DNA of 64,000 nucleotides from Leptolyngbyaceae cyanobacterium (GTDB lineage Bacteria; Cyanobacteriota; Cyanobacteriia; Phormidesmidales; Phormidesmidaceae). The stretch covers positions 10,235-74,234 of the forward strand of contig JBHJHA010000060.1 of NCBI GenBank assembly GCA_050331235.1, read 5' to 3'. The translations under genes and the position numbers were made by a program. This document shows positions 1 through 64,000 of the stretch, in pieces. Below the pieces are notes generated by a model that saw only the letters and a program-made list of their open reading frames with translations, was not told the DNA's origin and made no database searches. How positions within the stretch are numbered: position 1 is the first letter of the stretch; every line of letters starts with the position of its first letter.

Positions 1-529
1 CAAAAATACGGAAATCCAGTCGCTGATTACGGCCTTGGGCTTGGGCATCAAAGGGGAAGAGTTTGATGAATCGCAGCTCCGCTATCACCGGATTTGTCTC
101 ATGACTGACGCCGATGTAGATGGAGCACACATCCGTACACTGCTATTGACCTTTTTCTATCGTTATCAACGGGCGCTGATTGACCAAGGCTTTGTTTATA
201 TTGCTTGCCCACCTCTGTACAAGATTGAGCGGGGACGCAATCACTGGTACTGCTACAGCGATCGGGAGCGGGACGAAATCTTAAATGGCTTTCCTGACAA
301 TGCTAACTATGGCATTCAGCGCTTTAAGGGTTTGGGTGAGATGATGCCCCAGCAGCTCTGGGACACCACTATGAATCCAGAAAGTCGGACCCTGAAAAAA
401 GTTGAGATCGAAGACGCCGCTGAAGCGGATCGTATCTTTACCGTGCTGATGGGCGATCGCGTCGCACCACGTCGTGAGTTCATCGAAACCTACGGCCCTA
501 AGCTCGATCTGGACGACTTAGATATTTAG
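1..529 (+). CDS. gyrB: DNA gyrase subunit B, C-terminal part (5' truncated by window)
   Basis: TOPRIM motif [19 protein letters not shown] and [17 protein letters not shown]; ends TAG 527-529. Confidence 0.97.
453..460. repeat. HIP1 octamer GCGATCGC (example; dispersed throughout the window)
   Basis: Recurs very frequently, e.g. 453, 26213, 42822; hallmark of many cyanobacterial genomes. Confidence 0.9.
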
Positions 530-962
530 TGACGGTGATTGGTACCAGCAAGGCAAATGCTGCGCTGCCAAGCACCGGGCGCACCGGACCGAGCAAATGA
601 GTGTAATCGCAGCTTGTCATCAGCGTCAACTTGGTCATGCCCCAAACCGATGGGGGCTCATGGAATCCCTTGGTCGTCGTTAGCTGGCTAGAGCAAGAGC
701 TCATAGCTGCATTAGACCCGGAATTTAGTTTTGTCCAGACTACTGCATCGAGGCCAAAAGAGGCGAACGAATGCTGGATTCGATAAACTTAAGTTTGGGA
801 CAAGGATTTTGGATAAGTCAAGCGACCCGCTCCCCCTTTGAGGAGGCGTCTTCAGTGGGGAGGGTGGGACTGGAAACAGCTCAACTTCAATCTGAAGGAG
901 CCAGATCTCCGCTCAGGCGAGCATTGTGCACGATCAACAGCAAGATATATGGTAAGTGTGGC

Positions 963-1565
963 CTATCGCCAAACATAAATTAGGATGAATAATACAATCC
1001 AAATTACGTCTACGAAATGCCAGAAAATTGATGCTGCGTTGACTCCATACTCGCCACTTTCATAATTATTGGGGATAAACGATCGCCCCAGCATGACGCC
1101 TTGCAGCATGACGCCTGTAAGGACGTGTAAACCATGAAACCCGGTCAACAAATAAAACGTGCCGCCAAATAGTCCGTCTGTAAAGCCAAAGGGTAGCCCC
1201 AACCACTCCACCGCTTGCCCATAAAGAAAAAAGCTGCCCATCGCCATGGTTAGCAACCAAAAAATGCGAAAGCCCCACAAATTTTCTCTATGTAGAAATC
1301 GCTACGCAAAATAAATTACGAAACTACTAGACACAAGAACAATGGTGTTAATCAACGGATAGCGGAATTCGAGGCCATCAAACCCTGCTGGATACCAATC
1401 GGCTGTGCTGGTTTTGTAAACGATATAACCCACAAAAAAGCTGATAAAAATAACGCTTTCCGAAAGCAAGAAGACGATGAACCCAAACATGCGATGGTCT
1501 TCTTCTTCGTGCTCCATAGCGTGAACGTTTTGCGCCTTCGTCTGATCGAGATTAGCTGTGCTCAC
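963..1565 (-). pseudogene. ctaE: Heme-copper oxidase subunit III interrupted by an in-frame TAG (pseudogene or sequence error)
   Basis: ORFs 1302-1565 and 963-1280 are in the same frame: ..VIYFA*RFLHRENLWGFR..; motifs FLLSES, TGFHGLHV, FWHFVDVIW. Confidence 0.85.
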
Positions 1566-3234
1566 TGACTAACTCCTTTGCGGGGGTGTTTTCAACTAAA
1601 GGTTCATCACTGCCGTAGCCGTAGGGAGCTGACACGACCACTGGAATCTCATCAAAGTTTTCATGGGGTGGAGGAGAGGCCACGAGCCACTCGAGACCGA
1701 TTGCGCGCCAAGGGTTATCGCCTGCTTCCTTACCCCGAGTCCATGCACTCAGCATATTCAAAATAAATGGAATCGTAGAAACTCCCAGCAGAAAGCCTCC
1801 TAAACTCGCTAGCACATTCCAAAAGGCGAACTCTGGGTCATAGGACGCCACCCGACGCGGCATGCCCATCAGCCCAGCGGGGTGCATCGGAAAAAAGTTG
1901 AGATTGGCCCCGATAAAGGACAACACAAAGTGCAACTGCCCTAAGCCTTCGTAATACATACGCCCCGTCATCTTAGGAAACCAATGATAGATGGCGGCAT
2001 AAAAGCCCATCGTCACAGTTCCATACAGCACATAGTGAAAATGACCGACGACGTAGTAAGTGTTGTTGACATGAATATCGAACGGCACTGATCCCAATGT
2101 GATGCCAGTAATACCAGCAAACACCCACATGGCCAAACCGCCTAAAGCAAACAACATCGGTGTATTAAGGCGTAGCTTGCCGCCCCATACGGTTGCCACC
2201 CAGGCAAATACTTTGATCCCTGTGGGCACTGAGATAGTCATGGTAGAAAACATGAAGATCATGCGCATCCAGCTAGGCGTACCGCTGGCAAACATATGAT
2301 GCACCCAGACAATGAGGCTCAAACCTGTGATCACAAGGGAAGAAACCGCCACGACTGGATAACCGAATAGCGGCTTACGTGAGTAAACCGGAAAGACTTC
2401 TGAGAAAACACCAAAAATCGGCAGGATAATAACATAAACTGCTGGATGCGAGTAGAACCAAAAGAAATGCTGATAGAGAACCGGATCGCCACCTAGCTCC
2501 GGATTAAAAAAGCTGGTTCCCGCTGTGAGATCAAATAGCAGCATGACCGCTCCAGCCGTCAGTGCCGGTAAACCAATGAGCTGGATAAGCTGAGCGGCTA
2601 AAACAGTCCAGCAAAAAACAGGCATTTTGAACCAGCCCATGCCCGGTGCCCGCATCCGAAAAATGGTGGTCACAATATTGACCGCACCCATAATGGAAGA
2701 AACCCCAGATAAGGCAACGGCCACCAACCAAAGAAACTGACCATTAATCAAATTACCTGTAGGATTTTGCAGGCTGACTGGGGGATAGGCCCACCAACCT
2801 GATTGCGACGGTCCCCCTGGCACAAAGAAACTGACCGTCAAAATGATGCCAAACACCGGTACCAACCAAAAGGCGGCGGCATTGAGCCTGGGAAATGCCA
2901 TATCCCGTGCGCCAATCATCAGCGGCACCAAATAGTTGGCAAGTCCATTCAGCATAGGAAATGTCCACATGAACAGCATGAGGGTGCCATGCATGGTGAA
3001 CAACCCGTTGTAGACTGTGCGGTCAACCAGATCGGCTTCGGGGGTAATCAGCTCACCCCGCATGATCATGGCTAATAGCCCCGCAAACAAAAAGAATGCG
3101 AAGGCCGTCACAATGTATTGAATGCCAATGACCTTGTGATCAGTGCTGAAGGTAAAAAATCGCTTCCAATTATCGGGAGCACCGGGTTGAGGCTGCAAAC
3201 TTGGCTGCAGAGCCTCTAAAGATGCATTACTCAT
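1552..3234 (-). CDS. ctaD: Heme-copper terminal oxidase subunit I
   Basis: DHKVIGIQY, FWFYSHPAVY, VWVHHMF, GHFHYV, GMPRR motifs. Confidence 0.97.
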   Translation of the reverse strand: MSNASLEALQPSLQPQPGAPDNWKRFFTFSTDHKVIGIQYIVTAFAFFLFAGLLAMIMRGELITPEADLVDRTVYNGLFTMHGTLMLFMWTFPMLNGLANYLVPLMIGARDMAFPRLNAAAFWLVPVFGIILTVSFFVPGGPSQSGWWAYPPVSLQNPTGNLINGQFLWLVAVALSGVSSIMGAVNIVTTIFRMRAPGMGWFKMPVFCWTVLAAQLIQLIGLPALTAGAVMLLFDLTAGTSFFNPELGGDPVLYQHFFWFYSHPAVYVIILPIFGVFSEVFPVYSRKPLFGYPVVAVSSLVITGLSLIVWVHHMFASGTPSWMRMIFMFSTMTISVPTGIKVFAWVATVWGGKLRLNTPMLFALGGLAMWVFAGITGITLGSVPFDIHVNNTYYVVGHFHYVLYGTVTMGFYAAIYHWFPKMTGRMYYEGLGQLHFVLSFIGANLNFFPMHPAGLMGMPRRVASYDPEFAFWNVLASLGGFLLGVSTIPFILNMLSAWTRGKEAGDNPWRAIGLEWLVASPPPHENFDEIPVVVSAPYGYGSDEPLVENTPAKELVSEHS

Positions 3235-4144
3235 AAGTTTCCTCTTCTGCGCTGGCGTAATTAACGACGGGGGGCTCAGCCGGCTTAACAGTCTTCCAGC
3301 CTAAACTGATGGGATTTTCTTGGTTGCGGGCAAATTCCTCATAGGCCCGATTGTCGGCGGGGGCAGGCGATCGCTGCGCCGCCGTAGCCAGCCAATCCTG
3401 GTACTTTTCTGGTGACTCCACAACGACATAGCTTTGATTAGCCGCAAAATAGGTGCCGCTAAAGTCAGAATCGCGCACACGATAGCGTCCTTCACGCACC
3501 GGCGTAAACTCAAAGCTGATCTCACGGCCAGGAATAATATCCTGCTTGATGCGAAAGGCAGGGACATAGAAGCCATGGAGAACGTCTTCGGACACCAGCT
3601 TAAGATATGCCCGCTGATCAACCGGCAGATGCAGTTCCGTACTGCTCACGTCTTGATCGGGATAGTGAAATTCCCACGCCCATTGTCGGGCTCGCACTTC
3701 AATCGGTTTAGTCGGTTCAGCTGCCGCAACCAGGGGAGCAGCATTAGCCGAGGCCATGCCCATCGCCTTGGGCTCCATGGAACCCAAGATTTCCATACGA
3801 TCATAGGTCTGGTAGCTGGCAAAAGCGATGCCCACTATGACTAAAGTTGGCACCACCGTCCAAATGATTTCCAATTTGATGTTCCCTTCTATGGGGGGAC
3901 CATCACTGGTGTCGTATTTAGGTGCCCGCTGAAAGATCATTGAGTAAATCAGCGTTCCAACCACACCAAAAAAGATGAGGCTGCCAACCGTCGTCATCAG
4001 GCTAAAGAGATCATCCACCAACATCGACTCAGCCGATGCCTGGGGCGGTAACCAGCGATAGGCTTGTTGCCCAATCCAAAGGCTCAACAGCGTATCGGCG
4101 ATCGCCAAGCCAATCACGACAAAAATCCAACGTTGCTTAAACAT
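3227..4144 (-). CDS. ctaC: Heme-copper oxidase subunit II, ARTO type (no CuA ligands)
   Basis: LEIIWT, QWAWEFHYP, DVLHGFYVPAFRIKQD; the CuA CxExCxxxHxxM motif is replaced by RDSDFSGTYFAAN. Confidence 0.93.
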   Translation of the reverse strand: MFKQRWIFVVIGLAIADTLLSLWIGQQAYRWLPPQASAESMLVDDLFSLMTTVGSLIFFGVVGTLIYSMIFQRAPKYDTSDGPPIEGNIKLEIIWTVVPTLVIVGIAFASYQTYDRMEILGSMEPKAMGMASANAAPLVAAAEPTKPIEVRARQWAWEFHYPDQDVSSTELHLPVDQRAYLKLVSEDVLHGFYVPAFRIKQDIIPGREISFEFTPVREGRYRVRDSDFSGTYFAANQSYVVVESPEKYQDWLATAAQRSPAPADNRAYEEFARNQENPISLGWKTVKPAEPPVVNYASAEEETYE

Positions 4145-4150
4145 TGCAGC

Positions 4151-4801
4151 TTATAGCCTCAAACTCTTTATGACCACATTCAGAAGCTGGGCATTGGGAT
4201 CAAGCCCTTCCTTGAGCAGACGATCAGCCGTGACGTGAATGCCAAAGTCAGAACCTAGATGAGCTCCCAGCGTTCCCTGTAAAAACATCAGGACAAAAAT
4301 TCCGAGTCCCGCTAACAGGTAACTCCACTGCACCTGTCGAGCTCGATCAACTCGCCAGACATATCGCTGGAAGCCTCGCCAAACAGTCATTCCGACAATC
4401 AGCGCCAGCAGTAAAACGCCGCCTAAGCCATGCCATACCATCGTATCCATTGCCCCTAATCCCCAGGGGCTTTGAATACTCATATCGGGCTCAGCCAAAA
4501 TAATTTCATAAAAGCCAGCGGCAACGGTGAAGAAAGTCACCACTGCCCCAGCCACCATGTTGAACCAGCCCACATCATATAAATTTGAGCTAACCACTGG
4601 AATAGCTAGAAACTTAAAGATTGGCTTTTCTAGGGGATATAGGGCAGCGACGATATCAAACGCGATCGCAACGATAAATAAGCCCAAGGTCAAGTGAACA
4701 AGATTGGGATGAATTGGAACTTTATAGGGCAATCCGTTGGCTTGGGCCCCTAGCCATAGCGTCGATGCCGCGCCCTGCAATACTGCAATAGCCATAGCCA
4801 T
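4151..4801 (-). CDS. DUF2231-like membrane protein, oxidase-operon associated
   Basis: IHPNLVHLTLGLF motif, about 4 hydrophobic helices; ATG overlaps the upstream TAA. Confidence 0.8.
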   Translation of the reverse strand: MAMAIAVLQGAASTLWLGAQANGLPYKVPIHPNLVHLTLGLFIVAIAFDIVAALYPLEKPIFKFLAIPVVSSNLYDVGWFNMVAGAVVTFFTVAAGFYEIILAEPDMSIQSPWGLGAMDTMVWHGLGGVLLLALIVGMTVWRGFQRYVWRVDRARQVQWSYLLAGLGIFVLMFLQGTLGAHLGSDFGIHVTADRLLKEGLDPNAQLLNVVIKSLRL

Positions 4802-5301
4802 TAAAGAAGACCTCCTCGGATAGCTTCAACCACCGGCGCAGAGTGCAAGCCATACACCCAGACTAAATTGTCACCTAGATAAATCTGAAAGAATACAATC
4901 ATCATCAGAATTGCATCCACGCCCACATAAACCGCCGGCAGAGAGTCAGTATTACGCAGGCGAATAATGTATCGCCAACCCGTGATCAGGGCCAACAACC
5001 CAGATAAGGACCAGCCGATGAGCGTGTGCAAATTTAGGGTGCCAGCGGCTGCAGCGTAGGGAGTCGCCAACCCCGCCTCGATTTGCCCAAAGATGATCGC
5101 AATAAAAATTGAAACCGTGGCAAATACCATGTTCCACCATCCCACCTCTAAGAGGCGGGAATTTTTGTTGAAATAGCCAATGACGTCACACAAAATGCCA
5201 AACAGCACCATCGCAATCACAAAGTGCACCACGATGGGGTGAATCGTGTCGGGGTAGGGTAAATTGTGGTCGTTGAGGGGGGGCAGTAAATTTTCGAACA
5301 C
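4801..5301 (-). CDS. DUF2231-like membrane protein, first gene of oxidase operon
   Basis: IHPIVVHFVIAM motif; GTG start preceded by AGGAGA. Confidence 0.8.
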   Translation of the reverse strand: MFENLLPPLNDHNLPYPDTIHPIVVHFVIAMVLFGILCDVIGYFNKNSRLLEVGWWNMVFATVSIFIAIIFGQIEAGLATPYAAAAGTLNLHTLIGWSLSGLLALITGWRYIIRLRNTDSLPAVYVGVDAILMMIVFFQIYLGDNLVWVYGLHSAPVVEAIRGGLL

Positions 5302-6157
5302 AAGCGTCTCCTAAGAGAACAAATCTGACACTTCTCCCAGCTCCACTCCAGTGATGAGCATAGTCATCGATATCTTGGTGAATAAGCAAAACTATCGCAG
5401 GCTGGCGATATTCAGCCTGATTCTAAACGCGACGCTTTGCTGAGAAAAGCGTAACTGCATTGTAACCATGACGATTGCAATTTTCAGGTCCGCTCCGATG
5501 ATTCTCAAGTGGAACTTGATTGAGTCAAATCTATTCTAGGCTGGGTGGCTCTGCTGTCAGAAAACTGTCCAGAGTTTCTTGAAAACCTTTACAGAGCAGA
5601 CGCTCCAGCGATTACCAGACCGCATCGAGTGACTGTTGTTGACTTGAACGATGGGCCGCTCCAAATCCTTCGCCAGACTGTTGGTTTAAATAATGGAAAC
5701 TCAGGCTTCAGTTTAATTCAAGATTTTTCTTTATTGGGCGTTAAAGACACATCCAGCTGTTAATCGTCACCACAAAAAGCTTAAGAATAGATTAGGAACG
5801 CTGAGACTCTCAATGTATTTTGATACTTAGTTGGTCATGAGCTTATCGATAATGCCCGGAGTGAAATCACCAGATCGATATTGATGCAGTACGGTCAAAA
5901 TCCGTATTTGGCACAGGGGGATATTGCACATTCTGGTTGGGAGATGTTTCAGCAGGTGCCCCTAGACAATAGCTATCATTTGACTGGCGAGGGATCACCG
6001 TGGGTAAAGCGGTACCGAGTTCAAAGTGTAAGAAAAAGCTGTGTCACAAGCGATCTAGCGATTGAAAGTCTCTCAACTTGACCGCGGCTTACTCCGGTAT
6101 CCGTACTGAAGCTTTTGAGCTGATTCGGTATTCGCCTCTGCTGCAACCATAGCGCTG

Positions 6158-7240
6158 CTACAGACCTCGATCGCCGCTGTGGGTAAAAACATGAAGGGCT
6201 TCAGGATTGACTTTTACGCGAACGGTTTGCGCAAGTTCTAGCCGGTGATCGGCTGAAGTCCGTGCGTGAAATTGCTCTCCGCCGGCAGTCATGATGGTGT
6301 AGCGATATTCACGGCCGAGAAATTGGCGATCGCCCACTACTAACGGCCCTTCGGGATCGGCTATCAAAGACAGGTCCTCCTGCCGCACCATGAGCTCACC
6401 GACCGTGCCATCAGCGACTTTTTCCTTACTCGGGAACGTCCCTAGCCGGGTGTGCCAATGGTGGTGTCGACATTCCCCAGCAACAAAATTTGCTTGAGTT
6501 ACGAAGCCAGCTACAAATCGAGATGCCGGTTGGCGATAAATGGCTTCAGGAGTGCCAATTTGCTCAATACTGCCCGCTCGCATCACTGCCAACCGGTCAG
6601 AAATCGAGAGCGCTTCTTCTTGGTCATGGGTGACAAATACCCCAGAAGTTCCGACACTTTTGAGAATACTACGGACTTCTTGACGCAAATATAGTCGCAC
6701 CTGAACGTCTAAATTGCTAAAGGGTTCATCCAATAAAATCAATGCTGGCCGTGGCGCGATCGCCCGGGCCAAAGCAACTCGCTGCTGTTGCCCCCCGGAC
6801 AGCTCATGGGGAAACCGTTTCTCAAAGCCGGTGAGCCCAACTAGGGCGATCGCCCGTTGGGCCTCTTCATGAATTTGGCAAGTCGCTAGTTTGCCACGAC
6901 GAGCAAGATTCTTGAGGCCAAAGCTAACATTGTCCAAGACGCACAAATGGGGAAACAGGGCGTAATCTTGGAATACGACACCCACGTCGCGGCGTTCAGG
7001 CGGATACCAAACACCATCGCCACAAACCTGATGGCCCGCCAGATCTACGGTGCCATGTTGAGGTTTCTCAAACCCGGCAATGACTCTCAGTAATGTGGTT
7101 TTGCCGCATCCAGAGGGGCCCAGCAGTCCCAGCAGATCCCCTTGATTGAGGGTGAGGCTCACCCGATCAATTGCCGGCGTCGGCTGGTGCCGAAATTGTT
7201 TAACTAAACTGTCAAGCTTCAGGATGACCGAGCGCGTCAT
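6158..7240 (-). CDS. Fe3+/polyamine-type ABC transporter ATP-binding protein (FutC/FbpC-like)
   Basis: Walker A GPSGCGKT, VFQDYALFPHL, LSGGQQQRVALAR, TOBE-like C-terminus; start placed at MTRSVILK. Confidence 0.85.
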   Translation of the reverse strand: MTRSVILKLDSLVKQFRHQPTPAIDRVSLTLNQGDLLGLLGPSGCGKTTLLRVIAGFEKPQHGTVDLAGHQVCGDGVWYPPERRDVGVVFQDYALFPHLCVLDNVSFGLKNLARRGKLATCQIHEEAQRAIALVGLTGFEKRFPHELSGGQQQRVALARAIAPRPALILLDEPFSNLDVQVRLYLRQEVRSILKSVGTSGVFVTHDQEEALSISDRLAVMRAGSIEQIGTPEAIYRQPASRFVAGFVTQANFVAGECRHHHWHTRLGTFPSKEKVADGTVGELMVRQEDLSLIADPEGPLVVGDRQFLGREYRYTIMTAGGEQFHARTSADHRLELAQTVRVKVNPEALHVFTHSGDRGL

Positions 7241-7326
7241 GGGGCAGGTGCCATTGCAGTAATGGGTGATTATTGCCAATCATATTCAACAAATGTCACG
7301 CCAACAGATCTTTTCGACCGTTCCCC

Positions 7327-8568
7327 TCAAAAAAGTTTGGAGGGGGTACTCGATAGGCTATATTGCCGGCCGCGCCAGGACTTTGGCGTCCTTAGTGAGG
7401 ATAGCCAAATGCGAATGACCGCTAGCGGATCGGCTAAGGGAGAAAGCCAGAAGGCCCAACAATAGGGGGATTGGCTTAGATCATAAGACGGCAAAATCGC
7501 AAACTGTAAAGCGATGCGGGCCGCAATCAAGCTAGTGTTGAGTCCCAGACTCAGTTGAATGGGGAGCGAGGGCTGCTCTAAGCTAATGCCCCACAGTAAG
7601 CAGGGTAAGCCGAACCAAGGTAAAGCTTGAACACTGGTTAGAAACCAAAGGTCGCCACCTACCTGTCCGGTAGAAGAAGCGTCCTTTAAATCCAGCGATC
7701 GCCCCCATTCGCGCCAAGTTTCACGCAAGCCCTCATACATACGGACCTTCAGTAGTTGCGAGCCGTCCCAAAAGCCAACCTTTGCCCCTGATTGAGCCGC
7801 ATGGCGAGCCAGCGTCACATCGTCACAAAACGACTGTCGGGCAACGGCATAGCCCCCCAAGCGGTCTAGTAGTTCACGCCGACAGAGAAAGCATTGGCCG
7901 TTTGCCATGACTCGCTCAGCACCGTCTTCGGCAGCCCCTGTCGGCCCAAAGCGGTAGATTAGAGTCATCAATAGAGCTGGCTGCAACCAGATCTCGCCTA
8001 AGCCCTTCAGGATAAACCGAGGGGACAAGGATACCAGGTCGTACCCTTCAGCGGCCGCGGTCGCAATCAGAGCCGGTACCAAGCCGGGTTGCGGTTGGGT
8101 GTCAGCATCTAATCCTAAAATCCACTCGCTGTGAGGTGAACTGTGTTGGTAGCCGTAGTGTAGGGCCCAAGGGCGACCCACCCACCCCGAAGGTAAAGGG
8201 TCGTCAGTCAACAGTTGGATCCGGGGATCGGTCGTTTGAGCCTGCTGGACGATTTCGCGAGTGCCATCTTCAGAGCGACTATCAACAATGAGGATCTCGC
8301 GCACTTCTGCCGTTTGTTGAGAGAGACCCAATAAGCACGGTGAAATACGGAGGGCTTCATTAAGGGTCGGGACGACGACGCTAACGCTGTTTAGCTGGTC
8401 CGGGGTCAACGGCTCGGGTTTGAGGGGAGGACGGCGAGTGGGTCCTCGAAGTAAGCGTGACAGAAGGACCATCACTGCCGGTAGCTGCAAGACCAGGAGC
8501 ACCAGCGCGATCGCACTGATGACCACTGACCAAAAACTAGAAGAAAACATGCAGTCAAGCCTTACCAA
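7327..8568 (-). CDS. cruG: GT2 glycosyltransferase, myxoxanthophyll 2'-O-glycosyltransferase-like
   Basis: VVVPTLNEA, GWVGRPWAL, DAD, MANGQCFL, FCDDVTLAR; directly downstream of cruF; start may be 8550. Confidence 0.85.
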   Translation of the reverse strand: MVRLDCMFSSSFWSVVISAIALVLLVLQLPAVMVLLSRLLRGPTRRPPLKPEPLTPDQLNSVSVVVPTLNEALRISPCLLGLSQQTAEVREILIVDSRSEDGTREIVQQAQTTDPRIQLLTDDPLPSGWVGRPWALHYGYQHSSPHSEWILGLDADTQPQPGLVPALIATAAAEGYDLVSLSPRFILKGLGEIWLQPALLMTLIYRFGPTGAAEDGAERVMANGQCFLCRRELLDRLGGYAVARQSFCDDVTLARHAAQSGAKVGFWDGSQLLKVRMYEGLRETWREWGRSLDLKDASSTGQVGGDLWFLTSVQALPWFGLPCLLWGISLEQPSLPIQLSLGLNTSLIAARIALQFAILPSYDLSQSPYCWAFWLSPLADPLAVIRIWLSSLRTPKSWRGRQYSLSSTPSKLF

Positions 8569-8570
8569 AC

Positions 8571-9491
8571 TTATTTTGAGAGCCCTGCGGAAGCTGCCAT
8601 TTTCATGACAGGAGGCTCCGAGGGCTGAGTGTCAGACGCTGGCAACTCCAAAACCTCAGTCGGTGTCGCGAACCAACACAGTAAAGCGGGTAACGCCCCG
8701 ACCAGAAGGCCCAACAAAACGGGGACATAAATGCCGCCACCGAGACTCATAAACATGGCAAAGGCAAAGTTGGCTAGATACATTGTGAGCGGCAATGTCA
8801 GCTGTTGTCTGGTGACTGTTTTGAGACGCCCATTGCGACGCCATAGAATCGCTGCCACAGTCATAAAGGTGGCGCCGGTGACAAACCAGCCCGCAAAGTT
8901 TTCATAGGGCATGCCAAAAAATGCCCCCGGTTCATGCCAATACCAAAACGGCATGGCTGTTTGGCTCATGGCCGGATCTAGGACAAAATCCCAGGACATC
9001 AGCAACAGGGCTCCGGTAGCGATCGCAGCAAGTTGATGCGTCCAAGACCGCTGCTTAGCCACAAGTCCTCCCCGAGCTAGCAGGTAAGACGACACACCTA
9101 AATAGAACCAAGACAGCGGGATCGTGAAGGGAACCAGCCCTGCAATCTTGTAGCCAAGACCATTGAGATAGCTATAATCCCCAAAGGGAAACCCGGTGCT
9201 CGTGCCTGATAGCTCACTGGTCAAGGAAATGGCGATCGCAGGTAAACAAAAGGCGAGTAGAGCCTTCCAACCAAATGACCGCCGCAAGTAGAGAGCAACG
9301 GCGGCAGTTCCTAAGAGAATGTAAACCACCCCTCCCCCGGCCATGCTCCAACGGTAGAGGGTCGGACCAGCGGGTAAATAATCCAATATTTCAGGATGGG
9401 GCATTACCCACAACAACCCTGCCAAACCGAACGCCATCGAGAGCACATGGCCCCATAGGCACCACTTTTCAACGCGCATTAACCGAGTCAT
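8571..9491 (-). CDS. cruF: Gamma-carotene 1'-hydroxylase (carotenoid 1,2-hydratase)
   Basis: SELSGTSTGFPFGDYSY, VPFTIPLSWFY, WDFVLDPAM, FFGMPYENFAGW. Confidence 0.88.
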   Translation of the reverse strand: MTRLMRVEKWCLWGHVLSMAFGLAGLLWVMPHPEILDYLPAGPTLYRWSMAGGGVVYILLGTAAVALYLRRSFGWKALLAFCLPAIAISLTSELSGTSTGFPFGDYSYLNGLGYKIAGLVPFTIPLSWFYLGVSSYLLARGGLVAKQRSWTHQLAAIATGALLLMSWDFVLDPAMSQTAMPFWYWHEPGAFFGMPYENFAGWFVTGATFMTVAAILWRRNGRLKTVTRQQLTLPLTMYLANFAFAMFMSLGGGIYVPVLLGLLVGALPALLCWFATPTEVLELPASDTQPSEPPVMKMAASAGLSK

Positions 9492-10027
9492 GTACGAATA
9501 AACCTCTAACTGCGTGTTCAGTCGCTTTCGTCCGCCGAAGCTGAGAGCTGCAACATTTCTTATTGAAATCGTGCCCCACTTCACAGGTTTTGTAAAGTTT
9601 GCAAAAAGGCACCCTGTGCAGCGAGCGATCGCTGAACTAGCTTTAGTGTATGGCGTGACACCGTCTTGTGCAGTTACCGTGATTGCCGTTTCGCATCTGT
9701 GCCGTCCATTGACATCTGAAACGCGCTGGCACCCGGGGGCTGGAGGCAGACTGATACAAACTCCAATTCTCTGCGCTGAACAGGGGAACCCTGTCGAGAA
9801 AGCTGGAGCTAGCTGGTCGTTGGTCGCAGTGGTGGTGGTGGTTTGGGGTCGTTCGTAGCCTTAACCGTGATTCGGAGGTTCACAGCTACGTCCCCCGATC
9901 ACGTTTCTAGACAATTCCGGTGAATTCTCTCAAGCAGAACGCCCAAAGTTTTATAGACTGACCCATTAGGTAAGGTCGCGGTTAACGGTTGAGCTATAGC
10001 GAAAAGTTTAGGAGACAGGGAACAACC

Positions 10028-11212
10028 ATGATTCTCGTTTGGGGGCTAGGGGCGATCGCGCTACTGGTATTGGGTGTTTATAGCTGGCTGGAATGGCAGT
10101 ATCGACAACGGGCGGGCAACCACCTCACCTTTGCAGCGGGCCAGTGGAATATTGAGCAATACGAGCCCACTCGATATCAGATTGTCGGCATTCCAGAGTT
10201 GATCAACCGCACCCCGGCATCGGAAATCATGGTGCCAGAGCTGTCGGCTGAAACGACCCTACTGGCTAAGGGCAGTGTGGCAGAGATTCAAGTCAATTTG
10301 ACGATTACTCCCCAACATCCTGATGCGGAGCCGCGCTCAGACGGCTACTGGTTTGCCTACATTGTCAAGTTACGCAAGCGGACTCAGTTCAAGGTCACCG
10401 TCGATATCACTGGAGCTGACCTGCGATCGCTCAAAGCCTTGTGGGTGCGCGTTCACTACTTGACCTATGGCCCTGGCGGTCGGTTGCCTAAAACCGGACA
10501 TGTCATTGTCCCGCTGAAATTTCCTGACCCGGCGATGACGCCAGCCTGGCGGGAAACACCCCAGGCTCAAGTGCTACCAGTCCCCACCCATCTGCTTACG
10601 CACCTTGACACCCCCATCGAAGTCATCGAGCGGTATGTGTCTACGCACGCTACGCCTGGCGATATCATCACCTTGGGAGAGACCCCGCTGGCCATTATGC
10701 AGGGGCGCTGGCGGCATCCCTCTACTGTTCAACCGGGATGGTTGGCTAAGCGGCTATGTTATTACTTCTTGCCGACCTCCAGCTTGGCCACTGCCTGTGG
10801 TCTCCAGACATTAGTCGATCTCGTTGGGGCTTGGCGGGTCTTGTTTGCCTTCGTCGGCGGAGCACTGAAAAAGGCAATTTTGCGCCAGGGCGGCGGATTT
10901 TATCAGCTAGCTGGCGAGCAAGCGCGGCTAATCGACGATGTTACAGGCACCCTACCGCCCTACGATCAATTTATCGTGCTTGGGCCTGAGGACCCCCAGC
11001 AAGTCGTTGACGAAATTGAAAAGGCAACGGGTCTGGGCGCAGCGATCGTTGATGTAAATGATCTGAAGGCAGTCAAGATTGTTGCTGCTAGCCCCAAGGT
11101 CAACCGGGCGGTAGTCACTCAGGCCCTTATTGACAATCCGGCGGGTAATGCCGACGAACAAACGCCTCTAGTGTTGGTGAGACCCGGCGAAAAGCCACGG
11201 AGAAATTCTTAG
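10028..11212 (+). CDS. Membrane-anchored protein with C-terminal F420-0:gamma-glutamyl ligase (CofE)-like domain
   Basis: N-terminal TM helix; C-terminal THLLT..GETPLAIMQGR..IDDVTGTLPPYD..IVDVNDL..DNPAGNADEQTP. Confidence 0.7.
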   Translation: MILVWGLGAIALLVLGVYSWLEWQYRQRAGNHLTFAAGQWNIEQYEPTRYQIVGIPELINRTPASEIMVPELSAETTLLAKGSVAEIQVNLTITPQHPDAEPRSDGYWFAYIVKLRKRTQFKVTVDITGADLRSLKALWVRVHYLTYGPGGRLPKTGHVIVPLKFPDPAMTPAWRETPQAQVLPVPTHLLTHLDTPIEVIERYVSTHATPGDIITLGETPLAIMQGRWRHPSTVQPGWLAKRLCYYFLPTSSLATACGLQTLVDLVGAWRVLFAFVGGALKKAILRQGGGFYQLAGEQARLIDDVTGTLPPYDQFIVLGPEDPQQVVDEIEKATGLGAAIVDVNDLKAVKIVAASPKVNRAVVTQALIDNPAGNADEQTPLVLVRPGEKPRRNS

Positions 11213-11316
11213 GTGAGCGATGTCGTTCGTTTGCCAGTAAGGCGATTAGGACAGCGCGTTATGATGTTGAGCACAGGGCTCATTGAGTTCCCGGTTGATC
11301 ACCATAGCTTTTGCAT

Positions 11317-12579
11317 ATGTCCCAGTCAGACTCGCAGAAATTAGACTTGCAGTTGCGCCCGCTTTATCCTCGCGATATCGACGCTTTGGAGAGCTGGAGC
11401 GGTGAAAGCATCGCGATTCCTGATCTTGACTCTCGTTTGGCCGGGGTTGTGAGCTCTCAAAGCTTGGTGCAGCACCCTTTGGCCGCTTGGTGGCAGCGTG
11501 TGACGACCCTGACGCTACCCAACCAACCTCGCTGGTCGGGTTTTGTCGCCACGCTGAATGACAATCTCTGCGGCATGATTGAGATTTCTCCGTTTAATCG
11601 GACTCGGAGTACATGGCAGGTCAATCGCCTCGCGGTTAACCCTGAGGTTATACCACCGAGCACTGAGGGGCCCCTGGATAGCGTTGGCTCGCAGCTATTG
11701 CGCCATTGTTTTGAAGCTGTTTGGGAAGCAAGGATGTGGCTGGCGGAGGTAGACATTGAGCAAAAGTCTGCCTTAGCCTTATATCGACAAAATGGATTTC
11801 AGCCGCTGGCTCAGGTAACCTACTGGGAAATTAGTCCTGACATCCTAACCGACCAGGCCGCCCAGGAGCCTGACTTACCGAATTTGATGACGGTCAGTAA
11901 TGCGGACGCGCAGTTGCTATATCAGCTGGATACAGCAGCCATGCCGCCCCTAGTCCGTCAGGTATTTGACCAACAAATTCAAGACTTCAAGGTGGAGCCA
12001 CTCAAGGGCATAGCCGCAACAGCGCGCCAGTGGATGCATCGCGAAAATCGCATTCAGGGCTACATCTTCGAGCCACAGCGAAAGGCAGCGATTGGACGGT
12101 TTGATTTGGTTGCATGCCGCGGTAAGCATCGCTACCACTCGGCTGAGCTCACTGTGCACCCAGCTTATACATGGCTATACCCTGAGTTGCTAAGCCATAT
12201 GGCCGGTTTGCTGCAAAGCTATCCGGCTATGCCACTGCGGGTCACTTCTCGAGACTATCAACCTGAGCGCGAAGAATTTTTGTTAAAAATCCAAGCGAAT
12301 CCGGTGGAGCGAACACTTATGCTTTCGCGCTCGGTTTGGCACAAGGTGAGAGAGGCCAAACCAGCGGCCTTGGAAGGATTACAGCTGCCCGAGGTATTAG
12401 CTGGATTGCAGCCCGCTGGTAAGCCTGTCCCGGGCCGCATGTCGTGGCAGGCTGAGATAGATGATCAGAGCCCGTCACGATCGCCCTCAACGCAACCACT
12501 TAATCGCTACGAATCTGGCGATCGCGGCTCGGCCCATCAGCGGTCAAAGCCTGATAATCTATCGGGACAATCTGGTTAA
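11317..12579 (+). CDS. GNAT family N-acetyltransferase
   Basis: VGSQLLRHC..ALALYRQNGFQPLA acetyl-CoA-binding features; upstream of ruvX. Confidence 0.8.
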   Translation: MSQSDSQKLDLQLRPLYPRDIDALESWSGESIAIPDLDSRLAGVVSSQSLVQHPLAAWWQRVTTLTLPNQPRWSGFVATLNDNLCGMIEISPFNRTRSTWQVNRLAVNPEVIPPSTEGPLDSVGSQLLRHCFEAVWEARMWLAEVDIEQKSALALYRQNGFQPLAQVTYWEISPDILTDQAAQEPDLPNLMTVSNADAQLLYQLDTAAMPPLVRQVFDQQIQDFKVEPLKGIAATARQWMHRENRIQGYIFEPQRKAAIGRFDLVACRGKHRYHSAELTVHPAYTWLYPELLSHMAGLLQSYPAMPLRVTSRDYQPEREEFLLKIQANPVERTLMLSRSVWHKVREAKPAALEGLQLPEVLAGLQPAGKPVPGRMSWQAEIDDQSPSRSPSTQPLNRYESGDRGSAHQRSKPDNLSGQSG

Positions 12580-12606
12580 GACGCCGACTGACATCGCGGG
12601 AAGCAA

Positions 12607-13095
12607 GTGGCTAAAGAATACGTTTCAGCGCTAGCTCTGGATATTGGCCGTAAACGCATTGGTGTAGCGGGATGCGATCGCCTCGGCATGTTGGTGACTG
12701 AGCTGCCCACCCTACAAAATCGATCGTTTACTACCACCGTGGAAGCGCTAAACTCTCTAGTTCAGCAGCGGCAAGTCAATATTTTGATAGTCGGCCTACC
12801 TTACACGTTGGGTGGAGAACTGGGTCGGCAGGCTCAATGGATCAAATCTTTTGCAGAAAAGTTGTCGGCGGTGCTCCAATTACCCGTAGAGTATGTAGAT
12901 GAGCGGTTGACCTCCTTTCAAGCTGAACAGATGTTACAGGCTGAAGGGGTGACTCTGTCTCGTCGAAACAAGGAACTGATTGATCAAAAGGCCGCCGCCA
13001 TTATTTTGCAGCAATGGCTTGACCAGCGAGCAAGGCAGCTGCCAACTAACGTTCAAGTTTCCTCTACTGAGCCCGTCACTGGAGACCCGGAATGA
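12607..13095 (+). CDS. ruvX: Holliday junction resolvase-like / pre-16S rRNA nuclease YqgF
   Basis: ALDIGRKRIGVA, VGLP, VDERLTS, IDQKAAAIILQQWL. Confidence 0.93.
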   Translation: MAKEYVSALALDIGRKRIGVAGCDRLGMLVTELPTLQNRSFTTTVEALNSLVQQRQVNILIVGLPYTLGGELGRQAQWIKSFAEKLSAVLQLPVEYVDERLTSFQAEQMLQAEGVTLSRRNKELIDQKAAAIILQQWLDQRARQLPTNVQVSSTEPVTGDPE

Positions 13096-13664
13096 CCCCT
13101 ACGGATTCTAATTACGATCAAGATTTGCCGACCTTGACGATTAAAGACGAAATGGGTCGTGCTTTACTGTGCCAAATAGAGCAGACATTTGAGATTGAAG
13201 GGCGTCAGTATGCGCTATTGTTGCCGTTGGATACGCCTGTAGAGATTTTTGCCTGGGAAGAAGATGAGTCTGGCGAAACGGACTCTTTGGTTGATGTCGA
13301 AGAAAACGATATTGAGCAGCTCCTACCAACCGCGCGAGCGGTTTTGGCCGAACATGACTTGACTCTGCAGCGAACGGCTGTGACTCTGAGCGTCGCCGGT
13401 GACATTCCAGAGCCCCAAGAAGAAGATTGCTTTACGTTAGAGCTAGGGGACCTCGACGAAGATGGGGAAACCGATACCGAGGAGTTTCAGACCTTGGCAA
13501 CGTTTTTCCATAACGACATGGAATACACTATCTGTACTCCTATCGATCCATTGTTGCTCTTTGCTGAAGTCCCGGGAAAGGGTGAGGCGCGGATGATTCC
13601 CCCCGACGAGTTTGAGCGACTCCGGCCAGAGATTGAATCGACTCTCTTTGAGATATTGGAATAA
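13092..13664 (+). CDS. DUF3727/DUF1292-like acidic protein
   Basis: Very acidic; LLLPLDTPVEIFAW; ATGA overlap with ruvX; position between ruvX and mltG. Confidence 0.75.
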   Translation: MTPTDSNYDQDLPTLTIKDEMGRALLCQIEQTFEIEGRQYALLLPLDTPVEIFAWEEDESGETDSLVDVEENDIEQLLPTARAVLAEHDLTLQRTAVTLSVAGDIPEPQEEDCFTLELGDLDEDGETDTEEFQTLATFFHNDMEYTICTPIDPLLLFAEVPGKGEARMIPPDEFERLRPEIESTLFEILE

Positions 13665-13863
13665 TCGCTGGGATGTGGGCGAGACCCGATGCCCACTAAC
13701 ACGGCTTCTGAAAAATTGAGATCATATAGGCAAGTTGTCGGCGCGATTGCCCTTTGGTGGCTAGGTCGGCACATTTGAGCCGATTGGGTATCGTGACCTA
13801 TGCCGGAAACGGCTAGAATAACCGTCGTTGGCATATGTTTTGCTCTGCTATCGGCAATTTTTC

Positions 13864-14949
13864 ATGGCTTCTCGACTTCCCAGACTGTTGTTTTTCTTTC
13901 TACTACTGCCGGTGGCCTTAGGCATTGCAGGCTGGCAAGGATGGGCCTGGTGGAGTTGGGCGACAGCACCCGTAGCCGATGCCTCGGCCGAGGGAGCCTC
14001 AACGGGCGATGTGACATCCCCAGCACCATCGGTGCAAATTCAAATTCCCCAGGGAACCTCCGGTCAACAAATTGGGCGTGATTTAGAAGCGGCAGGGCTT
14101 ATTCGTTCCCATGTTGCTTGGAATCTTTGGAGTCGTTGGCAGCGATCGCGACAGGAAGCGGGATATCAAGCGGGCACCTACGCCCTATCGCCCACCCAAT
14201 CCTTACAAGATATTGCTGCTCAGATTCGCTCCGGGGAGGTTTTGCAAACCTCGTTTACGATTCCAGAGGGGTGGACCCGGGAACAAATGGCTGCAGCCTT
14301 CGAAGAGCGCGGATTCTTCGCCGCTGCGGATTTCTTGGCCGTCACTCAACAGTTACCGAGTGATCGCTTTCCCTGGCTGCCACAGGAGTTACCCCATCTA
14401 GAAGGCTTTTTGTATCCCGATACGTATCTCCTACCAGCTGAGTCCGTTACTCCAGAAGACATTCGCGATCAAATGCTGGAACGATTTGAGACCGTGGCTC
14501 TGCCCATTTACCAGCAGGGCAATTCCACCTTTTCACTGCTGGAGTGGGTTACGTTAGCCAGCATTGTGGAGCGAGAAGCGGTCATTCCCGAAGAACGAAC
14601 CGAGATTGCCGCTGTGTTTAACCGACGACTCGAAGAATCGATTCCTTTAGGGGCTGATCCCACGGTCGAATATGGTCTTGGAGTAACACAGACGCCTGAG
14701 CAACCGCTGACACTGGCCCAAGTCAACACGCCATCACCTTACAATACTTATGTAAATGCGGGTTTGCCCCCAACTCCCATTGCCAGCCCCGGTTTACCAA
14801 GTTTAGAAGCCAGTTTAGATCCGGCGGCAACGGAATATCTATATTTCGTTGCTCGGTACGATGGTACGCACGTTTTTAGCCGCACTCTGGCAGAGCACGA
14901 AGCGGCACAGAGGCGCATTCGCGATGCGATTGATGGTACAACACCGTAG
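13864..14949 (+). CDS. mltG: Endolytic transglycosylase MltG
   Basis: TIPEGW, LEGFLYPDTY, LASIVERE, SPYNTY..GLPPTPIASPG, YLYFVA. Confidence 0.95.
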   Translation: MASRLPRLLFFFLLLPVALGIAGWQGWAWWSWATAPVADASAEGASTGDVTSPAPSVQIQIPQGTSGQQIGRDLEAAGLIRSHVAWNLWSRWQRSRQEAGYQAGTYALSPTQSLQDIAAQIRSGEVLQTSFTIPEGWTREQMAAAFEERGFFAAADFLAVTQQLPSDRFPWLPQELPHLEGFLYPDTYLLPAESVTPEDIRDQMLERFETVALPIYQQGNSTFSLLEWVTLASIVEREAVIPEERTEIAAVFNRRLEESIPLGADPTVEYGLGVTQTPEQPLTLAQVNTPSPYNTYVNAGLPPTPIASPGLPSLEASLDPAATEYLYFVARYDGTHVFSRTLAEHEAAQRRIRDAIDGTTP

Positions 14950-15071
14950 CTTCTAGGTGGCTAGAGACATGGTCAGGCTGGCCCCTTAGGCCCTCAGTTC
15001 TGGGGCAGGAACCATATCGGTAGCGCCAATCGAGTAGACTAAATGGCTCATGCCCATCAATCTACGCTTCT

Positions 15072-15578
15072 ATGTGCAGCCATAAATTGCAACCCGATCT
15101 GGTCCTAGGTCAGCCGGTCATCGGCCTAACCCTTGACCTCATTCAGCAATATCAGATTCAAGGTCTAATTTTAGACGTTGATGAAACGTTAGTGCCATTT
15201 CGGGAGGCTGACACCACAGAGGAAGTGAAAGTCTGGTTTGCCGCCCTCAACGCGGCAGTGCCGATCTGGTTGGTCAGCAACAACTTAAATGAACCACGCA
15301 TCCGTCGCATTGCCGAAAGCCTTTCAGTGCCTTATATCACTGGTGCACGCAAACCTTCGCGGCGGCAGCTCAAGAAAGCGGCCGAGGCAATGCAACTACC
15401 GGTAGAACACATTGCGATGGTGGGCGATCGCCTGTTTACAGATGTCTTGGCGGGCAATCGCCTGGGCATGTTTACTATTTTGGTCGAACCGATGGTCTAC
15501 CCTATGGGCAAACCAGGGAAATATGTACTACGGTCTTTTGAGGTATGGATTTCGCAACTTTTAGGCGTTTCTTTGTGA
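15072..15578 (+). CDS. YqeG family HAD IIIA phosphatase
   Basis: LDVDETL, VSNN, ARKP, MVGDRLFTDVLAGNRLG. Confidence 0.92.
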   Translation: MCSHKLQPDLVLGQPVIGLTLDLIQQYQIQGLILDVDETLVPFREADTTEEVKVWFAALNAAVPIWLVSNNLNEPRIRRIAESLSVPYITGARKPSRRQLKKAAEAMQLPVEHIAMVGDRLFTDVLAGNRLGMFTILVEPMVYPMGKPGKYVLRSFEVWISQLLGVSL

Positions 15579-15754
15579 ATCCATGAAGTCCAGCCACTTC
15601 ACGGTTCGCAATGTAACGCAGGAAAAATTACCAACCCAGAAATATAAAGACATTATTATAAAACAACTGATACGAATCAACTTGGGAGAGCATAGCAATC
15701 ATTAAAAGGAGTCAAGCACTAATAAAGACTCTCATTATAAAAAGCGGAAACGCT

Positions 15755-15793
15755 GAGGCATCGTCTAACGGTTGAGGCGATGCCTCTATTTTT
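15755..15793 (+). terminator. Intrinsic terminator
   Basis: 12-bp stem GAGGCATCGTCT/AGGCGATGCCTC (one G:U) followed by TATTTTT. Confidence 0.75.
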
Positions 15794-16007
15794 GTGGCGT
15801 ACTGATGGTTGAGAATCTTTGACGCTGCTGTGTACCAGAGCTCTAGGCTACATGTCGCTTCATTGCCGCATGGCAAAAAGTTGGTGATTATATCGGGCAA
15901 ACTTACGGCGGAGTTTGCATTTGCATGGTGGGAAAGCTACTGGCTCTACAATGCATCAATAATTGAGGTAAGTTGGGTCGAGTTGCCGGTCCCGTGGAGA
16001 GCTTACG

Positions 16008-16793
16008 ATGACAACTTGGCGATGGCACCTGGATAGCCAGCATCCTTATCTGACGACAACGCTACTCGATCAGTGGCCCCATGGCTTCTTTACCCGAAAG
16101 TCTTGGCCGGCCGTGCCTGAAGACTTAATATCTCGCTTAGCCACCAACGCTCAAGTCTATCGGGCCAAGCAGGTACACGGTAACCGGATCGTCTCAGCTC
16201 AGAACTGGGCAATCCATTCACCAACTTCGCCATAGCCGGAAGCCGACGCCGTGATGACCTGTGGTCCTGAGCAGGCTGCTTGGGTCTGTACAGCGGACTG
16301 TACACCGGTCTTGCTGGCCGATGTTGATACAGGGCAAGTGGCAGCTGTACATGCGGGATGGCGCGGCTCTGCGTTGCGGATTGTGCCTAAAACCATCGCC
16401 AAAATGCAGGCTCAAGGCAGCGAGCTAAGCCACTTACGCATCGCTCTAGGACCGGCTGTGGCAGGCGAGGTATACCAGGTCTCGACCCATGTCGCGGCAG
16501 AAGTCGGCCGCTCCCTAGTCAACACAATCAGCGATTTGGCAAAGAAGACTGATGATGAGTTGGTGACCGAGCTCCAGGCTTTTGAGTGCCCACCGGTGCT
16601 GCCTGACGTGACCCCAGGACGCGTTCGGCTGGATGTTCGGCGGGTCAACGTTCTTCAGGTACAGGCATTGGGCATTCAAGCTGAGCAAATTGCGATCGCG
16701 CCCCACTGCACATATCAAGAGCCGGAGACGTTCTTTTCCTATCGCCGCACCCACGAAAAAAAGGTGCAGTGGTCTGGCATTGTTAATTGCTGA
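16008..16793 (+). pseudogene. pgeF: Peptidoglycan editing factor PgeF/YfiH interrupted by an in-frame TAG (pseudogene or sequence error)
   Basis: HGFFTR, KQVHGN, then PTSP*PEADAVMT in frame, then CTADCTPVL, AVHAGWRG, FFSYRR; TAG at 16233-16235. Confidence 0.85.
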
Positions 16794-18879
16794 CTTCTTC
16801 CGGGGGGGAGTCAGGGGAAGCCAAATTGTTAGGTGCTGGTGAGGCTTGGCCGTTGGTCGCGGCTTCGGTAGCGTGGCCGTTTTTTTCAGAACTTTCAGTG
16901 GCCGGTGTGGGCGTTGCCGCCGGATCGGGGGCCGGGGCCTTGTCGATGACTTTGGCAGGCAAAGGAATATCTTCGACGGTGGGCAGCGTTTCCACATTCA
17001 GCTTCGTTGGCCGACTGCCTCCAGATAGGCGCTGCAATAGCTTAGGCTTGGGGTCATGGAGTAGATAAACAATGCGATCGCCCGCTTTCCAGTTATCGTC
17101 CTCAGTTAGAGAAACCCACATCCGATTATTGCGCTTTACCAATAGCGGGATCAGCTCACCACTGCGGATCAAGGCCCGGAGGTGAGCCCGCTGCATCAGC
17201 GACCCTTCTGATCGCAAGGCAGTTTCTCCCAGTCGAACGGCCCCTTCGGTAAGATGTCCATTCCATAACTTCAAGGCAATAGTCGGAAATAACGCCTTTG
17301 CGGTTGCCGATTTTTGGGTGCTGTTGCTCTTTTTCGCCGCGGATTTTTTCGCGTTTTTTTCCTTCGCGAGGTCTTCTTTAGGAACGACCGAGACAATGCG
17401 CGGCGGTTGAAATTCCTCTTGGGCTTGCTGAGCAACAACCGCATTGATATCACCGTTGTTGGTGATGGTTAACAGCGTTGCAGCTGCGGCGATGCCAGCT
17501 TCTTCTAACACCTCGGCATCAAGGGCGCTGTTGACAAACACCGGTAGATTTTCCTGTTTGGCCGGCTTGCAGGCTTCTGGATTAGTATCAATCAGAGCGA
17601 CGGATTCACCATTTTCCTGAAAGAGCCGCGCAATGAGAAGACTGAGCGGATTGCAGCCCACCACGACTAAGCCGCTGCCCTCTTTTTGACCAGCCAAGCC
17701 TAATCCCCTTGCAAGCAGGCTAGCGGTGAGGCCTTGGGCTAATACGGTAATGATAATTGTCAGAAACACGAGCGCTTTAATGGCATCTCCACCACTGATG
17801 CCGCGATCGGTTAACAAAATGGCAAACAGAGACGCGACCGAGGCGGAAACGATACCCCGGGGTGCAATCCAACTAAGGAAGGCTTTTTGCCGCCAGTTGA
17901 GATCACTTGAAGCGGTGCAAACAGCTATGTTGACAGGTCTCACCACCAACATAAGAACGGCTACCGTCAGTACGGCTCCACGCCCCAAGGCAAAGATACT
18001 GGCAATGGAGAGATCCGCTGCCAACAAGATAAACAGGACAGACACCGCCAAAATGGTGAGCTGTCCCTTAAACCGACGCAGTAACCGTTCATCGGGAATG
18101 GACAAAGCCCGTAGTACGATACCAGCGACGACGGCAGCCATTAAACCTGATTCACCCTGTAATTCTTGGGCAACGCCGTACAGGCCCCACAGGCTAGCCA
18201 GCACAACGAGATTCCGCAATTCTTCAGACAAAAAGTCGGTCTGCTTGAGGAAGATGCCTAGCAAAGCCCCCCCAATACTCCCAAGAATAGCGCCGGTGCC
18301 CAACCGCACAGTTAACCCTGTGATGATGAGCAGCGGATCAGCATCTCCGTTTAAAATAATTTCTAAGACGACAACCGCCAGGATAGCCCCCACGGGGTCA
18401 ATGAGCACCCCTTCCCCTTCCAGTAGGGTAGCGACTTTGCGATCAACGGATACCTGTCTGAGTAGGGGATTGATCACGGTTGGCCCAGTTACTACAACCA
18501 AGGAGGCGTAGAGAAAGGCCAGGGACCACGGAAACTCACCGAGCCAATGAGCCTCCATGTCACCTCCTAGCAGTGTGTCAAAAACCCCGGTGGTGACCAA
18601 ATTGCGGAGACTATTGGATACTTTGTCGAGTTCTTTGAGCTCTAAGCTCAGCCCTCCCTCAAACAGGATTAGGGCAACACTAAGAGAGACTAAGACCTCA
18701 AGGCCGACGCCCAACTCGTTTGGACGCACCAAGCCCAAACCATCAGCCCCGAGGCCGATGCCAAACAGTAGCAGGAAGATAATACTCGGGACCTTGAGAT
18801 ACTCTCCCAAGACCTGTGCCCCAATGCCCGCCAGCACAGTAAGCACAATTTGAATCGTGATCTCAAGTGAGTTATCCAT
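16783..18879 (-). CDS. CPA1 family Na+/H+ antiporter with C-terminal TrkA-N (RCK) domain
   Basis: ILFEGGL, VVTGPTVI, LEGEGVLIDP, WIAPRGIVSAS; cytosolic VVVGCNP..ALIDTN domain. Confidence 0.9.
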   Translation of the reverse strand: MDNSLEITIQIVLTVLAGIGAQVLGEYLKVPSIIFLLLFGIGLGADGLGLVRPNELGVGLEVLVSLSVALILFEGGLSLELKELDKVSNSLRNLVTTGVFDTLLGGDMEAHWLGEFPWSLAFLYASLVVVTGPTVINPLLRQVSVDRKVATLLEGEGVLIDPVGAILAVVVLEIILNGDADPLLIITGLTVRLGTGAILGSIGGALLGIFLKQTDFLSEELRNLVVLASLWGLYGVAQELQGESGLMAAVVAGIVLRALSIPDERLLRRFKGQLTILAVSVLFILLAADLSIASIFALGRGAVLTVAVLMLVVRPVNIAVCTASSDLNWRQKAFLSWIAPRGIVSASVASLFAILLTDRGISGGDAIKALVFLTIIITVLAQGLTASLLARGLGLAGQKEGSGLVVVGCNPLSLLIARLFQENGESVALIDTNPEACKPAKQENLPVFVNSALDAEVLEEAGIAAAATLLTITNNGDINAVVAQQAQEEFQPPRIVSVVPKEDLAKEKNAKKSAAKKSNSTQKSATAKALFPTIALKLWNGHLTEGAVRLGETALRSEGSLMQRAHLRALIRSGELIPLLVKRNNRMWVSLTEDDNWKAGDRIVYLLHDPKPKLLQRLSGGSRPTKLNVETLPTVEDIPLPAKVIDKAPAPDPAATPTPATESSEKNGHATEAATNGQASPAPNNLASPDSPPEEVSN

Positions 18880-19305
18880 AATCGCGGCGCTGATTTGGCA
18901 GCAGAATCATTAGATTGGGAAATTCTGCCGGGAATCAATCATGCCTCCTGAAACCAGCGACAGGCTGTACAGAAAACTCAGACGTACTTGATATCTGATT
19001 AAAGGAGAATCCACAAGCTAAATCCATAGTCATCAAGGGCAACCAACTAGCAACAAAGTCGTCGCTGAATATCGCTTACAGTTTACTGCCCCAAAGATTA
19101 CGGCGCATCTTTTGCCGTGTGGATAAGAGCCGGCGAATATCTTTCCAACTGGCATCAAAATGCTAATTTACTTAGGATAACACCTGATCTGAATTGGTCT
19201 CTGGAGTTGCCGGCGTGAGGCCGCGCCAGCCCAGCCTGTTGCCATGACCGCTCCCTTCAGAGTTAAGTCATAATAGATAGTCTCAGTTATAGATTTTTTT
19301 CAGTT

Positions 19306-20415
19306 ATGCCGGCTTTCATTCGCCCCGAGCTTCAGCGGTTTTCGGCCTACGGCGCGCACGCTTCAACCGAAGAGCTGTCCCTGCCGAAATCAGTTGATCA
19401 GCTAGATACCAATGAATCTTCTTACGATTTGCCCGGTGAGTTGAAGGACAAATTGGCCTGGGAGTATCAGAACACGATTAAGGCCAACCGTTATCCCGAC
19501 GGGGGACACTTTGATTTGAGAGCGGCGATCGCTGCATATGCTAATGAGTCTGCTGATTTACATCCAGCGGCCATCACGGCTGACCATGTCACGGTTGGCA
19601 ACGGTTCAGATGAGTTGATTCGCTCATTATTGATTGCCACTTGTGTGGGGCGGACAGGAGCCATCTTGGTGGCAGAGCCCACGTTTTCGATGTATCGAAT
19701 TTTGGCTCAGACTTTAGGGGTTGAGGTGATTGCCGTTGAGCGTGACCCCCAAACCTTTGCCATACAGGTGGCAGCGGCTCAGTCAGCGATCTCCAACGCA
19801 GCGACTCCTGTGCGGATGATCTTTATGGTGTCTCCCAACTCCCCGACTGGCAATAGCCTAACGACCGCCGAGTTGAATTGGATGCGGAATCTATCGACCG
19901 ACATTTTAGTGGTTGTTGACGAAGCTTACTTTGAATTTTGCCAACAAACGGTACTTGCCGACGCATTATCACGGCCAAACTGGCTGGTGACGCGGACGTT
20001 CTCCAAAGCCTTTCGTCTCGCGGCTCACCGGGTGGGGTATGCCATCTCTACTCCAGAGACGATAGCAGTTTTAGAAAAAGTCCGTTTGCCCTACAACCTG
20101 CCTAGCTTTTCACAGTTTGCGGCTTTATCTGCCTTAAAACAGGCTCCAGCATTGCTGGCTAAAGTAGCGGAAGTGCAGCATGAGCGGGACTTAATGATGT
20201 CGGCGTTGGCCAAGCTACCCAATTTACAAATCTGGCCAAGCGATGCCAACTTTATTTACGGCCGCCCCACGGATCACGGGGCCGACAAAATCGCACAGCA
20301 GCTCTATCAGCTAGGGTCAAAGATACGTCATACCGGCGGTGGCTTGCGCATCACTGTTGGGACGCCCGCTGAAAATCAACGCACCATCAGCCACCTCAAA
20401 CAGGTGCTTTTGTAG
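19306..20415 (+). CDS. hisC: Histidinol-phosphate aminotransferase
   Basis: NRYPD, GNGSDELI, SPNSPTGN, VDEAYFEF, RTFSKAFRLAAHRVGY. Confidence 0.92.
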   Translation: MPAFIRPELQRFSAYGAHASTEELSLPKSVDQLDTNESSYDLPGELKDKLAWEYQNTIKANRYPDGGHFDLRAAIAAYANESADLHPAAITADHVTVGNGSDELIRSLLIATCVGRTGAILVAEPTFSMYRILAQTLGVEVIAVERDPQTFAIQVAAAQSAISNAATPVRMIFMVSPNSPTGNSLTTAELNWMRNLSTDILVVVDEAYFEFCQQTVLADALSRPNWLVTRTFSKAFRLAAHRVGYAISTPETIAVLEKVRLPYNLPSFSQFAALSALKQAPALLAKVAEVQHERDLMMSALAKLPNLQIWPSDANFIYGRPTDHGADKIAQQLYQLGSKIRHTGGGLRITVGTPAENQRTISHLKQVLL

Positions 20416-20438
20416 TTCATCAAATCGGATGCCCGAAA

Positions 20439-20909
20439 CTATTGTCGACGCGCTTTGCGGACAGTGCAGGGGAAGACACCCACGAGCATCGAGAATGCCT
20501 CATCAGGCACGCTATCAACGATCGCTTTGTCAAAGTATGTTTTGAACTGATCCAGGATCATTTGGGCCCGCTCAATGGGAATGGGTTTGTCGGTGAAGTT
20601 TTGGGTGAGGCGAATCCACTGCAAGCGAATCCGAATAGCCTTTTGCTGGTCTTCGTAAGTCTTCGGCTCCACTAGGGAGAGGTTGCCTAAGGCCGTAATG
20701 TGATCGCACCGCTCGTCAAGCGCACCGCCAACAGCTGCACCCGGACCAGCAAACTCTGCGTGGAATTTTTTGTAAACGACAATACCGTTGCGGCGTCGGC
20801 TATTGACAACCCAAAGTTTGCCGCTGTTGATTTTGTCCAAAACGATGTCCGTATGGGAAGGTTGCTTCACGGGATGAGGGGCCACATCGTCTCGATAAGT
20901 TTGGGGCAT
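20439..20909 (-). CDS. Hypothetical protein with possible degenerate Crp-type HTH
   Basis: 156-aa ORF; C-terminal DEAFSMLVGVFPCTVRKAR resembles a Crp-family HTH. Confidence 0.65.
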   Translation of the reverse strand: MPQTYRDDVAPHPVKQPSHTDIVLDKINSGKLWVVNSRRRNGIVVYKKFHAEFAGPGAAVGGALDERCDHITALGNLSLVEPKTYEDQQKAIRIRLQWIRLTQNFTDKPIPIERAQMILDQFKTYFDKAIVDSVPDEAFSMLVGVFPCTVRKARRQ

Positions 20910-21458
20910 AGTGAATAATTATTCAATCGAAGACTAGCGGGAATCTAGCGGTCAATGATTAAAGATAAAACTAAGGCGGTCAACTACTCCGTGGAGGAGT
21001 TTTGTTTGTTAGATCTTAGGCATATTTAATTTCCACTTCATTCTAGGGGAAGAGCCTGATAAAACCGACTTGAACGCCGTGCGGTCTCTGAAGCTGCTAT
21101 GAAGTTCTCATCAAATTCCGATGATTTCTATGTAAACTCCGCAGCAGCCTCACCATAGGCATCAAGCAACTTACCTGACTGCGATCGGGGAATAGGCGTT
21201 GCGAAAGTCCCACTCATTCCAATCCCCGAAGGTTTAGCTTGAAAAGTCCAACTCTAATAATCGCAGGACTATGTCAGCACTTCTACTGAAATTCGTAGGA
21301 GTTTGGAGTTATTCTGCCCCTATCTTTGACAGGGCTAACAGCCGCGACCATATCGCCGATTAGTCATAAGAAAATTGCCATGCCTGGATCTGCAATTTTG
21401 TGGGTTCAGGCATCGCTTATAGGGCTAAAGCAGGGATCGATTTGTTGGGATACAAGAC

Positions 21459-22895
21459 TCAGCGGCCTAACCAGCGGCGGAGGTTGAAAAAACGTCGCAA
21501 AATCGACTGCAGGCGCGTGTTGCTGGCATAGGTTTGTTTGGTCAGCTGTAACGCAGTTTTACTGTTGATCTCTGAAAGGGTGGGATAGATGTGAATGATC
21601 GATTTGAGCGCTCCGACTTTGAGCTTGTTGCTCATGGCCAAGATCACCTCATGAATCAGCTCTCCAGCAGCGGGACCGACAATATGGGCTCCTAGAATCT
21701 CACCATTCTTACGGGTGATAAACTTGGCAAACCCGATACCGGCTCCCTCAGCCAAGGCTCGATCCACATGGTCAAAGTCATGGCGTAACACCATCACATC
21801 GTCGCCATAGCGTTTACGGGCTTGGTCTTCGGTGAGCCCGACGCGAGACAGCTCTGGTTCGGTAAATGTTGCCCAGGGAATCACGCGATAATCGGCTTTC
21901 TTAGTCGGTAGGACAAGGGCATTTTGCATGGCCACGGCCCCTTCATACCCCGCAACGTGAGTAAATTGATAACCGCCGATGACATCTCCAGCCGCGTAAA
22001 CTTTGGGATTGGTCGTTTGCAGTTTTGAATTCACCTGGATACCAGCTTTGCTCACTTCAACGCCAGCTGCCTGAAGATTCAAGGTCTCAATATTGGGAAC
22101 GCGACCTGTAGCCACTAAAATTTCATCAACCGTGAGGCGATCGCCGGTATCCGTCACGATAACTTTTTGTCCCGATTCCAGGATCACCTCTTTGGCTCGT
22201 GTATTGGTGAGAATCTTGATCCCTTCTGCCTCCATCTGCGCCTGCACAACCTGTGCCGCTTCTGGCTCTTCTTTGTCCATGATGTGCCCGTGACTGGCAA
22301 TAATCGTTACTTGGCTGCCTAACCGGGCAAAGGCTTGACCAAGTTCACAACCGATGGGACCAGCCCCAATGACTGCCAGGGCATTGGGGCGCTGCTCAAT
22401 GCTAAAAACATTGAGATTGGTCAGATAGCCGGCCTCCTTTAAACCATTGATAGGAGGCAAACCAGGGCGACCGCCGGTGGCAACCAAGTATGCGCGAGCC
22501 TTGAGCTGGCGGCCGTTGACCTCGAACGTCTGAGCATCAGTAAATTGCCCTTCGCCAAAGATCACCTCAACCCCCAATGACTCAAATCGTTCTGTTGAGT
22601 CGTGCTCTTGGATGGTGTCGATGACACGGTGAACATGACCTAGCGCCTCGCGAATACGAATGTCATGAATGGAAGCTTCAATGCCATATTGCGCGGCATT
22701 CCTCACATCGTGGGCGACTCTGCCAGCATGGATCAAGGACTTGCTAGGAACGCACCCATAATGTAAGCAGTCACCCCCAAGTCGATGCTCTTTTTCAACC
22801 AAGGCAACTTTGGCATTGAGTTGGGCACCCGCGCTAGCGGCTACTAACCCCGCAGACCCCCCTCCAATAATGACGAGATCGTAGTCGACAGCCAT
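21459..22895 (-). CDS. Class I pyridine nucleotide-disulfide oxidoreductase (MerA/LpdA-like)
   Basis: GGGSAG, GGDCLHYGCVPSK, GAGPIG, HIYPTLSE; no C-terminal Cys-Cys pair. Confidence 0.9.
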   Translation of the reverse strand: MAVDYDLVIIGGGSAGLVAASAGAQLNAKVALVEKEHRLGGDCLHYGCVPSKSLIHAGRVAHDVRNAAQYGIEASIHDIRIREALGHVHRVIDTIQEHDSTERFESLGVEVIFGEGQFTDAQTFEVNGRQLKARAYLVATGGRPGLPPINGLKEAGYLTNLNVFSIEQRPNALAVIGAGPIGCELGQAFARLGSQVTIIASHGHIMDKEEPEAAQVVQAQMEAEGIKILTNTRAKEVILESGQKVIVTDTGDRLTVDEILVATGRVPNIETLNLQAAGVEVSKAGIQVNSKLQTTNPKVYAAGDVIGGYQFTHVAGYEGAVAMQNALVLPTKKADYRVIPWATFTEPELSRVGLTEDQARKRYGDDVMVLRHDFDHVDRALAEGAGIGFAKFITRKNGEILGAHIVGPAAGELIHEVILAMSNKLKVGALKSIIHIYPTLSEINSKTALQLTKQTYASNTRLQSILRRFFNLRRWLGR

Positions 22896-23041
22896 GGCGT
22901 TCTCCTTGTCATCCAATGCGTTCAACAGCTTACTTTGATTTTCAGGTAAGTAACTGAGGCCATGCTGAGAGGACCCTGCAAATATTCACATATCTACAGG
23001 AACGGGGAGTCCGATGGATATCGCTAGTCGCCATGTAGGAT

Positions 23042-23071
23042 TTGACATCGCCCGGAGAAGGCCGATGTCAA
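23042..23071. other. Intergenic stem-loop
   Basis: TTGACATCG..CGATGTCAA inverted repeat downstream of the DUF4079-like gene. Confidence 0.5.
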
Positions 23072-23116
23072 TGTTCGGTTTCACAAGGCCAAGACTTCAA
23101 ACTGGCCAAGTGAGGC

Positions 23117-23599
23117 TTAGATGGAGAGCCCAAGCTTAACGCCCAAAGCTGCATGAACGAATAGGAGCAGCATAGCGATGCTGCCGATGTAAGCGTGAGC
23201 AGTTCTCAGGGCGGGTTGACCACCACCAAACTTAGAGAGTGAGATCGCGCCATTGAGCCCCAAAATCCCGAGGGCGGCGGAGCCAGTCCAAAAATGCGGA
23301 CTTTGTAAAATAGGTTGATCTTGCATGACCAGCGATAACACACCGCCGATGTAGCCGAGAGCAATAAACAGGAACATCATCGGGGCAAGCTTTTTATGAT
23401 CAGCCAATGCCGATTGGGTAGTTTCCGGTACGGTCGCAGTACGGCCGCGCCAGCCCGCCCACGCGACATAGAGACCCAGGACAAAAATAACAATACCCAT
23501 CATGGCAGGATGCCCCCAGTGGATGATGGGCTCAGGCATATCAAATTGAGCAAACCAGTCTGCGATCGGTTTTAACCAAGCAGTGAGTTGAGCAGCCAC
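23117..23599 (-). CDS. DUF4079-like membrane protein (cytochrome b561-like His pattern)
   Basis: IHWGHPAMMG, DHKKL, SPHFWTG, AHAYIG. Confidence 0.75.
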   Translation of the reverse strand: MAAQLTAWLKPIADWFAQFDMPEPIIHWGHPAMMGIVIFVLGLYVAWAGWRGRTATVPETTQSALADHKKLAPMMFLFIALGYIGGVLSLVMQDQPILQSPHFWTGSAALGILGLNGAISLSKFGGGQPALRTAHAYIGSIAMLLLFVHAALGVKLGLSI

Positions 23600-23652
23600 G
23601 TCAAATCTCCTTTCAACAGCGGGCGGTCGTTACATGCCTTAACATGCCATAT

Positions 23653-24549
23653 CTATTGCAATTGCGCAGCTGTTTCGGTCGACTCTTTGAGCAGGGGAAA
23701 CCCCAAGGCTTCCCGCTGGTCATAGTAAAGCTGGGCGACTTTGCGTGCTAGCCCACGAACCTGGCGAATATATCGAGTTCGTTCCGTCACAGAGATGACG
23801 CCCCGAGCATCGAGCAAATTGAAGGTATGGGAGCATTTCAGCACATAGTCATAGCTTGGTAAAACGAGCCCTTTTTCCATAAGCTGCTCAGCTTCTTGCT
23901 GGAACAAGTTGAAGAGCGTGAACAGGAGTTCGGTATTAGACTCGTCAAAGATGTATTGGGATTGTTCAATTTCTCCCTGCATATGCACGTCGCCATAGGT
24001 GAGGGTGTCGTTCCACCGAATTTTGGCGATCGCATCGACCTCTTTCAAGTACATAGTGAGGCGCTCCAGACCATAGGTCAGTTCAATGGATACCGGGCGA
24101 CAATCTAATCCACCGCATTGTTGGAAGTAGGTAAACTGAGTAATTTCCATCCCGTCCAGCCATACCTCCCAGCCCACTCCCCATGCCCCCACAGCAGCAT
24201 CTTCCCAGTTGTCTTCTACAAAGCGAATGTCATGATCTTCTGCTTTGATGCCGAGGGCGCGTAAAGACTCCAAATACAGGTCTTGAATGTCAGGCGGGGA
24301 GGGCTTAATCAGCACCTGATATTGATAGTAGTGCTGATAGCGGTTAGGGTTTTCGCCGTAGCGTCCATCGGCTGGGCGGCGACAAGGCTCAGCATAGGCA
24401 ACGGACCAAGGCTCAGGACCGATGGCTCGTAAAAATGTATGGGGGCTCTTCGTGCCTGCCCCTTTTTCAGTATCGTAGGGCTGTACAATCAAACAGCCTT
24501 GCTTACTCCAAAAGTCGTGCAGGGTCGTAATTACTGATTGAAAATACAC
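23653..24549 (-). CDS. glyQ: Glycine--tRNA ligase alpha subunit
   Basis: [56 protein letters not shown] start inferred. Confidence 0.97.
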
Positions 24550-24708
24550 GCCAGTTCTTTCCTCGTCCACTCTGAATAAATCAACCTTAGTCGACTTTAC
24601 GGTAGAAAGGCGGCAGATTCTAGGGGAACCTGGAAGACCCATCTGTCGTGCCACAGCAGGGCGTCGCCGTGGCCGTCACTCAAAACTACGGAGCGGGGTG
24701 CCTAGCAG

Positions 24709-26046
24709 CTAAAGGACTAAATTACGTCCGGGATCGCCCAAGATATAAGGAGTCTGACCCATGACAATTTTAGGCTCAAAGGTGTCTGGCGGAGCAGCTT
24801 GTCCCCAGTGCTGCTGTAAAGACAGCAGCAAGGCATCCTGTTGTGCCCTTAGCAGTTCAATATCGCCGCCCCAGTTTTGAATCGAAAACCACACAGGTCC
24901 TCGCTCTTGGGTAGGGAAGTATCCTGCCAACGAGCTAACTGTGTTGAGGGTGCCCGTTTTGAGCGCAGCTTGAGTGGGCAACTCGCGAAAAATCAAAGTG
25001 CCTTCGTCTTGGCCAAAGACGGGCATCACATCGGAGATCGATAGGCCGTGGGGCCGTAGCTGACGCTGGATATCCAGTAGAATTGCCACCACCGCCCGGG
25101 GCGAGAGCCGATTTTCAATACCTAAGCCAGAGCCGTTGATCAAACGAATTTCGTCAGTGGGCACGCCGGTTTTGGCTGCAGCCTTGGCCGCAACGGTGTT
25201 AGGACCGCCAGCCGCACGGGCAAATTGGTCAGCCATAGCGTTGTTGCTGTAGATGTTCATCGCCTTGAGCAACGGCACTAGGGGCAGCGATTGGTGACGG
25301 ACGAGCCACTGCGGAGTCATCACAGCAGTGGTTGGTTCGACGACAATGCTGCCGGCGATCGCCAAATTAGGGGCGGCAGTGTCGGGAGGCATCGTACTGT
25401 GAACGTAATACACCTCATCGGACCAGCGATTGACATCCACCGCTTGCATAAATAACTCGCCAGAACGATAGGAATCCGGTTCAAAATTCATGGCGAACTC
25501 GCCCAAGATGATCAGATTGCCTGTCACCTGTTGAATACCCTGCTGGTTGAGCGTGTTAGCTAAGGCGATCGCCTCCTCCCAAACAAAATACGGATCGCCT
25601 GTCCATTCAATGACTAGATCACCATTGATAATGCCGTTTTCTAGGGTGCCGGTGTAGCCAAACTTCGTTTCAAACCGGTGGCTCACTGGCCAGGTCTCCA
25701 ATGCGGCTAATGTTGTGGCCATTTTGGTGAGAGATGCCGACGACAAGGGCCGGTAAGGCTGATTGACCGCGATCGCAGTGCCCCCGGTTTGTACCCAAAT
25801 ACCCTGTGCTTCTGGGTCAAAGCCCTGCTCGGCCAAACGAGCAAGGTAGTTGCGCACAATTGCTTTAGCTTCCGGGTCAGGGGCATTCATAGTCAACACC
25901 CATGGCGACTCCCAGCCGGCAATTGTTTGCAGAGAGGGCCACGGCATCGGCTCTAGAGGAATAGTCGATGTTGGCTGATTGCTCAACAGGGAAAATATGC
26001 TTAACGCCATCAGGAGGGAACTTTGAAGCATTGACCCATTTATCAC
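24709..26046 (-). CDS. dacB: D-alanyl-D-alanine carboxypeptidase/endopeptidase (peptidase S13, PBP4)
   Basis: SxxK (ASLTK), SxN (YSNN), NGSGL, KTGTL. Confidence 0.88.
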   Translation of the reverse strand: MINGSMLQSSLLMALSIFSLLSNQPTSTIPLEPMPWPSLQTIAGWESPWVLTMNAPDPEAKAIVRNYLARLAEQGFDPEAQGIWVQTGGTAIAVNQPYRPLSSASLTKMATTLAALETWPVSHRFETKFGYTGTLENGIINGDLVIEWTGDPYFVWEEAIALANTLNQQGIQQVTGNLIILGEFAMNFEPDSYRSGELFMQAVDVNRWSDEVYYVHSTMPPDTAAPNLAIAGSIVVEPTTAVMTPQWLVRHQSLPLVPLLKAMNIYSNNAMADQFARAAGGPNTVAAKAAAKTGVPTDEIRLINGSGLGIENRLSPRAVVAILLDIQRQLRPHGLSISDVMPVFGQDEGTLIFRELPTQAALKTGTLNTVSSLAGYFPTQERGPVWFSIQNWGGDIELLRAQQDALLLSLQQHWGQAAPPDTFEPKIVMGQTPYILGDPGRNLVL

Positions 26047-26155
26047 GCAACGGCCATTATCCTAGCGGACACAAGCATCATTCGGAGCATGGCTATCAGT
26101 GCACAAAGCCCTGATGTGGCCGTTAGTGAAGAGGGAATGGCACAAGGCCATAGAC

Positions 26156-26188
26156 AAAAAAATCCCCCTGATCAACTAGGGGGATTTT
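26156..26188 (-). terminator. Intrinsic terminator of the PEP-CTERM gene
   Basis: AAAATCCCCCT..AGGGGGATTTT stem; T7 run on the minus strand. Confidence 0.85.
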
Positions 26189-26227
26189 AATTCACTTACT
26201 CAAGTCAGGGATGCGATCGCGCTAGAC

Positions 26228-26959
26228 CTAAGCCAGTTTTTTCTTTACCGCGCTGCCTGCAGCTACAGCCCCCACAGCCAACACCGCCAAAGCTGACATG
26301 GGCTCAGGGACGTCTGCTGAGCTGGTTAATCCCTTAGCAACTAGAACCACGTCGTTAAAGTCGCGATCGCCACCGTTGTAGAGGTCTTCAAAACCGATGA
26401 AGGTGAAGTACTCACCGGAAGCTTCGTCATTGTAGCCAAATGCCGTGATGTGATTGATGCCGTCAGGATTTTCATCCGGATTAGCACCATACACGTTAGT
26501 ACCACCGTTGTAGCCATTAGCTTTGATGAAAAGCTCAAATTGTGCGACCGCGGGGAGTCCGCCAAAGTCACTGAGTTCGAAGCCATCACCAGCATTTAGA
26601 GAGCCGCCAGAGCCCTGCTTAGAGGCATTCCCAAACAGCATTTGCTTTTCACTATCGGCAGCAGAAAATAAAACCTGGTTTTTGTAACCAGCACCCTCAT
26701 CAATGAAGTAAACTTCCACTGATTTCGACGTATCAAATATTAAGGTAGATGCATCTAGTTCTTGAAGTTGAGCATCGGACAGTGCTTCTCTCTCACCGTT
26801 CACGTTGGACTTAAAGAAGTCCAACAGTTCTTGACTGTAGCTATCGGTGAAGCTCGTGGCAGTTTTTTGGAAGGTAAAAGCTTGAGCTTCTGCAGCGGCC
26901 AAGGTAGATGCGAAAGCAGCTGTAGCAATAGCGAGTTGTGCTTTAGTGAAAATTTTCAT
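26228..26959 (-). CDS. Secreted PEP-CTERM sorting-domain protein with DUF4114-like domain
   Basis: Signal peptide ..AEAQA; IGFEDLYNGGDRDFNDVV; C-terminal VPEP + TM + KKK. Confidence 0.88.
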   Translation of the reverse strand: MKIFTKAQLAIATAAFASTLAAAEAQAFTFQKTATSFTDSYSQELLDFFKSNVNGEREALSDAQLQELDASTLIFDTSKSVEVYFIDEGAGYKNQVLFSAADSEKQMLFGNASKQGSGGSLNAGDGFELSDFGGLPAVAQFELFIKANGYNGGTNVYGANPDENPDGINHITAFGYNDEASGEYFTFIGFEDLYNGGDRDFNDVVLVAKGLTSSADVPEPMSALAVLAVGAVAAGSAVKKKLA

Positions 26960-27392
26960 GATGGAACTCTTGCGAAATGACATTCTCAAGATAAGTGAAA
27001 TAATTTGCTAGCGGCAGGCTTTTGTGTCGAATTTTACAGGTTCTTTGATTTTAGATTTGATTGGCTTGAAATTTGGAGTAACAGTCTTACAAGAACTCAA
27101 AAAAGAGCTTTTCAAATCGTGGAAGCTGCGTATATTTCCGGTTATTTGAAAGCATTTTGACTGCAGAAAAAATGGATCTCAGAGAAAGCGCTGAGGCCTC
27201 TAGTACTGCCCGTCCGTAAGAACATCATCTGACAAGCAGGTAAGCAGCGGCCCAGGCGGCTGGTGTAGTGATTTCCACTTGGATGCCACAAGAGAGTCTA
27301 ACTGCGGACTGCCTCGCCAGCATCGCAGGACTGTTCAGCCGCTTGGGTAGCTTCTCCCAGGCAACTCTAAAGGGGCATGATTAGCCAGTGGG

Positions 27393-30209
27393 CTATGGAC
27401 GCGGGTCTTTATGGGGGAGACCCATGGATTTTCCTTTGTTAGTCATGGCTAATACGATGCGGCTCATAATGCGTCCATCATCCAACTTTTGCAGAGTAAA
27501 CTCGCCACCGACTTGCTGCATCAGAGTCTTACAAATGCTGAAGTGCAATCCTGGTGGAACATCTAACAGCGAGGGAACCAAAATATCATCTGGGCGGCCG
27601 TGCTCTAAGTCTTTGAGCAGTTGCCGGGGAACATCACCATCGTCGGTAATGGCCAGCTCCATTAGGGTACGGTCTAGCGGTCGGCACCAAATATCGAGAC
27701 GCCCATGTTCTGGCGATCGCTGACACGCTGCCACCATGAGCTCGTAAAGTACTAGCTCAATCTTTTCTAAATCGCCAGAGATGATGACATTGCTCTCGTT
27801 ATGCACCTTGGCCCAGAGCTGATGCTCTTGAATAAGGGTATTGACCCGCTCCATTAGTCGATTGAGTAAGCTGACAAGGGGGGTGGTTTGCTGATGCTTA
27901 CGGAGCTCCCAAGCTTCATTTTGCAAGACACTATTGACGCCGCCGGTAAGTTTGCCAAGTTGGCGTACGAGCTGTAGCTGTCGCTGAGCCGTCAGTCCTT
28001 TGCCCTGGGTGATCGGATCACTGAGGCGATCAAGGTTGACCTCGAGTTGGCGATGGACCTCGGCAAGGCGTTTATGTTTATACCAGTTGAGGGCTACCAG
28101 CGAGTCCTGACGTTCTAGTAACAGATTGACAATATTGAGATGACGGCGGGACCACGCCAACTGATTAGATAGCAGAGAAACCAGACTGAAGTGATGGCTA
28201 GTCCATCGGCGATCGCCCCGGTCTGCAATAACCCAGACACCATTAGGAACATGCTTATCGGCGGTTTTGAGGCCTACAACTAAGAATTTGCTGGTGGGAG
28301 GGCCTTTGATCCAGGCTCGTGTATCTTCAGGAAAATCTTCCCAAGTCACGGGGAGGGGACCATCCGTTTGCTGTGACCAACTGATAATGGCATCCGTAGG
28401 AACTGATATCTGCGCATGGCGGTCAGCATCAAAATCGATGTTGCGAGAAATGACGTGATTCACCTGAGCCACTTCATCCCCAACCGCCCAGGTGACTAGG
28501 ACTACCAAGTTGGCATCCAATAAATCAATTAGATGTTGACAAGCGGATTCTTCTAATTTCTTGAGCTCAAAGGTTTGCTGTAGGGTCTTGAGCCCCCATT
28601 GAATGGCACTGTAGATATCTTCTTGTTGGTCAGTTTGTCGCTGGAGCTTCCATTGCCGCAGAATCAGACTAATCTGCTGGGCAATTTGCAGGAGGAGCTG
28701 ACCTTCGTTGTTAGCCCACTGACGCGGCGTTTGACTCGCGACTAAAACAACCCCCTCGGGTGCACTACCTGGCGTAATGTTGCAAGCCAAGATACTTTGC
28801 AAGCCTAAGGCCTCGAAGTTTTCCCGCCAGGCCAAGAGCTTGAGATCATTGGTGAGATCGTTAATTGCGATCGCCGATTCGCTATCTTCCAACATTTGCC
28901 AGTCGACCTCATCCAGTGAGGGCCAAGCCGTTGACAGCCGTTTGCGCGGCAGCTTACGTTTTTGAAAAATAACTTGGTAGCCGCCATGCTCAAGATCATG
29001 GAGCAGCACCATAAACTGCTGAACCCCCAAATTCTGACAGAGATTTTCACCACATAAATCTAAGGTGTTTTGCCAGTCAGCTTCGCTTTGAATACTGCGC
29101 ACCAGACCCGTGAGGAGCTCGACTTCCTGGGCGGATTCCTGACGCACCTCTTGAATCGATAGCACCGGCATCATCAAGCCAGTTAAATTCGCAACCGTTT
29201 TGAGGTAGTTGCGTCCTGGCTCTGACCACAGCCGAGCCTCATTGCTCTCAACGCTAATGAAGCCTAAAAAGGTCTGATGCTCGAAAATCGGTGCCACCAT
29301 CAGAGCACTGGCTTTTAGCAACTGCATAAACCGATCAGGGACATTAGCTGCATTAGAACTTTGGGCTTCGCCGACAACTAGGGGCTGTTGCTTACTCAGG
29401 ACCTGATAGACGCCCCGCACCTCACTGACGGGAATTTGGAGTCCTGGCTTGTCCTGGGAATAGGACTTCGTTGTTTTGCTTTGCCGTGCTCGGATGGTGA
29501 GACGTTCCCAAAATTCAAACTGAGTGGGATTGAGCCAAAAGATGCGGACTCGGTCAGGATTAACGAACTGAAAAATGGATTGGGCAACGGCGGTCAGCTG
29601 CGTATCTCTATCTTCGATAGTTTGCAATTGAGTGATTAAACTCGCTAGGGCCACGCCAGGGGCTTTGCGCTGCTGGGTCTGCAGGGCCTGCTCGCGCTTG
29701 TGCAAAACGTCGGCGAGGGCACTGCAGGTGGTGGAAATAAAGGTGCGATCGCTATTGCTGATTGTTTGTCCCCACTGCTCAGACCCCATGATCAAAAGCC
29801 CGTAGCAAACATCACGGCGCCGCACAGGAAAAATGAGCGCTCCCTGGATGCCGAACTGATCGGCCATTTCGTTCCAGGCGGCAATGCGCGACTCAACTCG
29901 CAAGTCACTGATGATCAGCGGCCGCTGTTGAATGACGACCTGTTCCATCAAGTCGCCAGGGGCGAGCGAAAATGTACTTTTTAGAGAGCGATGGGGCTTA
30001 GGCGCGATAAACCCTTGACTGACAATCTGATGCTGGACTCGTTCGTACAGACCAAACCACAGGAGAGAGTAGTGCAACTCCTCTTTGAGGTTTTCCAATA
30101 AAGATGAAATCAACCGATCAAGATCCTCCGTCTCCCGAAGGAGCTTGAGGATCCTGGCAAGAGCTGCCAAACGCCTTTCTGGATTGGGATTGGGTAAGGT
30201 CGAAACCAT
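27393..30209 (-). CDS. Multi-GAF protein with degenerate histidine-kinase-like C-terminus
   Basis: About four GAF-like repeats; HATPase_c-like tail with ELAITDDG but PPGLHF in place of GxGLGL. Confidence 0.8.
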   Translation of the reverse strand: MVSTLPNPNPERRLAALARILKLLRETEDLDRLISSLLENLKEELHYSLLWFGLYERVQHQIVSQGFIAPKPHRSLKSTFSLAPGDLMEQVVIQQRPLIISDLRVESRIAAWNEMADQFGIQGALIFPVRRRDVCYGLLIMGSEQWGQTISNSDRTFISTTCSALADVLHKREQALQTQQRKAPGVALASLITQLQTIEDRDTQLTAVAQSIFQFVNPDRVRIFWLNPTQFEFWERLTIRARQSKTTKSYSQDKPGLQIPVSEVRGVYQVLSKQQPLVVGEAQSSNAANVPDRFMQLLKASALMVAPIFEHQTFLGFISVESNEARLWSEPGRNYLKTVANLTGLMMPVLSIQEVRQESAQEVELLTGLVRSIQSEADWQNTLDLCGENLCQNLGVQQFMVLLHDLEHGGYQVIFQKRKLPRKRLSTAWPSLDEVDWQMLEDSESAIAINDLTNDLKLLAWRENFEALGLQSILACNITPGSAPEGVVLVASQTPRQWANNEGQLLLQIAQQISLILRQWKLQRQTDQQEDIYSAIQWGLKTLQQTFELKKLEESACQHLIDLLDANLVVLVTWAVGDEVAQVNHVISRNIDFDADRHAQISVPTDAIISWSQQTDGPLPVTWEDFPEDTRAWIKGPPTSKFLVVGLKTADKHVPNGVWVIADRGDRRWTSHHFSLVSLLSNQLAWSRRHLNIVNLLLERQDSLVALNWYKHKRLAEVHRQLEVNLDRLSDPITQGKGLTAQRQLQLVRQLGKLTGGVNSVLQNEAWELRKHQQTTPLVSLLNRLMERVNTLIQEHQLWAKVHNESNVIISGDLEKIELVLYELMVAACQRSPEHGRLDIWCRPLDRTLMELAITDDGDVPRQLLKDLEHGRPDDILVPSLLDVPPGLHFSICKTLMQQVGGEFTLQKLDDGRIMSRIVLAMTNKGKSMGLPHKDPRP

Positions 30210-30793
30210 GACGAGACAGTGATTTTCGGAATTTATAGAGCGTCACCCGTCAAAGACGGCAAAAGCGTTGCAGGGTTTGCCGCCGAAAAGCATAGGGCTA
30301 AGTGCCAAACTGAAAGTGATGGATGAAGGTTAGCAAAAAACCCCAGAACTAGCCCGTATATGAACGATATATAGAGTTTGACTAGTGCGGTTTTTGATCA
30401 TCTCCAACAGCTTTCAAAAAGAGTCGCGGTAACGCTGCTGTGCTGTCATGTCATGCAGCCAACCAACAGCAACTAACCCTAAAGGCTTCATCGCACTCGA
30501 TCAGGCTAGCTGCTGCGATTAAGCAACATCTAGGCATGACGAACAGGTTATGTGTCAACCATGCCACGCTCTGAACGATAATTTTGTAGAGTGAACAACT
30601 AGATAAGTAACCTGTAGTCGGGATGGTAGGCGTTTCAACAGTTGAGCGATCGCCGGGCTCAGCTGAGTTAGCCGCTTTATCCTGTGAGCGTCTTACCATT
30701 AGAGCCTACCGACTAGCTGACGGTACAGACTTCGTTAAGAGACTTCAAAATCGTGAGCTGTTATGTCATTTGCAGCTAGAGAGATAAAAATCT

Positions 30794-31960
30794 ATGGTTG
30801 ATTGGTATCAACAGGGGCTGAGACCACTGCTTTTTTACGGCGTGAGGGCAGATCCTGAGTGGCTCCATCGACAAACCTTAATCGCACTCAGAAATGTTGC
30901 GACTGCCGACCTGATTCCCGGAGAGATCCAGTCCCGTGCCTATCACGCTTTGCGAACTTGGCTAGGCGATCGCTATCAATATGCCAATCCGCGTTTGCAG
31001 CAATCCCTATGGCAGATTGACTTTCCCAATCCTTTGGGGCTGGCGGCCGGCTTTGACAAAGATGGCCTAGCAGCCCCCGCATGGTCACTGTTGGGATTTG
31101 GATATGCGGAGCTAGGCACAGTTACCTACCATGCCCAGCCAGGCAATCCCCGGCCTCGGTTATTTCGTTTGCCTAAGGACCAAGCGGCCATCAACCGCAT
31201 GGGCTTCAACAACCAGGGGGCGGCACAGTTAGCCGAGCGCCTGCGCTTTTACCAACAACATCGGGCTGCGGTCATTCCCCTTGGCATCAACCTGGGCAAA
31301 TCTAAAGTCACCCCTTTAGATCAAGCGGTAGAGGACTATCTCGGTAGCTTTCGACTGCTCAAGCAGTTGGGTGACTACTTTGTAGTCAATGTGTCATCGC
31401 CAAATACGCCGGGGTTGCGATCGCTCCAAGCGGCTGAAAATCTCAGCCCCATTTTGGCCGCTCTACAAGCTGAGAATAGCGATCGCAAACCGTTACTGGT
31501 GAAAATTGCGCCTGATCTCGATTGGGACAGCGTAGAAGTCGTCTTGGCCTTGGCACAGACCCATCAACTTGGGGGCATCATCGCCACCAATACCACTATT
31601 CAGCGTCAGGGCTTAAAGACTGATCGGATTTTGCAAACCGGCAATCGTGCGACTGAGGAACCCGGCGGATTGAGCGGCGCTCCCCTGCGACATCGAGCCA
31701 CCGCAGTAGTTCGGTTTTTAGCCACTAAGAGTGAAGGGAGCATGCCAATTATCGGTGTGGGTGGCATCTTTAGTGCTCAGGACGCATGGGAAAAGATCAG
31801 TGCTGGCGCTTCCCTCTTACAGGTATACACTGGTTGGATTTATCAAGGGCCCGGAATGTCTACACAGGTACTCAAAGGCCTGGTGCGGCAGCTAGATCAT
31901 CATCGGCTTGACAACATTGGTGATGCGGTAGGGCAAAATCTCCCCTATATCTCTGAGTAA
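30794..31960 (+). CDS. pyrD: Quinone-dependent dihydroorotate dehydrogenase
   Basis: NPLGLAAGFDK, NRMGFNN, VNVSSPNTPGLR, VKIAPDL, GGLSG. Confidence 0.96.
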   Translation: MVDWYQQGLRPLLFYGVRADPEWLHRQTLIALRNVATADLIPGEIQSRAYHALRTWLGDRYQYANPRLQQSLWQIDFPNPLGLAAGFDKDGLAAPAWSLLGFGYAELGTVTYHAQPGNPRPRLFRLPKDQAAINRMGFNNQGAAQLAERLRFYQQHRAAVIPLGINLGKSKVTPLDQAVEDYLGSFRLLKQLGDYFVVNVSSPNTPGLRSLQAAENLSPILAALQAENSDRKPLLVKIAPDLDWDSVEVVLALAQTHQLGGIIATNTTIQRQGLKTDRILQTGNRATEEPGGLSGAPLRHRATAVVRFLATKSEGSMPIIGVGGIFSAQDAWEKISAGASLLQVYTGWIYQGPGMSTQVLKGLVRQLDHHRLDNIGDAVGQNLPYISE

Positions 31961-31961
31961 G

Positions 31962-32330
31962 CTATTCGTCACCGTAGACGGTTTCATCTTCAGCTTGCCA
32001 GGCGGGGTCAACGATACAGATAAACACTAGCGGCTCAGAACCGGTGTTATGGATATGCTGGCGAGCTTTGGGGGGAATGTAAATTGCATCGCCAGCGCTC
32101 ACCGTTTGGGTCTCTTCGTTGATATACATGTCTCCTTGCCCGCTGATGATGTAGTACACCTCTGAGGTTTTGAGGGCATGATCAACGGATGTCTGGCCTA
32201 CCGGCACGACTGCATGGGCCAAACTATATCGCAGGGCAAGCGGCTGTTTATCCGGATGGAGCAGTTCTCTCAGCTGGGTATGATCGCCAGCAATAAACAT
32301 GTCGCAGTCTTGCAGATTTCTCACTAGCAT
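31962..32330 (-). CDS. Cupin domain protein
   Basis: H..SEVYYIISGQG..GDAIYIPP..HIHNTG. Confidence 0.85.
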   Translation of the reverse strand: MLVRNLQDCDMFIAGDHTQLRELLHPDKQPLALRYSLAHAVVPVGQTSVDHALKTSEVYYIISGQGDMYINEETQTVSAGDAIYIPPKARQHIHNTGSEPLVFICIVDPAWQAEDETVYGDE

Positions 32331-32384
32331 GGGCGATCGCACTCCTCGATAGTTCCGACCCCGGTTTCTGGGCAAGCGGTTCAG

Positions 32385-32723
32385 TTACCTGATTAGGTTC
32401 GCGTCTGATGATGGCACATCTAAGCGATTGGCCTCAAAGTCTCCACAGTGAATGGCGGCTTCGGATAAAGCTTCTTTAGGATGCAGCGGACATTTCAGAA
32501 AATAATTACCGGAGAAGTATTGGCAGTCAGCACAAGGAATTTGGTGCATCTTTTGGGCCCGGCGCACACCATTGCGCAGGGTCGACCACAAACTCCAAAC
32601 TCCAAATAAAACGGTTGCCCAAGCCACCACAAAACAAATCGGCACCAATATCGGCTGAATGAGTTGGACTAACCGATAGACAAGTAAAAATAAAAAATCG
32701 AAAATTTGAATCATTTCTGACAT
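32385..32723 (-). CDS. Small membrane protein with Cys-rich tail
   Basis: TM segment followed by IPCADC..LKCPLHP..HCGDF. Confidence 0.7.
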   Translation of the reverse strand: MSEMIQIFDFLFLLVYRLVQLIQPILVPICFVVAWATVLFGVWSLWSTLRNGVRRAQKMHQIPCADCQYFSGNYFLKCPLHPKEALSEAAIHCGDFEANRLDVPSSDANLIR

Positions 32724-32804
32724 TAATCAGGCTGCATCGCCTCCAATCTAACGTGTTCCTATCTACCTGATAGATTAATATCTATAACGAAAGATAAATC
32801 GCAT

Positions 32805-32842
32805 AAAACAACGGGTCATCACGATATCGCGATGACCCGTTG
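32805..32842 (-). terminator. Intrinsic terminator of psaC
   Basis: 12-bp perfect stem CAACGGGTCATC/GATGACCCGTTG followed by TTTT on the minus strand. Confidence 0.8.
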
Positions 32843-32867
32843 CTAAAACCGATAAGAACGAACTGGC

Positions 32868-33131
<264 letters not shown>

Positions 33132-33887
33132 TTAACGGGACATTTATACACGCCATAGAAACTTCGCAATTCAAGAAATCTCTATAACGAACAGACAGCA
33201 AGGGTTCTCCAATCTTTGTAGATAGTCTACGGCGTCTCTTTTCGCGGACTCGGGTCAAGCCCATAAAAGTTTATGGAACGTAATATAGCGGCGCGATCGC
33301 TCACAACCGCTGGATCCCAGAAATTTCCAGCGCTGAACTGCGGGGCAAACCGTCACTGGTTCAAATATTCTGTACCGAGGCTAAGCATTTTCTCCGGTGC
33401 TCAACACATCGGTCGACAACAGCTGCGCTGATAGAGAATATTGTGGCCAGGAATGTGGCGGCGCCATCAGCGGAAATTAGCAGACCGAATCTGAATCGCT
33501 GGAAGAAAGCCGCCGCTCAACCCGGGATTGAAACATTTCAGCAGCGATGAGCATCGATGTGTTAAAACCGTCCACGAGTTAGCTAAATCGGTCTTCAAAG
33601 GCTTTCATCAGCCATCCTTGGGAAGCTTTGACGTCTGATGGACAGGTTTCTGAGAAGGCTCCCGGTCGATCAACGGTTGCTGCTGGGTCGTTCCTTTAGC
33701 TGCTGTCTGAAGATGAGAGTCCGAACAGCCAGACCCGCAAGATTCTCAAATCCACCCCGAGACGAGGCACGCATTCCGAAACTATTTAGGGATGCCTGAA
33801 GCCAAAACACTTTGCTTGATTTTATGTCGCACTCGTGGTTTAGGTTTTAGAGGTGTTTAATTGTGGTTTCCGAGAAGGATTTGAATT

Positions 33888-34133
33888 ATGAGTCAGGAAG
33901 CGGTTTTCGAGAAGGTTCAAAAGATTGTCGCTGAGCAGCTGGGCGTTGATGAGGCTGAAGTTAAGCCCGAAGCGAGCTTTGCGAATGATTTAGGCGCAGA
34001 CTCCTTGGATACCGTCGAGCTAGTGATGGCTCTCGAAGAAGAATTTGACATTGAAATTCCCGATGAAGCAGCTGAAGGCATCGGCACCGTACAGGCGGCT
34101 GTTGATTTCATCAAAGAAAAGAAAGCGGCTTAG
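33888..34133 (+). CDS. acpP: Acyl carrier protein
   Basis: [20 protein letters not shown]. Confidence 0.98.
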
Positions 34134-34214
34134 CGATCGAGAGCGTTGAGCATCATGTTGTAATGCGGATGCAGCCCCTTATCTGGGGAAGTGTATCTGT
34201 TTAGTAGGTGAGCT

Positions 34215-35468
34215 ATGGCAGAGTTGGAAAAAAAGCGCGTTGTCATTACCGGGCTCGGAGCCATCACGCCCATTGGCAACAATTTGGAAGATTACTGGCA
34301 AGGATTGTTAGCCGGTAAGTCAGGGGTTGGGCCGATTACGCTCTTTGATGCCTCCCAACACACGACCCAAATTGCCGCCGAGGTCAAGGGGTTTGACCCC
34401 CATCAGTTTATGGATCGTAAAGATGCCAAGCGGATGGATCGCTTTTCCCAATTTGCTGTCGCTATGAGTCAGCAAGCGCTGGCTGATGCTCAACTTGAAA
34501 TTACCGATTTAAATGCCGAGCAGGTCGGTGTCATGATCGGAACTGGAGTCGGCGGTCTCAAGATTATGGAAGAGCAGCAAGCGGTCTACCTCAATCGTGG
34601 CCCTAGTCGCTGCAGCCCCTTTATGGTGCCAATGATGATTGCCAATATGGCTGCTGGTCTAACGGCGATTCAAACCGGTGCTAAAGGCCCTAATTCTTGT
34701 CCGGTGACAGCCTGTGCAGCAGGCTCCAATGCCATTGGCGATGCCTTTCGGATGGTGCAGCAAGGCTATGCCCAAGCGATGATCTGTGGTGGCACAGAAG
34801 CGGCAGTCACGCCGTTGTCAGTAGCAGGCTTTGGTTCGGCGCGGGCTTTGTCTACACGCAATGATGCCCCCCACTTGGCAAGCCGCCCCTTTGATCGCGA
34901 TCGCGATGGCTTTGTCATTGGCGAGGGTTGCGGCATTTTAATTTTGGAAGCCCTTGATCACGCATTGAGTCGCGGTGCCCGCATTTACGCCGAAATCACA
35001 GGCTATGGTATGACCTGTGATGCTTACCACATGACGGCTCCGGTGCCGGGAGGGGCAGGTGCCGCAAGGTGTATCCAGCTCGCCCTCAAAGATGCTGGAA
35101 TCACACCAGAGCAGGTGAGCTATATCAATGCCCACGGTACGAGCACCCCTGCCAACGATCCCACGGAAACTCAAGCCATCAAAACCGCGTTAGGTGCGAG
35201 GGCTCATCAAATTGCCGTCAGCTCAACCAAGTCGATGACAGGTCATTTGTTAGGGGGCTCTGGCGGCATTGAGGGGGTGGCTGCAGCGATGACAGTACAT
35301 CATAATCAAGTACCGCCGACGATTAATTTAGAGAATCCAGACGAAGGCTGCGATCTGGATTACGTACCTAACCAAGCTCGTCAAATGTCAGTTGACGTTA
35401 CCCTGTCCAATTCTTTTGGCTTTGGTGGTCACAATGTGACCTTAGTTTTTCAGAAATATCGTGACTGA
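34215..35468 (+). CDS. fabF: 3-oxoacyl-ACP synthase II
   Basis: TACAAG, INAHGTST, KSMTGHLLG, SNSFGFGGHN. Confidence 0.97.
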   Translation: MAELEKKRVVITGLGAITPIGNNLEDYWQGLLAGKSGVGPITLFDASQHTTQIAAEVKGFDPHQFMDRKDAKRMDRFSQFAVAMSQQALADAQLEITDLNAEQVGVMIGTGVGGLKIMEEQQAVYLNRGPSRCSPFMVPMMIANMAAGLTAIQTGAKGPNSCPVTACAAGSNAIGDAFRMVQQGYAQAMICGGTEAAVTPLSVAGFGSARALSTRNDAPHLASRPFDRDRDGFVIGEGCGILILEALDHALSRGARIYAEITGYGMTCDAYHMTAPVPGGAGAARCIQLALKDAGITPEQVSYINAHGTSTPANDPTETQAIKTALGARAHQIAVSSTKSMTGHLLGGSGGIEGVAAAMTVHHNQVPPTINLENPDEGCDLDYVPNQARQMSVDVTLSNSFGFGGHNVTLVFQKYRD

Positions 35469-35745
35469 CGCTACAATTGGCCCAATAAGTACAATGACTT
35501 AGTGGGTTTTGGGCGTTTGCTCAAAGCTTTACTGGTCCTTATATTCAATATCTCTAACACTCATTTCAGGATTTTCTCTATCCCTCATTAAGAGGGCTCA
35601 ACTTGTGAGACAGCAAGGGGAGTGAGATGATGAAACTTGCTGGTGTGAGTTTAGAGGCTGTCAGACTAATTTGCCTTTGAAGCGCCTAGTTGTTTCAGGG
35701 CATGAGTCCCAGGTTATTGCTGTCCCGTCTTTGAGTTGTAGGTTT

Positions 35746-37746
35746 ATGGTTGTCGCATCCCAATCTTTAGACGCAATATGCGTTAATTCGATTCGATTTT
35801 TGGCGATTGATGCTGTCCAAAAGGCTAATTCTGGTCATCCTGGTTTACCGATGGGAGCCGCTCCGATGGCTTATGTCCTGTGGGATAAGTTGATGCGGTT
35901 TAATCCCAAAAATCCTCAATGGTTTAACCGCGATCGCTTTGTATTGTCAGCTGGTCATGGCTGCATGTTGCAGTATGCACTACTGTACTTGACCGGCTAC
36001 GATAGCGTTTCTCTTGATGACATTAAACAGTTTCGTCAGTGGGAGTCAACCACACCCGGACACCCTGAAAACTTTGAAACGCCTGGGGTTGAAGTGACAA
36101 CCGGTCCTTTAGGGCAGGGCATTTGTAATGCAGTAGGTTTGGCCATGGCCGAAGCGCATCTGGCGAGCCGGTTTAACAAACCCGATGCCGAGATTGTCGA
36201 TCACTACACCTACGCCATCTTAGGCGATGGCTGCAACATGGAAGGGGTTTCTGGTGAAGCTTGTTCCCTCGCTGGTCACCTAGGGCTCGGAAAGCTCATT
36301 GCGCTATACGACGACAACCATATTTCCATTGATGGCTCCACGGATATCGCCTTTACCGAAGATGTCTCAAAGCGCTTTGAGGCTTACGGCTGGCACGTAT
36401 TGCACGTAGAAGACGGCAACTCTGATCTGGCAGCAATTCAAAAGGCGATTGAGGAAGCTAAGGCGGTCACTGACAAGCCCACCATGATCAAGGTGACGAC
36501 CACCATTGGTTACGGCTCACCCAATATGGCCAACACTGCGGGCGTGCATGGATCACCCTTAGGTAGCGACGAAATCAAGCTAACTCGCGAAGCTTTGGGT
36601 TGGAGTGTCGGCGACTTTGATGTCCCCGAAGATGCCTTAAACCACATGCGCAAGGCGATCGATCGCGGTGCCAGCTATCAGGCTGAGTGGGAAGAATTGC
36701 TTGCTACCTATCGGACTCAATATCCGGAGGATGCAGCGCTCTTTGAACGGATCCTGTCGGGCAAGCTGCCGGAAAACTGGGCTGATGCGCTCCCAACATA
36801 CACCCCCGATGACAAGGCGATCGCCACTCGCAAAACTTCCGAAGCGACCTTAAATGCCTTAGCACCGGTAATTCCTGAAATGATTGGGGGCTCGGCTGAC
36901 TTGGCTAAGTCCAACAACACGCTCATGAAAATCTCCGGTGATTTTCAAAAGGACGCCTACGAAAACCGCAACATTCGCTTTGGTGTGCGGGAGCACGGCA
37001 TGGCGGCAATCTGCAATGGGATTGCCCTGCACAACTCTGGTTTGGTGACCTATTGCGCCACTTTCCTCGTCTTTGCTGATTACATGCGAGCGGCCATTCG
37101 CTTGTCTGCCTTGTCCAAGGCCGGTGTCATTTACGTCTTGACCCATGATTCCATTGGTCTGGGTGAAGATGGCCCCACTCACCAACCGGTTGAAACGATC
37201 GCTTCTTTACGCGCAATTCCAAACCTGACGGTCATTCGTCCCGCTGATGGTAATGAAACCTCTGGAGCTTACAAGGTCGCCATCACCAATCGGGAAACCC
37301 CAACCATTTTGGCGCTTTCTCGTCAGGCCCTACCGCAAATTACCGGCTCCTCAATTGACGGAGTCGCAAAAGGAGCCTATGTCATCTCAGATAGTGACGG
37401 TACCCCTGACCTCATCTTGATCGGGACGGGTAGTGAACTGCAGCTTTGTGTTGCCGCTGCTGAACAGCTAACGGCTGCTGGCAAAAAGGTTCGCGTAGTT
37501 TCCATGCCGACTTGGGAACTATTTGACGCCCAAGATGACACCTACCAAGAGTCCGTTTTGCCCAAGGCTGTCACCAAGCGCCTCGCCGTTGAAGCGGGAA
37601 TTTCGATGGGCTGGTGCCGCTATGTTGGTGCTGAAGGCGATGTGCTCAGCGTTGAGCGGTTTGGCGCTTCGGCACCGGGTAAGACAGTGTTAGAAAAGTT
37701 TGGCTTTACCGTCGATAACGTTGTTGCCAAAGCGAACGCTTTGTAA
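35746..37746 (+). CDS. tkt: Transketolase
   Basis: [48 protein letters not shown]. Confidence 0.98.
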
Positions 37747-37801
37747 CTACTGACAATATAAACGTGCTTGGCCCAATGGTCGGTAGCTGATGCCAACAGG
37801 C

Positions 37802-38623
37802 TCAAGAGAGTTGCTCTTGGGCCTGTTTTGTGGTGTGTAGGATATGTTCAGGCGTAAGGCGATCGCCCTCAACCGTCTCGGGAGCAGCACTCAGCCATAA
37901 TAGAAACTCAAGATTGCCAGCCGGGCCAGCAATGGGCGAAAAGGTGAGACCGCGATCGTGCCAGCCCAGCGAATGTGCTGTCTGCAAAACGTGATTAATC
38001 GCCCAGGCTTGATCCTGAGGCAAACGGACAACTCCTTTTTTGCCAATTTTTTCCCGTCCTACTTCAAACTGAGGTTTAACCAACAACACCGCTTCACGGG
38101 GCGCTTGTAACAACTGCCAAAAAGCCGGTAAAACCTTAGTCAGCGAAATAAACGAAACATCCATCACGCCCAAATCGGGCCACGCAGCAGTTGGGGGATA
38201 TAGATCTTGGGGGCTCAAGTGTCGGAGGTTAGTCCGTTCCCTGAGGACGACTCTGGGGTCTTGGCGGAGTTTCCAGGCGACTTGACCATAACCGACGTCA
38301 ACCCCATAAACCTGCCTAGCACCGGCTTGCAGCAAACAGTCGGTAAATCCGCCGGTGGAGATACCGCCGTCCAAGCAGATGCGATCGCCCACCGTAATGT
38401 CAATTCTTTTCAAGGCTTTGTCGAGCTTTTCGCCCCCCCGGGAGACAAACGGGGCTCGCTGCTTGACAAGCAGCTCCGCATCGAGGGGCACCAGCGTTCC
38501 GGGTTTGTCAATGACTTGATGATTGACCTGCACTTCCCCAGCTCGAATGATCCGCTGTGCCCACTGCCGCGTTTCACAGAGCCCCCGATCTACCAAAAGC
38601 ACGTCCAGTCGTTGTTTTGCCAA
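37802..38623 (-). CDS. tlyA: TlyA family rRNA methyltransferase
   Basis: KQRLDVLL, FVSRGGEKL, STGGFTDCLLQ, DVSFISL, LVKPQFE. Confidence 0.94.
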   Translation of the reverse strand: MAKQRLDVLLVDRGLCETRQWAQRIIRAGEVQVNHQVIDKPGTLVPLDAELLVKQRAPFVSRGGEKLDKALKRIDITVGDRICLDGGISTGGFTDCLLQAGARQVYGVDVGYGQVAWKLRQDPRVVLRERTNLRHLSPQDLYPPTAAWPDLGVMDVSFISLTKVLPAFWQLLQAPREAVLLVKPQFEVGREKIGKKGVVRLPQDQAWAINHVLQTAHSLGWHDRGLTFSPIAGPAGNLEFLLWLSAAPETVEGDRLTPEHILHTTKQAQEQLS

Positions 38624-38724
38624 GCAAGCCTCCAGCTCTGGGGCAAGAAATCAATGGGGCCATTATGCGGCAGGACCGCAATCCCATGACCGTCAATCAC
38701 GGATGATGATGATTCTGCCGGACG

Positions 38725-39318
38725 TTAGTTCAGCGTCACTTCGTCTTGGAAGCTGGTACGTCGGGTAAACGAGAAAGGACCTGCCAAAGCTCCCCAGACG
38801 TGCTCATCGGTGGCCGGATCGCGGCCGCGATCCCAACTCTGAAACTTTTCGCCATCGATTTCAAACACGCTGTCGAGATAGGTGGTCTTGCCGTTGCGCT
38901 CAACCATGCATCCCTTGCCGGGTTCAACCATGCCCTTAAAGCTATGGCCTGTCCAGTCGACTTGCATATTGCACCGGGACATCAGTTCTAGCCGATCGCC
39001 CGTGAGGCCACTCAACCGACTTCTGTCCCGAGCAGCCCCGTAGAGACTTTCAGCGTCTTTGATGGTGTAGTTCTCAATCTCGATGCGGTCATTAGCAGTC
39101 AAAAGCTTGAGGACGCGCGCGCGGTAGGGCTGCTGGAGCGAAAAGTCATAGGCTTGTTCGAGATAGAGCGCCACCCCATCGAGCAGGCCGTAGGGTAGGG
39201 GCCGCATACACACCCGAATGTGAGCATACAGTGGGGGATTATCAAATGCCTGTTGCTGATTGCTAAAATCGGCTGCCATCCAGCGGGCGAGGGTCGCAAT
39301 ATCAGTCGGATGTGTCAT
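38725..39318 (-). CDS. cpcT: T-type phycobiliprotein lyase CpcT/CpeT
   Basis: MAADFSNQQQAFDNPP, EQAY..PYR, VEPGKGC, WDRGRD..VWG. Confidence 0.9.
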   Translation of the reverse strand: MTHPTDIATLARWMAADFSNQQQAFDNPPLYAHIRVCMRPLPYGLLDGVALYLEQAYDFSLQQPYRARVLKLLTANDRIEIENYTIKDAESLYGAARDRSRLSGLTGDRLELMSRCNMQVDWTGHSFKGMVEPGKGCMVERNGKTTYLDSVFEIDGEKFQSWDRGRDPATDEHVWGALAGPFSFTRRTSFQDEVTLN

Positions 39319-39495
39319 GGTCGAAAGGCTAAACAAAGAGATAGATATCGGTGCAATGTTGAACTCTGGACGGCTAACCTGACGACTGATGAGACGGGCA
39401 TTTTTTGACCCCTGGGAGCCGTCAGCAGCACTTTACCTGCACCGCTTTGACCATATCGCCTGCATAGGATCAGGTGCACTCTACCCTTACAACTT

Positions 39496-40278
39496 TTAAC
39501 TAGAGGCACTGGTGTAAAAGCGCAAAGCAAACTGCCAAAACCACCGCGAAACTTGTAGTAAAGCGATCGCCAAGGCGACCGATCCTATCACCCACAACCC
39601 ACTGACCTTACCCAGCAACGTTTCCGCCGGCACGGTGGTTAAAAATGCTACGGGAATGACAAATGTAAGAAGGATCCGGTAGGCCATAGGATAAGCGGCA
39701 ATGGGAAAACGGCCCGCTTCCAACAGCCCCCGTAGGACTTCAGTCACGTTGTAGATTTTGACGAACCAGATGCTGGTGGCGCCTAGCATAAACCAGAGAC
39801 TGTACAGACTCAAAAAGCCAAACGCCAGCGGCGCGATCGCCAAACCATAAGCAGCGGTGGAAATGCCTAACCGTTGACCGGCATACACGATGACGATCAG
39901 GCCGAAGAGTAAATCGGGTAACCCCCACGGAGATAGCGTGCGAGTAGATAGCCAAAACTGTGAACTGATGGGCTTAAGCAAGACAAAATCAAGGGTTCCT
40001 TCCTGTACTTCACGCACAATCTTGTTGAGATTGGGCGATAAGAACGTAGCGGAAAACCCCTGGAGCAATGTGAAAATACCCAACACAACCAGCGCTTCTT
40101 CCCAGCTCCAGTCTTGAAACTGATACCCCGTACGGTAAAAGAGAAACAGGCCAAACAGGCTGCCGGCTAGCCCCCCGAGGCTGCTTAGCGCGGCCACCCA
40201 AAAATTCAGTCGGTACTCTAGCTCAGCGGCGATCGCCGTTCCCCAAAACAGCTGCAACACCTGCCAGTAGCGCTGCAT
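39496..40278 (-). CDS. ABC-2 family (DUF990-type) permease
   Basis: ELEYRLNF, GTLDFVLLKPI, FVIPVAF..PA, RFYTSASS; ATG overlaps the upstream TGA. Confidence 0.85.
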   Translation of the reverse strand: MQRYWQVLQLFWGTAIAAELEYRLNFWVAALSSLGGLAGSLFGLFLFYRTGYQFQDWSWEEALVVLGIFTLLQGFSATFLSPNLNKIVREVQEGTLDFVLLKPISSQFWLSTRTLSPWGLPDLLFGLIVIVYAGQRLGISTAAYGLAIAPLAFGFLSLYSLWFMLGATSIWFVKIYNVTEVLRGLLEAGRFPIAAYPMAYRILLTFVIPVAFLTTVPAETLLGKVSGLWVIGSVALAIALLQVSRWFWQFALRFYTSASS

Positions 40279-41093
40279 CAGGCCCCCATCCCAGAATATT
40301 GCCGCAGTCCTCGTCGCCAGAGCCAGCGGTTGATCACGAGAAAGATGAGACTCCACAGCGCGATCGCCAGGAAACCCTGACCAATATCCGTCGGGCGACC
40401 CACCAGCAGATTCGCTGGAAAGTAGATCAAATATGGAAACGGCGTCCACAAAATCACGGCCCTCACGGCCTCCGGAAACACATCTAATGGTGCAATCATG
40501 CCAGATAGGAAGGTATAAATCAGGTACCAAAACTGCTCAATTGCATTAGCCCGTTCCGTCCAAAAGGAAAAGAGCGCAAATGTATATTGAATGATAAACC
40601 GCAGACAAAAAGCCAAGCCGGTCGCGATCGTGCTCCACAACACCGCCCTTGGAGAGGGTATCCAAAGCGCCTGGGGATACAGCAAAAAACAAAGCAGCAG
40701 CAATCCGACGATGAAGGGCAACCGAGCCAACCGCTCTGACACATGACTAAAAAAGTGCCGCCAGACCGGATCAATGGGCTGTAGGAGGAAAGGCGATAGC
40801 TTCCCCTCAACCACTTCCCGCTCAAACTCCCAAATCACCCAAACCACCGTGAGCTGCCTAACCAAAAACACAGCCAGAAAGTAACGGACAAACACCGTAG
40901 CATCTAAGGCAAACTGCTCAGTTTGAGCCGCCTTGGCCCAAATGCCCATAAAAATCAACGGAAAGGTGCCAGAAAGCACCCAAAACATGAGCTCTGCGCG
41001 ATACTCCACCATGTAGGCGTAATACACCGACAGCAAGACTCGAGAAATGGGCAGAAATTGCCGAAGAATTTTCACCGGTTTCTGGGCGGGCAC
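40278..41093 (-). CDS. ABC-2 family (DUF990-type) permease
   Basis: MVEYRAE, GKLSPFLLQP, LSGMIAPLD.FP, YSGMGA. Confidence 0.85.
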   Translation of the reverse strand: MPAQKPVKILRQFLPISRVLLSVYYAYMVEYRAELMFWVLSGTFPLIFMGIWAKAAQTEQFALDATVFVRYFLAVFLVRQLTVVWVIWEFEREVVEGKLSPFLLQPIDPVWRHFFSHVSERLARLPFIVGLLLLCFLLYPQALWIPSPRAVLWSTIATGLAFCLRFIIQYTFALFSFWTERANAIEQFWYLIYTFLSGMIAPLDVFPEAVRAVILWTPFPYLIYFPANLLVGRPTDIGQGFLAIALWSLIFLVINRWLWRRGLRQYSGMGA

Positions 41094-41289
41094 GGCTACC
41101 TTGAAGGATGTTGCACTGCTATCAGAGCCACTCTATCGCTTTCTCAGGCAAAAAGTGGCTGCGCTTTCGAGCTGAGCTGGGGCTGGACTCTGCCCAACTC
41201 CTCAAATCCAGTCCCGCTTGCAAGAGAGATATTTTCCATTGCCCCACCCACCGACGATCTTTTAGCCGCACAAGGTCAAAGTTTTCGGG

Positions 41290-41295
41290 TATAAT
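41290..41295 (+). promoter_or_regulatory. Putative -10 element of rpsA
   Basis: TATAAT about 145 nt upstream of the rpsA ATG, followed by two hairpins. Confidence 0.5.
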
Positions 41296-41439
41296 CGAAA
41301 CTCTTGCGAGAGCTCGAGCTCTTGCCATTCCCGTCTGCTTAAGCAGCGGGACTTTGAAATTGACTGCCCGGTTTAGCTCGGTCCCTTGCGAACTGAGGAG
41401 TACACCCCATCACGGAGAAAACGGTAGGTAAACATTAGC

Positions 41440-42423
41440 ATGGTCAATCAGGTAGAGCAGGAAAAGGATACAGATATTGGGTTTACCCATGACGATTTTG
41501 CAGCACTGTTAGATAAGTACGATTATCACTTCAGCCCGGGTGATACCGTTGCTGGCACAGTTTTCAGCTTGGAGCCCCGAGGCGCACTCATCGATATCGG
41601 TGCTAAAACTGCCGCCTACATCCCTATCCAGGAGATGTCGATTAACCGTGTGGAAGATCCTGACGAAGTTTTGCAATCCGACGAAACTCGGGAATTCTTC
41701 ATTCTCACTGACGAAAACGAAGATGGACAGTTAACTCTCTCCATTCGTCGCATTGAATATATGCGGGCTTGGGAACGCGTGCGTCAGCTGCAGGCCGAAG
41801 ATGCCACCGTCCGTTCTGAGGTGTTTGCCACTAACCGAGGCGGCGCACTGGTTCGCATCGAAGGGTTGCGGGGCTTTATTCCAGGCTCTCACATCAGCAC
41901 TCGCAAACCGAAGGAAGACTTGGTCGCTGAAGAGCTGCCCCTCAAGTTCTTGGAAGTGGACGAGGAGCGTAATCGGCTTGTCCTCAGCCATCGCCGAGCG
42001 CTTGTGGAGCGTAAGATGAATGGCTTGGAAGTTGGCGAGGTTGTGTTGGGTACTGTTCGTGGCTTGAAGCCCTACGGTGCTTTTATCGACATCGGCGGTG
42101 TCAGCGGTTTGCTGCACATCTCGGAAATTTCTCATGATCACATCGACACGCCCCACAGCGTCTTCAACGTGAATGACGAAATCAAAGTCATGATCATTGA
42201 TCTCGATGCTGAGCGGGGACGGATTTCGCTGTCGACCAAACAGCTGGAGCCTGAGCCTGGCGATATGGTGAAGAACCCCGACTTGGTATTTGACAAGGCG
42301 GAGGAAATGGCTGAGAAGTATCGCGAAGCGATGGCTAAGAAAGCTGAGGAAGAAGCTGCCCAAGCTGCAGGTGAAGAGACCAGCGAATACACTGATGATG
42401 AGTATTCCGCAGTCGAAGAATAA
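41440..42423 (+). CDS. rpsA: 30S ribosomal protein S1 (three S1 domains)
   Basis: GALIDIGAK, GLRGFIPGSH, YGAFIDIGGVSGLLHISEIS. Confidence 0.97.
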   Translation: MVNQVEQEKDTDIGFTHDDFAALLDKYDYHFSPGDTVAGTVFSLEPRGALIDIGAKTAAYIPIQEMSINRVEDPDEVLQSDETREFFILTDENEDGQLTLSIRRIEYMRAWERVRQLQAEDATVRSEVFATNRGGALVRIEGLRGFIPGSHISTRKPKEDLVAEELPLKFLEVDEERNRLVLSHRRALVERKMNGLEVGEVVLGTVRGLKPYGAFIDIGGVSGLLHISEISHDHIDTPHSVFNVNDEIKVMIIDLDAERGRISLSTKQLEPEPGDMVKNPDLVFDKAEEMAEKYREAMAKKAEEEAAQAAGEETSEYTDDEYSAVEE

Positions 42424-42452
42424 GGCCGCAACATTCTGCTTCTAATTACTCT

Positions 42453-42484
42453 GGAGTCACGACTAACGTTGTGGCTCCTTTTTT
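42453..42484 (+). terminator. Intrinsic terminator of rpsA
   Basis: GGAGTCACGAC-TAAC-GTTGTGGCTCC followed by T6. Confidence 0.85.
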
Positions 42485-42568
42485 GTGAGAACTGTGTTTG
42501 GGCTCAACTGAGTTCCTACGGGATAGGCATGTAAAAACGGCTTGCCTGGAACCGTGGACGAGTTGAGA

Positions 42569-43663
42569 CTATCCGCCGTAAATAATGGCGTCAAATAGGA
42601 CGTAGCGCTCTTCACCAATATTGAGAAAGACGCGATCCCCCTGGCGGGTACTGCTAAATGCTCCAGAGCCCCCCTCGACCTGGACGGGATTGCCATTCTC
42701 AAAGTAGACGGTAAAGGTGTTGCCGTACTGGGTGGTGATATCGACATAGCCACTGCCGTTGCCTTCGCGGACGACTCCGAAAGGACACTCTCCGTTGGCC
42801 TCAGCTGGGGTCATAGCGCAGGCGATCGCACCCGTCGCGTTATAGCTGGTGCCTGGGACGATGGCGTCTCCTGGAGAACTGCTTGCTCCCGCATTACCGC
42901 CTCCAGAAATGATCATTTCTAATCGATAGTTGGCTGCTTCCTCGCGGCGGGCGGCACTGCGCATCAAATACACGCGCACTTTGTAATCGCCGGTTTCGGG
43001 CAAGCTGCCTTCGTACTGATTGCCATTGATGGAGCCGTTGAAGATGGCCTCGTCATTGCTGCCGGGGGGCAAAATATTGAAGTAGTTGGCGGTATTGTCA
43101 GTCGCCATGCTGATGTTGGCATACTGACCGGCTTGCGCGTTCAGCACATAATCGATGGTGTTGTAGCCAACGATGGTGGCTTCGACGGTAGCGCTGGTGG
43201 CTCCGGGTTGAAACTGAACACGCTGCTTGGGAATGCCGTCTGAACTAGGCTGGCTACTGACAGGGCCAGAGTTGGATGGCGGTGCAGAGCTGCTTGACTC
43301 TGCTGTAGGTGCGGCCGCAGTTTCTGATGAACTGCCTGATTCGGCGAGAGTACATTCAGTCAATATGATCGCGTTGTTGACCTCAACGACTGCCTTTTCA
43401 CCGTCGATCAGGAGTTTGGTACTGCCATCGCTATAGGTGGTGCCAGAGTCTGACTCGACCAGCGGCAAGGCTAGATTTGGGCGATCGGGCAAATCAGCAA
43501 CCGCTTCATTTGGCGATAGGCGAGCCGTAAACTCGGTACCGCCTTTGCATTGGTACGTTACGAGTGAGCCTTGGCCGGTTGCGGTGTTGGTGTCGGTATT
43601 ACAGCCCAATAAACAAAATGATGTGAGCAAACCAGCACTCACTCGAAAAGATTGGTTCTTCAT
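42569..43663 (-). CDS. Lipoprotein: MliC-like + PliG-like + uncharacterised C-terminal domain
   Basis: Lipobox LLGC; YQC..SDSGTTY..EC (MliC-like); VQFQPG..LPETGDYKVRVYLMRSAARR (PliG-like); C-x10-C tail domain. Confidence 0.8.
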   Translation of the reverse strand: MKNQSFRVSAGLLTSFCLLGCNTDTNTATGQGSLVTYQCKGGTEFTARLSPNEAVADLPDRPNLALPLVESDSGTTYSDGSTKLLIDGEKAVVEVNNAIILTECTLAESGSSSETAAAPTAESSSSAPPSNSGPVSSQPSSDGIPKQRVQFQPGATSATVEATIVGYNTIDYVLNAQAGQYANISMATDNTANYFNILPPGSNDEAIFNGSINGNQYEGSLPETGDYKVRVYLMRSAARREEAANYRLEMIISGGGNAGASSSPGDAIVPGTSYNATGAIACAMTPAEANGECPFGVVREGNGSGYVDITTQYGNTFTVYFENGNPVQVEGGSGAFSSTRQGDRVFLNIGEERYVLFDAIIYGG

Positions 43664-43798
43664 GGGTGTTCTCAGTCTCAAGTTGCTTGTGATCAAACCG
43701 CTAGGGCTCTCACCCAATGCTTGTTATCAGGTGAGAGCCGTCACGCATGACCGGGTTTGCCAGAGCTACCGCAATGGCGTCTACTAGCTTTGGCTTGG

Positions 43799-44398
43799 TT
43801 ACTCAGGCAAGGGTCGATCAATGGTGCTGGCGGGCAATCCAGGCATCAACACTGGACCGTCGCTGGTCATCTCAACTTCGTAAAAAACGCGACTTTCTCG
43901 CGATGCACAGCACAGGGCGTCTTCACGACTGTAGCGGTTGAACGAGGCATCGATAGCGCCATCGCGATAGAGGTTGACGTCAAAGAGGCTACCGTCGGTA
44001 CGGGAGTCCATCAGGTTCGGTGACAGCGTGCCGGCGAATTCACCATCGACGAAGACAAAGGTCTGATAGCTGAAGGGGCGACACATCCCGTCGGCATCAG
44101 CCATGCCAGTGATTACTGTGGTGTCACCAAAGATGTAAGCCGGTCCAGAGAGGGACCATCCCGCCGCTTCAACGAGAGCATCTTCATAGAGTCGGGACTT
44201 ACGAATCGTTTGCTCACACTCTGGCAGGTTGGAAAATTCTGAATTGGGCGCTTGAGGAATTTCGGCACCAGCGACATTCCAGTTGGTGTCGCCGTCGAGC
44301 CAGGTACCGTCTTGGCTGGTTTGGGCTGAGGTGTGGGGCGCTAAGAGCAGAGACGCCAGCACCATAGAGCCAGAAATCAAAGAGACTGTTTTCATCAT
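43799..44398 (-). CDS. Secreted LppP/LprE-like protein
   Basis: Signal peptide; DGMCRP..YQTFVFVDGEFAGTLSP..SRTDG..RY..DALCCAS. Confidence 0.7.
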   Translation of the reverse strand: MMKTVSLISGSMVLASLLLAPHTSAQTSQDGTWLDGDTNWNVAGAEIPQAPNSEFSNLPECEQTIRKSRLYEDALVEAAGWSLSGPAYIFGDTTVITGMADADGMCRPFSYQTFVFVDGEFAGTLSPNLMDSRTDGSLFDVNLYRDGAIDASFNRYSREDALCCASRESRVFYEVEMTSDGPVLMPGLPASTIDRPLPE

Positions 44399-44502
44399 GG
44401 TCGATGTACCTATCGAGGTTTTTGGAAGTGAAGACTGATTGCCCAGCGGCTAAATCCGCTGCTGGGGCATTGCGAAGCCGAAAAATATTAGAGTCTGCGA
44501 CC

Positions 44503-45165
44503 CTAGTCTATGCCCGTCACGACGATTTCATCGAGGCGGAAAAACTCTTCGTCATTGATGTTGATAAAGTACTGACCGTCTAAATACTGGGTTTGCAAAT
44601 TGTCTCCTGGATCAATTGCGTGCAGCGCACCGCCATAAAAGGCCAAGTGGTGCTCAGTGCCCGTGACTCCGTACAGGGTTAGGCTGGAGTTGCCCGGATC
44701 GCCAAAAATGACGTCAGTCTCACACTGGCTGTCGTAGGTGGGGGCCACAATGGAACAGGGCACCCAACCACCCCCACGTTGGGGCTCATTAATAGCAGCA
44801 GTGTTAGCGCTCGTCTCGCCACCGTCCCAGTACACAAAGATCGAGACATCGGCGAGGCGATAGATAGTGCCAATTTCCCCCAGGCCATCTTCGCGTATGG
44901 CTCGTTGCCCATATTGATCGGTATAGGTGTTGGCCTGATTGGGGTCGGGGACCAGTTCGTAGGTGGTCCCATCCTCAAGGGTAAGGGTGACAAAGCCCTG
45001 TCGCTGAGAAAAGGTGCAAGGACCATAGCTAGTGGCGGTATCTTCGCCGATGGGATACACGTCACAGCGGGCTTGGGCCGTATCGGCTCGAGCACTCGTG
45101 GCGAGCCCCACCGTGGCGATCGCGGCGCACAACGATACAGAGAAAGTAGACAAACGAGACATCAT
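44503..45165 (-). CDS. Secreted two-domain hypothetical protein
   Basis: Signal peptide ..ARA; ARCDVYP..PCTFSQRQG domain; C-terminal C-x10-C domain. Confidence 0.75.
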   Translation of the reverse strand: MMSRLSTFSVSLCAAIATVGLATSARADTAQARCDVYPIGEDTATSYGPCTFSQRQGFVTLTLEDGTTYELVPDPNQANTYTDQYGQRAIREDGLGEIGTIYRLADVSIFVYWDGGETSANTAAINEPQRGGGWVPCSIVAPTYDSQCETDVIFGDPGNSSLTLYGVTGTEHHLAFYGGALHAIDPGDNLQTQYLDGQYFININDEEFFRLDEIVVTGID

Positions 45166-45386
45166 AAATTCACTCCTCTACACAAGATATACAGCTGATT
45201 TAGTTAGCCACTGCGACCCGAGCAAGCGATTGAAAACTGAGTTGTAGTTGACCGCTAAGTCAGCTTTTGTTTCCCAACAATCTACTAGAAAAATACCGTG
45301 AGCTGACCTGTCCGCGTCAAAAACAGCGCGTAAACTTTGCCGCCGCAGATAGACAGATAAGACTTCCTCGTAGAGAACGATATCCA

Positions 45387-47378
45387 TCAGTTTTGAGGCA
45401 GTAAAAAGTCAGGTCGTAGAGCCGGTACACAGGTTTGGTTGAGTGGGCGATCGGGCTGGGTGAGAAACTGCTGGATCAGATCTTGAGCACACGGGGAATA
45501 TTGCAGCGTGATGTGTCCTGCACTGGGTAAAAATACAAATTGGCTGTTGCTTAAGGTGTCCGCTGCCAGCCGAGACCAGTTGGCGGGTGTCTGGGTATCG
45601 TAATGACCCGCTAAGACCAGCGTGGCAATGTCGCTGACCACAGGTGCTTGTTCGATCGCATCCGGCGTCCCCGCAGCGAAGCCATCGCAAATGGCAAAGT
45701 AACTCGCCACCGTATCAAACGGGCGACGGAGCGGCACTAGTGGCAGCGCCTGATAATAGGCCCAAGCCTGGCTCAGATCTTCGAAGGGCACTTCCTCCTG
45801 GCACTGGACGGCATAGTGCATCCCTTCGGCAATTTCGCCATAAAAGCGCGGCAGGGGTAGATCGGCGATCGCCAATGCAGAAAAAATGGCGTCTACATCG
45901 GCCTGACTCAGCTCCATCGTCAACGACATCAGGGATGCCGGTGGCGGCGCTTCCAGCGACAACCCAAAGTTGAGGAAATTGAGCAGTAGCGTCTGGGTCT
46001 GAGGTACGTCGTGGCGGCCCATGAGCGAGAGCAAATATTCCGCTAAGTAAAGCCCGCCAGGGGAACGGCGATCGCTGATTTCCTGATACACCTGGGCCAG
46101 CCACTGATCGGCCAATGGCTGCCCCGTCGTCGGTGGATCGGCCAGCGGTGGAGTGCGATCGGTGGGCGCTGCTTCAGTCGGAGCGTTAATGATTTGCTCG
46201 ATGTAGGTGGTGCCGTCTCCCTGGCTAAATTCCTGCAGGATCAGGGGCAGGGTGGCGGCGAGCTGCGGGTTGCGATTGAGGCGCCCAAACAATTCAGCGA
46301 CAGTGTCGGCATTGACTATGATGGGCTCCGGTGCACTGCTAGCTAAAGTCAGCGGCGTCTGATCTAAGGTAGCGGCCAACGCTAAATAGGTGCTCCGCAG
46401 GTGAGGAAAGGCGGCATGGCAGGCTGCGTCCGTCTCGCAGTCGGTGAAAAACTGTTCGGCGGCGATCGCCGCCAGCCCCGGGGTGAACTCATTGGAATCG
46501 ATGTTAGGCGGCTCAACCGAATCTAAAATCACGCTGCGGATGCCGCTATCGGGAAAATCGCGCATGACCGTCAGCGCCAACCGCGTTCCGTAGGAAACGC
46601 CCAGCAGATTGTACTGGTCGTAGCCTAGCGCCTGTACCAACGCCACAACATCGGCAGCACTGCGTTGACTGTTGTATTGAGCTAAGTCAACCCCGCGATC
46701 ACGCCAAAACTGGCTGCACTGCTGTAGCGAGCTGTAGCGAGGCAGTTGGCGATATTGGGCGACGTATTCCGCCGGGGTAGTCGCAACTTGAGGGTCAATA
46801 GCTGCAGCTACCACCAACTGGGTAAACACCGTCAAAAAGTCATCAATACTGCCACCGGCTTCGAGTAGAGGTAAGACTGCCGGTGTGTAGCAGTCGAGAG
46901 CCTCAGAAAAGGCGGTGCCGCGCTGGGCGATCAAAACCACATCCCGTTCAGCGCGAATGTCGCTGAGCCAGTCGGCGTAGCTGTGTACTGCATAAAAAGG
47001 ACTGCCGCCGGGACCGCCCTCGAGCCACACCACCGGATCAGCGGCGGGGCGATCGCCCGTGGCATGCAACACCAGATAAGACACCTGTATGGAGCGGCTG
47101 GTGTCTGGCTGCTCCCAGTTTTCCGGCACGGTTAGCTGACCGCAGGAGACTGCTCCCAAGTCACTGATATCTACCGGACAGTCAATGGAGCTCAGGCTGG
47201 TTGACGCCCATGCCGTTGAGGTTTCTGGGAGATTGGCTGCCCCCAATACTCCGCTGATTAGCAAGCTGGGCCAGCCCAGCCGCGCCATCCATCCTAAGGG
47301 CGATCGCACTTGCTTTGAGCCTCCGGTAAACGCGTTCATCGCGGGATCTGGTGGACGCTGCCGCCGATCGGGGGACAC
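45387..47378 (-). CDS. Exported alpha/beta hydrolase (TAP-like peptidase)
   Basis: CGQLTVPE, LEGGPGG, nucleophile GVSYGT, YDTQTP, AGHITL; true start uncertain. Confidence 0.85.
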   Translation of the reverse strand: MSPDRRQRPPDPAMNAFTGGSKQVRSPLGWMARLGWPSLLISGVLGAANLPETSTAWASTSLSSIDCPVDISDLGAVSCGQLTVPENWEQPDTSRSIQVSYLVLHATGDRPAADPVVWLEGGPGGSPFYAVHSYADWLSDIRAERDVVLIAQRGTAFSEALDCYTPAVLPLLEAGGSIDDFLTVFTQLVVAAAIDPQVATTPAEYVAQYRQLPRYSSLQQCSQFWRDRGVDLAQYNSQRSAADVVALVQALGYDQYNLLGVSYGTRLALTVMRDFPDSGIRSVILDSVEPPNIDSNEFTPGLAAIAAEQFFTDCETDAACHAAFPHLRSTYLALAATLDQTPLTLASSAPEPIIVNADTVAELFGRLNRNPQLAATLPLILQEFSQGDGTTYIEQIINAPTEAAPTDRTPPLADPPTTGQPLADQWLAQVYQEISDRRSPGGLYLAEYLLSLMGRHDVPQTQTLLLNFLNFGLSLEAPPPASLMSLTMELSQADVDAIFSALAIADLPLPRFYGEIAEGMHYAVQCQEEVPFEDLSQAWAYYQALPLVPLRRPFDTVASYFAICDGFAAGTPDAIEQAPVVSDIATLVLAGHYDTQTPANWSRLAADTLSNSQFVFLPSAGHITLQYSPCAQDLIQQFLTQPDRPLNQTCVPALRPDFLLPQN

Positions 47379-47511
47379 CCGCTATCTCTCCACCCCGCCA
47401 TCTCAGCTCAACCTACCATGAGCTATTGCGGGTTGAGGCGGTTCTCAAAAAGCTGGAAGCTAGCAGCGAATTGCCCTATGTTGTAAGGCGACTCAGCGAT
47501 CGCAATTAGTC

Positions 47512-48630
47512 ATGATTCAGGCTTATTTGGTGCCCATCGAGGAGGCCGCTTTCGTTTTCTTTGGGCTGGCGGTGCTGCTGCTCATCCCCATTTGCGCAGT
47601 GCACTATCGGCGGTTTGGCTACGTTATGCCGTCCCGCGCTACGGTGTTTTATTCGCTGCTGTTTTACAGTCTGTGTGCGGTTTTTTTAGTGAGTCTGCCG
47701 CTGCCGACGATCACGGCGGACTTTTGCGAGGTGCATACTCTGGCGCGTCAGGTGCGCCTTACCCCATTTCAGTTTGTGCCCGACATCATTTTGGGGAACC
47801 AAATTACCCTGCGGCATTTCAACCTGATTTCGATGTTGGTGAGCTCGGTGTTCCTCCAGGCGTTTTTCAACTTTTTGCTATTGATGCCGCTGGGCTTTTA
47901 CCTGCGGTATTACTTCAATTTGGGGTGGGGAGGAGCTGCTGCGATCGCCCTCGCGGTGACGGGACTGTTTGAGCTATCGCAAATCACGGGGTTGTTTGGC
48001 TTCTATCCCTGTCCCTATCGCACCTTTGATGTGGATGATCTTATTCTCAATACCGCTGGGGCTTTGGTGGGTTACGGGACGATGCCGTTTTTCAGTGCCC
48101 ATCTGCCCAATCTGCAGGCGCGCCATGCGCCGCCGGTAGCCGTGTCTTGTGGGCGACGGTGGGTGGCGTTTGCTGTGGACTGGTTTTTGGCTAACAGTGT
48201 GTCTCGGCTGCTGGGGGCGCTGCTGCTTGGGCTGCATACGCCCCATGCACTTTGGCTGGACGGCTTGGTGTATGGTCTGTGGTTTGTCGGGGTGCCGAGT
48301 TTGTGGCAGGGGCGCACCGTGGGCAAAGCGCTGGTTAATATTCAGCTTGTGCAGTCTTCTGGGCAACCGGTGCAGCTGAGTCAACTGGCACTGCGTTATG
48401 GATTGTTGCTGGGGCTGCCAGTGCTTACGGAGGTGGCGTTGCTGCATCAGTTATCAGAGCAACAGAGAGGATGGATCACGATCTCGCTCTTGATACTTCT
48501 AGTTCTAGAGGCGATCGCGCTAGCTGGCCTCATGCTGGTTCGCCCAGACCATCGGGGACTACATGATCTCATGGCTGACACTCATCATCACGTTCTCGCA
48601 TCCCGCCAGCAAAATACCGTCAGCCTCTAA
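47512..48630 (+). CDS. VanZ + RDD domain membrane protein
   Basis: FNFLLLMPLG, FELSQITG..YRTFDVDDLILNTAG (VanZ); RRWVAFAVD, TVGK, GLHDLMADT (RDD). Confidence 0.88.
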   Translation: MIQAYLVPIEEAAFVFFGLAVLLLIPICAVHYRRFGYVMPSRATVFYSLLFYSLCAVFLVSLPLPTITADFCEVHTLARQVRLTPFQFVPDIILGNQITLRHFNLISMLVSSVFLQAFFNFLLLMPLGFYLRYYFNLGWGGAAAIALAVTGLFELSQITGLFGFYPCPYRTFDVDDLILNTAGALVGYGTMPFFSAHLPNLQARHAPPVAVSCGRRWVAFAVDWFLANSVSRLLGALLLGLHTPHALWLDGLVYGLWFVGVPSLWQGRTVGKALVNIQLVQSSGQPVQLSQLALRYGLLLGLPVLTEVALLHQLSEQQRGWITISLLILLVLEAIALAGLMLVRPDHRGLHDLMADTHHHVLASRQQNTVSL

Positions 48631-48830
48631 GGCGACATACCTGATGTAGGGCTCTTGCCTGTGAAGAGGTTGCTCGATTTTGGTCAGTGCCTTGGGCCAG
48701 ACTTTATGACTTGGGCATCAACTCAGAGATCGCCAGCGCTATGTCAGAAACTAAGGCAGATTTCAGCGTATCCGTTGCGGTATGAATCGGGTCTTTACGG
48801 TAAGAGAATATTGCTCAGCAAGGAGGCGAG

Positions 48831-49574
48831 GTGTTTACAGTTCACTGTCAGGGTGTGCGATTTGAGGCGATCTCAGCCATCCTGTGGGATAAAGACGGTA
48901 CCTTAGCCGACTCCCACAGCTTTTTAAGGACTTTGGCAGAGCGGCGATCGCGCCTGCTCGATCAGCACGTGCCCGGCGTTTATGCCCAGCTTATGGCAGC
49001 CTTTGGCTGTGGGGAAGTACAGTATGATCCCGCCGGTTTGATGGCGGTTGGCACCCGCTATGACAATGAAGTGGCCGCCGCCACCCTAGTAGCGATGACA
49101 GGAAGGCCCTGGGCAGACGCTTTGGCGCTGGCTCAAGATGTCTTTGTTGAGAGCGATCGCAGTTTGTCTCACAAAGCCCCTCTAACGCCTCCCCTGCCTG
49201 ATATTCCTCCACTGCTCACAGCGCTGCAGCAAATGGGACTGAAACAGGCAATTTTGTCCGGCGACACCACCCAAAATATTCAAGATTTTGTTGCCCACTA
49301 TCAACTAGAGGCGGCGATCGCCTGGTGCGCCGGCAGTAAGGTGCCCCCTGGTAAGCCCGATCCTCAGATGGTGCGAACCGCCTGTGTAAAACTGGGAGTG
49401 CAGCCTGATCAGTGTTTGGTTGTGGGGGACTCTGGTTTGGACCTGCAGCTGGCGCGAAATGCTGGTTGTGGCGGATTCGTCAGTGTGACCTGGGGCGGCA
49501 GTCCGGCGATTGTGGGAGCTGATGCCGTGTTGACCCACCCGCAGCAGTGGCAATGCGAACCGTCTCCAACCTAG
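48831..49574 (+). CDS. HAD family hydrolase (phosphoglycolate phosphatase-like)
   Basis: WDKDGTL, LSGD, KPDP, VVGDSGLD. Confidence 0.88.
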   Translation: MFTVHCQGVRFEAISAILWDKDGTLADSHSFLRTLAERRSRLLDQHVPGVYAQLMAAFGCGEVQYDPAGLMAVGTRYDNEVAAATLVAMTGRPWADALALAQDVFVESDRSLSHKAPLTPPLPDIPPLLTALQQMGLKQAILSGDTTQNIQDFVAHYQLEAAIAWCAGSKVPPGKPDPQMVRTACVKLGVQPDQCLVVGDSGLDLQLARNAGCGGFVSVTWGGSPAIVGADAVLTHPQQWQCEPSPT

Positions 49575-49643
49575 TGAAATGGCGATAGCCTGAGAAACAG
49601 CTGGCTTCAGCTTGCTGGTAAACGTCCTCTATCAAGAACTCAG

Positions 49644-50213
49644 ATGATGGCAAACTCCACATGGGCGCTTAAGGAATGGGCTGTCGTTGTCGATGCGCTG
49701 CTTTCGGGCGACTTGATTCTCCTGGTGCGAAAAGGCGGTATTCGAGAACAGCGGCCAGTATTTGAAGTGCCGAGCGATCGCGCACTGCTGTTTCCTACCT
49801 ATGAGCATCAGCAGGTGGCGGCACTGCGATCGCCCTGGCAGTCACAGCTCCGGTCACAAGCGGTGTATGAGGTTGGGGCCTCGGTATCGCTTTCTGGCTG
49901 GGCCGAAGTCACCCACCAACTGCCTCTGAAGGGCTCCGATGTGATTGAGCAGCTCCATCCATTTCACATCTGGACCGATGCTTGGCTCACCGAGCGCCTC
50001 GCCTGGAAGCCGGAGCGACCTGCTTTTGGCCTCTTGCTACGGGCCTATTGTCTCAGCCAGCCGGTGTTGTTGACCTATCAAAAACACCACGGCGGCTGCC
50101 GTTCCTGGCTGGAGCTCGATGACTTTGCCGAGCTACCCATCAAAACCCCAGTATTGTCGGAGCTAGACTACCAACAGCGGGTTAAGGATATCCAGCAGGC
50201 GATCGCGAGCTAA
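49644..50213 (+). CDS. DUF1802 family protein
   Basis: ALKEWA, RKGGIRE, LFPTYEHQ, GGCRSW. Confidence 0.85.
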   Translation: MMANSTWALKEWAVVVDALLSGDLILLVRKGGIREQRPVFEVPSDRALLFPTYEHQQVAALRSPWQSQLRSQAVYEVGASVSLSGWAEVTHQLPLKGSDVIEQLHPFHIWTDAWLTERLAWKPERPAFGLLLRAYCLSQPVLLTYQKHHGGCRSWLELDDFAELPIKTPVLSELDYQQRVKDIQQAIAS

Positions 50214-50665
50214 TCCAGCTTTTTACAGTAGCGCTACGGATAAGGCGATTCCCCACTGCCACCTTCCCCTTGTGAATGACTCCCGATAAAAGTCGTCCTG
50301 CCGCTGACGTCGCAAACCTTCCATAACCAGGTTGTCCAGCTGAAAAGCTGCGGCCCATCACTCGCTCCGCACCTCAGGTTGAACCCAATGCCCACAGACA
50401 GCCCCATCTGCGAGGTCCAGAACACCAGCTCGTCTTGGTCGTAGGACGTGCAAACTTGGATGACGGTTGAGGGAAATTCAAATTCACCCCAGTTGCCACG
50501 CCATCACGCAGTCCGTCTAGCCGTGTTACGACCCGCTACAGGCGATCGCCAAAACCAGGGCAGAGGATGAAGCACACCTTGAGACTAGACCTCAGTACCT
50601 AGCTCCTAATCCCTCGCCCCGTCCACGAACAATCTGTGCTGAGTCAGCTTGAGGACCGTTATCAA

Positions 50666-52060
50666 TCAAGGCCATTCGGCAGCGATCAAATCCTGGACAG
50701 CAGCCTGCAAATCGTTCGTCAGGCTAGCGACTGCTTGGCGCCGGTTCGCTTTGTAAGCAGGCCAGCGATCGCTCACGTTCAGCGGCTCGCCAATGGAGAG
50801 ATAGGCAACCTGATCGCCCAAGGGAGGCCGCGGAAAAGGATTTTTACCTTTAATCCGGACGATGGTGTCACGCAGCAGCAACAGCGTTTCGGCAAACCTT
50901 TCGACGGTGGGCTTTTCTTGCACATAGCGTCCCGTGACCGCCACAAAACTCTCAACCAGGCGCATATGCCACATTCTTAAACTGGCTTCTTCTGCAATGC
51001 GATCGGCCAGCCCGCGCTCTGTCGGCGAAAATCGACTTTTCTCAGGCCTCAACTCTTCCCGGTAAATCCAGTCCCATCCCGCCTGTTCAATCTTGCGGCA
51101 GCGGTCAATCACCGATCCTTTGGAGGGGATATGGAAAAACGACTCAGCCACTTCCAAGGCGGCATTTAGCAAGCGATTTAAGCGCTCAGGCAAATCAGCC
51201 TCCCCTGATTCATTCGCTGGGAGCGGCATTTGGAAAAAGTCGCGGTAGTAAGACTCCATCAGCATTAACAGATGGTTGCCTAGGTTGAGTAACCGGGGAT
51301 AGAGCACCTGAGCGATCGCGGTGGGTTCAGACGGTAGACTGTGGGCCGCGGCAGCTTGGGGCGCGATACCGATATCAGCCTCCAGTTCGGCCAACAGAGC
51401 TGCTAACGCTGGCCAAGGTGCCACTCGATAAAAGTATTGAATGCCCAATGGTAAAATCACTACCGGCTCGCTGCGATCGACTTTCAGCAAATCATCCACA
51501 CACCAAAAGCCAAACTGGGCAATGCCCGGCTCAAACGGACTGACAACTTCAGTGTGGCCGTTGTTAGCTCCCTCCGGAGCGGCCGCCATGGGAAATTGGC
51601 CGTTGGCAAAGAGGTTGCGCGCTGACTTGAGTCCCTGACGATCCACCTTGCCGCGCTGAATCGACGTGCCTCCGAGGCGGGCGTAAAATCCCCCCAACCA
51701 GTCGCCAGCCCAGAGGGGAATGCCGCGATCATAGATGAAGTGAACGTGGGGAGTCCCCGGTAGTGATTGCCCCTGCTGGCGGGCGATCGCCGGTAGCTCA
51801 TTCCACAGCAAATTCATCAAACAGTAAGCATCATCAGGACTGGGATGCCGAAAAGCAATGAGAAACCGCACTTCACCGGCCTGAAACTGACGAAACAGCT
51901 CGATGAGCGTCTCAGCGCCACGGACGTCGAGCTTTTTGACACTGCATCGAAAGCGCATCCACCACGGCAGAAAGGTCTTCGCGGCCCATAACACCTTGGG
52001 GTCAAAGTTGGGCGGCAAAAAATCTAACGGAGGCTGGGCATAGTGGGGCGTGTGAGTCAT
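50666..52060 (-). CDS. Phospholipid/glycerol acyltransferase family protein
   Basis: HxxxxD-like FRHPSPDD, AAPEG, ILPLGIQY. Confidence 0.8.
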   Translation of the reverse strand: MTHTPHYAQPPLDFLPPNFDPKVLWAAKTFLPWWMRFRCSVKKLDVRGAETLIELFRQFQAGEVRFLIAFRHPSPDDAYCLMNLLWNELPAIARQQGQSLPGTPHVHFIYDRGIPLWAGDWLGGFYARLGGTSIQRGKVDRQGLKSARNLFANGQFPMAAAPEGANNGHTEVVSPFEPGIAQFGFWCVDDLLKVDRSEPVVILPLGIQYFYRVAPWPALAALLAELEADIGIAPQAAAAHSLPSEPTAIAQVLYPRLLNLGNHLLMLMESYYRDFFQMPLPANESGEADLPERLNRLLNAALEVAESFFHIPSKGSVIDRCRKIEQAGWDWIYREELRPEKSRFSPTERGLADRIAEEASLRMWHMRLVESFVAVTGRYVQEKPTVERFAETLLLLRDTIVRIKGKNPFPRPPLGDQVAYLSIGEPLNVSDRWPAYKANRRQAVASLTNDLQAAVQDLIAAEWP

Positions 52061-52196
52061 GACCGCGGCTGTCCAAAAGGGGCTGTCCGGCAGAAATCCT
52101 GCCCTCTGACCGCTAGTTTAGGTGACAAGCAAGGCGTCGCGATCGCTCCGCCATGGAGTTTTGTCGGTTACTCCAGCTCAGCTGTAACCATGGCCG

Positions 52197-53297
52197 TTAG
52201 TCTGCGCTGAGATGGTATTGCTGGGTACCCGGAACACTATTGATATACCCCATCAGCTCCAGCTGAGTCAGCGCACTGAGAATATCACCGGTGGATAAGT
52301 CCGTAGCCTGCTGCACAATCGCATCGAGCGATCGCGCCTCCGGTGTGAGCGTTTGCAAAACGGTCAATAGTATCGGTGGCAAATTAGGAGTAGGCCGGCT
52401 TGCGAGGGCCACTGTCTCCACAGGCATCGCGCCCAAGGCCCCAATCAGCGTATCCTCTTGCAAAATCATCTGGGCACCTTGGCTCAAGATATCTAAACAG
52501 CCATGGCAACGCCAATTGTCTAAACTACCTGGAATGGCAAACACATCACGACCGTAGTCATTGGCGAGTTTGGCCGTGATGAGAGCCCCCGATTTTCGGG
52601 GAGCTTCGCTGACCAAAGTGGCTCGGCTCAAACCAGCAATAATACGATTGCGCTTAGGGAAATGCATTTTTTCGGGTTGAGTGCCCGGCGGGTGTTCACT
52701 GATCAACAGGCCGTGCTCCGCGATCGCGCTCTGGAGAGCCCGATTGCGATAGGGATAAACGATGTCAACCCCAGTGCCCAGTACTGCAATGGTTTGCCCC
52801 TGCGCCTCGAGACAGCTCTCATGGGCCACGCGATCGATACCATCGGCCAATCCCGATAACACTAAAAAACCAGCCCGACTCAAGCTTGTCGTCAGACGAC
52901 GAGTCCACCGCTTGCCATACTCCGACGGGCTGCGGGTGCCAACAATGCCCACAGCTGGAATCTGGTCGCAGGCCGTCAACAATTCTAAGCGCCCGGCATA
53001 GTAGAGTACCGGGGGTGGATCTGGGATTTCGTACAGCAGGGTAGGGTAGGCATCGTCCGCCGGGGTGACAAAGTTTCCCGGAGCCCGCACCGCTGCCGTT
53101 AGATCAATTTTGGGCCGATGTTCCGCGATCGCCCAGGCTAGCTTGAGCCCAATGCCCTCGACCCTCAATAACTCCTCCGGGGCAGCGGCCCAAGCAGCGG
53201 CCAAAGAGCCAAACTGCTGAGCCAACCGTTTTTGCAAAATGGGACCCAGTCCTGGTATGTGACTCCAAGCAAACCAAAACGCGCGCTCTTTCGCCAA
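52197..53297 (-). CDS. dprA: DNA-processing protein DprA
   Basis: IPDPPPVLY, IVGTR, SGLADGID, FPKRNRIIAGLS, SGALITA; TTG start inferred. Confidence 0.95.
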   Translation of the reverse strand: MAKERAFWFAWSHIPGLGPILQKRLAQQFGSLAAAWAAAPEELLRVEGIGLKLAWAIAEHRPKIDLTAAVRAPGNFVTPADDAYPTLLYEIPDPPPVLYYAGRLELLTACDQIPAVGIVGTRSPSEYGKRWTRRLTTSLSRAGFLVLSGLADGIDRVAHESCLEAQGQTIAVLGTGVDIVYPYRNRALQSAIAEHGLLISEHPPGTQPEKMHFPKRNRIIAGLSRATLVSEAPRKSGALITAKLANDYGRDVFAIPGSLDNWRCHGCLDILSQGAQMILQEDTLIGALGAMPVETVALASRPTPNLPPILLTVLQTLTPEARSLDAIVQQATDLSTGDILSALTQLELMGYINSVPGTQQYHLSAD

Positions 53298-53458
53298 GAT
53301 GATGCTCCCTTTTTTGGGCAGTGACACAGGAGGAGCGTGACGCCTTCGTCGAAAGTGGTTTCCAACCGCTACCAATAAGTCTGGCGGTCTGATCGGCGTT
53401 ACACTCACATTTCCATATGTCGCCTTAGAGTACCCGTCATCGGATCGTAAGACACTCG

Positions 53459-54136
53459 TTAAGAAGCGCTTGGGGTCGGCTGCTGTCGCTGCTGCTCTAG
53501 ATAAGTAAAAACGGTCTTGTCCCCAATATCCGGGGGAATCGGCTGTACCCCTTTACGCAGAGCGAAAATCACAAAGTTCGCTGCCCACAAAGCTAGTAAA
53601 AAGGCTTTCCACTGGAGCGGCAAAAAGCCAAACAAATGACCTAGCAGCAAAATCGGCACGAGGGGGGTCAACACCTTCGTTTCCAATCGGTTAAAGCAAA
53701 AGGCTTCTTTAAAGTAAATGCCTGTTAGAGCCGCAAAGGTAAACCCCACCCCCCATAGGGAAGCCGGATGTTGAAAAACGGTCATCGCAAACGGCTCAGA
53801 CGAAAAGTGGGCGATCGCTAAGGACGCTACTCCACCCACCAACCAAAATGCCTGTAGAAGCCGATGCAGAGGACGCAGATAAATATGAATTTTGAACAGG
53901 CTATAACCTAGCGACAGCCAAAATACCGTGTAAAGCAGACTCACCCCCGGCACCACCCAGTCGAGATCGCTCCGCCAGAGAATGCCTGTGGTCGCGATCG
54001 CAAAGCTGAGGGCAGCGATGGCCAATCCAGCCCGATACTGCATGACTTCCCGTCGATCAGCGGCATCGATAGTAAAGTCCCCGAACTGCCCCTCGTATAC
54101 GACAGGCTGCGACTGAGAGTTAGAGCTGTTCGTCAT
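53459..54136 (-). CDS. DUF2301 family membrane protein
   Basis: YEGQFGDF, IHIYLRPLH, KEAFCF, DIGDKTVF. Confidence 0.82.
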   Translation of the reverse strand: MTNSSNSQSQPVVYEGQFGDFTIDAADRREVMQYRAGLAIAALSFAIATTGILWRSDLDWVVPGVSLLYTVFWLSLGYSLFKIHIYLRPLHRLLQAFWLVGGVASLAIAHFSSEPFAMTVFQHPASLWGVGFTFAALTGIYFKEAFCFNRLETKVLTPLVPILLLGHLFGFLPLQWKAFLLALWAANFVIFALRKGVQPIPPDIGDKTVFTYLEQQRQQPTPSAS

Positions 54137-54312
54137 ACGTTCAAAATGCTCCAGCATTACCTACCAAGATCTTGCCATCACTTCAGTAGCGGCAAGTATT
54201 TGCCTACTATCATAGCGGCCGCCCCAAAGCGTCTTACTGCCAATATCGTCTACCCAACAGGCAGTAAGCTAAATGAAGCTTAATCACCACACTTGCAGTT
54301 TGAACCTGACCC

Positions 54313-55047
54313 ATGCCTGAGTTTGATTCGCCGTTGCCGCCGCCCGCAGAGCTTCGCCGCTGCATGATTCATCTAGGTCTACCAGTGGAAAAAATCCAAT
54401 GGGAACTTCTGGATCAAGCGTTAGTGCATGCATCGGTTTCGTCCGATCGCAATAATGAAAGACTAGAGTTTCTGGGCGACTCCGTTTTGCGGTTGGCAGC
54501 TGGCGAATTTCTCATGGAGAAATTTTCCACAGCTACGGTTGGAGATTTGACGATGGTGCGATCGCATCTCGTCAGTGACCAAACGCTGACACAAATTGCC
54601 GAGCAGTTGGGGCTGGAGACATTTTTGCAACTCTCCACAGCCGCCGCGGGGGACGATGCCGCTCGTCCCAAACGATTGGCGGATGCCGTAGAGGCAATTT
54701 TGGCGGTGCTGTATTTGAGTCAGGGCGACTTGTCCCTAGTACGGTCCTGGCTCGATCCCCATTTGTTGGCTCGGGCCAAACAGTTGATTGATAATCCAGA
54801 AGCACACAATCCTAAAACTGCTCTACAGGAACTCACCCAGGGAACCTATAAAGTCCTGCCCGACTATCGCACCCAGGAAATTAGCCAGACCCATGGGGAT
54901 CCGGAACGCTTTCGGGCTGAGGTTTGGTTTGGTGATCGTCTCCTGGGGACAGGCTTGGGCGCTTCGCGTAAAGCCGCAGAGCAAGCAGCGGCACTTCAGG
55001 GATATCGAGCATTGCAACACACTTCACTACTCCCCAGCGACACATAG
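54313..55047 (+). CDS. rnc: Ribonuclease III
   Basis: NNERLEFLGDSVL, LADAVEA, dsRBD NPKTALQE..G.G.SRKAAEQAAA. Confidence 0.93.
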   Translation: MPEFDSPLPPPAELRRCMIHLGLPVEKIQWELLDQALVHASVSSDRNNERLEFLGDSVLRLAAGEFLMEKFSTATVGDLTMVRSHLVSDQTLTQIAEQLGLETFLQLSTAAAGDDAARPKRLADAVEAILAVLYLSQGDLSLVRSWLDPHLLARAKQLIDNPEAHNPKTALQELTQGTYKVLPDYRTQEISQTHGDPERFRAEVWFGDRLLGTGLGASRKAAEQAAALQGYRALQHTSLLPSDT

Positions 55048-55184
55048 GTCAGATCATTCGCCAAGAGGGCTCCACCCGTGCCAACGGGGTAGCCTAAAGA
55101 GCAACCCAGCGAGAGTCCGAAGAAAACATTAAGATAAGTAAAGGTCTTTTATAAAACCGTGATCTGAGGTCTCAATCTAACTCT

Positions 55185-56171
55185 GTGAAACTGGCTAACC
55201 GTCCTTCGAACAATCCGGCTGTTTCTACCACTGCCGAGCCCATTATTCTGGCAACCCAAGCACTGACCAAGGGCTATGGGCGGGGCAAGCAACGGTTTGA
55301 AGCGGTCAAGCAAGTTTCTTTGACCCTCCATCAAGGAGAGGTCTTGGCTTTTTTGGGGCCTAATGGAGCCGGCAAGACCACCACTATTAAGATGATTGCC
55401 GGACTCGTACGACCTGACCGTGGGCAGGTGTTAGTAGCGGGCCAAGATCCCCACCGCCAGGCCCGAGCGCTGAAAAATATTGGGGCGGTGTTGGAAGGCA
55501 ATCGCAACCTGTATTGGCGGCTCACCCCAGAGGAAAATCTAGAGTACTTTGGGGTACTGCGTCAGGTTCCTCGAAAAGTTGCTCATCGTCGTGGATTAGA
55601 GCTATTGGCTCGCTTTGGGCTGGAGGAGAAACGCAATACCCCAGTGCAAAAGCTGTCGCGCGGCATGCAGCAAAAAGTTGCGATCGCGGTGGCGCTCATT
55701 CACAATCCCCAGCTTCTGCTGTTGGATGAGCCAACGCTGGGACTAGATGTGGAAGCCGGAGAAACCGTTAAAGCTCTGGTGCGACAGATTGCGCGGGAAG
55801 GGCGCGCCATTTTGCTCACAACCCATCAACTTGATGTGGCTGAGGAACTGTCCGACCGAGTTGCGATTATCCGCCGAGGGCAAATCATTGCTGAACAATC
55901 AACGGAATCGCTGCTGAGGGAATTTTCAGGATCTACTTATCACCTCGAGGTGGATGGAGATATCACAGCGGATCGAGTCCAGCAAATTGTGAGGCTAGGC
56001 GGCTCTGTGGATGGTCGACACGTTACCTACGCTGGTCCGAATGAAAAACTATATGCCCTATTGGCTACGCTCCGGCCGCTTCCGCTGATTGCCGTACAGC
56101 GCGATCGCGCCGATCTCACCCAGGTTTTTCTCAAGTTGGTCAAAGGCACCCAGGACGCTACCCATGATTGA
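55185..56171 (+). CDS. ABC transporter ATP-binding protein
   Basis: GPNGAGKT, LSRGMQQKV, LLLDEPTLGLD, TTH. Confidence 0.92.
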   Translation: MKLANRPSNNPAVSTTAEPIILATQALTKGYGRGKQRFEAVKQVSLTLHQGEVLAFLGPNGAGKTTTIKMIAGLVRPDRGQVLVAGQDPHRQARALKNIGAVLEGNRNLYWRLTPEENLEYFGVLRQVPRKVAHRRGLELLARFGLEEKRNTPVQKLSRGMQQKVAIAVALIHNPQLLLLDEPTLGLDVEAGETVKALVRQIAREGRAILLTTHQLDVAEELSDRVAIIRRGQIIAEQSTESLLREFSGSTYHLEVDGDITADRVQQIVRLGGSVDGRHVTYAGPNEKLYALLATLRPLPLIAVQRDRADLTQVFLKLVKGTQDATHD

Positions 56172-56937
56172 TTTACTAAATGCAGAACTGAAACGGACCT
56201 GGATTCAATTTATCCGCTATCCAGCGGAAGTCATTGCAGGGTTGGTTATCACCACCTCTGTATTCTATGGCCTGTTTCTCAGTGCGCAATATATGGCGGG
56301 TCCGGGATTTGCCTTTGGTGATCGCCTCGATGCCGTAGTAATCGGCTATGTGCTGTGGACGCTAAACCTTTACATCATTAATGACATCGCAATCGGCCTG
56401 CAGTCTGAAGCGCAAACGGGGACCCTCGAACAGGTCTTTTTATCACCCTTTGGGGCTCCACGGGTATTTTTAGCGCGGGCGATCGCGAGTTTAGCCTTGC
56501 GGTTCATCTTGATTTCAGGGGTGGGTTTACTGCTGATGGTGATCTCTGGCAGTCGCTTAGCCTTCCCGTTGGCGCTGTTTTTGCCCTTTACCACTCTAGT
56601 CATGGCTGGCTATGGCTTTGCCTTCATGATGGGAGCCTGCGCCCTCGTCTTCAAGCGAGTACAGCAAATTTTGGGAATTTTCCAATTTTTGCTGCTGTTT
56701 TTACTCGCGGCACCATTTGAAGAAGCCACTGGCATCATGCAGTACCTGAGGTTTGTATTACCCATGATTCCCAGCACAGGGTTGCTGCGGGATTTGATGG
56801 CTCGTGATCTTGGCCTCGACTGGCTGACTTTTGGCTTAGCGCTAATGAACGGTGCTGCCTATCTGTCAATTGGCCTTCTGATTTTTCGTTGGGCCGAAAG
56901 AACTGCTAAAAAACGCGGTTCTCTAAGTGGTTATTAA
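56164..56937 (+). CDS. ABC-2 type permease
   Basis: EAQTGTLEQVFLSP; about 6 TM helices; overlaps the ATPase stop. Confidence 0.85.
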   Translation: MIDLLNAELKRTWIQFIRYPAEVIAGLVITTSVFYGLFLSAQYMAGPGFAFGDRLDAVVIGYVLWTLNLYIINDIAIGLQSEAQTGTLEQVFLSPFGAPRVFLARAIASLALRFILISGVGLLLMVISGSRLAFPLALFLPFTTLVMAGYGFAFMMGACALVFKRVQQILGIFQFLLLFLLAAPFEEATGIMQYLRFVLPMIPSTGLLRDLMARDLGLDWLTFGLALMNGAAYLSIGLLIFRWAERTAKKRGSLSGY

Positions 56938-57129
56938 GCGACAGCGAAGTTTGGGGACCGTTCAACTGATCGAAATCTCATTGAGTGCGTCAGCCCTACC
57001 GATCTCTAACCGTAGCTAGATAGGGAAAAGATAGAAATCGCCGAAGCTGACTCCAGCAGTGGGTATCAACCCTACGTGGTCTACTGATGCCGGCTGTGTC
57101 GACGATTTACGATTAGCTCTGGAGGTTTT

Positions 57130-57762
57130 GTGGCTACCTTAACTCTGTATGGCACTCCCGTTAGCACCTATGTCCGGACGGTGCGTCTCTTATTAGCAGA
57201 AGCTAATGCCGACTATGAGCTGATAGATGTTGGCATTTTCAATGGTGATAATGAAACAGAGGAGCATCTACGGAAACATCCCTTTGGCAAGGTGCCAGCC
57301 CTCGCCGTCGATGACCAATATCTGTACGAAACGAACGCCATCACCAGCTACCTTAACCAGACGGTAGCTAATCATAGCTACACTCCCACTGAGACTTTGA
57401 CTGCGGCTCGAATGCAACAGATTCTTTCCATCGTCGATAGCTATCTTTACAGCGCAGCCATCGGCACCGTCGTGATTCAGCGACTTATTGTGCCTCAACA
57501 GGGTGGTGAACCGGACGAGAATGCGGTCAAGGCGGCGATCGCTCCCGTTAAAAAAGCATTGGAAGCGATCGAGCAAATCACTGTAGGTTCCCCTTTCTTA
57601 CTAGGTAGCTTAATTTCGGTTGCTGACTTTTATCTCATCCCGATCTTTGTTTATCTATCCAAAACACCGGAATTTGACGCTGTGACCGCCAATACACCAA
57701 AATTACGTGTTTGGTGGGAACAAGTAAAAAGCTTGGATAGCGTCAAGCAGGTTTGCGGTTAA
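57130..57762 (+). CDS. Glutathione S-transferase family protein
   Basis: STYVRTV, HPFGKVPAL, LYETNAI, ISVADFY; GGAGG before the GTG. Confidence 0.92.
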   Translation: MATLTLYGTPVSTYVRTVRLLLAEANADYELIDVGIFNGDNETEEHLRKHPFGKVPALAVDDQYLYETNAITSYLNQTVANHSYTPTETLTAARMQQILSIVDSYLYSAAIGTVVIQRLIVPQQGGEPDENAVKAAIAPVKKALEAIEQITVGSPFLLGSLISVADFYLIPIFVYLSKTPEFDAVTANTPKLRVWWEQVKSLDSVKQVCG

Positions 57763-57925
57763 AGGCAACTCTAAGCGGTCTTGCTTACACAGATAGGACT
57801 CACGCACTGAATAAGATTCCGATAGATTAAATAGCGTCAGTCCCGATAACAAAGCTCAGCGCCGAGCAAGGCTAACGAGCCAAACATCAGGAATCGATGT
57901 GGCCTTTTCACTATCCCATTGATTC

Positions 57926-58390
57926 CTATGTAGTTGCAGTAAAAGACAGGATTAGATCGTCTATATAAGGGACGACTAATGCTGCACACTCAGGTGACAT
58001 TGCTCGGCTGATTTCTGCTTTAAGGTGAGCATAAGCCCGGGCGGCAGAGTCACTTTTATGAACAGCCCGAGTAATGTTTTCTAGCCATAGGGCAAAGCTT
58101 TGCTTAAAGAGTTCCGACTCATCCATCAAGACCGCTTTAGCAATTTCCTTAAGTGCATACTCCATGTCGCGCTTGCACTTAAAGCTGTGAGCCTGAACCT
58201 CTTGGCGGTGGGTTTTTGCCAGTTGTTTCAGTGAAGCAATAATCAGTGAGGCTGAATTTTGGCTGAGCAGTTGATAAGTTTTCAGCCGGACATCATATGA
58301 CTGGATGTAAACTTCTAATTGCTTGATTTCTTGATCGCTAAGATAGCGGCCATCAGCTTGGGTCGCAACTTGATTAAGGGTCAGTAACAT
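57926..58390 (-). CDS. Divergent phycobiliprotein-like (globin-fold) protein
   Basis: ADGRYLS and KCKRDM resemble allophycocyanin AD..GRY and xCxRD motifs. Confidence 0.7.
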   Translation of the reverse strand: MLLTLNQVATQADGRYLSDQEIKQLEVYIQSYDVRLKTYQLLSQNSASLIIASLKQLAKTHRQEVQAHSFKCKRDMEYALKEIAKAVLMDESELFKQSFALWLENITRAVHKSDSAARAYAHLKAEISRAMSPECAALVVPYIDDLILSFTATT

Positions 58391-58872
58391 AGGAAACACT
58401 CCGCTTGTGATAAGAGACTGAAACAAAAATAATCTTGAATGATTTTCCTGCCAGACTTGAATGATTTTTCGTTAGACATTCCTGCAGAATCAACCGTCTA
58501 AACAACATTTAGCCGGCCAACCAGGCTTACATTTTGAACTTTTCAAAACAGCTTTTGGGACTTGTACGGAGTCTGCCCAACTAGCTAATACCGTTCTCCA
58601 CCCTCGATGAGCACTTGACTAAAGTTTACATCGAGGCGGTCATACTCTATTGCAGACCGGCAAGCTACGCTGACCAGAAGCGGGCAGACTAAAGCCGCCT
58701 AACTGCACTCTGCATGGACGGAGGAACTTGAAACAGAAGACGTCGGAGCGATTGTAAGGAAAGATATCTTATTTTTAATCTTGTTTGCAGCTTTGCTTAT
58801 GTGATGTTGTTTGGGTTTTTGAGGTGATAGCTTGAGTTTCTGCTACATAACTTGTGTCGTCTCAAACTGTAT

Positions 58873-59040
58873 ATGTATAAGAATCGCGATAAAGACTGGC
58901 TGGGCTCCTTTGTAACTGCAGCGCTAGGTGCAGGTATTATCACTTCCCTCGCCGTTGCTCAAGGACAGAGTCCCTGGCTAGCTATGGGCATTACCGGATT
59001 TGCTGCCGCGATCGCCGTGGCTTTAGATCAGCTTTTATAA
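58873..59040 (+). CDS. Small hydrophobic protein (55 aa, two TM segments)
   Basis: Two Gly/Ala-rich hydrophobic helices joined by QGQSP. Confidence 0.6.
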   Translation: MYKNRDKDWLGSFVTAALGAGIITSLAVAQGQSPWLAMGITGFAAAIAVALDQLL

Positions 59041-59069
59041 GTGGCTCGATGATCTGTCCTTATTGGATG

Positions 59070-60200
59070 TTAATCCAAGCAAACCTCCAATAAGGACAGA
59101 TCATCAGAAAAGGTGCGGCTCTGGGTACGCTTGTTGACCTTGGTCAGGATGCTGTCGACGCTTTCGCTCAGGTCATGGGTTGACAAAATGTTGACAAAAT
59201 CGTCTAGCCCCATCATTGTGTTGTCCCACTGGCGAATCTCGTATACACCATCGCTAAACAGATAGAGCCGACTGCCCGGTGGAATCGAGCAGCGTTGCCA
59301 TTGATATTGCACCTCGGGTAGCATGCCCACTGGGAGTCCAGCCGTTTTCAGTGATTGGACGGTATGGGGGGCGTGGTCCTGTTGTGAGATCAGGATGGCA
59401 GGCGGGTGCCCAGCGCTAGCGTACATCAACTGGCGATTGGCACGGTTGTAGACGCCATACCAAATAGTGAAGTATTTCTCGTTCTGATCGTTCATCTGGA
59501 AGGTGTCATTGAGTGCTTGCAGCACCTTTTCCGGACGGTAGAAGTTCACATCGGGCAACGCCTGCGATCTCAACATATTGAGCACTGAGGTTGACAACAG
59601 GGCTGAGCCTAAGCCATGACCTGAGACGTCCAAGAGATAAATCACTAGGTAGTCAGGGTCAAGCCAGTAAAAGTCATAGCAATCTCCCCCCAAAGAGCTC
59701 GAAGGAATGAAGCGGGCGTTGATAGGAATTTTGTCGGTCAGATCGTTGGGGAGGAGCGATCGCACATAGGACTCAGCTTCAGATAATTCGATTTTGAGCT
59801 GTTCTTTTTGGGCCCTTAGCTCTTGTTTAAGCTGTAAGACTTGCTGTCCAGCAAGTACTCTAGCCCTGAGATTAAGTGCATCAAATGGATAAGCCAGCCA
59901 ATCATCAACCCCGGTGGTTGACGCTGGCGGAAATTTTGAATAGTCATCAGCAGAAAACAGCATGAGGCAATAAATGGCGGGAGTGTCCGGTTTGTCTCTT
60001 AAGGCTTGCCAAGTCGATAGACAGCCGGTTGCCGTTGCTTGTTTCCAATCACCGATAAGAATTAGCGAGTCGTCAAACTTGGTGAACTCAATTGCGTGGG
60101 GATCGTCTTCCCAGACCGTGATGTCGTTGACTTCTGTATCCACCAGTTCATCAAGTTGATGGCAGATATCAGAATCTGAGTTGACAACCAAAATATGCAT
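59070..60200 (-). CDS. PP2C/SpoIIE (RsbU-like) phosphatase with degenerate receiver domain
   Basis: LGGDCYD, LDVSGHG, ASAGHPP, FSDGVYE, DDLSLL; REC-like N-terminus. Confidence 0.9.
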   Translation of the reverse strand: MHILVVNSDSDICHQLDELVDTEVNDITVWEDDPHAIEFTKFDDSLILIGDWKQATATGCLSTWQALRDKPDTPAIYCLMLFSADDYSKFPPASTTGVDDWLAYPFDALNLRARVLAGQQVLQLKQELRAQKEQLKIELSEAESYVRSLLPNDLTDKIPINARFIPSSSLGGDCYDFYWLDPDYLVIYLLDVSGHGLGSALLSTSVLNMLRSQALPDVNFYRPEKVLQALNDTFQMNDQNEKYFTIWYGVYNRANRQLMYASAGHPPAILISQQDHAPHTVQSLKTAGLPVGMLPEVQYQWQRCSIPPGSRLYLFSDGVYEIRQWDNTMMGLDDFVNILSTHDLSESVDSILTKVNKRTQSRTFSDDLSLLEVCLD

Positions 60201-60923
60201 CGTTAAGCGAGGTCCTGTCCAAGGGGTATGTACTGCTCATCACTCTCAGTTAGCCAGGGCAGGCGGTGAGAAAGCGTAAGGCTCGAAGCGTATTTATCAA
60301 AACTGGGTCGACATCATCATGCAGGATGAGTTCGGGTGGCAAATGCGGTTACTGAGAAATTGACCAACACTCATTAGCTAATATCTTTGCCTGACGCGCA
60401 CCTTGTTCTCAATCATACTTAATGACCAACAACGGCAGCGGCTCGCTCGGAACAACGTACCCTTTAAAGACAATCATCTCCGAGCAACTGCTTCTCAGTT
60501 ACAAGACTGACTTGATCTTTGATTTACAACGCTGACTCAATCTATCCATTTATCCCAACCAAACTGAGCACAGGGTGATTTCTAGATCTTGTCAAAAATT
60601 CTGTTTCCGAAATATTACGGAAGGCACTTGTCCAGATTGCCCTAAAGCAACGCCCAGATTGCCATTGTTTCTGTAAACTAACAATTGGTTTATCAACGCG
60701 TGGGGCCTTGGCTGGAGTAGGGGTTAAGCCAGCGCGTAGTAAAACTTCTGTTCTCCACTCGTAATACAGCTGGGCTGCCACTCATCCCATTCATTTAGTA
60801 GGTCGCTTACTACAGACGAGATGCTGGCTTGCCTGAATTTCGTTCTTGCGATCGCGAGTCTCTCTTACAGCTCAGCAAACGGTTAGGGTTGGAGAGTCTG
60901 TTTCCCCAAATGCTGAGAAAGCT

Positions 60924-62645
60924 GTGGCTTTGCAATATCAAGTTTTACCCAAAGAAACGGTCTCTATGTGGACCCGAGATCGCGTGCGCTTGGATGCAGA
61001 CGTTTATCGGCCCGATAGTTCTGCCGATTCGTTTCCCATATTGCTCATGCGGCAGCCCTATGGTCGACAAATTGCCTCTACTGTGGTTTACGCCCATCCG
61101 ATCTGGTATGCCGCCCACGGCTTTATTGTCGTTATTCAAGACGTGCGGGGTCGTGGCACCTCCCAAGGAGAGTTTCGGCTGTTTGAAAATGAAGCTGCAG
61201 ATGGCGTCGATACGATTCACTGGGTAGCTCAGTTGCCTCAAAGTAATGGCCGCGTTGGCATGTATGGCTTTTCTTATCAGGGCATGACGCAACTCTTTGC
61301 GGCGCAAAACCAACCTTCGGCCTTGCGAGCATTGGCACCGGCCATGGTGGGCTATCAGCCCTATGACGATTGGGCGTATGAAAATGGCGCCTTGAGACTA
61401 CAGGCCGGGCTGGGGTGGGCACTTCAACTGGCGGCTGAAACCGCACGGCGGCGGGGGGAGTCAGCAGCTTTTCAAGCGCTATACCAGGCCTCTCGACAGT
61501 TGCCTATCCATCAAGAGATTACGGCCCTGCCAGACGTTCTAAGCCGATTTGCACCCGATTCATTTTGGTTTGACTGGTTAGCGCACCCTCAATTTGATGA
61601 TTATTGGCAAAAGATAACGCCTAATCTCAACCATACTGATTTGCCCATGCTGCATATCGGCGGTTGGTTTGATCTTTATCTCAGCGGTGATGTACGGCTC
61701 TATCGAGAAATGGCTGCTCGGAGTCAGTATCCTCAGCCATTTTGGATTGGACCCTGGGGCCATATTCCCTGGGGTCCAAAGGTGGGAGGACGAGACTTTG
61801 GTCCGGCAGCTAACAGCCCCGTTGATCGTCTACAGATATCTTGGTTCAATCATTGGCTCAAAGATAAACTCACTAGCTCTTTAGGTCATCCAGGGGTGAC
61901 TTTGTTTGAAATGGGCAGCGATCGCTGGCAATCTTTCACAACCTGGCCTCAGGGAGATTGGCAGCATTGGTATCTCATGAGTCATGGTTTGGCTGCTACG
62001 CGCCAGGATGATGGCAGGTTAGTCATACCAGCACGCAAACCTGAACCGCTGTTTGAACAGTCAGCGATCGACACGCTAGTCCACGACCCATGGCGCTCCA
62101 TTCCTTCTATTGGGGGGCATGCCGCTATCCCGTCAGGCCCCTTTGAACGATCCGGCGTAGATAACCGCAGCGACGTTTTGACTTATACCTCCCCCCCGTT
62201 GGCCCACACGCTCAAAATCGCCGGTAACGTTAGCGTCAGTTTGCAATGTCAGTGCGATCAGCCTTCTTTTGATCTCCATATCACGCTGTCCGAGGTCAGA
62301 CCCGATGGCGAAGTTTTACCCTTGACCCAAGGACACGGCCGATTTGAGACCGTAGTTTCCAAGTGGCAAAATTATCAATTGACGCTCCAGCCAACTTGCT
62401 TTGTGTGTTGTCATGGCCACGCTCTCCGATTAAGCATCAGTATGGCTAACTTCCCCGCTTACACGGTGAACCCAGGTAAACCCGTTGAGGAAAGCCAGAA
62501 TCGGCTCATTGATGCCGACATCATAACTTTGAATATTCGTTGCAATGATGTCAGCACTTATCTTTTGCTGTCGGAGATAACTAATATCGCAGCTTCAACT
62601 GCTGGAGTTGACGACCTTGATATGGATACAAAAGTGGAAAATTAA
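60924..62645 (+). CDS. CocE/NonD family hydrolase (peptidase S15)
   Basis: RLDADVYRP, RQPYG, QDVRGRGTSQG, GFSYQG, GGWFD, IGPWGH; start inferred. Confidence 0.9.
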   Translation: MALQYQVLPKETVSMWTRDRVRLDADVYRPDSSADSFPILLMRQPYGRQIASTVVYAHPIWYAAHGFIVVIQDVRGRGTSQGEFRLFENEAADGVDTIHWVAQLPQSNGRVGMYGFSYQGMTQLFAAQNQPSALRALAPAMVGYQPYDDWAYENGALRLQAGLGWALQLAAETARRRGESAAFQALYQASRQLPIHQEITALPDVLSRFAPDSFWFDWLAHPQFDDYWQKITPNLNHTDLPMLHIGGWFDLYLSGDVRLYREMAARSQYPQPFWIGPWGHIPWGPKVGGRDFGPAANSPVDRLQISWFNHWLKDKLTSSLGHPGVTLFEMGSDRWQSFTTWPQGDWQHWYLMSHGLAATRQDDGRLVIPARKPEPLFEQSAIDTLVHDPWRSIPSIGGHAAIPSGPFERSGVDNRSDVLTYTSPPLAHTLKIAGNVSVSLQCQCDQPSFDLHITLSEVRPDGEVLPLTQGHGRFETVVSKWQNYQLTLQPTCFVCCHGHALRLSISMANFPAYTVNPGKPVEESQNRLIDADIITLNIRCNDVSTYLLLSEITNIAASTAGVDDLDMDTKVEN

Positions 62646-62785
62646 AGACCAGTTTTCTTCTTTCTTTCCTAAGCTAAATGTTCCTATCGCTGTATTTCTA
62701 GGACGGTCAGTCGTTTCCATAGTTGTTTGCAAACTGAAGGTAAACTAGGGATCTTCAGTTTGGATGGTGTAAAGAGGATTGCGTC

Positions 62786-63781
62786 ATGGCCCCGGTACTC
62801 GAAACAACGTCCTTAGAGACAGCGACAATGCAGGACTCTCTAGACTTATCTTTGGTAATTCCGATTTACAACGAATATGAGAGCATTCCGGGATTGTTGC
62901 AGGCCATCATCAATGTCATGGTATCGCTGTCGTATACCTACGAAATCATTTGCGTAGATGACGGTTCAACGGATAAGTCAGCTGATTTATTGAGAGAGTT
63001 AGCAGCCGAGAATGGTCATCTATCAGTGTTACTCCTCAGGCGTAACTATGGCCAAACAGCCGCCATGGCCGCTGGATTTGACTATGCTCGTGGCAAAGTC
63101 ATCATTACCTTAGACGGTGACTTGCAAAATGATCCTGCTGATATTCCTCTGCTGATGAATAAGCTCGATGAGGGATACGATCTGGTCAGTGGTTGGCGTA
63201 AGCATCGCCAAGATGATCGGCTAACGCGTCTACTGCCATCGAAAATTGCCAACTGGATTATCGGTCGCGTCACAGGCGTTTCAATCCATGATTATGGCTG
63301 CTCTCTAAAGGCTTATCGGGCCGAATTAGTTAGAGATATGAACCTGTACGGTGAACTTCATCGTTTTTTGCCGGCTCTTGCTTTTATCGAAGGCGCAAGA
63401 ATCACAGAAATGCCAGTAAATCATCATGCCCGTCAATTTGGCACAAGCAAGTATGGGCTAGGCCGGACCTTCCGCGTGATGATGGATCTCCTAACGGTCT
63501 ACTTTATGAAGCGATTCTTGACCAAACCCATGTACGTGTTTGGCTCTATGGGGCTGCTGTCGATAATTTTGGGTGTCTTGCTAGGGGGCTATCTGAGTTT
63601 TTTGAAGATAGCGCTGGGCCAGTCTATCGGCGATCGCCCCCTACTCATTTTGGCTATTGTCCTGCTCTTAGCTGGCATCCAGCTTTTGTGCTTTGGGCTG
63701 CTAGCTGAGTTACTCATGCGAACCTATCATGAATCTCAAAATCGCCCTATATATCGGATTCGAGAGGTCATTAGGCACTAA
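62786..63781 (+). CDS. GT2 polyprenol-phosphate glycosyltransferase (ArnC/GtrB-like)
   Basis: VIPIYNE, VDDGSTD, RNYGQTAA, LDGDLQNDP, two C-terminal TM helices. Confidence 0.9.
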   Translation: MAPVLETTSLETATMQDSLDLSLVIPIYNEYESIPGLLQAIINVMVSLSYTYEIICVDDGSTDKSADLLRELAAENGHLSVLLLRRNYGQTAAMAAGFDYARGKVIITLDGDLQNDPADIPLLMNKLDEGYDLVSGWRKHRQDDRLTRLLPSKIANWIIGRVTGVSIHDYGCSLKAYRAELVRDMNLYGELHRFLPALAFIEGARITEMPVNHHARQFGTSKYGLGRTFRVMMDLLTVYFMKRFLTKPMYVFGSMGLLSIILGVLLGGYLSFLKIALGQSIGDRPLLILAIVLLLAGIQLLCFGLLAELLMRTYHESQNRPIYRIREVIRH

Positions 63782-63797
63782 CCAGCGAGAGTAAAAC

Positions 63798-63826
63798 TTG
63801 CAAATTCGTAAACTTTTGTATAATAT
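63798..63826 (+). promoter_or_regulatory. Putative psbA promoter
   Basis: TTGCAA (63798) - 17 bp - TAATAT (63821). Confidence 0.6.
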
Positions 63827-63886
63827 ATTAGTGAGCTTGTGAAACAGCAGCTCAATCATAAAGTTAACAATCGGAATTATTTCATC

Positions 63887-64000
63887 ATGACAACTACTCT
63901 CCAGCAGCGCAGCAGCGCCAGCTTGTGGGAACAGTTTTGCCGTTGGGTAACCAGCACCGAGAACCGCCTGTATGTGGGTTGGTTCGGCGTGTTGATGATT
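63887..64000 (+). CDS. psbA: Photosystem II D1 protein, N-terminus (truncated by window; absent from ORF track)
   Basis: Translates [38 protein letters not shown]. Confidence 0.97.

Follow-up and report, generated by a model that had tools for sequence, protein, structure and literature searches.

An accessory gene cluster behind rpsA in a mat cyanobacterium joins look-alikes of two lysozyme inhibitors and may protect the cell wall

To our knowledge, lysozyme inhibitors have been studied almost solely in animal-associated proteobacteria. Polyimmunity loci and orphan immunity islands hold protective modules that are arrayed in tandem, reshuffled and prone to fusion, with no cognate toxin. Among the inhibitor families, MliC has already been recorded in Cyanobacteria, with most members being single-domain proteins (PMC2267010); the motifs of MliC/PliC are defined in PMC5507604 and PMC8334348, the latter deeming the SGxxY loop critical. 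Wall damage in E. coli induces both mliC and the META gene hslJ (PMC3599342). The VanZ-1 lipocone is defined by a DxDDxxxN motif, and its VanZ-RDD fusion is described as common and enigmatic, in PMC12419801.

Here we analysed a window of 64,000 nucleotides from a Leptolyngbyaceae cyanobacterium in which an islet of five genes lies between rpsA and a HAD phosphatase gene. The layout given in the original prediction, with four genes on the minus strand and a VanZ-RDD gene diverging from them on the plus strand, was borne out, the domains being identified by Pfam and the PliG-like domain by sequence and fold. On balance, we favour the view that the islet is an accessory cluster behind the rpsA terminator whose exported products protect the peptidoglycan wall, chiefly by blocking lysozyme-type enzymes: its lipoprotein joins look-alikes of two lysozyme inhibitors, and the group therefore likely guards the wall from wall-cutting enzymes. 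Export signals were assigned from visual inspection and hydropathy alone, the TAP-like hydrolase having the weakest. A role against both wall-targeting enzymes and peptides had been proposed; the enzyme part is backed by the fold and motifs of the PliG-like domain, by the MliC domain and by the fusion of DomA to PliI and MliC in other bacteria, whereas defence against peptides or glycopeptides found no support. Like those of polyimmunity loci, the islet modules are tandem, reshuffled, fusion-prone and without a cognate toxin, but the islet carries no recognised toxin-immunity Pfam family (two of its domains are unnamed) and its modules are of the lysozyme-inhibitor type.

The left flank of the islet is rpsA, encoding ribosomal protein S1 (41440..42423, plus strand; NCBIfam PRK07400, 646 bits against a cut-off of 460), which is followed by an intrinsic terminator with an 11-bp stem and a T run (42453..42484, plus strand). 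The islet starts directly 3' of this conserved terminator, and a hairpin of similar kind trails rpsA in G001, G003, G004, G007, G010 and G011. In the window 6.2 kb separate rpsA from the HAD gene (48831..49574, plus strand), whereas the two genes are at most 450 bp apart in 38 of the 50 relatives carrying both and adjacent in five of nine genomes within the genus, which upholds the earlier claim of an accessory insert at this site. A single contig of 7,542 bp from run X1, possibly the source sample, spans both islet junctions, and a piece of run X4 also spans the left one, so that a mis-assembly is ruled out as far as contigs show. Neither terminal repeats nor attachment sites bounding the islet were found, and no integrase-sized open reading frame is left inside it. 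A recently acquired mobile island was rejected on the lack of an integrase or transposase and of terminal repeats and on a composition that is not foreign; a plasmid search with three islet proteins returned no full-length match.

The TAP and vanZ part had been thought richer in GC than its surroundings. Its GC content of 0.572 corresponds to the 97.6th percentile of 1,417 genome tiles and is above that of the left flank (0.529), but the right flank reaches 0.551 and two native genes, HAD and DUF1802, stand at 0.574 and 0.575, so that the signal is weak. The suggested codon-usage scan likewise gave no sign of foreignness, the five islet genes falling between the 52nd and 82nd percentiles among 2,708 long open reading frames of the genome. 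The islet contains 10 HIP1 sites, and tiles of the same size average 8.4 across the genome, in agreement with the HIP1 sites and missing integrase noted originally. GC and codon usage were rejected as signs of a foreign origin, codon use and HIP1 density being native. Four islet genes have same-genus orthologues with 56-72% identity at other loci, a range comparable with the 62-66% of the flanking HAD gene, and were therefore likely gathered from the gene pool of the lineage. This pool is likely patchy and long resident in the cyanobacterial lineage; taken singly, the islet genes are carried by between 3 and 22 of 150 family genomes. The TAP-like hydrolase is the sole islet gene lacking a close relative, its best match reaching 35%.

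The lipoprotein of 364 amino acids (42569..43663, minus strand) has a lipobox, LLGC, with Cys21, and comprises an MliC/PliC-fold domain (residues 30-108; 43340..43576, minus strand), a PliG-like domain (residues 142-253; 42905..43240, minus strand) and a domain named DomBC here (residues 264-364; 42572..42874, minus strand), for which Pfam gave no match. In the predicted model the three are connected by low-confidence linkers, and the protein would be membrane-anchored, displaying its three modules on flexible linkers. The first domain is recognised by Pfam MliC (25.5 bits, cut-off 22) and superimposes on PliC 3oe3 (Z 11.4, rmsd 1.7 over 75 residues). It shares with MliC/PliC (PF09864) the eight-stranded barrel, the lipoprotein anchor and the SGxxY loop, present as SDSGTTY at residues 71-77 within the longer SxSGxxY pattern, but differs in being joined to PliG and DomBC and in the loss of the YxxxTKG motif of strand 6, in place of which KLLIDG is found at residues 83-88. 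Because of this loss we class it as an MliC-fold domain that may work alike and not as a canonical member. Among 20 full-length MliC homologues, 10 have an exact SGxxY and four retain W-x-KG. Partly degenerate as it is, the domain may plug chicken-type muramidases.

The PliG-like domain matches 4dzg by sequence (E 7.9e-16) and the PliG fold by structure (TM 0.88, rmsd 1.3); with Aeromonas PliG the comparison gave Z 18.2 and rmsd 1.5 over 110 residues at 38% identity, the next non-PliG fold scoring Z 12.4. It resembles the solved PliG proteins of Aeromonas (4dzg), E. coli (4dy3/4g9s) and Salmonella (4dy5) in fold, with 26-38% identity, and in the conserved Gly-Tyr, [S/T]GxY and Arg-x-x-Ala-Arg elements. 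Arg235 and Arg239 are found in 84/84 homologues and Tyr167 in 79/84; all three correspond to residues common to solved PliG proteins, and presumably these Tyr and Arg residues have a role in PliG inhibition. The mutant structure 4dxz contains Leu-to-Met changes only and is uninformative on key residues. In contrast to the described proteins, the islet version lies between two other domains of one lipoprotein, belongs to a cyanobacterium that lives free, has Thr for Ser in the SGxY loop (TGDY, residues 224-227; Ser in 72/84 homologues), and its inhibitory activity is a prediction. It would plug goose-type or goose-like muramidases.

The protein of 220 amino acids (44503..45165, minus strand) has a signal-peptide-like start followed by two small beta domains, DomA (residues 27-114) and DomBC (residues 128-220), and matched no Pfam family. 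DomBC, an unnamed cysteine-containing beta domain, is common to this protein and the lipoprotein (hhalign probability 96-99.7%), whereas DomA against DomBC (64% at most) and either of them against MliC (12% at most) gave no significant alignment. The model (pLDDT 88), compared as a whole protein, retrieved non-diagnostic barrels only, which is no proof of a new fold: its best match was a lipocalin (Z 7.5, rmsd 3.4 over 90 residues), the MliC-fold protein PhiA followed at Z 5.7 (rmsd 2.9 over 77), Foldseek returned no match at E 0.001, and a PDB profile search with the family found nothing. Neither DomA nor DomBC thereby gave a clear match to the inhibitor folds of MliC, PliI, PliG or Ivy. Searches with the Atlas gave unnamed clusters only, plus an MliC cluster at 0.76, under the lead threshold. 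At E 0.001, the profile of the 220-aa protein collected 424 representative proteins. Elsewhere among bacteria, DomA occurs joined to PliI, MliC (P0266, P0304) or SH3 domains and DomBC to PliG or META; among 94 DomA homologues, 21 carry Pfam PliI. PliI (PF16743) has DomA as its fusion partner in many proteobacteria and PliG in two cyanobacterial genomes from two other families, but is absent from the islet, and a profile search of the genome found none.

DomA and DomBC are two widespread unannotated domains and direct candidates for new inhibitor families, and would serve as further inhibitor or wall-targeting modules. Going further, we tentatively entertain that these two, with LppP and other unnamed domains as partners, constitute new families of muramidase inhibitors, and that such loci are modular poly-inhibitor armouries whose modules are shuffled by fusion and clustering in free-living bacteria against the lytic enzymes of grazers, predators and phages. 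The combination of MliC and PliG on one lipoprotein of a mat cyanobacterium, in a network that includes PliI, points to a role against such opponents, and the attacking enzymes could come from grazers, predatory bacteria or phages of the mat community. If DomA and DomBC do not inhibit, the islet amounts to no more than an accessory cluster of the usual sort, encoding exported proteins.

The genes might instead be part of a general network for envelope stress, made up of small periplasmic beta-domains (META, SH3, MliC-fold) with the wall, the surface or partner proteins as binding targets, and the inhibitor folds would have been repurposed so that enzymes are no longer blocked. This is consistent with META being the commonest gammaproteobacterial neighbour (Pfam-confirmed at 12/80 genome loci, a hand-picked subset), with SH3 fusions in 7/94 homologues, with the erosion of the MliC motifs and with the sharing of the PliG fold by pre-peptidase and collagen-binding domains (Z 11-12). 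Stress in lipoprotein transport likewise elicits a response of mliC and hslJ (PMC5105897). PhiA reportedly did not inhibit lysozyme in vitro, and therefore fold and fusion do not prove function. We nevertheless regard this alternative as rather unlikely, since PliG surface residues are invariant in 84 homologues and three separate families of inhibitors reappear within a single fusion network. An inhibitor neighbour is lacking at most proteobacterial DomA+DomBC loci.

Three further genes complete the islet in which we favour protection against lysozyme-type enzymes. The 199-aa protein (43799..44398, minus strand) belongs to the LppP/LprE family (Pfam PF14041, 38.7 bits, cut-off 25; the Atlas placed it at 0.97 to the same family), has a signal-peptide-like start, and a PDB profile search detected no solved relative by sequence. 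Supposed LppP genes in clusters of G006 and G001 were rejected, as the domain that they encode is a different one, D3b, found in G034 as a fusion with LppP. The 650-aa TAP-like hydrolase (45387..47339, minus strand) shares with TAP/Hip1 alpha/beta serine peptidases the Pfam domains (Abhydrolase_1 and TAP-like Abhydrolase_4), a GVSYG nucleophile motif (Ser249) with a C-terminal His609, and its best PDB matches, which are Hip1 structures (E 8e-10); it differs by a large insert and by its affiliation to an expanded cyanobacterial subfamily. It may cut peptides or esters outside the membrane. PADLOC, run on six proteins, matched only a generic TAP-like model and no catalogued anti-phage system.

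The 372-aa VanZ-1 and RDD membrane protein (47512..48630, plus strand; Pfam VanZ and RDD) has the architecture of the described VanZ-RDD fusion and its motif in helix 4 (DVDDLILN), but such proteins are rare in this family (3/150) and no van cluster is present. Its nearest named non-cyanobacterial relatives are from Chloroflexi (43%). A glycopeptide-resistance VanZ was rejected, the NCBIfam vanZ models scoring 19.3 bits against a cut-off of 375 (VanZ-F) and 17.3 against 260, and no van genes are among the islet neighbours. The protein might be active on lipid-linked precursors of the wall, or it might be a sensor of their state. VanZ-1 is proposed to take part in wall or polysaccharide metabolism in PMC12419801, which, like the SH3 wall-binding fusions and the presence of two GH24 lysozymes and one SLT-domain protein in the genome, would fit modules that control the organism's own wall hydrolases in filament growth, division or breakage instead of foreign enzymes. 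We consider this improbable: GH24 is near-core (33/36 family genomes), in contrast to the islet genes, and both GH24 proteins appear by eye to lack a signal peptide.

The islet genes may be co-regulated as a group protecting the wall. Their assembly could also be a matter of chance, unrelated accessory genes having accumulated just past the rpsA terminator, at a site that tolerates insertion. In keeping with this, G007 and G011 carry different inserts at this position (1,951 bp and 1,380 bp, respectively), the rpsA-HAD pair is split in G005 and G013, and no upstream motif common to the islet intergenic regions rose above shuffles, save one borderline pair of 15. Moreover, the TAP gene stems from a separate lineage, the window copy being no orthologue of the vanZ-linked TAPs (at most 35% identity, long branch). 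In relatives, vanZ and TAP point the same way; in the window they diverge. LppP is mostly unlinked (within 1/9 genomes with DomA, 0/7 with TAP and 0/3 with the lipoprotein), and for LppP alone chance accumulation may hold. For the islet as a whole, however, it has little probability in view of the DomBC shared by two islet genes and because pairs of the genes are again linked elsewhere, both at different loci and in further families and phyla.

Among the 150 family genomes, DomA and TAP lie within 10 kb in 4/11 genomes with both, lipoprotein and DomA in 2/3, and TAP and vanZ in 2/3, well over the roughly 0.4% expected per pair, with the reservation that kin are not independent and that many pairs are unresolved at contig ends. 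Thus, apart from the mostly unlinked LppP, the genes are linked in part of the other genomes, and the insert is real, but the idea of a cassette needs qualification: the complete five-gene set was present in no other genome searched and is therefore not a fixed cassette. A literature search, which covered few subscription journals and excluded supplements, found no such cluster or fusion described. The family members re-cluster in varying order in other cyanobacterial families, in purple sulfur bacteria and on a Sulfitobacter plasmid. In another cyanobacterial family the lipoprotein, DomA and TAP genes are found together in one 9-kb cluster; of 16 fetched cyanobacterial genomes outside the family, five have the PliG-type gene beside another module gene or TAP, and 11 have PliG-type loci with no module neighbour. 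Separate PliG-like and DomBC genes near DomA+DomBC occur at 4/80 genome loci, all gammaproteobacterial, and on the Sulfitobacter plasmid a PliG+SH3 gene lies immediately 5' of a TAP-like gene. The family clusters additionally contain PrsW, CAAX proteases, an amidase and MscS.

The five genes between rpsA (41440-42423) and the HAD phosphatase gene (48831-49574), hereafter the islet, are an insertion. As in the original prediction, four of them lie on the minus strand and encode a 364-aa lipoprotein (42569-43663), a 199-aa LppP/LprE protein (43799-44398), a 220-aa protein that matches no Pfam family (44503-45165) and a 650-aa TAP-like hydrolase (45387-47339), followed by a divergent plus-strand gene for a VanZ+RDD membrane protein (47512-48630). 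The premise that rpsA directly precedes the HAD gene in other cyanobacteria held for most relatives: among 60 relatives examined, both genes were found in 50 at the thresholds used, and in 38 of these they are at most 450 bp apart; within the genus, adjacency was seen in 5 of 9. Both islet junctions are bridged by a single contig of sequencing run X1 (41479-49020), and the left junction also by a piece of run X4. The pair is split in two relatives (G005, G013), and two others, G007 and G011, hold different inserts of 1,951 and 1,380 bp at this site. Because all three inserts begin behind the same rpsA terminator, the site is permissive. Altogether, unrelated inserts (a Uma2 gene, unknown genes) or rearrangements are found there in four of nine genus relatives (L031:3902-5384 in G007; L032:3867-4634 in G011; L033 in G005; L035 and L036 in G013). 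The names of close homologues, of Leptolyngbya and Nodosilinea types, place the host among filamentous cyanobacteria, and islet DNA is present in runs labelled stromatolite or microbial mat metagenome from one study only, one of which is possibly the source. An A/G variant at 49021 in the HAD gene, at about half depth in run X1, suggests two close strains.

The islet does not resemble foreign DNA that arrived recently. Its GC content is 0.556, compared with 0.529 and 0.551 in the left and right flanks and 0.526 in the genome; the TAP and vanZ part, noted earlier as GC-richer than the flanks, has 0.572, but the native HAD (0.574) and DUF1802 (0.575) genes are as high. In agreement with the view that arrival was not very recent, HIP1 density is normal, codon usage of the islet genes falls between the 52nd and 82nd percentile, and no integrase or boundary repeat was found in or around the islet. 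Of 150 genomes of the family, 3 have the lipoprotein at full length (68-69% identity) and 6 the complete 220-aa protein (up to 69%). LppP is present in 20 (up to 72%), a TAP-like gene in 15, and VanZ-RDD in only 3 (56-65%); genes with DomA, the first of two unnamed domains of the 220-aa protein, were found in 21, plus G011 from a separate comparison. With identities near those of the flanking HAD gene (62-66% within the genus), four islet genes thus diverge like resident genes, yet relatives carry them at other loci. The TAP gene differs from these four: its best full-length identity is 35%, and in a tree of 26 rows it stands on a long branch, with unsure placement, outside the clade of vanZ-linked TAPs. 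The nearest named non-cyanobacterial relatives of VanZ-RDD are from Chloroflexi (43% identity), which hints at an older transfer.

The predicted structure of the lipoprotein (pLDDT 81) comprises three domains joined by low-confidence linkers. The middle domain resembles Aeromonas PliG (Z 18.2, rmsd 1.5 over 110 residues, 38% identity; best non-PliG fold Z 12.4). It retains Tyr167 (79 of 84 homologues), Arg235 and Arg239 (each 84 of 84) and a TGDY loop, which align with residues common to solved PliG proteins and are presumably lysozyme contacts. The N-terminal domain is predicted to resemble PliC (Z 11.4, rmsd 1.7 over 75 residues). It shares with the MliC/PliC family the fold and SGxxY, described as critical (PMC8334348), but YxxxTKG, a motif set out in PMC5507604, is lost. 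With exact SGxxY in 10 and W-x-KG in 4 of 20 full-length homologues, the MliC domain is eroding in the genus.

The third domain of the lipoprotein is homologous to the second domain of the 220-aa protein (hhalign 96% with strict, 99.7% with broad profiles), and we refer to both as DomBC. A profile of the 220-aa protein matched 424 representative proteins at E 0.001, with genome loci in cyanobacteria, Melainabacteria and many proteobacteria. DomA is promiscuous: 21 of 94 homologues carry a Pfam PliI and 7 an SH3 domain, two proteins are MliC-DomA fusions (P0266, P0304) and one is a DomA-PliI-META fusion (P0256). Custom profiles on 360 fetched proteins, a set biased by its two queries, yielded 97 PliG+DomBC, 59 DomA+DomBC, 27 DomA+PliI and 20 MliC+PliG+DomBC architectures. 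The predicted 220-aa structure is confident (pLDDT 88) but matches generic barrels only (best Z 7.5; PhiA Z 5.7), and PhiA is reported not to inhibit lysozyme (PMC8334348); the putative function of DomA and DomBC thus comes solely from association, and it seems rather unlikely that they are new inhibitor families. LppP matched only its own family, and the literature search on it returned nothing of mechanistic use. PliG+PliI fusion proteins exist in two other cyanobacterial families (L385:7558-8628, L386:493-1572).

Every named family in the islet is already known, and MliC in cyanobacteria has been noted (PMC2267010). A literature search that covered mainly open-access papers found nothing on MliC-PliG fusions, DomA/DomBC or such clusters.

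Are the islet genes linked elsewhere? Counting pairs at most 10 kb apart among the 150 family genomes that have both genes (chance about 0.4% per pair; several misses fall where a contig stops, and related genomes do not count as independent), linkage was found for DomA-TAP in 4/11, lipoprotein-DomA in 2/3, TAP-vanZ in 2/3 and DomA-vanZ in 1/3, and for lipoprotein-TAP (0/2) and lipoprotein-vanZ (0/1) in none. LppP is mostly unlinked (DomA 1/9, TAP 0/7, lipoprotein 0/3, vanZ 0/2). Family clusters also include PrsW, CAAX proteases, an amidase, MscS and a divergent HTH-AAA_35 gene. In the class, 30 of 350 genomes matched a PliG+DomBC profile, and in the regions of the best 16 of these another module gene or TAP is nearby in 5: G184, for example, combines the full MliC+PliG+DomBC lipoprotein with DomA+SH3, a CAAX protease and two TAPs in a stretch of 9 kb, and G241 has LppP, META, PliG+DomBC and PrsW together. 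The other 11 lack a module neighbour, two of them being PliG+PliI fusions. Most of 80 DomA genome loci have neither PliG-like/DomBC genes nor META nearby; separate PliG-like and DomBC genes were seen at 4, all gammaproteobacterial, and a META neighbour was Pfam-confirmed at 12 (hand-picked subset scanned). On plasmids, a TAP-like gene directly follows a PliG-type match in 1 of 19. On this conjugative Sulfitobacter plasmid (NZ_CP025807.1; L339:8031-11950), PliG+SH3 is accompanied by an HTH regulator and by a TAP-like hydrolase that is divided between two reading frames; a recombinase gene lies 3 kb beyond. Four tandem TAP-like hydrolases occur in G098 (L168:154-16610) with an amidase, two CAAX proteases, an AIM24-family gene, PrsW and MscS.

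Protection of the cell wall is the most likely, though putative, function of the cluster. The wall-protecting accessory cassette originally proposed is partly supported: the insertion and the PliG/MliC inhibitor-type domains stand, whereas the exact five-gene set was found in no other genome examined. Anchored in the membrane, the lipoprotein would hold its inhibitor loops ready for muramidases that get through a damaged outer membrane, and the soluble DomA+DomBC protein might supply additional inhibitor or targeting modules. VanZ-RDD, whose VanZ-1 motif is intact, could act on or sense lipid-linked precursors, a role proposed for VanZ-1 in PMC12419801; the TAP-like enzyme (Ser249, His609; best structure match Hip1) may cleave peptides or esters. 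As c-, g- and i-type lysozymes serve digestion in animals (PMC10609593), animal digestive lysozymes are a plausible selective pressure in a mat. Wall damage and lipoprotein-transport stress induce mliC and the META gene hslJ in E. coli (PMC3599342, PMC5105897), which fits wall protection and a general envelope-stress role of the islet genes alike. A role in controlling GH24 or SLT enzymes of the host itself is a poor fit, since those enzymes are near-core and the islet genes are patchily distributed. The chromosome encodes two phage-type lysozymes of GH24 in which an N-terminal domain has no name (L390:1225-1929, L391:1459-2163); they are near-core, occurring in 33 of 36 family genomes.

No shared promoter motif was found in the islet. 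At the head of family module clusters (L068:2046-8079, L128:11282-16733, L129, L138, L126, L130) stand two genes that may form a regulator pair, a divergent one for HTH+AAA_35 and one for AAA_35+PAS+WD40. The islet lacks this pair, and relatives elsewhere in the own genome reach only 39-49%. Further unnamed exported domains without Pfam match accompany module clusters, namely a D4 tandem repeat (L128:7357-9291), D15 (L164:11243-12811), D3b (L126:847-1332) and D26 (L131:7189-8394), and D4, D15 and D3b are also fused to DomA, PliG, MliC or LppP. The own genome holds a second module pair, DomA+SH3 and then three D4 copies, and also a long ORF with a weak PliG-like domain (G000:C107:15175-16851 and G000:C115:18351-20462). 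A hairpin element bounded by HIP1 sites is repeated in G012, where one copy precedes the DomA+DomBC gene and another precedes LppP (L125:9150-9411, L125:10080-10280; score 67, best shuffle 47). At the same psaB site, G004 has a single copy, and there only LppP follows it (L137:6560-6767); the element is possibly a trace of HIP1-linked gene insertion.

Follow-up and report, generated by a model that had tools for sequence, protein, structure and literature searches.

Does a single cyanobacterial gene join two families of lysozyme inhibitor to a third domain, and which enzymes would such a protein act on? The question is raised by a reverse-strand gene in the window analysed here (the whole stretch of 64,000 nucleotides), for which the first-pass annotation had proposed a fusion of this kind. 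Work on lysozyme inhibitors has concentrated on single-domain proteins with which animal-associated bacteria evade their hosts. A cyanobacterial fusion, together with a PliG subfamily that many bacteria of soils, sediments and waters carry, would show a role against environmental attackers or against the cell's own enzymes; for MliC, this question was raised in 2008 (PMC2267010).

The reading frame runs over 364 amino acids with zero internal stops (Table 1). An alternative, longer frame starts with a TTG at 43717; the starts of homologues agree with the ATG at 43663. The N terminus carries the signal peptide, lipobox and following Cys of a lipoprotein, and the lipobox that had been read as LLGC is there as L18-L19-G20-C21, of which G20 and C21 are retained by 19 of the 21 rows aligned; the remaining two rows are truncated at the N terminus. 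The proposed Ser/Pro/Ala linker corresponds to residues 107–143, of which Ser, Pro, Ala and Thr make up 73% and where identity to homologues is 8–32%. An AlphaFold model of the whole protein, computed from 21 sequences (mean pLDDT 68.5, pTM 0.37), contains three confident β-domains at about residues 31–108, 160–253 and 280–364, with pLDDT values below 50 at 1–27, 109–142, 152–155, 255–265 and 270–272. The individual motifs on which the proposal was built were also all in place: Y37-x-C39, S71-D-S-G-T-T-Y77 and C104 in domain 1, the quoted segments of domain 2 at residues 149–246, and C282-x10-C293 in domain 3. All three domains are acidic (pI 4.1–4.6), which would suit basic lysozymes as partners.

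Table 1 Features of the three-domain gene and its upstream neighbours. Coordinates refer to the window.
Feature	Position	Strand	Basis or remark
Three-domain predicted lipoprotein ORF, MliC–PliG–domain 3	42569..43663	-	364 aa
Signal peptide ending at lipobox LLG-C21 (lipidation predicted)	43601..43663	-	Sequence and conservation
Domain 1, residues 34–106, MliC/PliC eight-stranded barrel, Cys39 and Cys104	43346..43564	-	Pfam and structure superposition
First MliC motif S71-D-S-G-T-T-Y77 (SxSGxxY), intact	43433..43453	-	Alignment of 21 rows
Second MliC motif site, L-L-I-D-G replacing x-W-x-K-G	43400..43414	-	Aligned to E. coli YdhA
Ser/Pro/Ala/Thr-rich linker, residues 107–143, predicted disordered	43235..43345	-	pLDDT <50 over 109–142
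Domain 2, residues 144–252, PliG domain	42908..43234	-	Sequence, Foldseek, structure superposition
Domain 3, residues 265–364, unnamed family, C282/C293, FGVxR motif, Gly-Gly end	42572..42871	-	Conservation and model
Terminator-like hairpin and T run	42537..42555	-	14 bases past the stop codon; identified by consensus only
Intervening co-oriented gene, 199 aa, predicted exported, LppP/LprE domain	43799..44398	-	PF14041, E 1.1e-9
Upstream co-oriented gene, 220 aa, predicted exported, domain 4 and divergent domain 3	44503..45165	-	Profile search

A protein search recovered 805 relatives at E ≤0.001 from 7,996 scored candidates of 200–637 aa. Among the best 120 of these (query included), the order 1-2-3 occurred in 20 and the order 2-3 in 98, with one protein each of the forms 1-2 plus another domain and 2-2-3; Leptolyngbya iicbica and Leptolyngbya sp. 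SIOISBB are among the named holders of the three-domain form. In the ESM Atlas, matches were confined to unnamed clusters and a single PPC lead below 0.9. Because the same domain order recurs in 20 of the 120 best homologues, and because pN lies far below pS for all three domains between genomes, the architecture is more than a chance arrangement. The fusion of two inhibitor families in one conserved gene is a real feature, and we regard this point as solid. With a GC content of 53–54%, the gene matches its flanks, so that its composition gives no hint of a recent transfer. The number of promoter-like sites (3) was about that expected by chance (2.6).

For domain 2, a sequence comparison matched residues 142–250 to Aeromonas PliG (4DZG) with E 8e-16; for the PliG proteins of Salmonella and E. 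coli the values were E 2e-7 to 1e-6 (4DY3, E 1e-6). All six Foldseek matches below E 0.001 were PliG chains (best E 7.7e-9, r.m.s.d. 1.6). A VIA comparison gave Z 16.8 against Aeromonas PliG (r.m.s.d. 1.4, 109 aligned residues, 38% identity), with a second PliG value of Z 12.6; the best unrelated PPC domain reached Z 11.5 (r.m.s.d. 2.4, 100 aligned, 16% identity). Y167, R235 and R239 align to Y47, R115 and R119 of E. coli PliG (chain numbering from 23). Leysen et al. reportedly found in 2012/2013 that the Tyr and both Arg engage lysozyme and that PliG activity does not require the SGxY motif. Y167 was conserved in 110, R235 in 120 and R239 in 120 of the best 120 of 805 homologues, counts that are biased upward by the ranking on similarity; among 89 ORFs from the genomic loci described below, the figures were 61, 83 and 83, again biased upward because the scan pattern contained RxxAR. 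As a control, the three PPC-like paralogue domains of the same genome for which complete alignments were available lacked the GY and RxxAR segments.

A check set beforehand had asked whether domain 2 resembles only PPC sandwiches and lacks the interface residues; this is not so, and domain 2 belongs to the PliG family rather than to the generic PPC sandwiches, as had been claimed. Every PliG feature that we checked is present, with the exception of the Ser of SGxY: the motif reads T-G-D-Y here, and the position is Ser in 97 and Thr in 15 of the 120 best homologues. The fold and the Y47/R115/R119 equivalents are shared with the proteins of Aeromonas hydrophila (4DZG), E. coli (YcgK; 4DY3/4G9S) and Salmonella (4DY5). 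The solved PliG proteins are, however, single soluble domains of 111–114 aa, whereas domain 2 sits between domains 1 and 3 of a predicted lipoprotein and is found in a cyanobacterium. The protein would act like PliG, and probably like MliC.

Domain 1 required a more qualified assignment. The claim that it is an MliC/PliC inhibitor held for the family and for the first of the two family motifs, but not for the second. Pfam PF09864 matched residues 37–97 with 25.4 bits against a cut-off of 22 (E 1.4e-5) and gave 27.7 bits for domain 1 in the whole-genome search; a genome-wide Pfam search found no second MliC match in the organism's own genome. The model has eight antiparallel strands between E34 and E106, with the cysteines on β1 and β8 (C39 in 19 of 21 rows, C104 in 21 of 21). 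Salmonella PliC (3OE3; Z 10.8, r.m.s.d. 1.8, 74 aligned), Brucella PhiA (7DPY; Z 10.4), Brucella PliC (4MIR; Z 10.4) and Neisseria ACP (6GQ4; Z 10.1) were tied as its top four structural matches, and E. coli YdhA (2F09) gave Z 9.2. Domain 1 shares with MliC/PliC proteins the lipoprotein signal, the barrel, the Cys residues on the first and last strands and the SxSGxxY motif, in which S71 and Y77 are present in all 21 rows and G74 in 19; the Ala position of SxSG(A)xY is Thr. PhiA and ACP have the same barrel with non-canonical motifs and lack the SxSGxxY that domain 1 keeps.

The MliC family motifs are SxSGAxY, on loop 4, and YxxxTKG (W-x-K-G), on strand 6 (PMC5507604). At the second site, domain 1 instead has LLIDG, in which Leu stands at the Trp position and Asp at the Lys position; both W and K are retained in 5 of 21 rows and lost in 16. 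The five stand-alone cyanobacterial MliC proteins and the basal members of the fusion clade keep W-x-K-G. Domain 1 also differs from most family members in being fused to two further domains, as these are small single-domain proteins (PMC2267010). In a tree of 28 MliC domains (midpoint root, short alignment), the 22 fused cyanobacterial domains formed one clade with support of 100/99, and 15 rows formed a derived LxI[DN]G-type clade (support 99/98) whose branch is 0.3 changes per column long, with the WxKG rows basal under the same midpoint root. All 15 matches to the derived domain 1, among 82 candidates of 200–637 aa, were three-domain proteins. After the motif change, pN was 0.03–0.14 against a pS of 0.63–0.79 in six genome pairs. 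Within its clade, domain 1 ranks first or second among the domains in conservation, mostly at 79–95% identity.

Given the replaced second motif, we file domain 1 as an MliC-derived variant rather than a canonical member, and inhibition of c-type lysozyme by it is doubtful, the motif being lost in 16 of 21 rows. The strong purifying selection after this loss argues that the domain is not decaying. The simplest reading of motif loss combined with purifying selection is that domain 1 has probably been retargeted to another enzyme. Precedents conflict: ACP, with neither of the MliC motifs, inhibits lysozyme (PMC5507604), whereas purified PhiA, without SGxxY, showed neither inhibition of SagA nor interaction with hen lysozyme (PMC8334348). 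By analogy, domain 1 could behave like either.

For domain 3, the C-x10-C pair from which a third domain had been recognized is present; the domain is not peculiar to this gene, however, but is the usual C-terminal partner of the PliG subfamily. A model built from 80 sequences (pLDDT 93.9, pTM 0.85) shows eight antiparallel strands and a short C-terminal helix. No Pfam family was found for it; a CFSR identity was rejected, as the Pfam matches on 24 of 80 rows were short and weak (best E 1.7e-4). Foldseek gave no match at E ≤0.001 in the PDB, where PliC appeared at E 0.49, and none at that threshold among viral structure models; a sequence profile against the PDB produced one match, at E 4.5. 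VIA found no chain with Z ≥8 among 48,161, the best being PagL (Z 6.3, r.m.s.d. 3.3, 85 aligned), one of many generic barrels among these weak matches. A Slam-type surface-lipoprotein barrel was also rejected: NHBA (Z 6.1) and HphA and TbpB (4.9) fall within the background, and no Slam-like neighbour cluster stood out in the genomic loci described below. The structure searches likewise gave no clear match to the inhibitors PliI, MliC/PliC or ACP. This lack of structural matches shows neither a new nor a different fold.

Across 153 aligned domains, the near-invariant positions include the two closing Gly, both Cys residues and the G-V-x-R of FGVxR; the Arg of this motif occurs in 151 domains and another Arg in 146. 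No position conserved at 80% or above is Ser or Tyr, and hence the domain has no conserved SGxxY loop. A domain 3 profile retrieved 1,181 clusters (50% identity) at E ≤0.001, and 756 at 1e-10, from 1.84 billion representatives. Among the 150 listed of these 1,181 clusters, domain 3 was C-terminal in 146 (132 with GG ends, 10 with GD), and among the matches found with the window protein it lay at the exact C terminus in 200 of 202 (186 GG, 13 GD); one tandem form and a domain 3+META form also occur. Local profiles found PliG in 60 of the 150 listed proteins, SH3b in 30 and no other module in 68; 22 of the 150 are stand-alone candidates of at most 175 aa with a hydrophobic N terminus, a crude mark of export. 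Pfam, run on 87 proteins of this list, for the most part longer ones, identified SH3_3 in 26, META in 9 and LysM in 5, as well as DUF992, crystallin, YsaB-like and DUF3011 domains, and no catalytic family among those 87. A word-index search for stand-alone domain 3 proteins gave one from a single candidate (1/1); the profile search gave many.

Our preferred reading, to which we assign a probability of roughly 0.6, is that the protein serves as a trap tethered to the membrane in the periplasm, where it would block incoming muramidases of more than one class, with MliC, PliG and domain 3 mounted on linkers behind the lipobox. Export and lipidation at Cys21 are predicted from the lipobox. The domains would then act independently, like beads on a string, as the predicted-disordered linkers and the shuffling of the modules suggest. 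Domain 2 would plug the cleft of g-type or GH23-like muramidases through Y167, R235 and R239. Domain 1, with its Ser loop kept and Lys changed to Asp in the second motif, would probably bind a non-classical lysozyme or bind in a different manner. Domain 3 would probably engage a third wall hydrolase through the invariant Arg of FGVxR and its C-terminal segment, a function suggested by its two characterized fusion partners. The MliC, PliC and PliG proteins known so far insert into the active site of lysozyme (PMC7677548). By analogy with PhiA, however, a protein of MliC fold need not be an inhibitor, and this precedent counts against the trap reading.

If PhiA were the better guide, only the PliG domain would inhibit, domain 1 would be a binding or scaffold module, and domain 3 would position the protein by binding the wall or a partner. 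The loss of WxKG in most rows is consistent with such a division of labour, as are the terminal placement of domain 3 behind varied passengers and the finding that three genomes (G001, G006 and G011) retain a canonical stand-alone MliC together with the derived fusion. Yet S71 and Y77 are invariant in domain 1, unlike in PhiA, the domain is among the most strongly conserved parts of the protein, and ACP still inhibits lysozyme without either motif; stand-alone domain 3 proteins, moreover, would have nothing to position. We therefore consider a single active inhibitor domain improbable.

A GTDB scan confirmed at least 547 stretches, of which 80 loci were kept. These came from Cyanobacteria, Alpha-, Beta-, Gamma- and Deltaproteobacteria, Bacteroidota, Acidobacteria and others. 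Domain 3 was present in 76 of the 80 and the three-domain form in one. The PliG–domain 3 pair thus extends across many phyla, and the addition of MliC was seen in cyanobacteria only: domain 3 is the usual partner of the PliG subfamily, and MliC is a lineage-specific add-on. One locus has PliG and domain 3 as separate adjacent genes, two have the fusion followed by separate PliG and domain 3 genes, and another contains an LprI+MliC gene near PliG+domain 3.

In the window itself, the gene two places upstream encodes a further unnamed two-Cys domain, domain 4, at about residues 26–115, followed by a divergent copy of domain 3 at residues 133–218 (E 2e-7 and 5.4e-6 in two profile searches). A comparison of domains 3 and 4 gave no support for homology (hhalign probability 0.4%). 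Domain 4 genes adjoin PliG or PliG+domain 3 genes in 9 of the 80 loci and also lie beside the fusion in G011 and G104, and one genome (G005) has an MliC–domain 4 fusion. The intervening LppP/LprE gene possibly belongs to the cluster; a homologue lies about 3.3 kb from the PliG+domain 3 gene in one of the 80 loci. The PliG, MliC, domain 3 and domain 4 modules are shuffled as a kit.

Such shuffling, which also draws in YsaB-like, crystallin, DUF992 and DUF3011 modules, might be expected of a generic lipoprotein of the envelope-stress response, its domains derived from inhibitors but binding partners other than wall enzymes today, and no animal host is evident for the organism. The PliG interface residues are nevertheless kept exactly, which decay or repurposing would not predict, and we give this explanation hardly any weight.

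Other genes recurring in the 80 loci were YkuD L,D-transpeptidases (14), SH3b (6, fusions included), META (4) and LprI-like genes (4). For YkuD, roughly 0.6–2 loci would be expected by chance, a figure to be read with the non-independence of the loci in mind. Muramidase or effector genes did not recur beside these genes in the 80 loci, so the neighbours point to no target. The transpeptidases fit wall remodelling equally well.

YkuD enzymes also bear on the constant C terminus of domain 3, which could be a free Gly-Gly end that a neighbouring L,D-transpeptidase links covalently to peptidoglycan. The strict terminal position and the prevalence of GG ends in both sets fit this idea. A buried C-terminal carboxylate would give the same pattern, however, and the idea sits poorly with the GD ends (13 of 202 and 10 of 146), with the tandem and META-containing forms, and with the absence of YkuD from 66 of the 80 loci. 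The protein also has a predicted lipid anchor already, and we found no precedent for such a linkage. We judge it very unlikely.

A more serious competitor of the trap is that the protein restrains enzymes of its own cell, with domain 2, and perhaps domains 1 and 3, damping a host lytic transglycosylase during remodelling or envelope stress. g-type lysozymes and Slt share the GH23 fold, and the genome has one SLT-family gene; the recurrent YkuD genes and the fusion of domain 3 to the wall-binding SH3b and LysM modules point the same way. Such a role was speculated on for MliC in PMC2267010. The distribution of the gene is harder to reconcile with it. An Slt-type domain match was found in 46 of 46 genomes of the phylum, but domain 3 occurred in only 12 of 251 genomes of the class (this one included), and the full protein in 3 of 13 other genomes of the same genus, 4 of which are less than 90% complete. 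It was absent from 11 further same-family genomes searched, and two of the 12 domain 3 genomes, from other families, have the three-domain form (G100 and G104). The gene occupies different chromosomal places in relatives, and in its own genome no YkuD or SLT gene lies near the fusion. We consider restraint of the cell's own enzymes unlikely, if worth keeping in view.

The contrast between 12 of 251 class genomes for domain 3 and 46 of 46 phylum genomes for Slt-type domains fits an accessory defence. Because the gene is a patchy accessory, the attackers in the trap reading would most likely be foreign enzymes, those of grazers, of predatory or competing bacteria, or of phage.

Extending this reading, we tentatively propose that domain 3 represents a family of inhibitors of peptidoglycan hydrolases that has not been described before, with at least 1,181 clusters and a spread over Proteobacteria, Bacteroidota and Cyanobacteria, among others. 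Together with domain 4, it would form part of a shuffled periplasmic kit (PliG, MliC, SH3b, LysM, META) that free-living bacteria combine into multi-target shields against non-animal muramidases, the MliC module having been re-aimed in a cyanobacterial lineage. This broader proposal is possible but clearly less probable than the trap itself. The more valuable leads are domain 3, as an orphan family, and the motif swap under selection in domain 1; one construct makes the question testable, as it offers three separable domains, a natural swap between ancestral WxKG and derived LxIDG forms and an orphan family.

PliG homologues in cyanobacteria are said to have been noted in 2011. The inhibitor had been described as unexpected in a cyanobacterium, which is right only in part: COG3895 (MliC) proteins in cyanobacteria are already mentioned in PMC2267010, whereas we found no paper on the fusion. 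Our literature search found no paper on PliG with MliC in cyanobacteria, although homologues from cyanobacteria, or longer ones, may figure in the PliG papers of 2011–2013, a 2012 review and supplements; among the titles and opening lines of abstracts that we found, none described the fusion or domain 3. Mycobacterial LprI is also a multi-domain lipoprotein with an MliC domain, presumably of LprI/DUF1311 plus MliC architecture, but it lacks PliG and domain 3. In PMC5507604, it is described simply as an MliC-family lipoprotein.

Matches in mobile elements were rare, amounting to 2 of 50,697 phage records, with domain 2 only, and 3 of 72,556 plasmid records, with domain 3. In databases, the three-domain proteins bear the names 'MliC family protein' or 'lysozyme inhibitor', which miss PliG and the third domain.

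By its sequence, domain 4, the two-cysteine module encoded by the co-oriented gene upstream of the fusion gene, is a second orphan family beside domain 3; it too has no Pfam family. Its fusion partners are domain 3, SH3b (in loci L101 and L108, and in the second copy in the organism's own genome) and MliC (L104). Domain 4–SH3b genes are also adjoined by an unnamed, tandemly repeated cyanobacterial module, which in the homologous protein P0028 seems, by eye, to stand in the place of domain 3. In four proteins (P0191, P0196, P0233 and P0269), domain 3 follows an unnamed N-terminal domain with cysteines near both its ends. This domain had no significant Pfam match, and by eye it is reminiscent of the MliC barrel. 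In one PliG+domain 3 gene (L049:2868-3774), domain 3 is broken across two frames, reflecting either a frameshift or an assembly error; this gene was excluded from the alignments.

Between the two domain 3 genes of the window lies a gene for an LppP/LprE-domain protein, a homologue of which (51% identical) is encoded near a PliG+domain 3 gene in locus L003. Upstream of the cluster, and in the same orientation, is a TAP-like hydrolase gene; L001 has two TAP-like genes, and L015 and L022 contain such genes too. VanZ-like proteins, one of which is encoded beyond the hydrolase gene, are frequently linked to envelope stress.

Among the other loci, YkuD L,D-transpeptidases, which fall into two distinct types, are encoded near PliG or PliG+domain 3 genes in several phyla, their genes commonly adjoining these in the same orientation. 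Two unnamed families of membrane proteins repeatedly adjoin PliG+domain 3 genes directly, and the one family scanned had no Pfam match. Two Acinetobacter phage records (CAKLQH020000020.1 and CAKLQF020000024.1) each contain a pliG-annotated gene, with 32% identity, that matches only domain 2, the PliG domain of the fusion protein.

By eye, we also noted a perfect 10-bp inverted repeat, its arms separated by 15 bases, in the intergenic region ~40 bases upstream of the fusion gene's start codon; it is a possible operator or RNA hairpin.

Features of the window and of related loci (L, locus from genome scans; G000:C107, contig of the source organism's genome)
Feature	Location	Strand	Remarks
Inverted repeat	window 43703-43737		
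LppP/LprE-domain protein	window 43799-44398	-	199 aa, predicted exported; PF14041, E 1.1e-9
Domain 4 copies	window 44503-45165 (-); G000:C107:16138-16851		two Cys, CxFSQRQG motif
TAP-like alpha/beta hydrolase	window 45387-47378	-	predicted exported; PF08386, PF00561
VanZ + RDD membrane protein	window 47512-48630	+	divergent from cluster
Tandemly repeated module	P0028; L101:7-801; L103:11194-11892; G000:C107:15172-16074		
YkuD L,D-transpeptidases	L005, L008, L011, L016, L023, L038, L043, L045, L048, L054, L056, L069, L076, L078		
~95-aa membrane protein, first family	L017, L034, L038, L040, L042, L043, L047, L051, L061		9/80 loci
~95-aa membrane protein, second family	L016, L028, L033		3/80 loci
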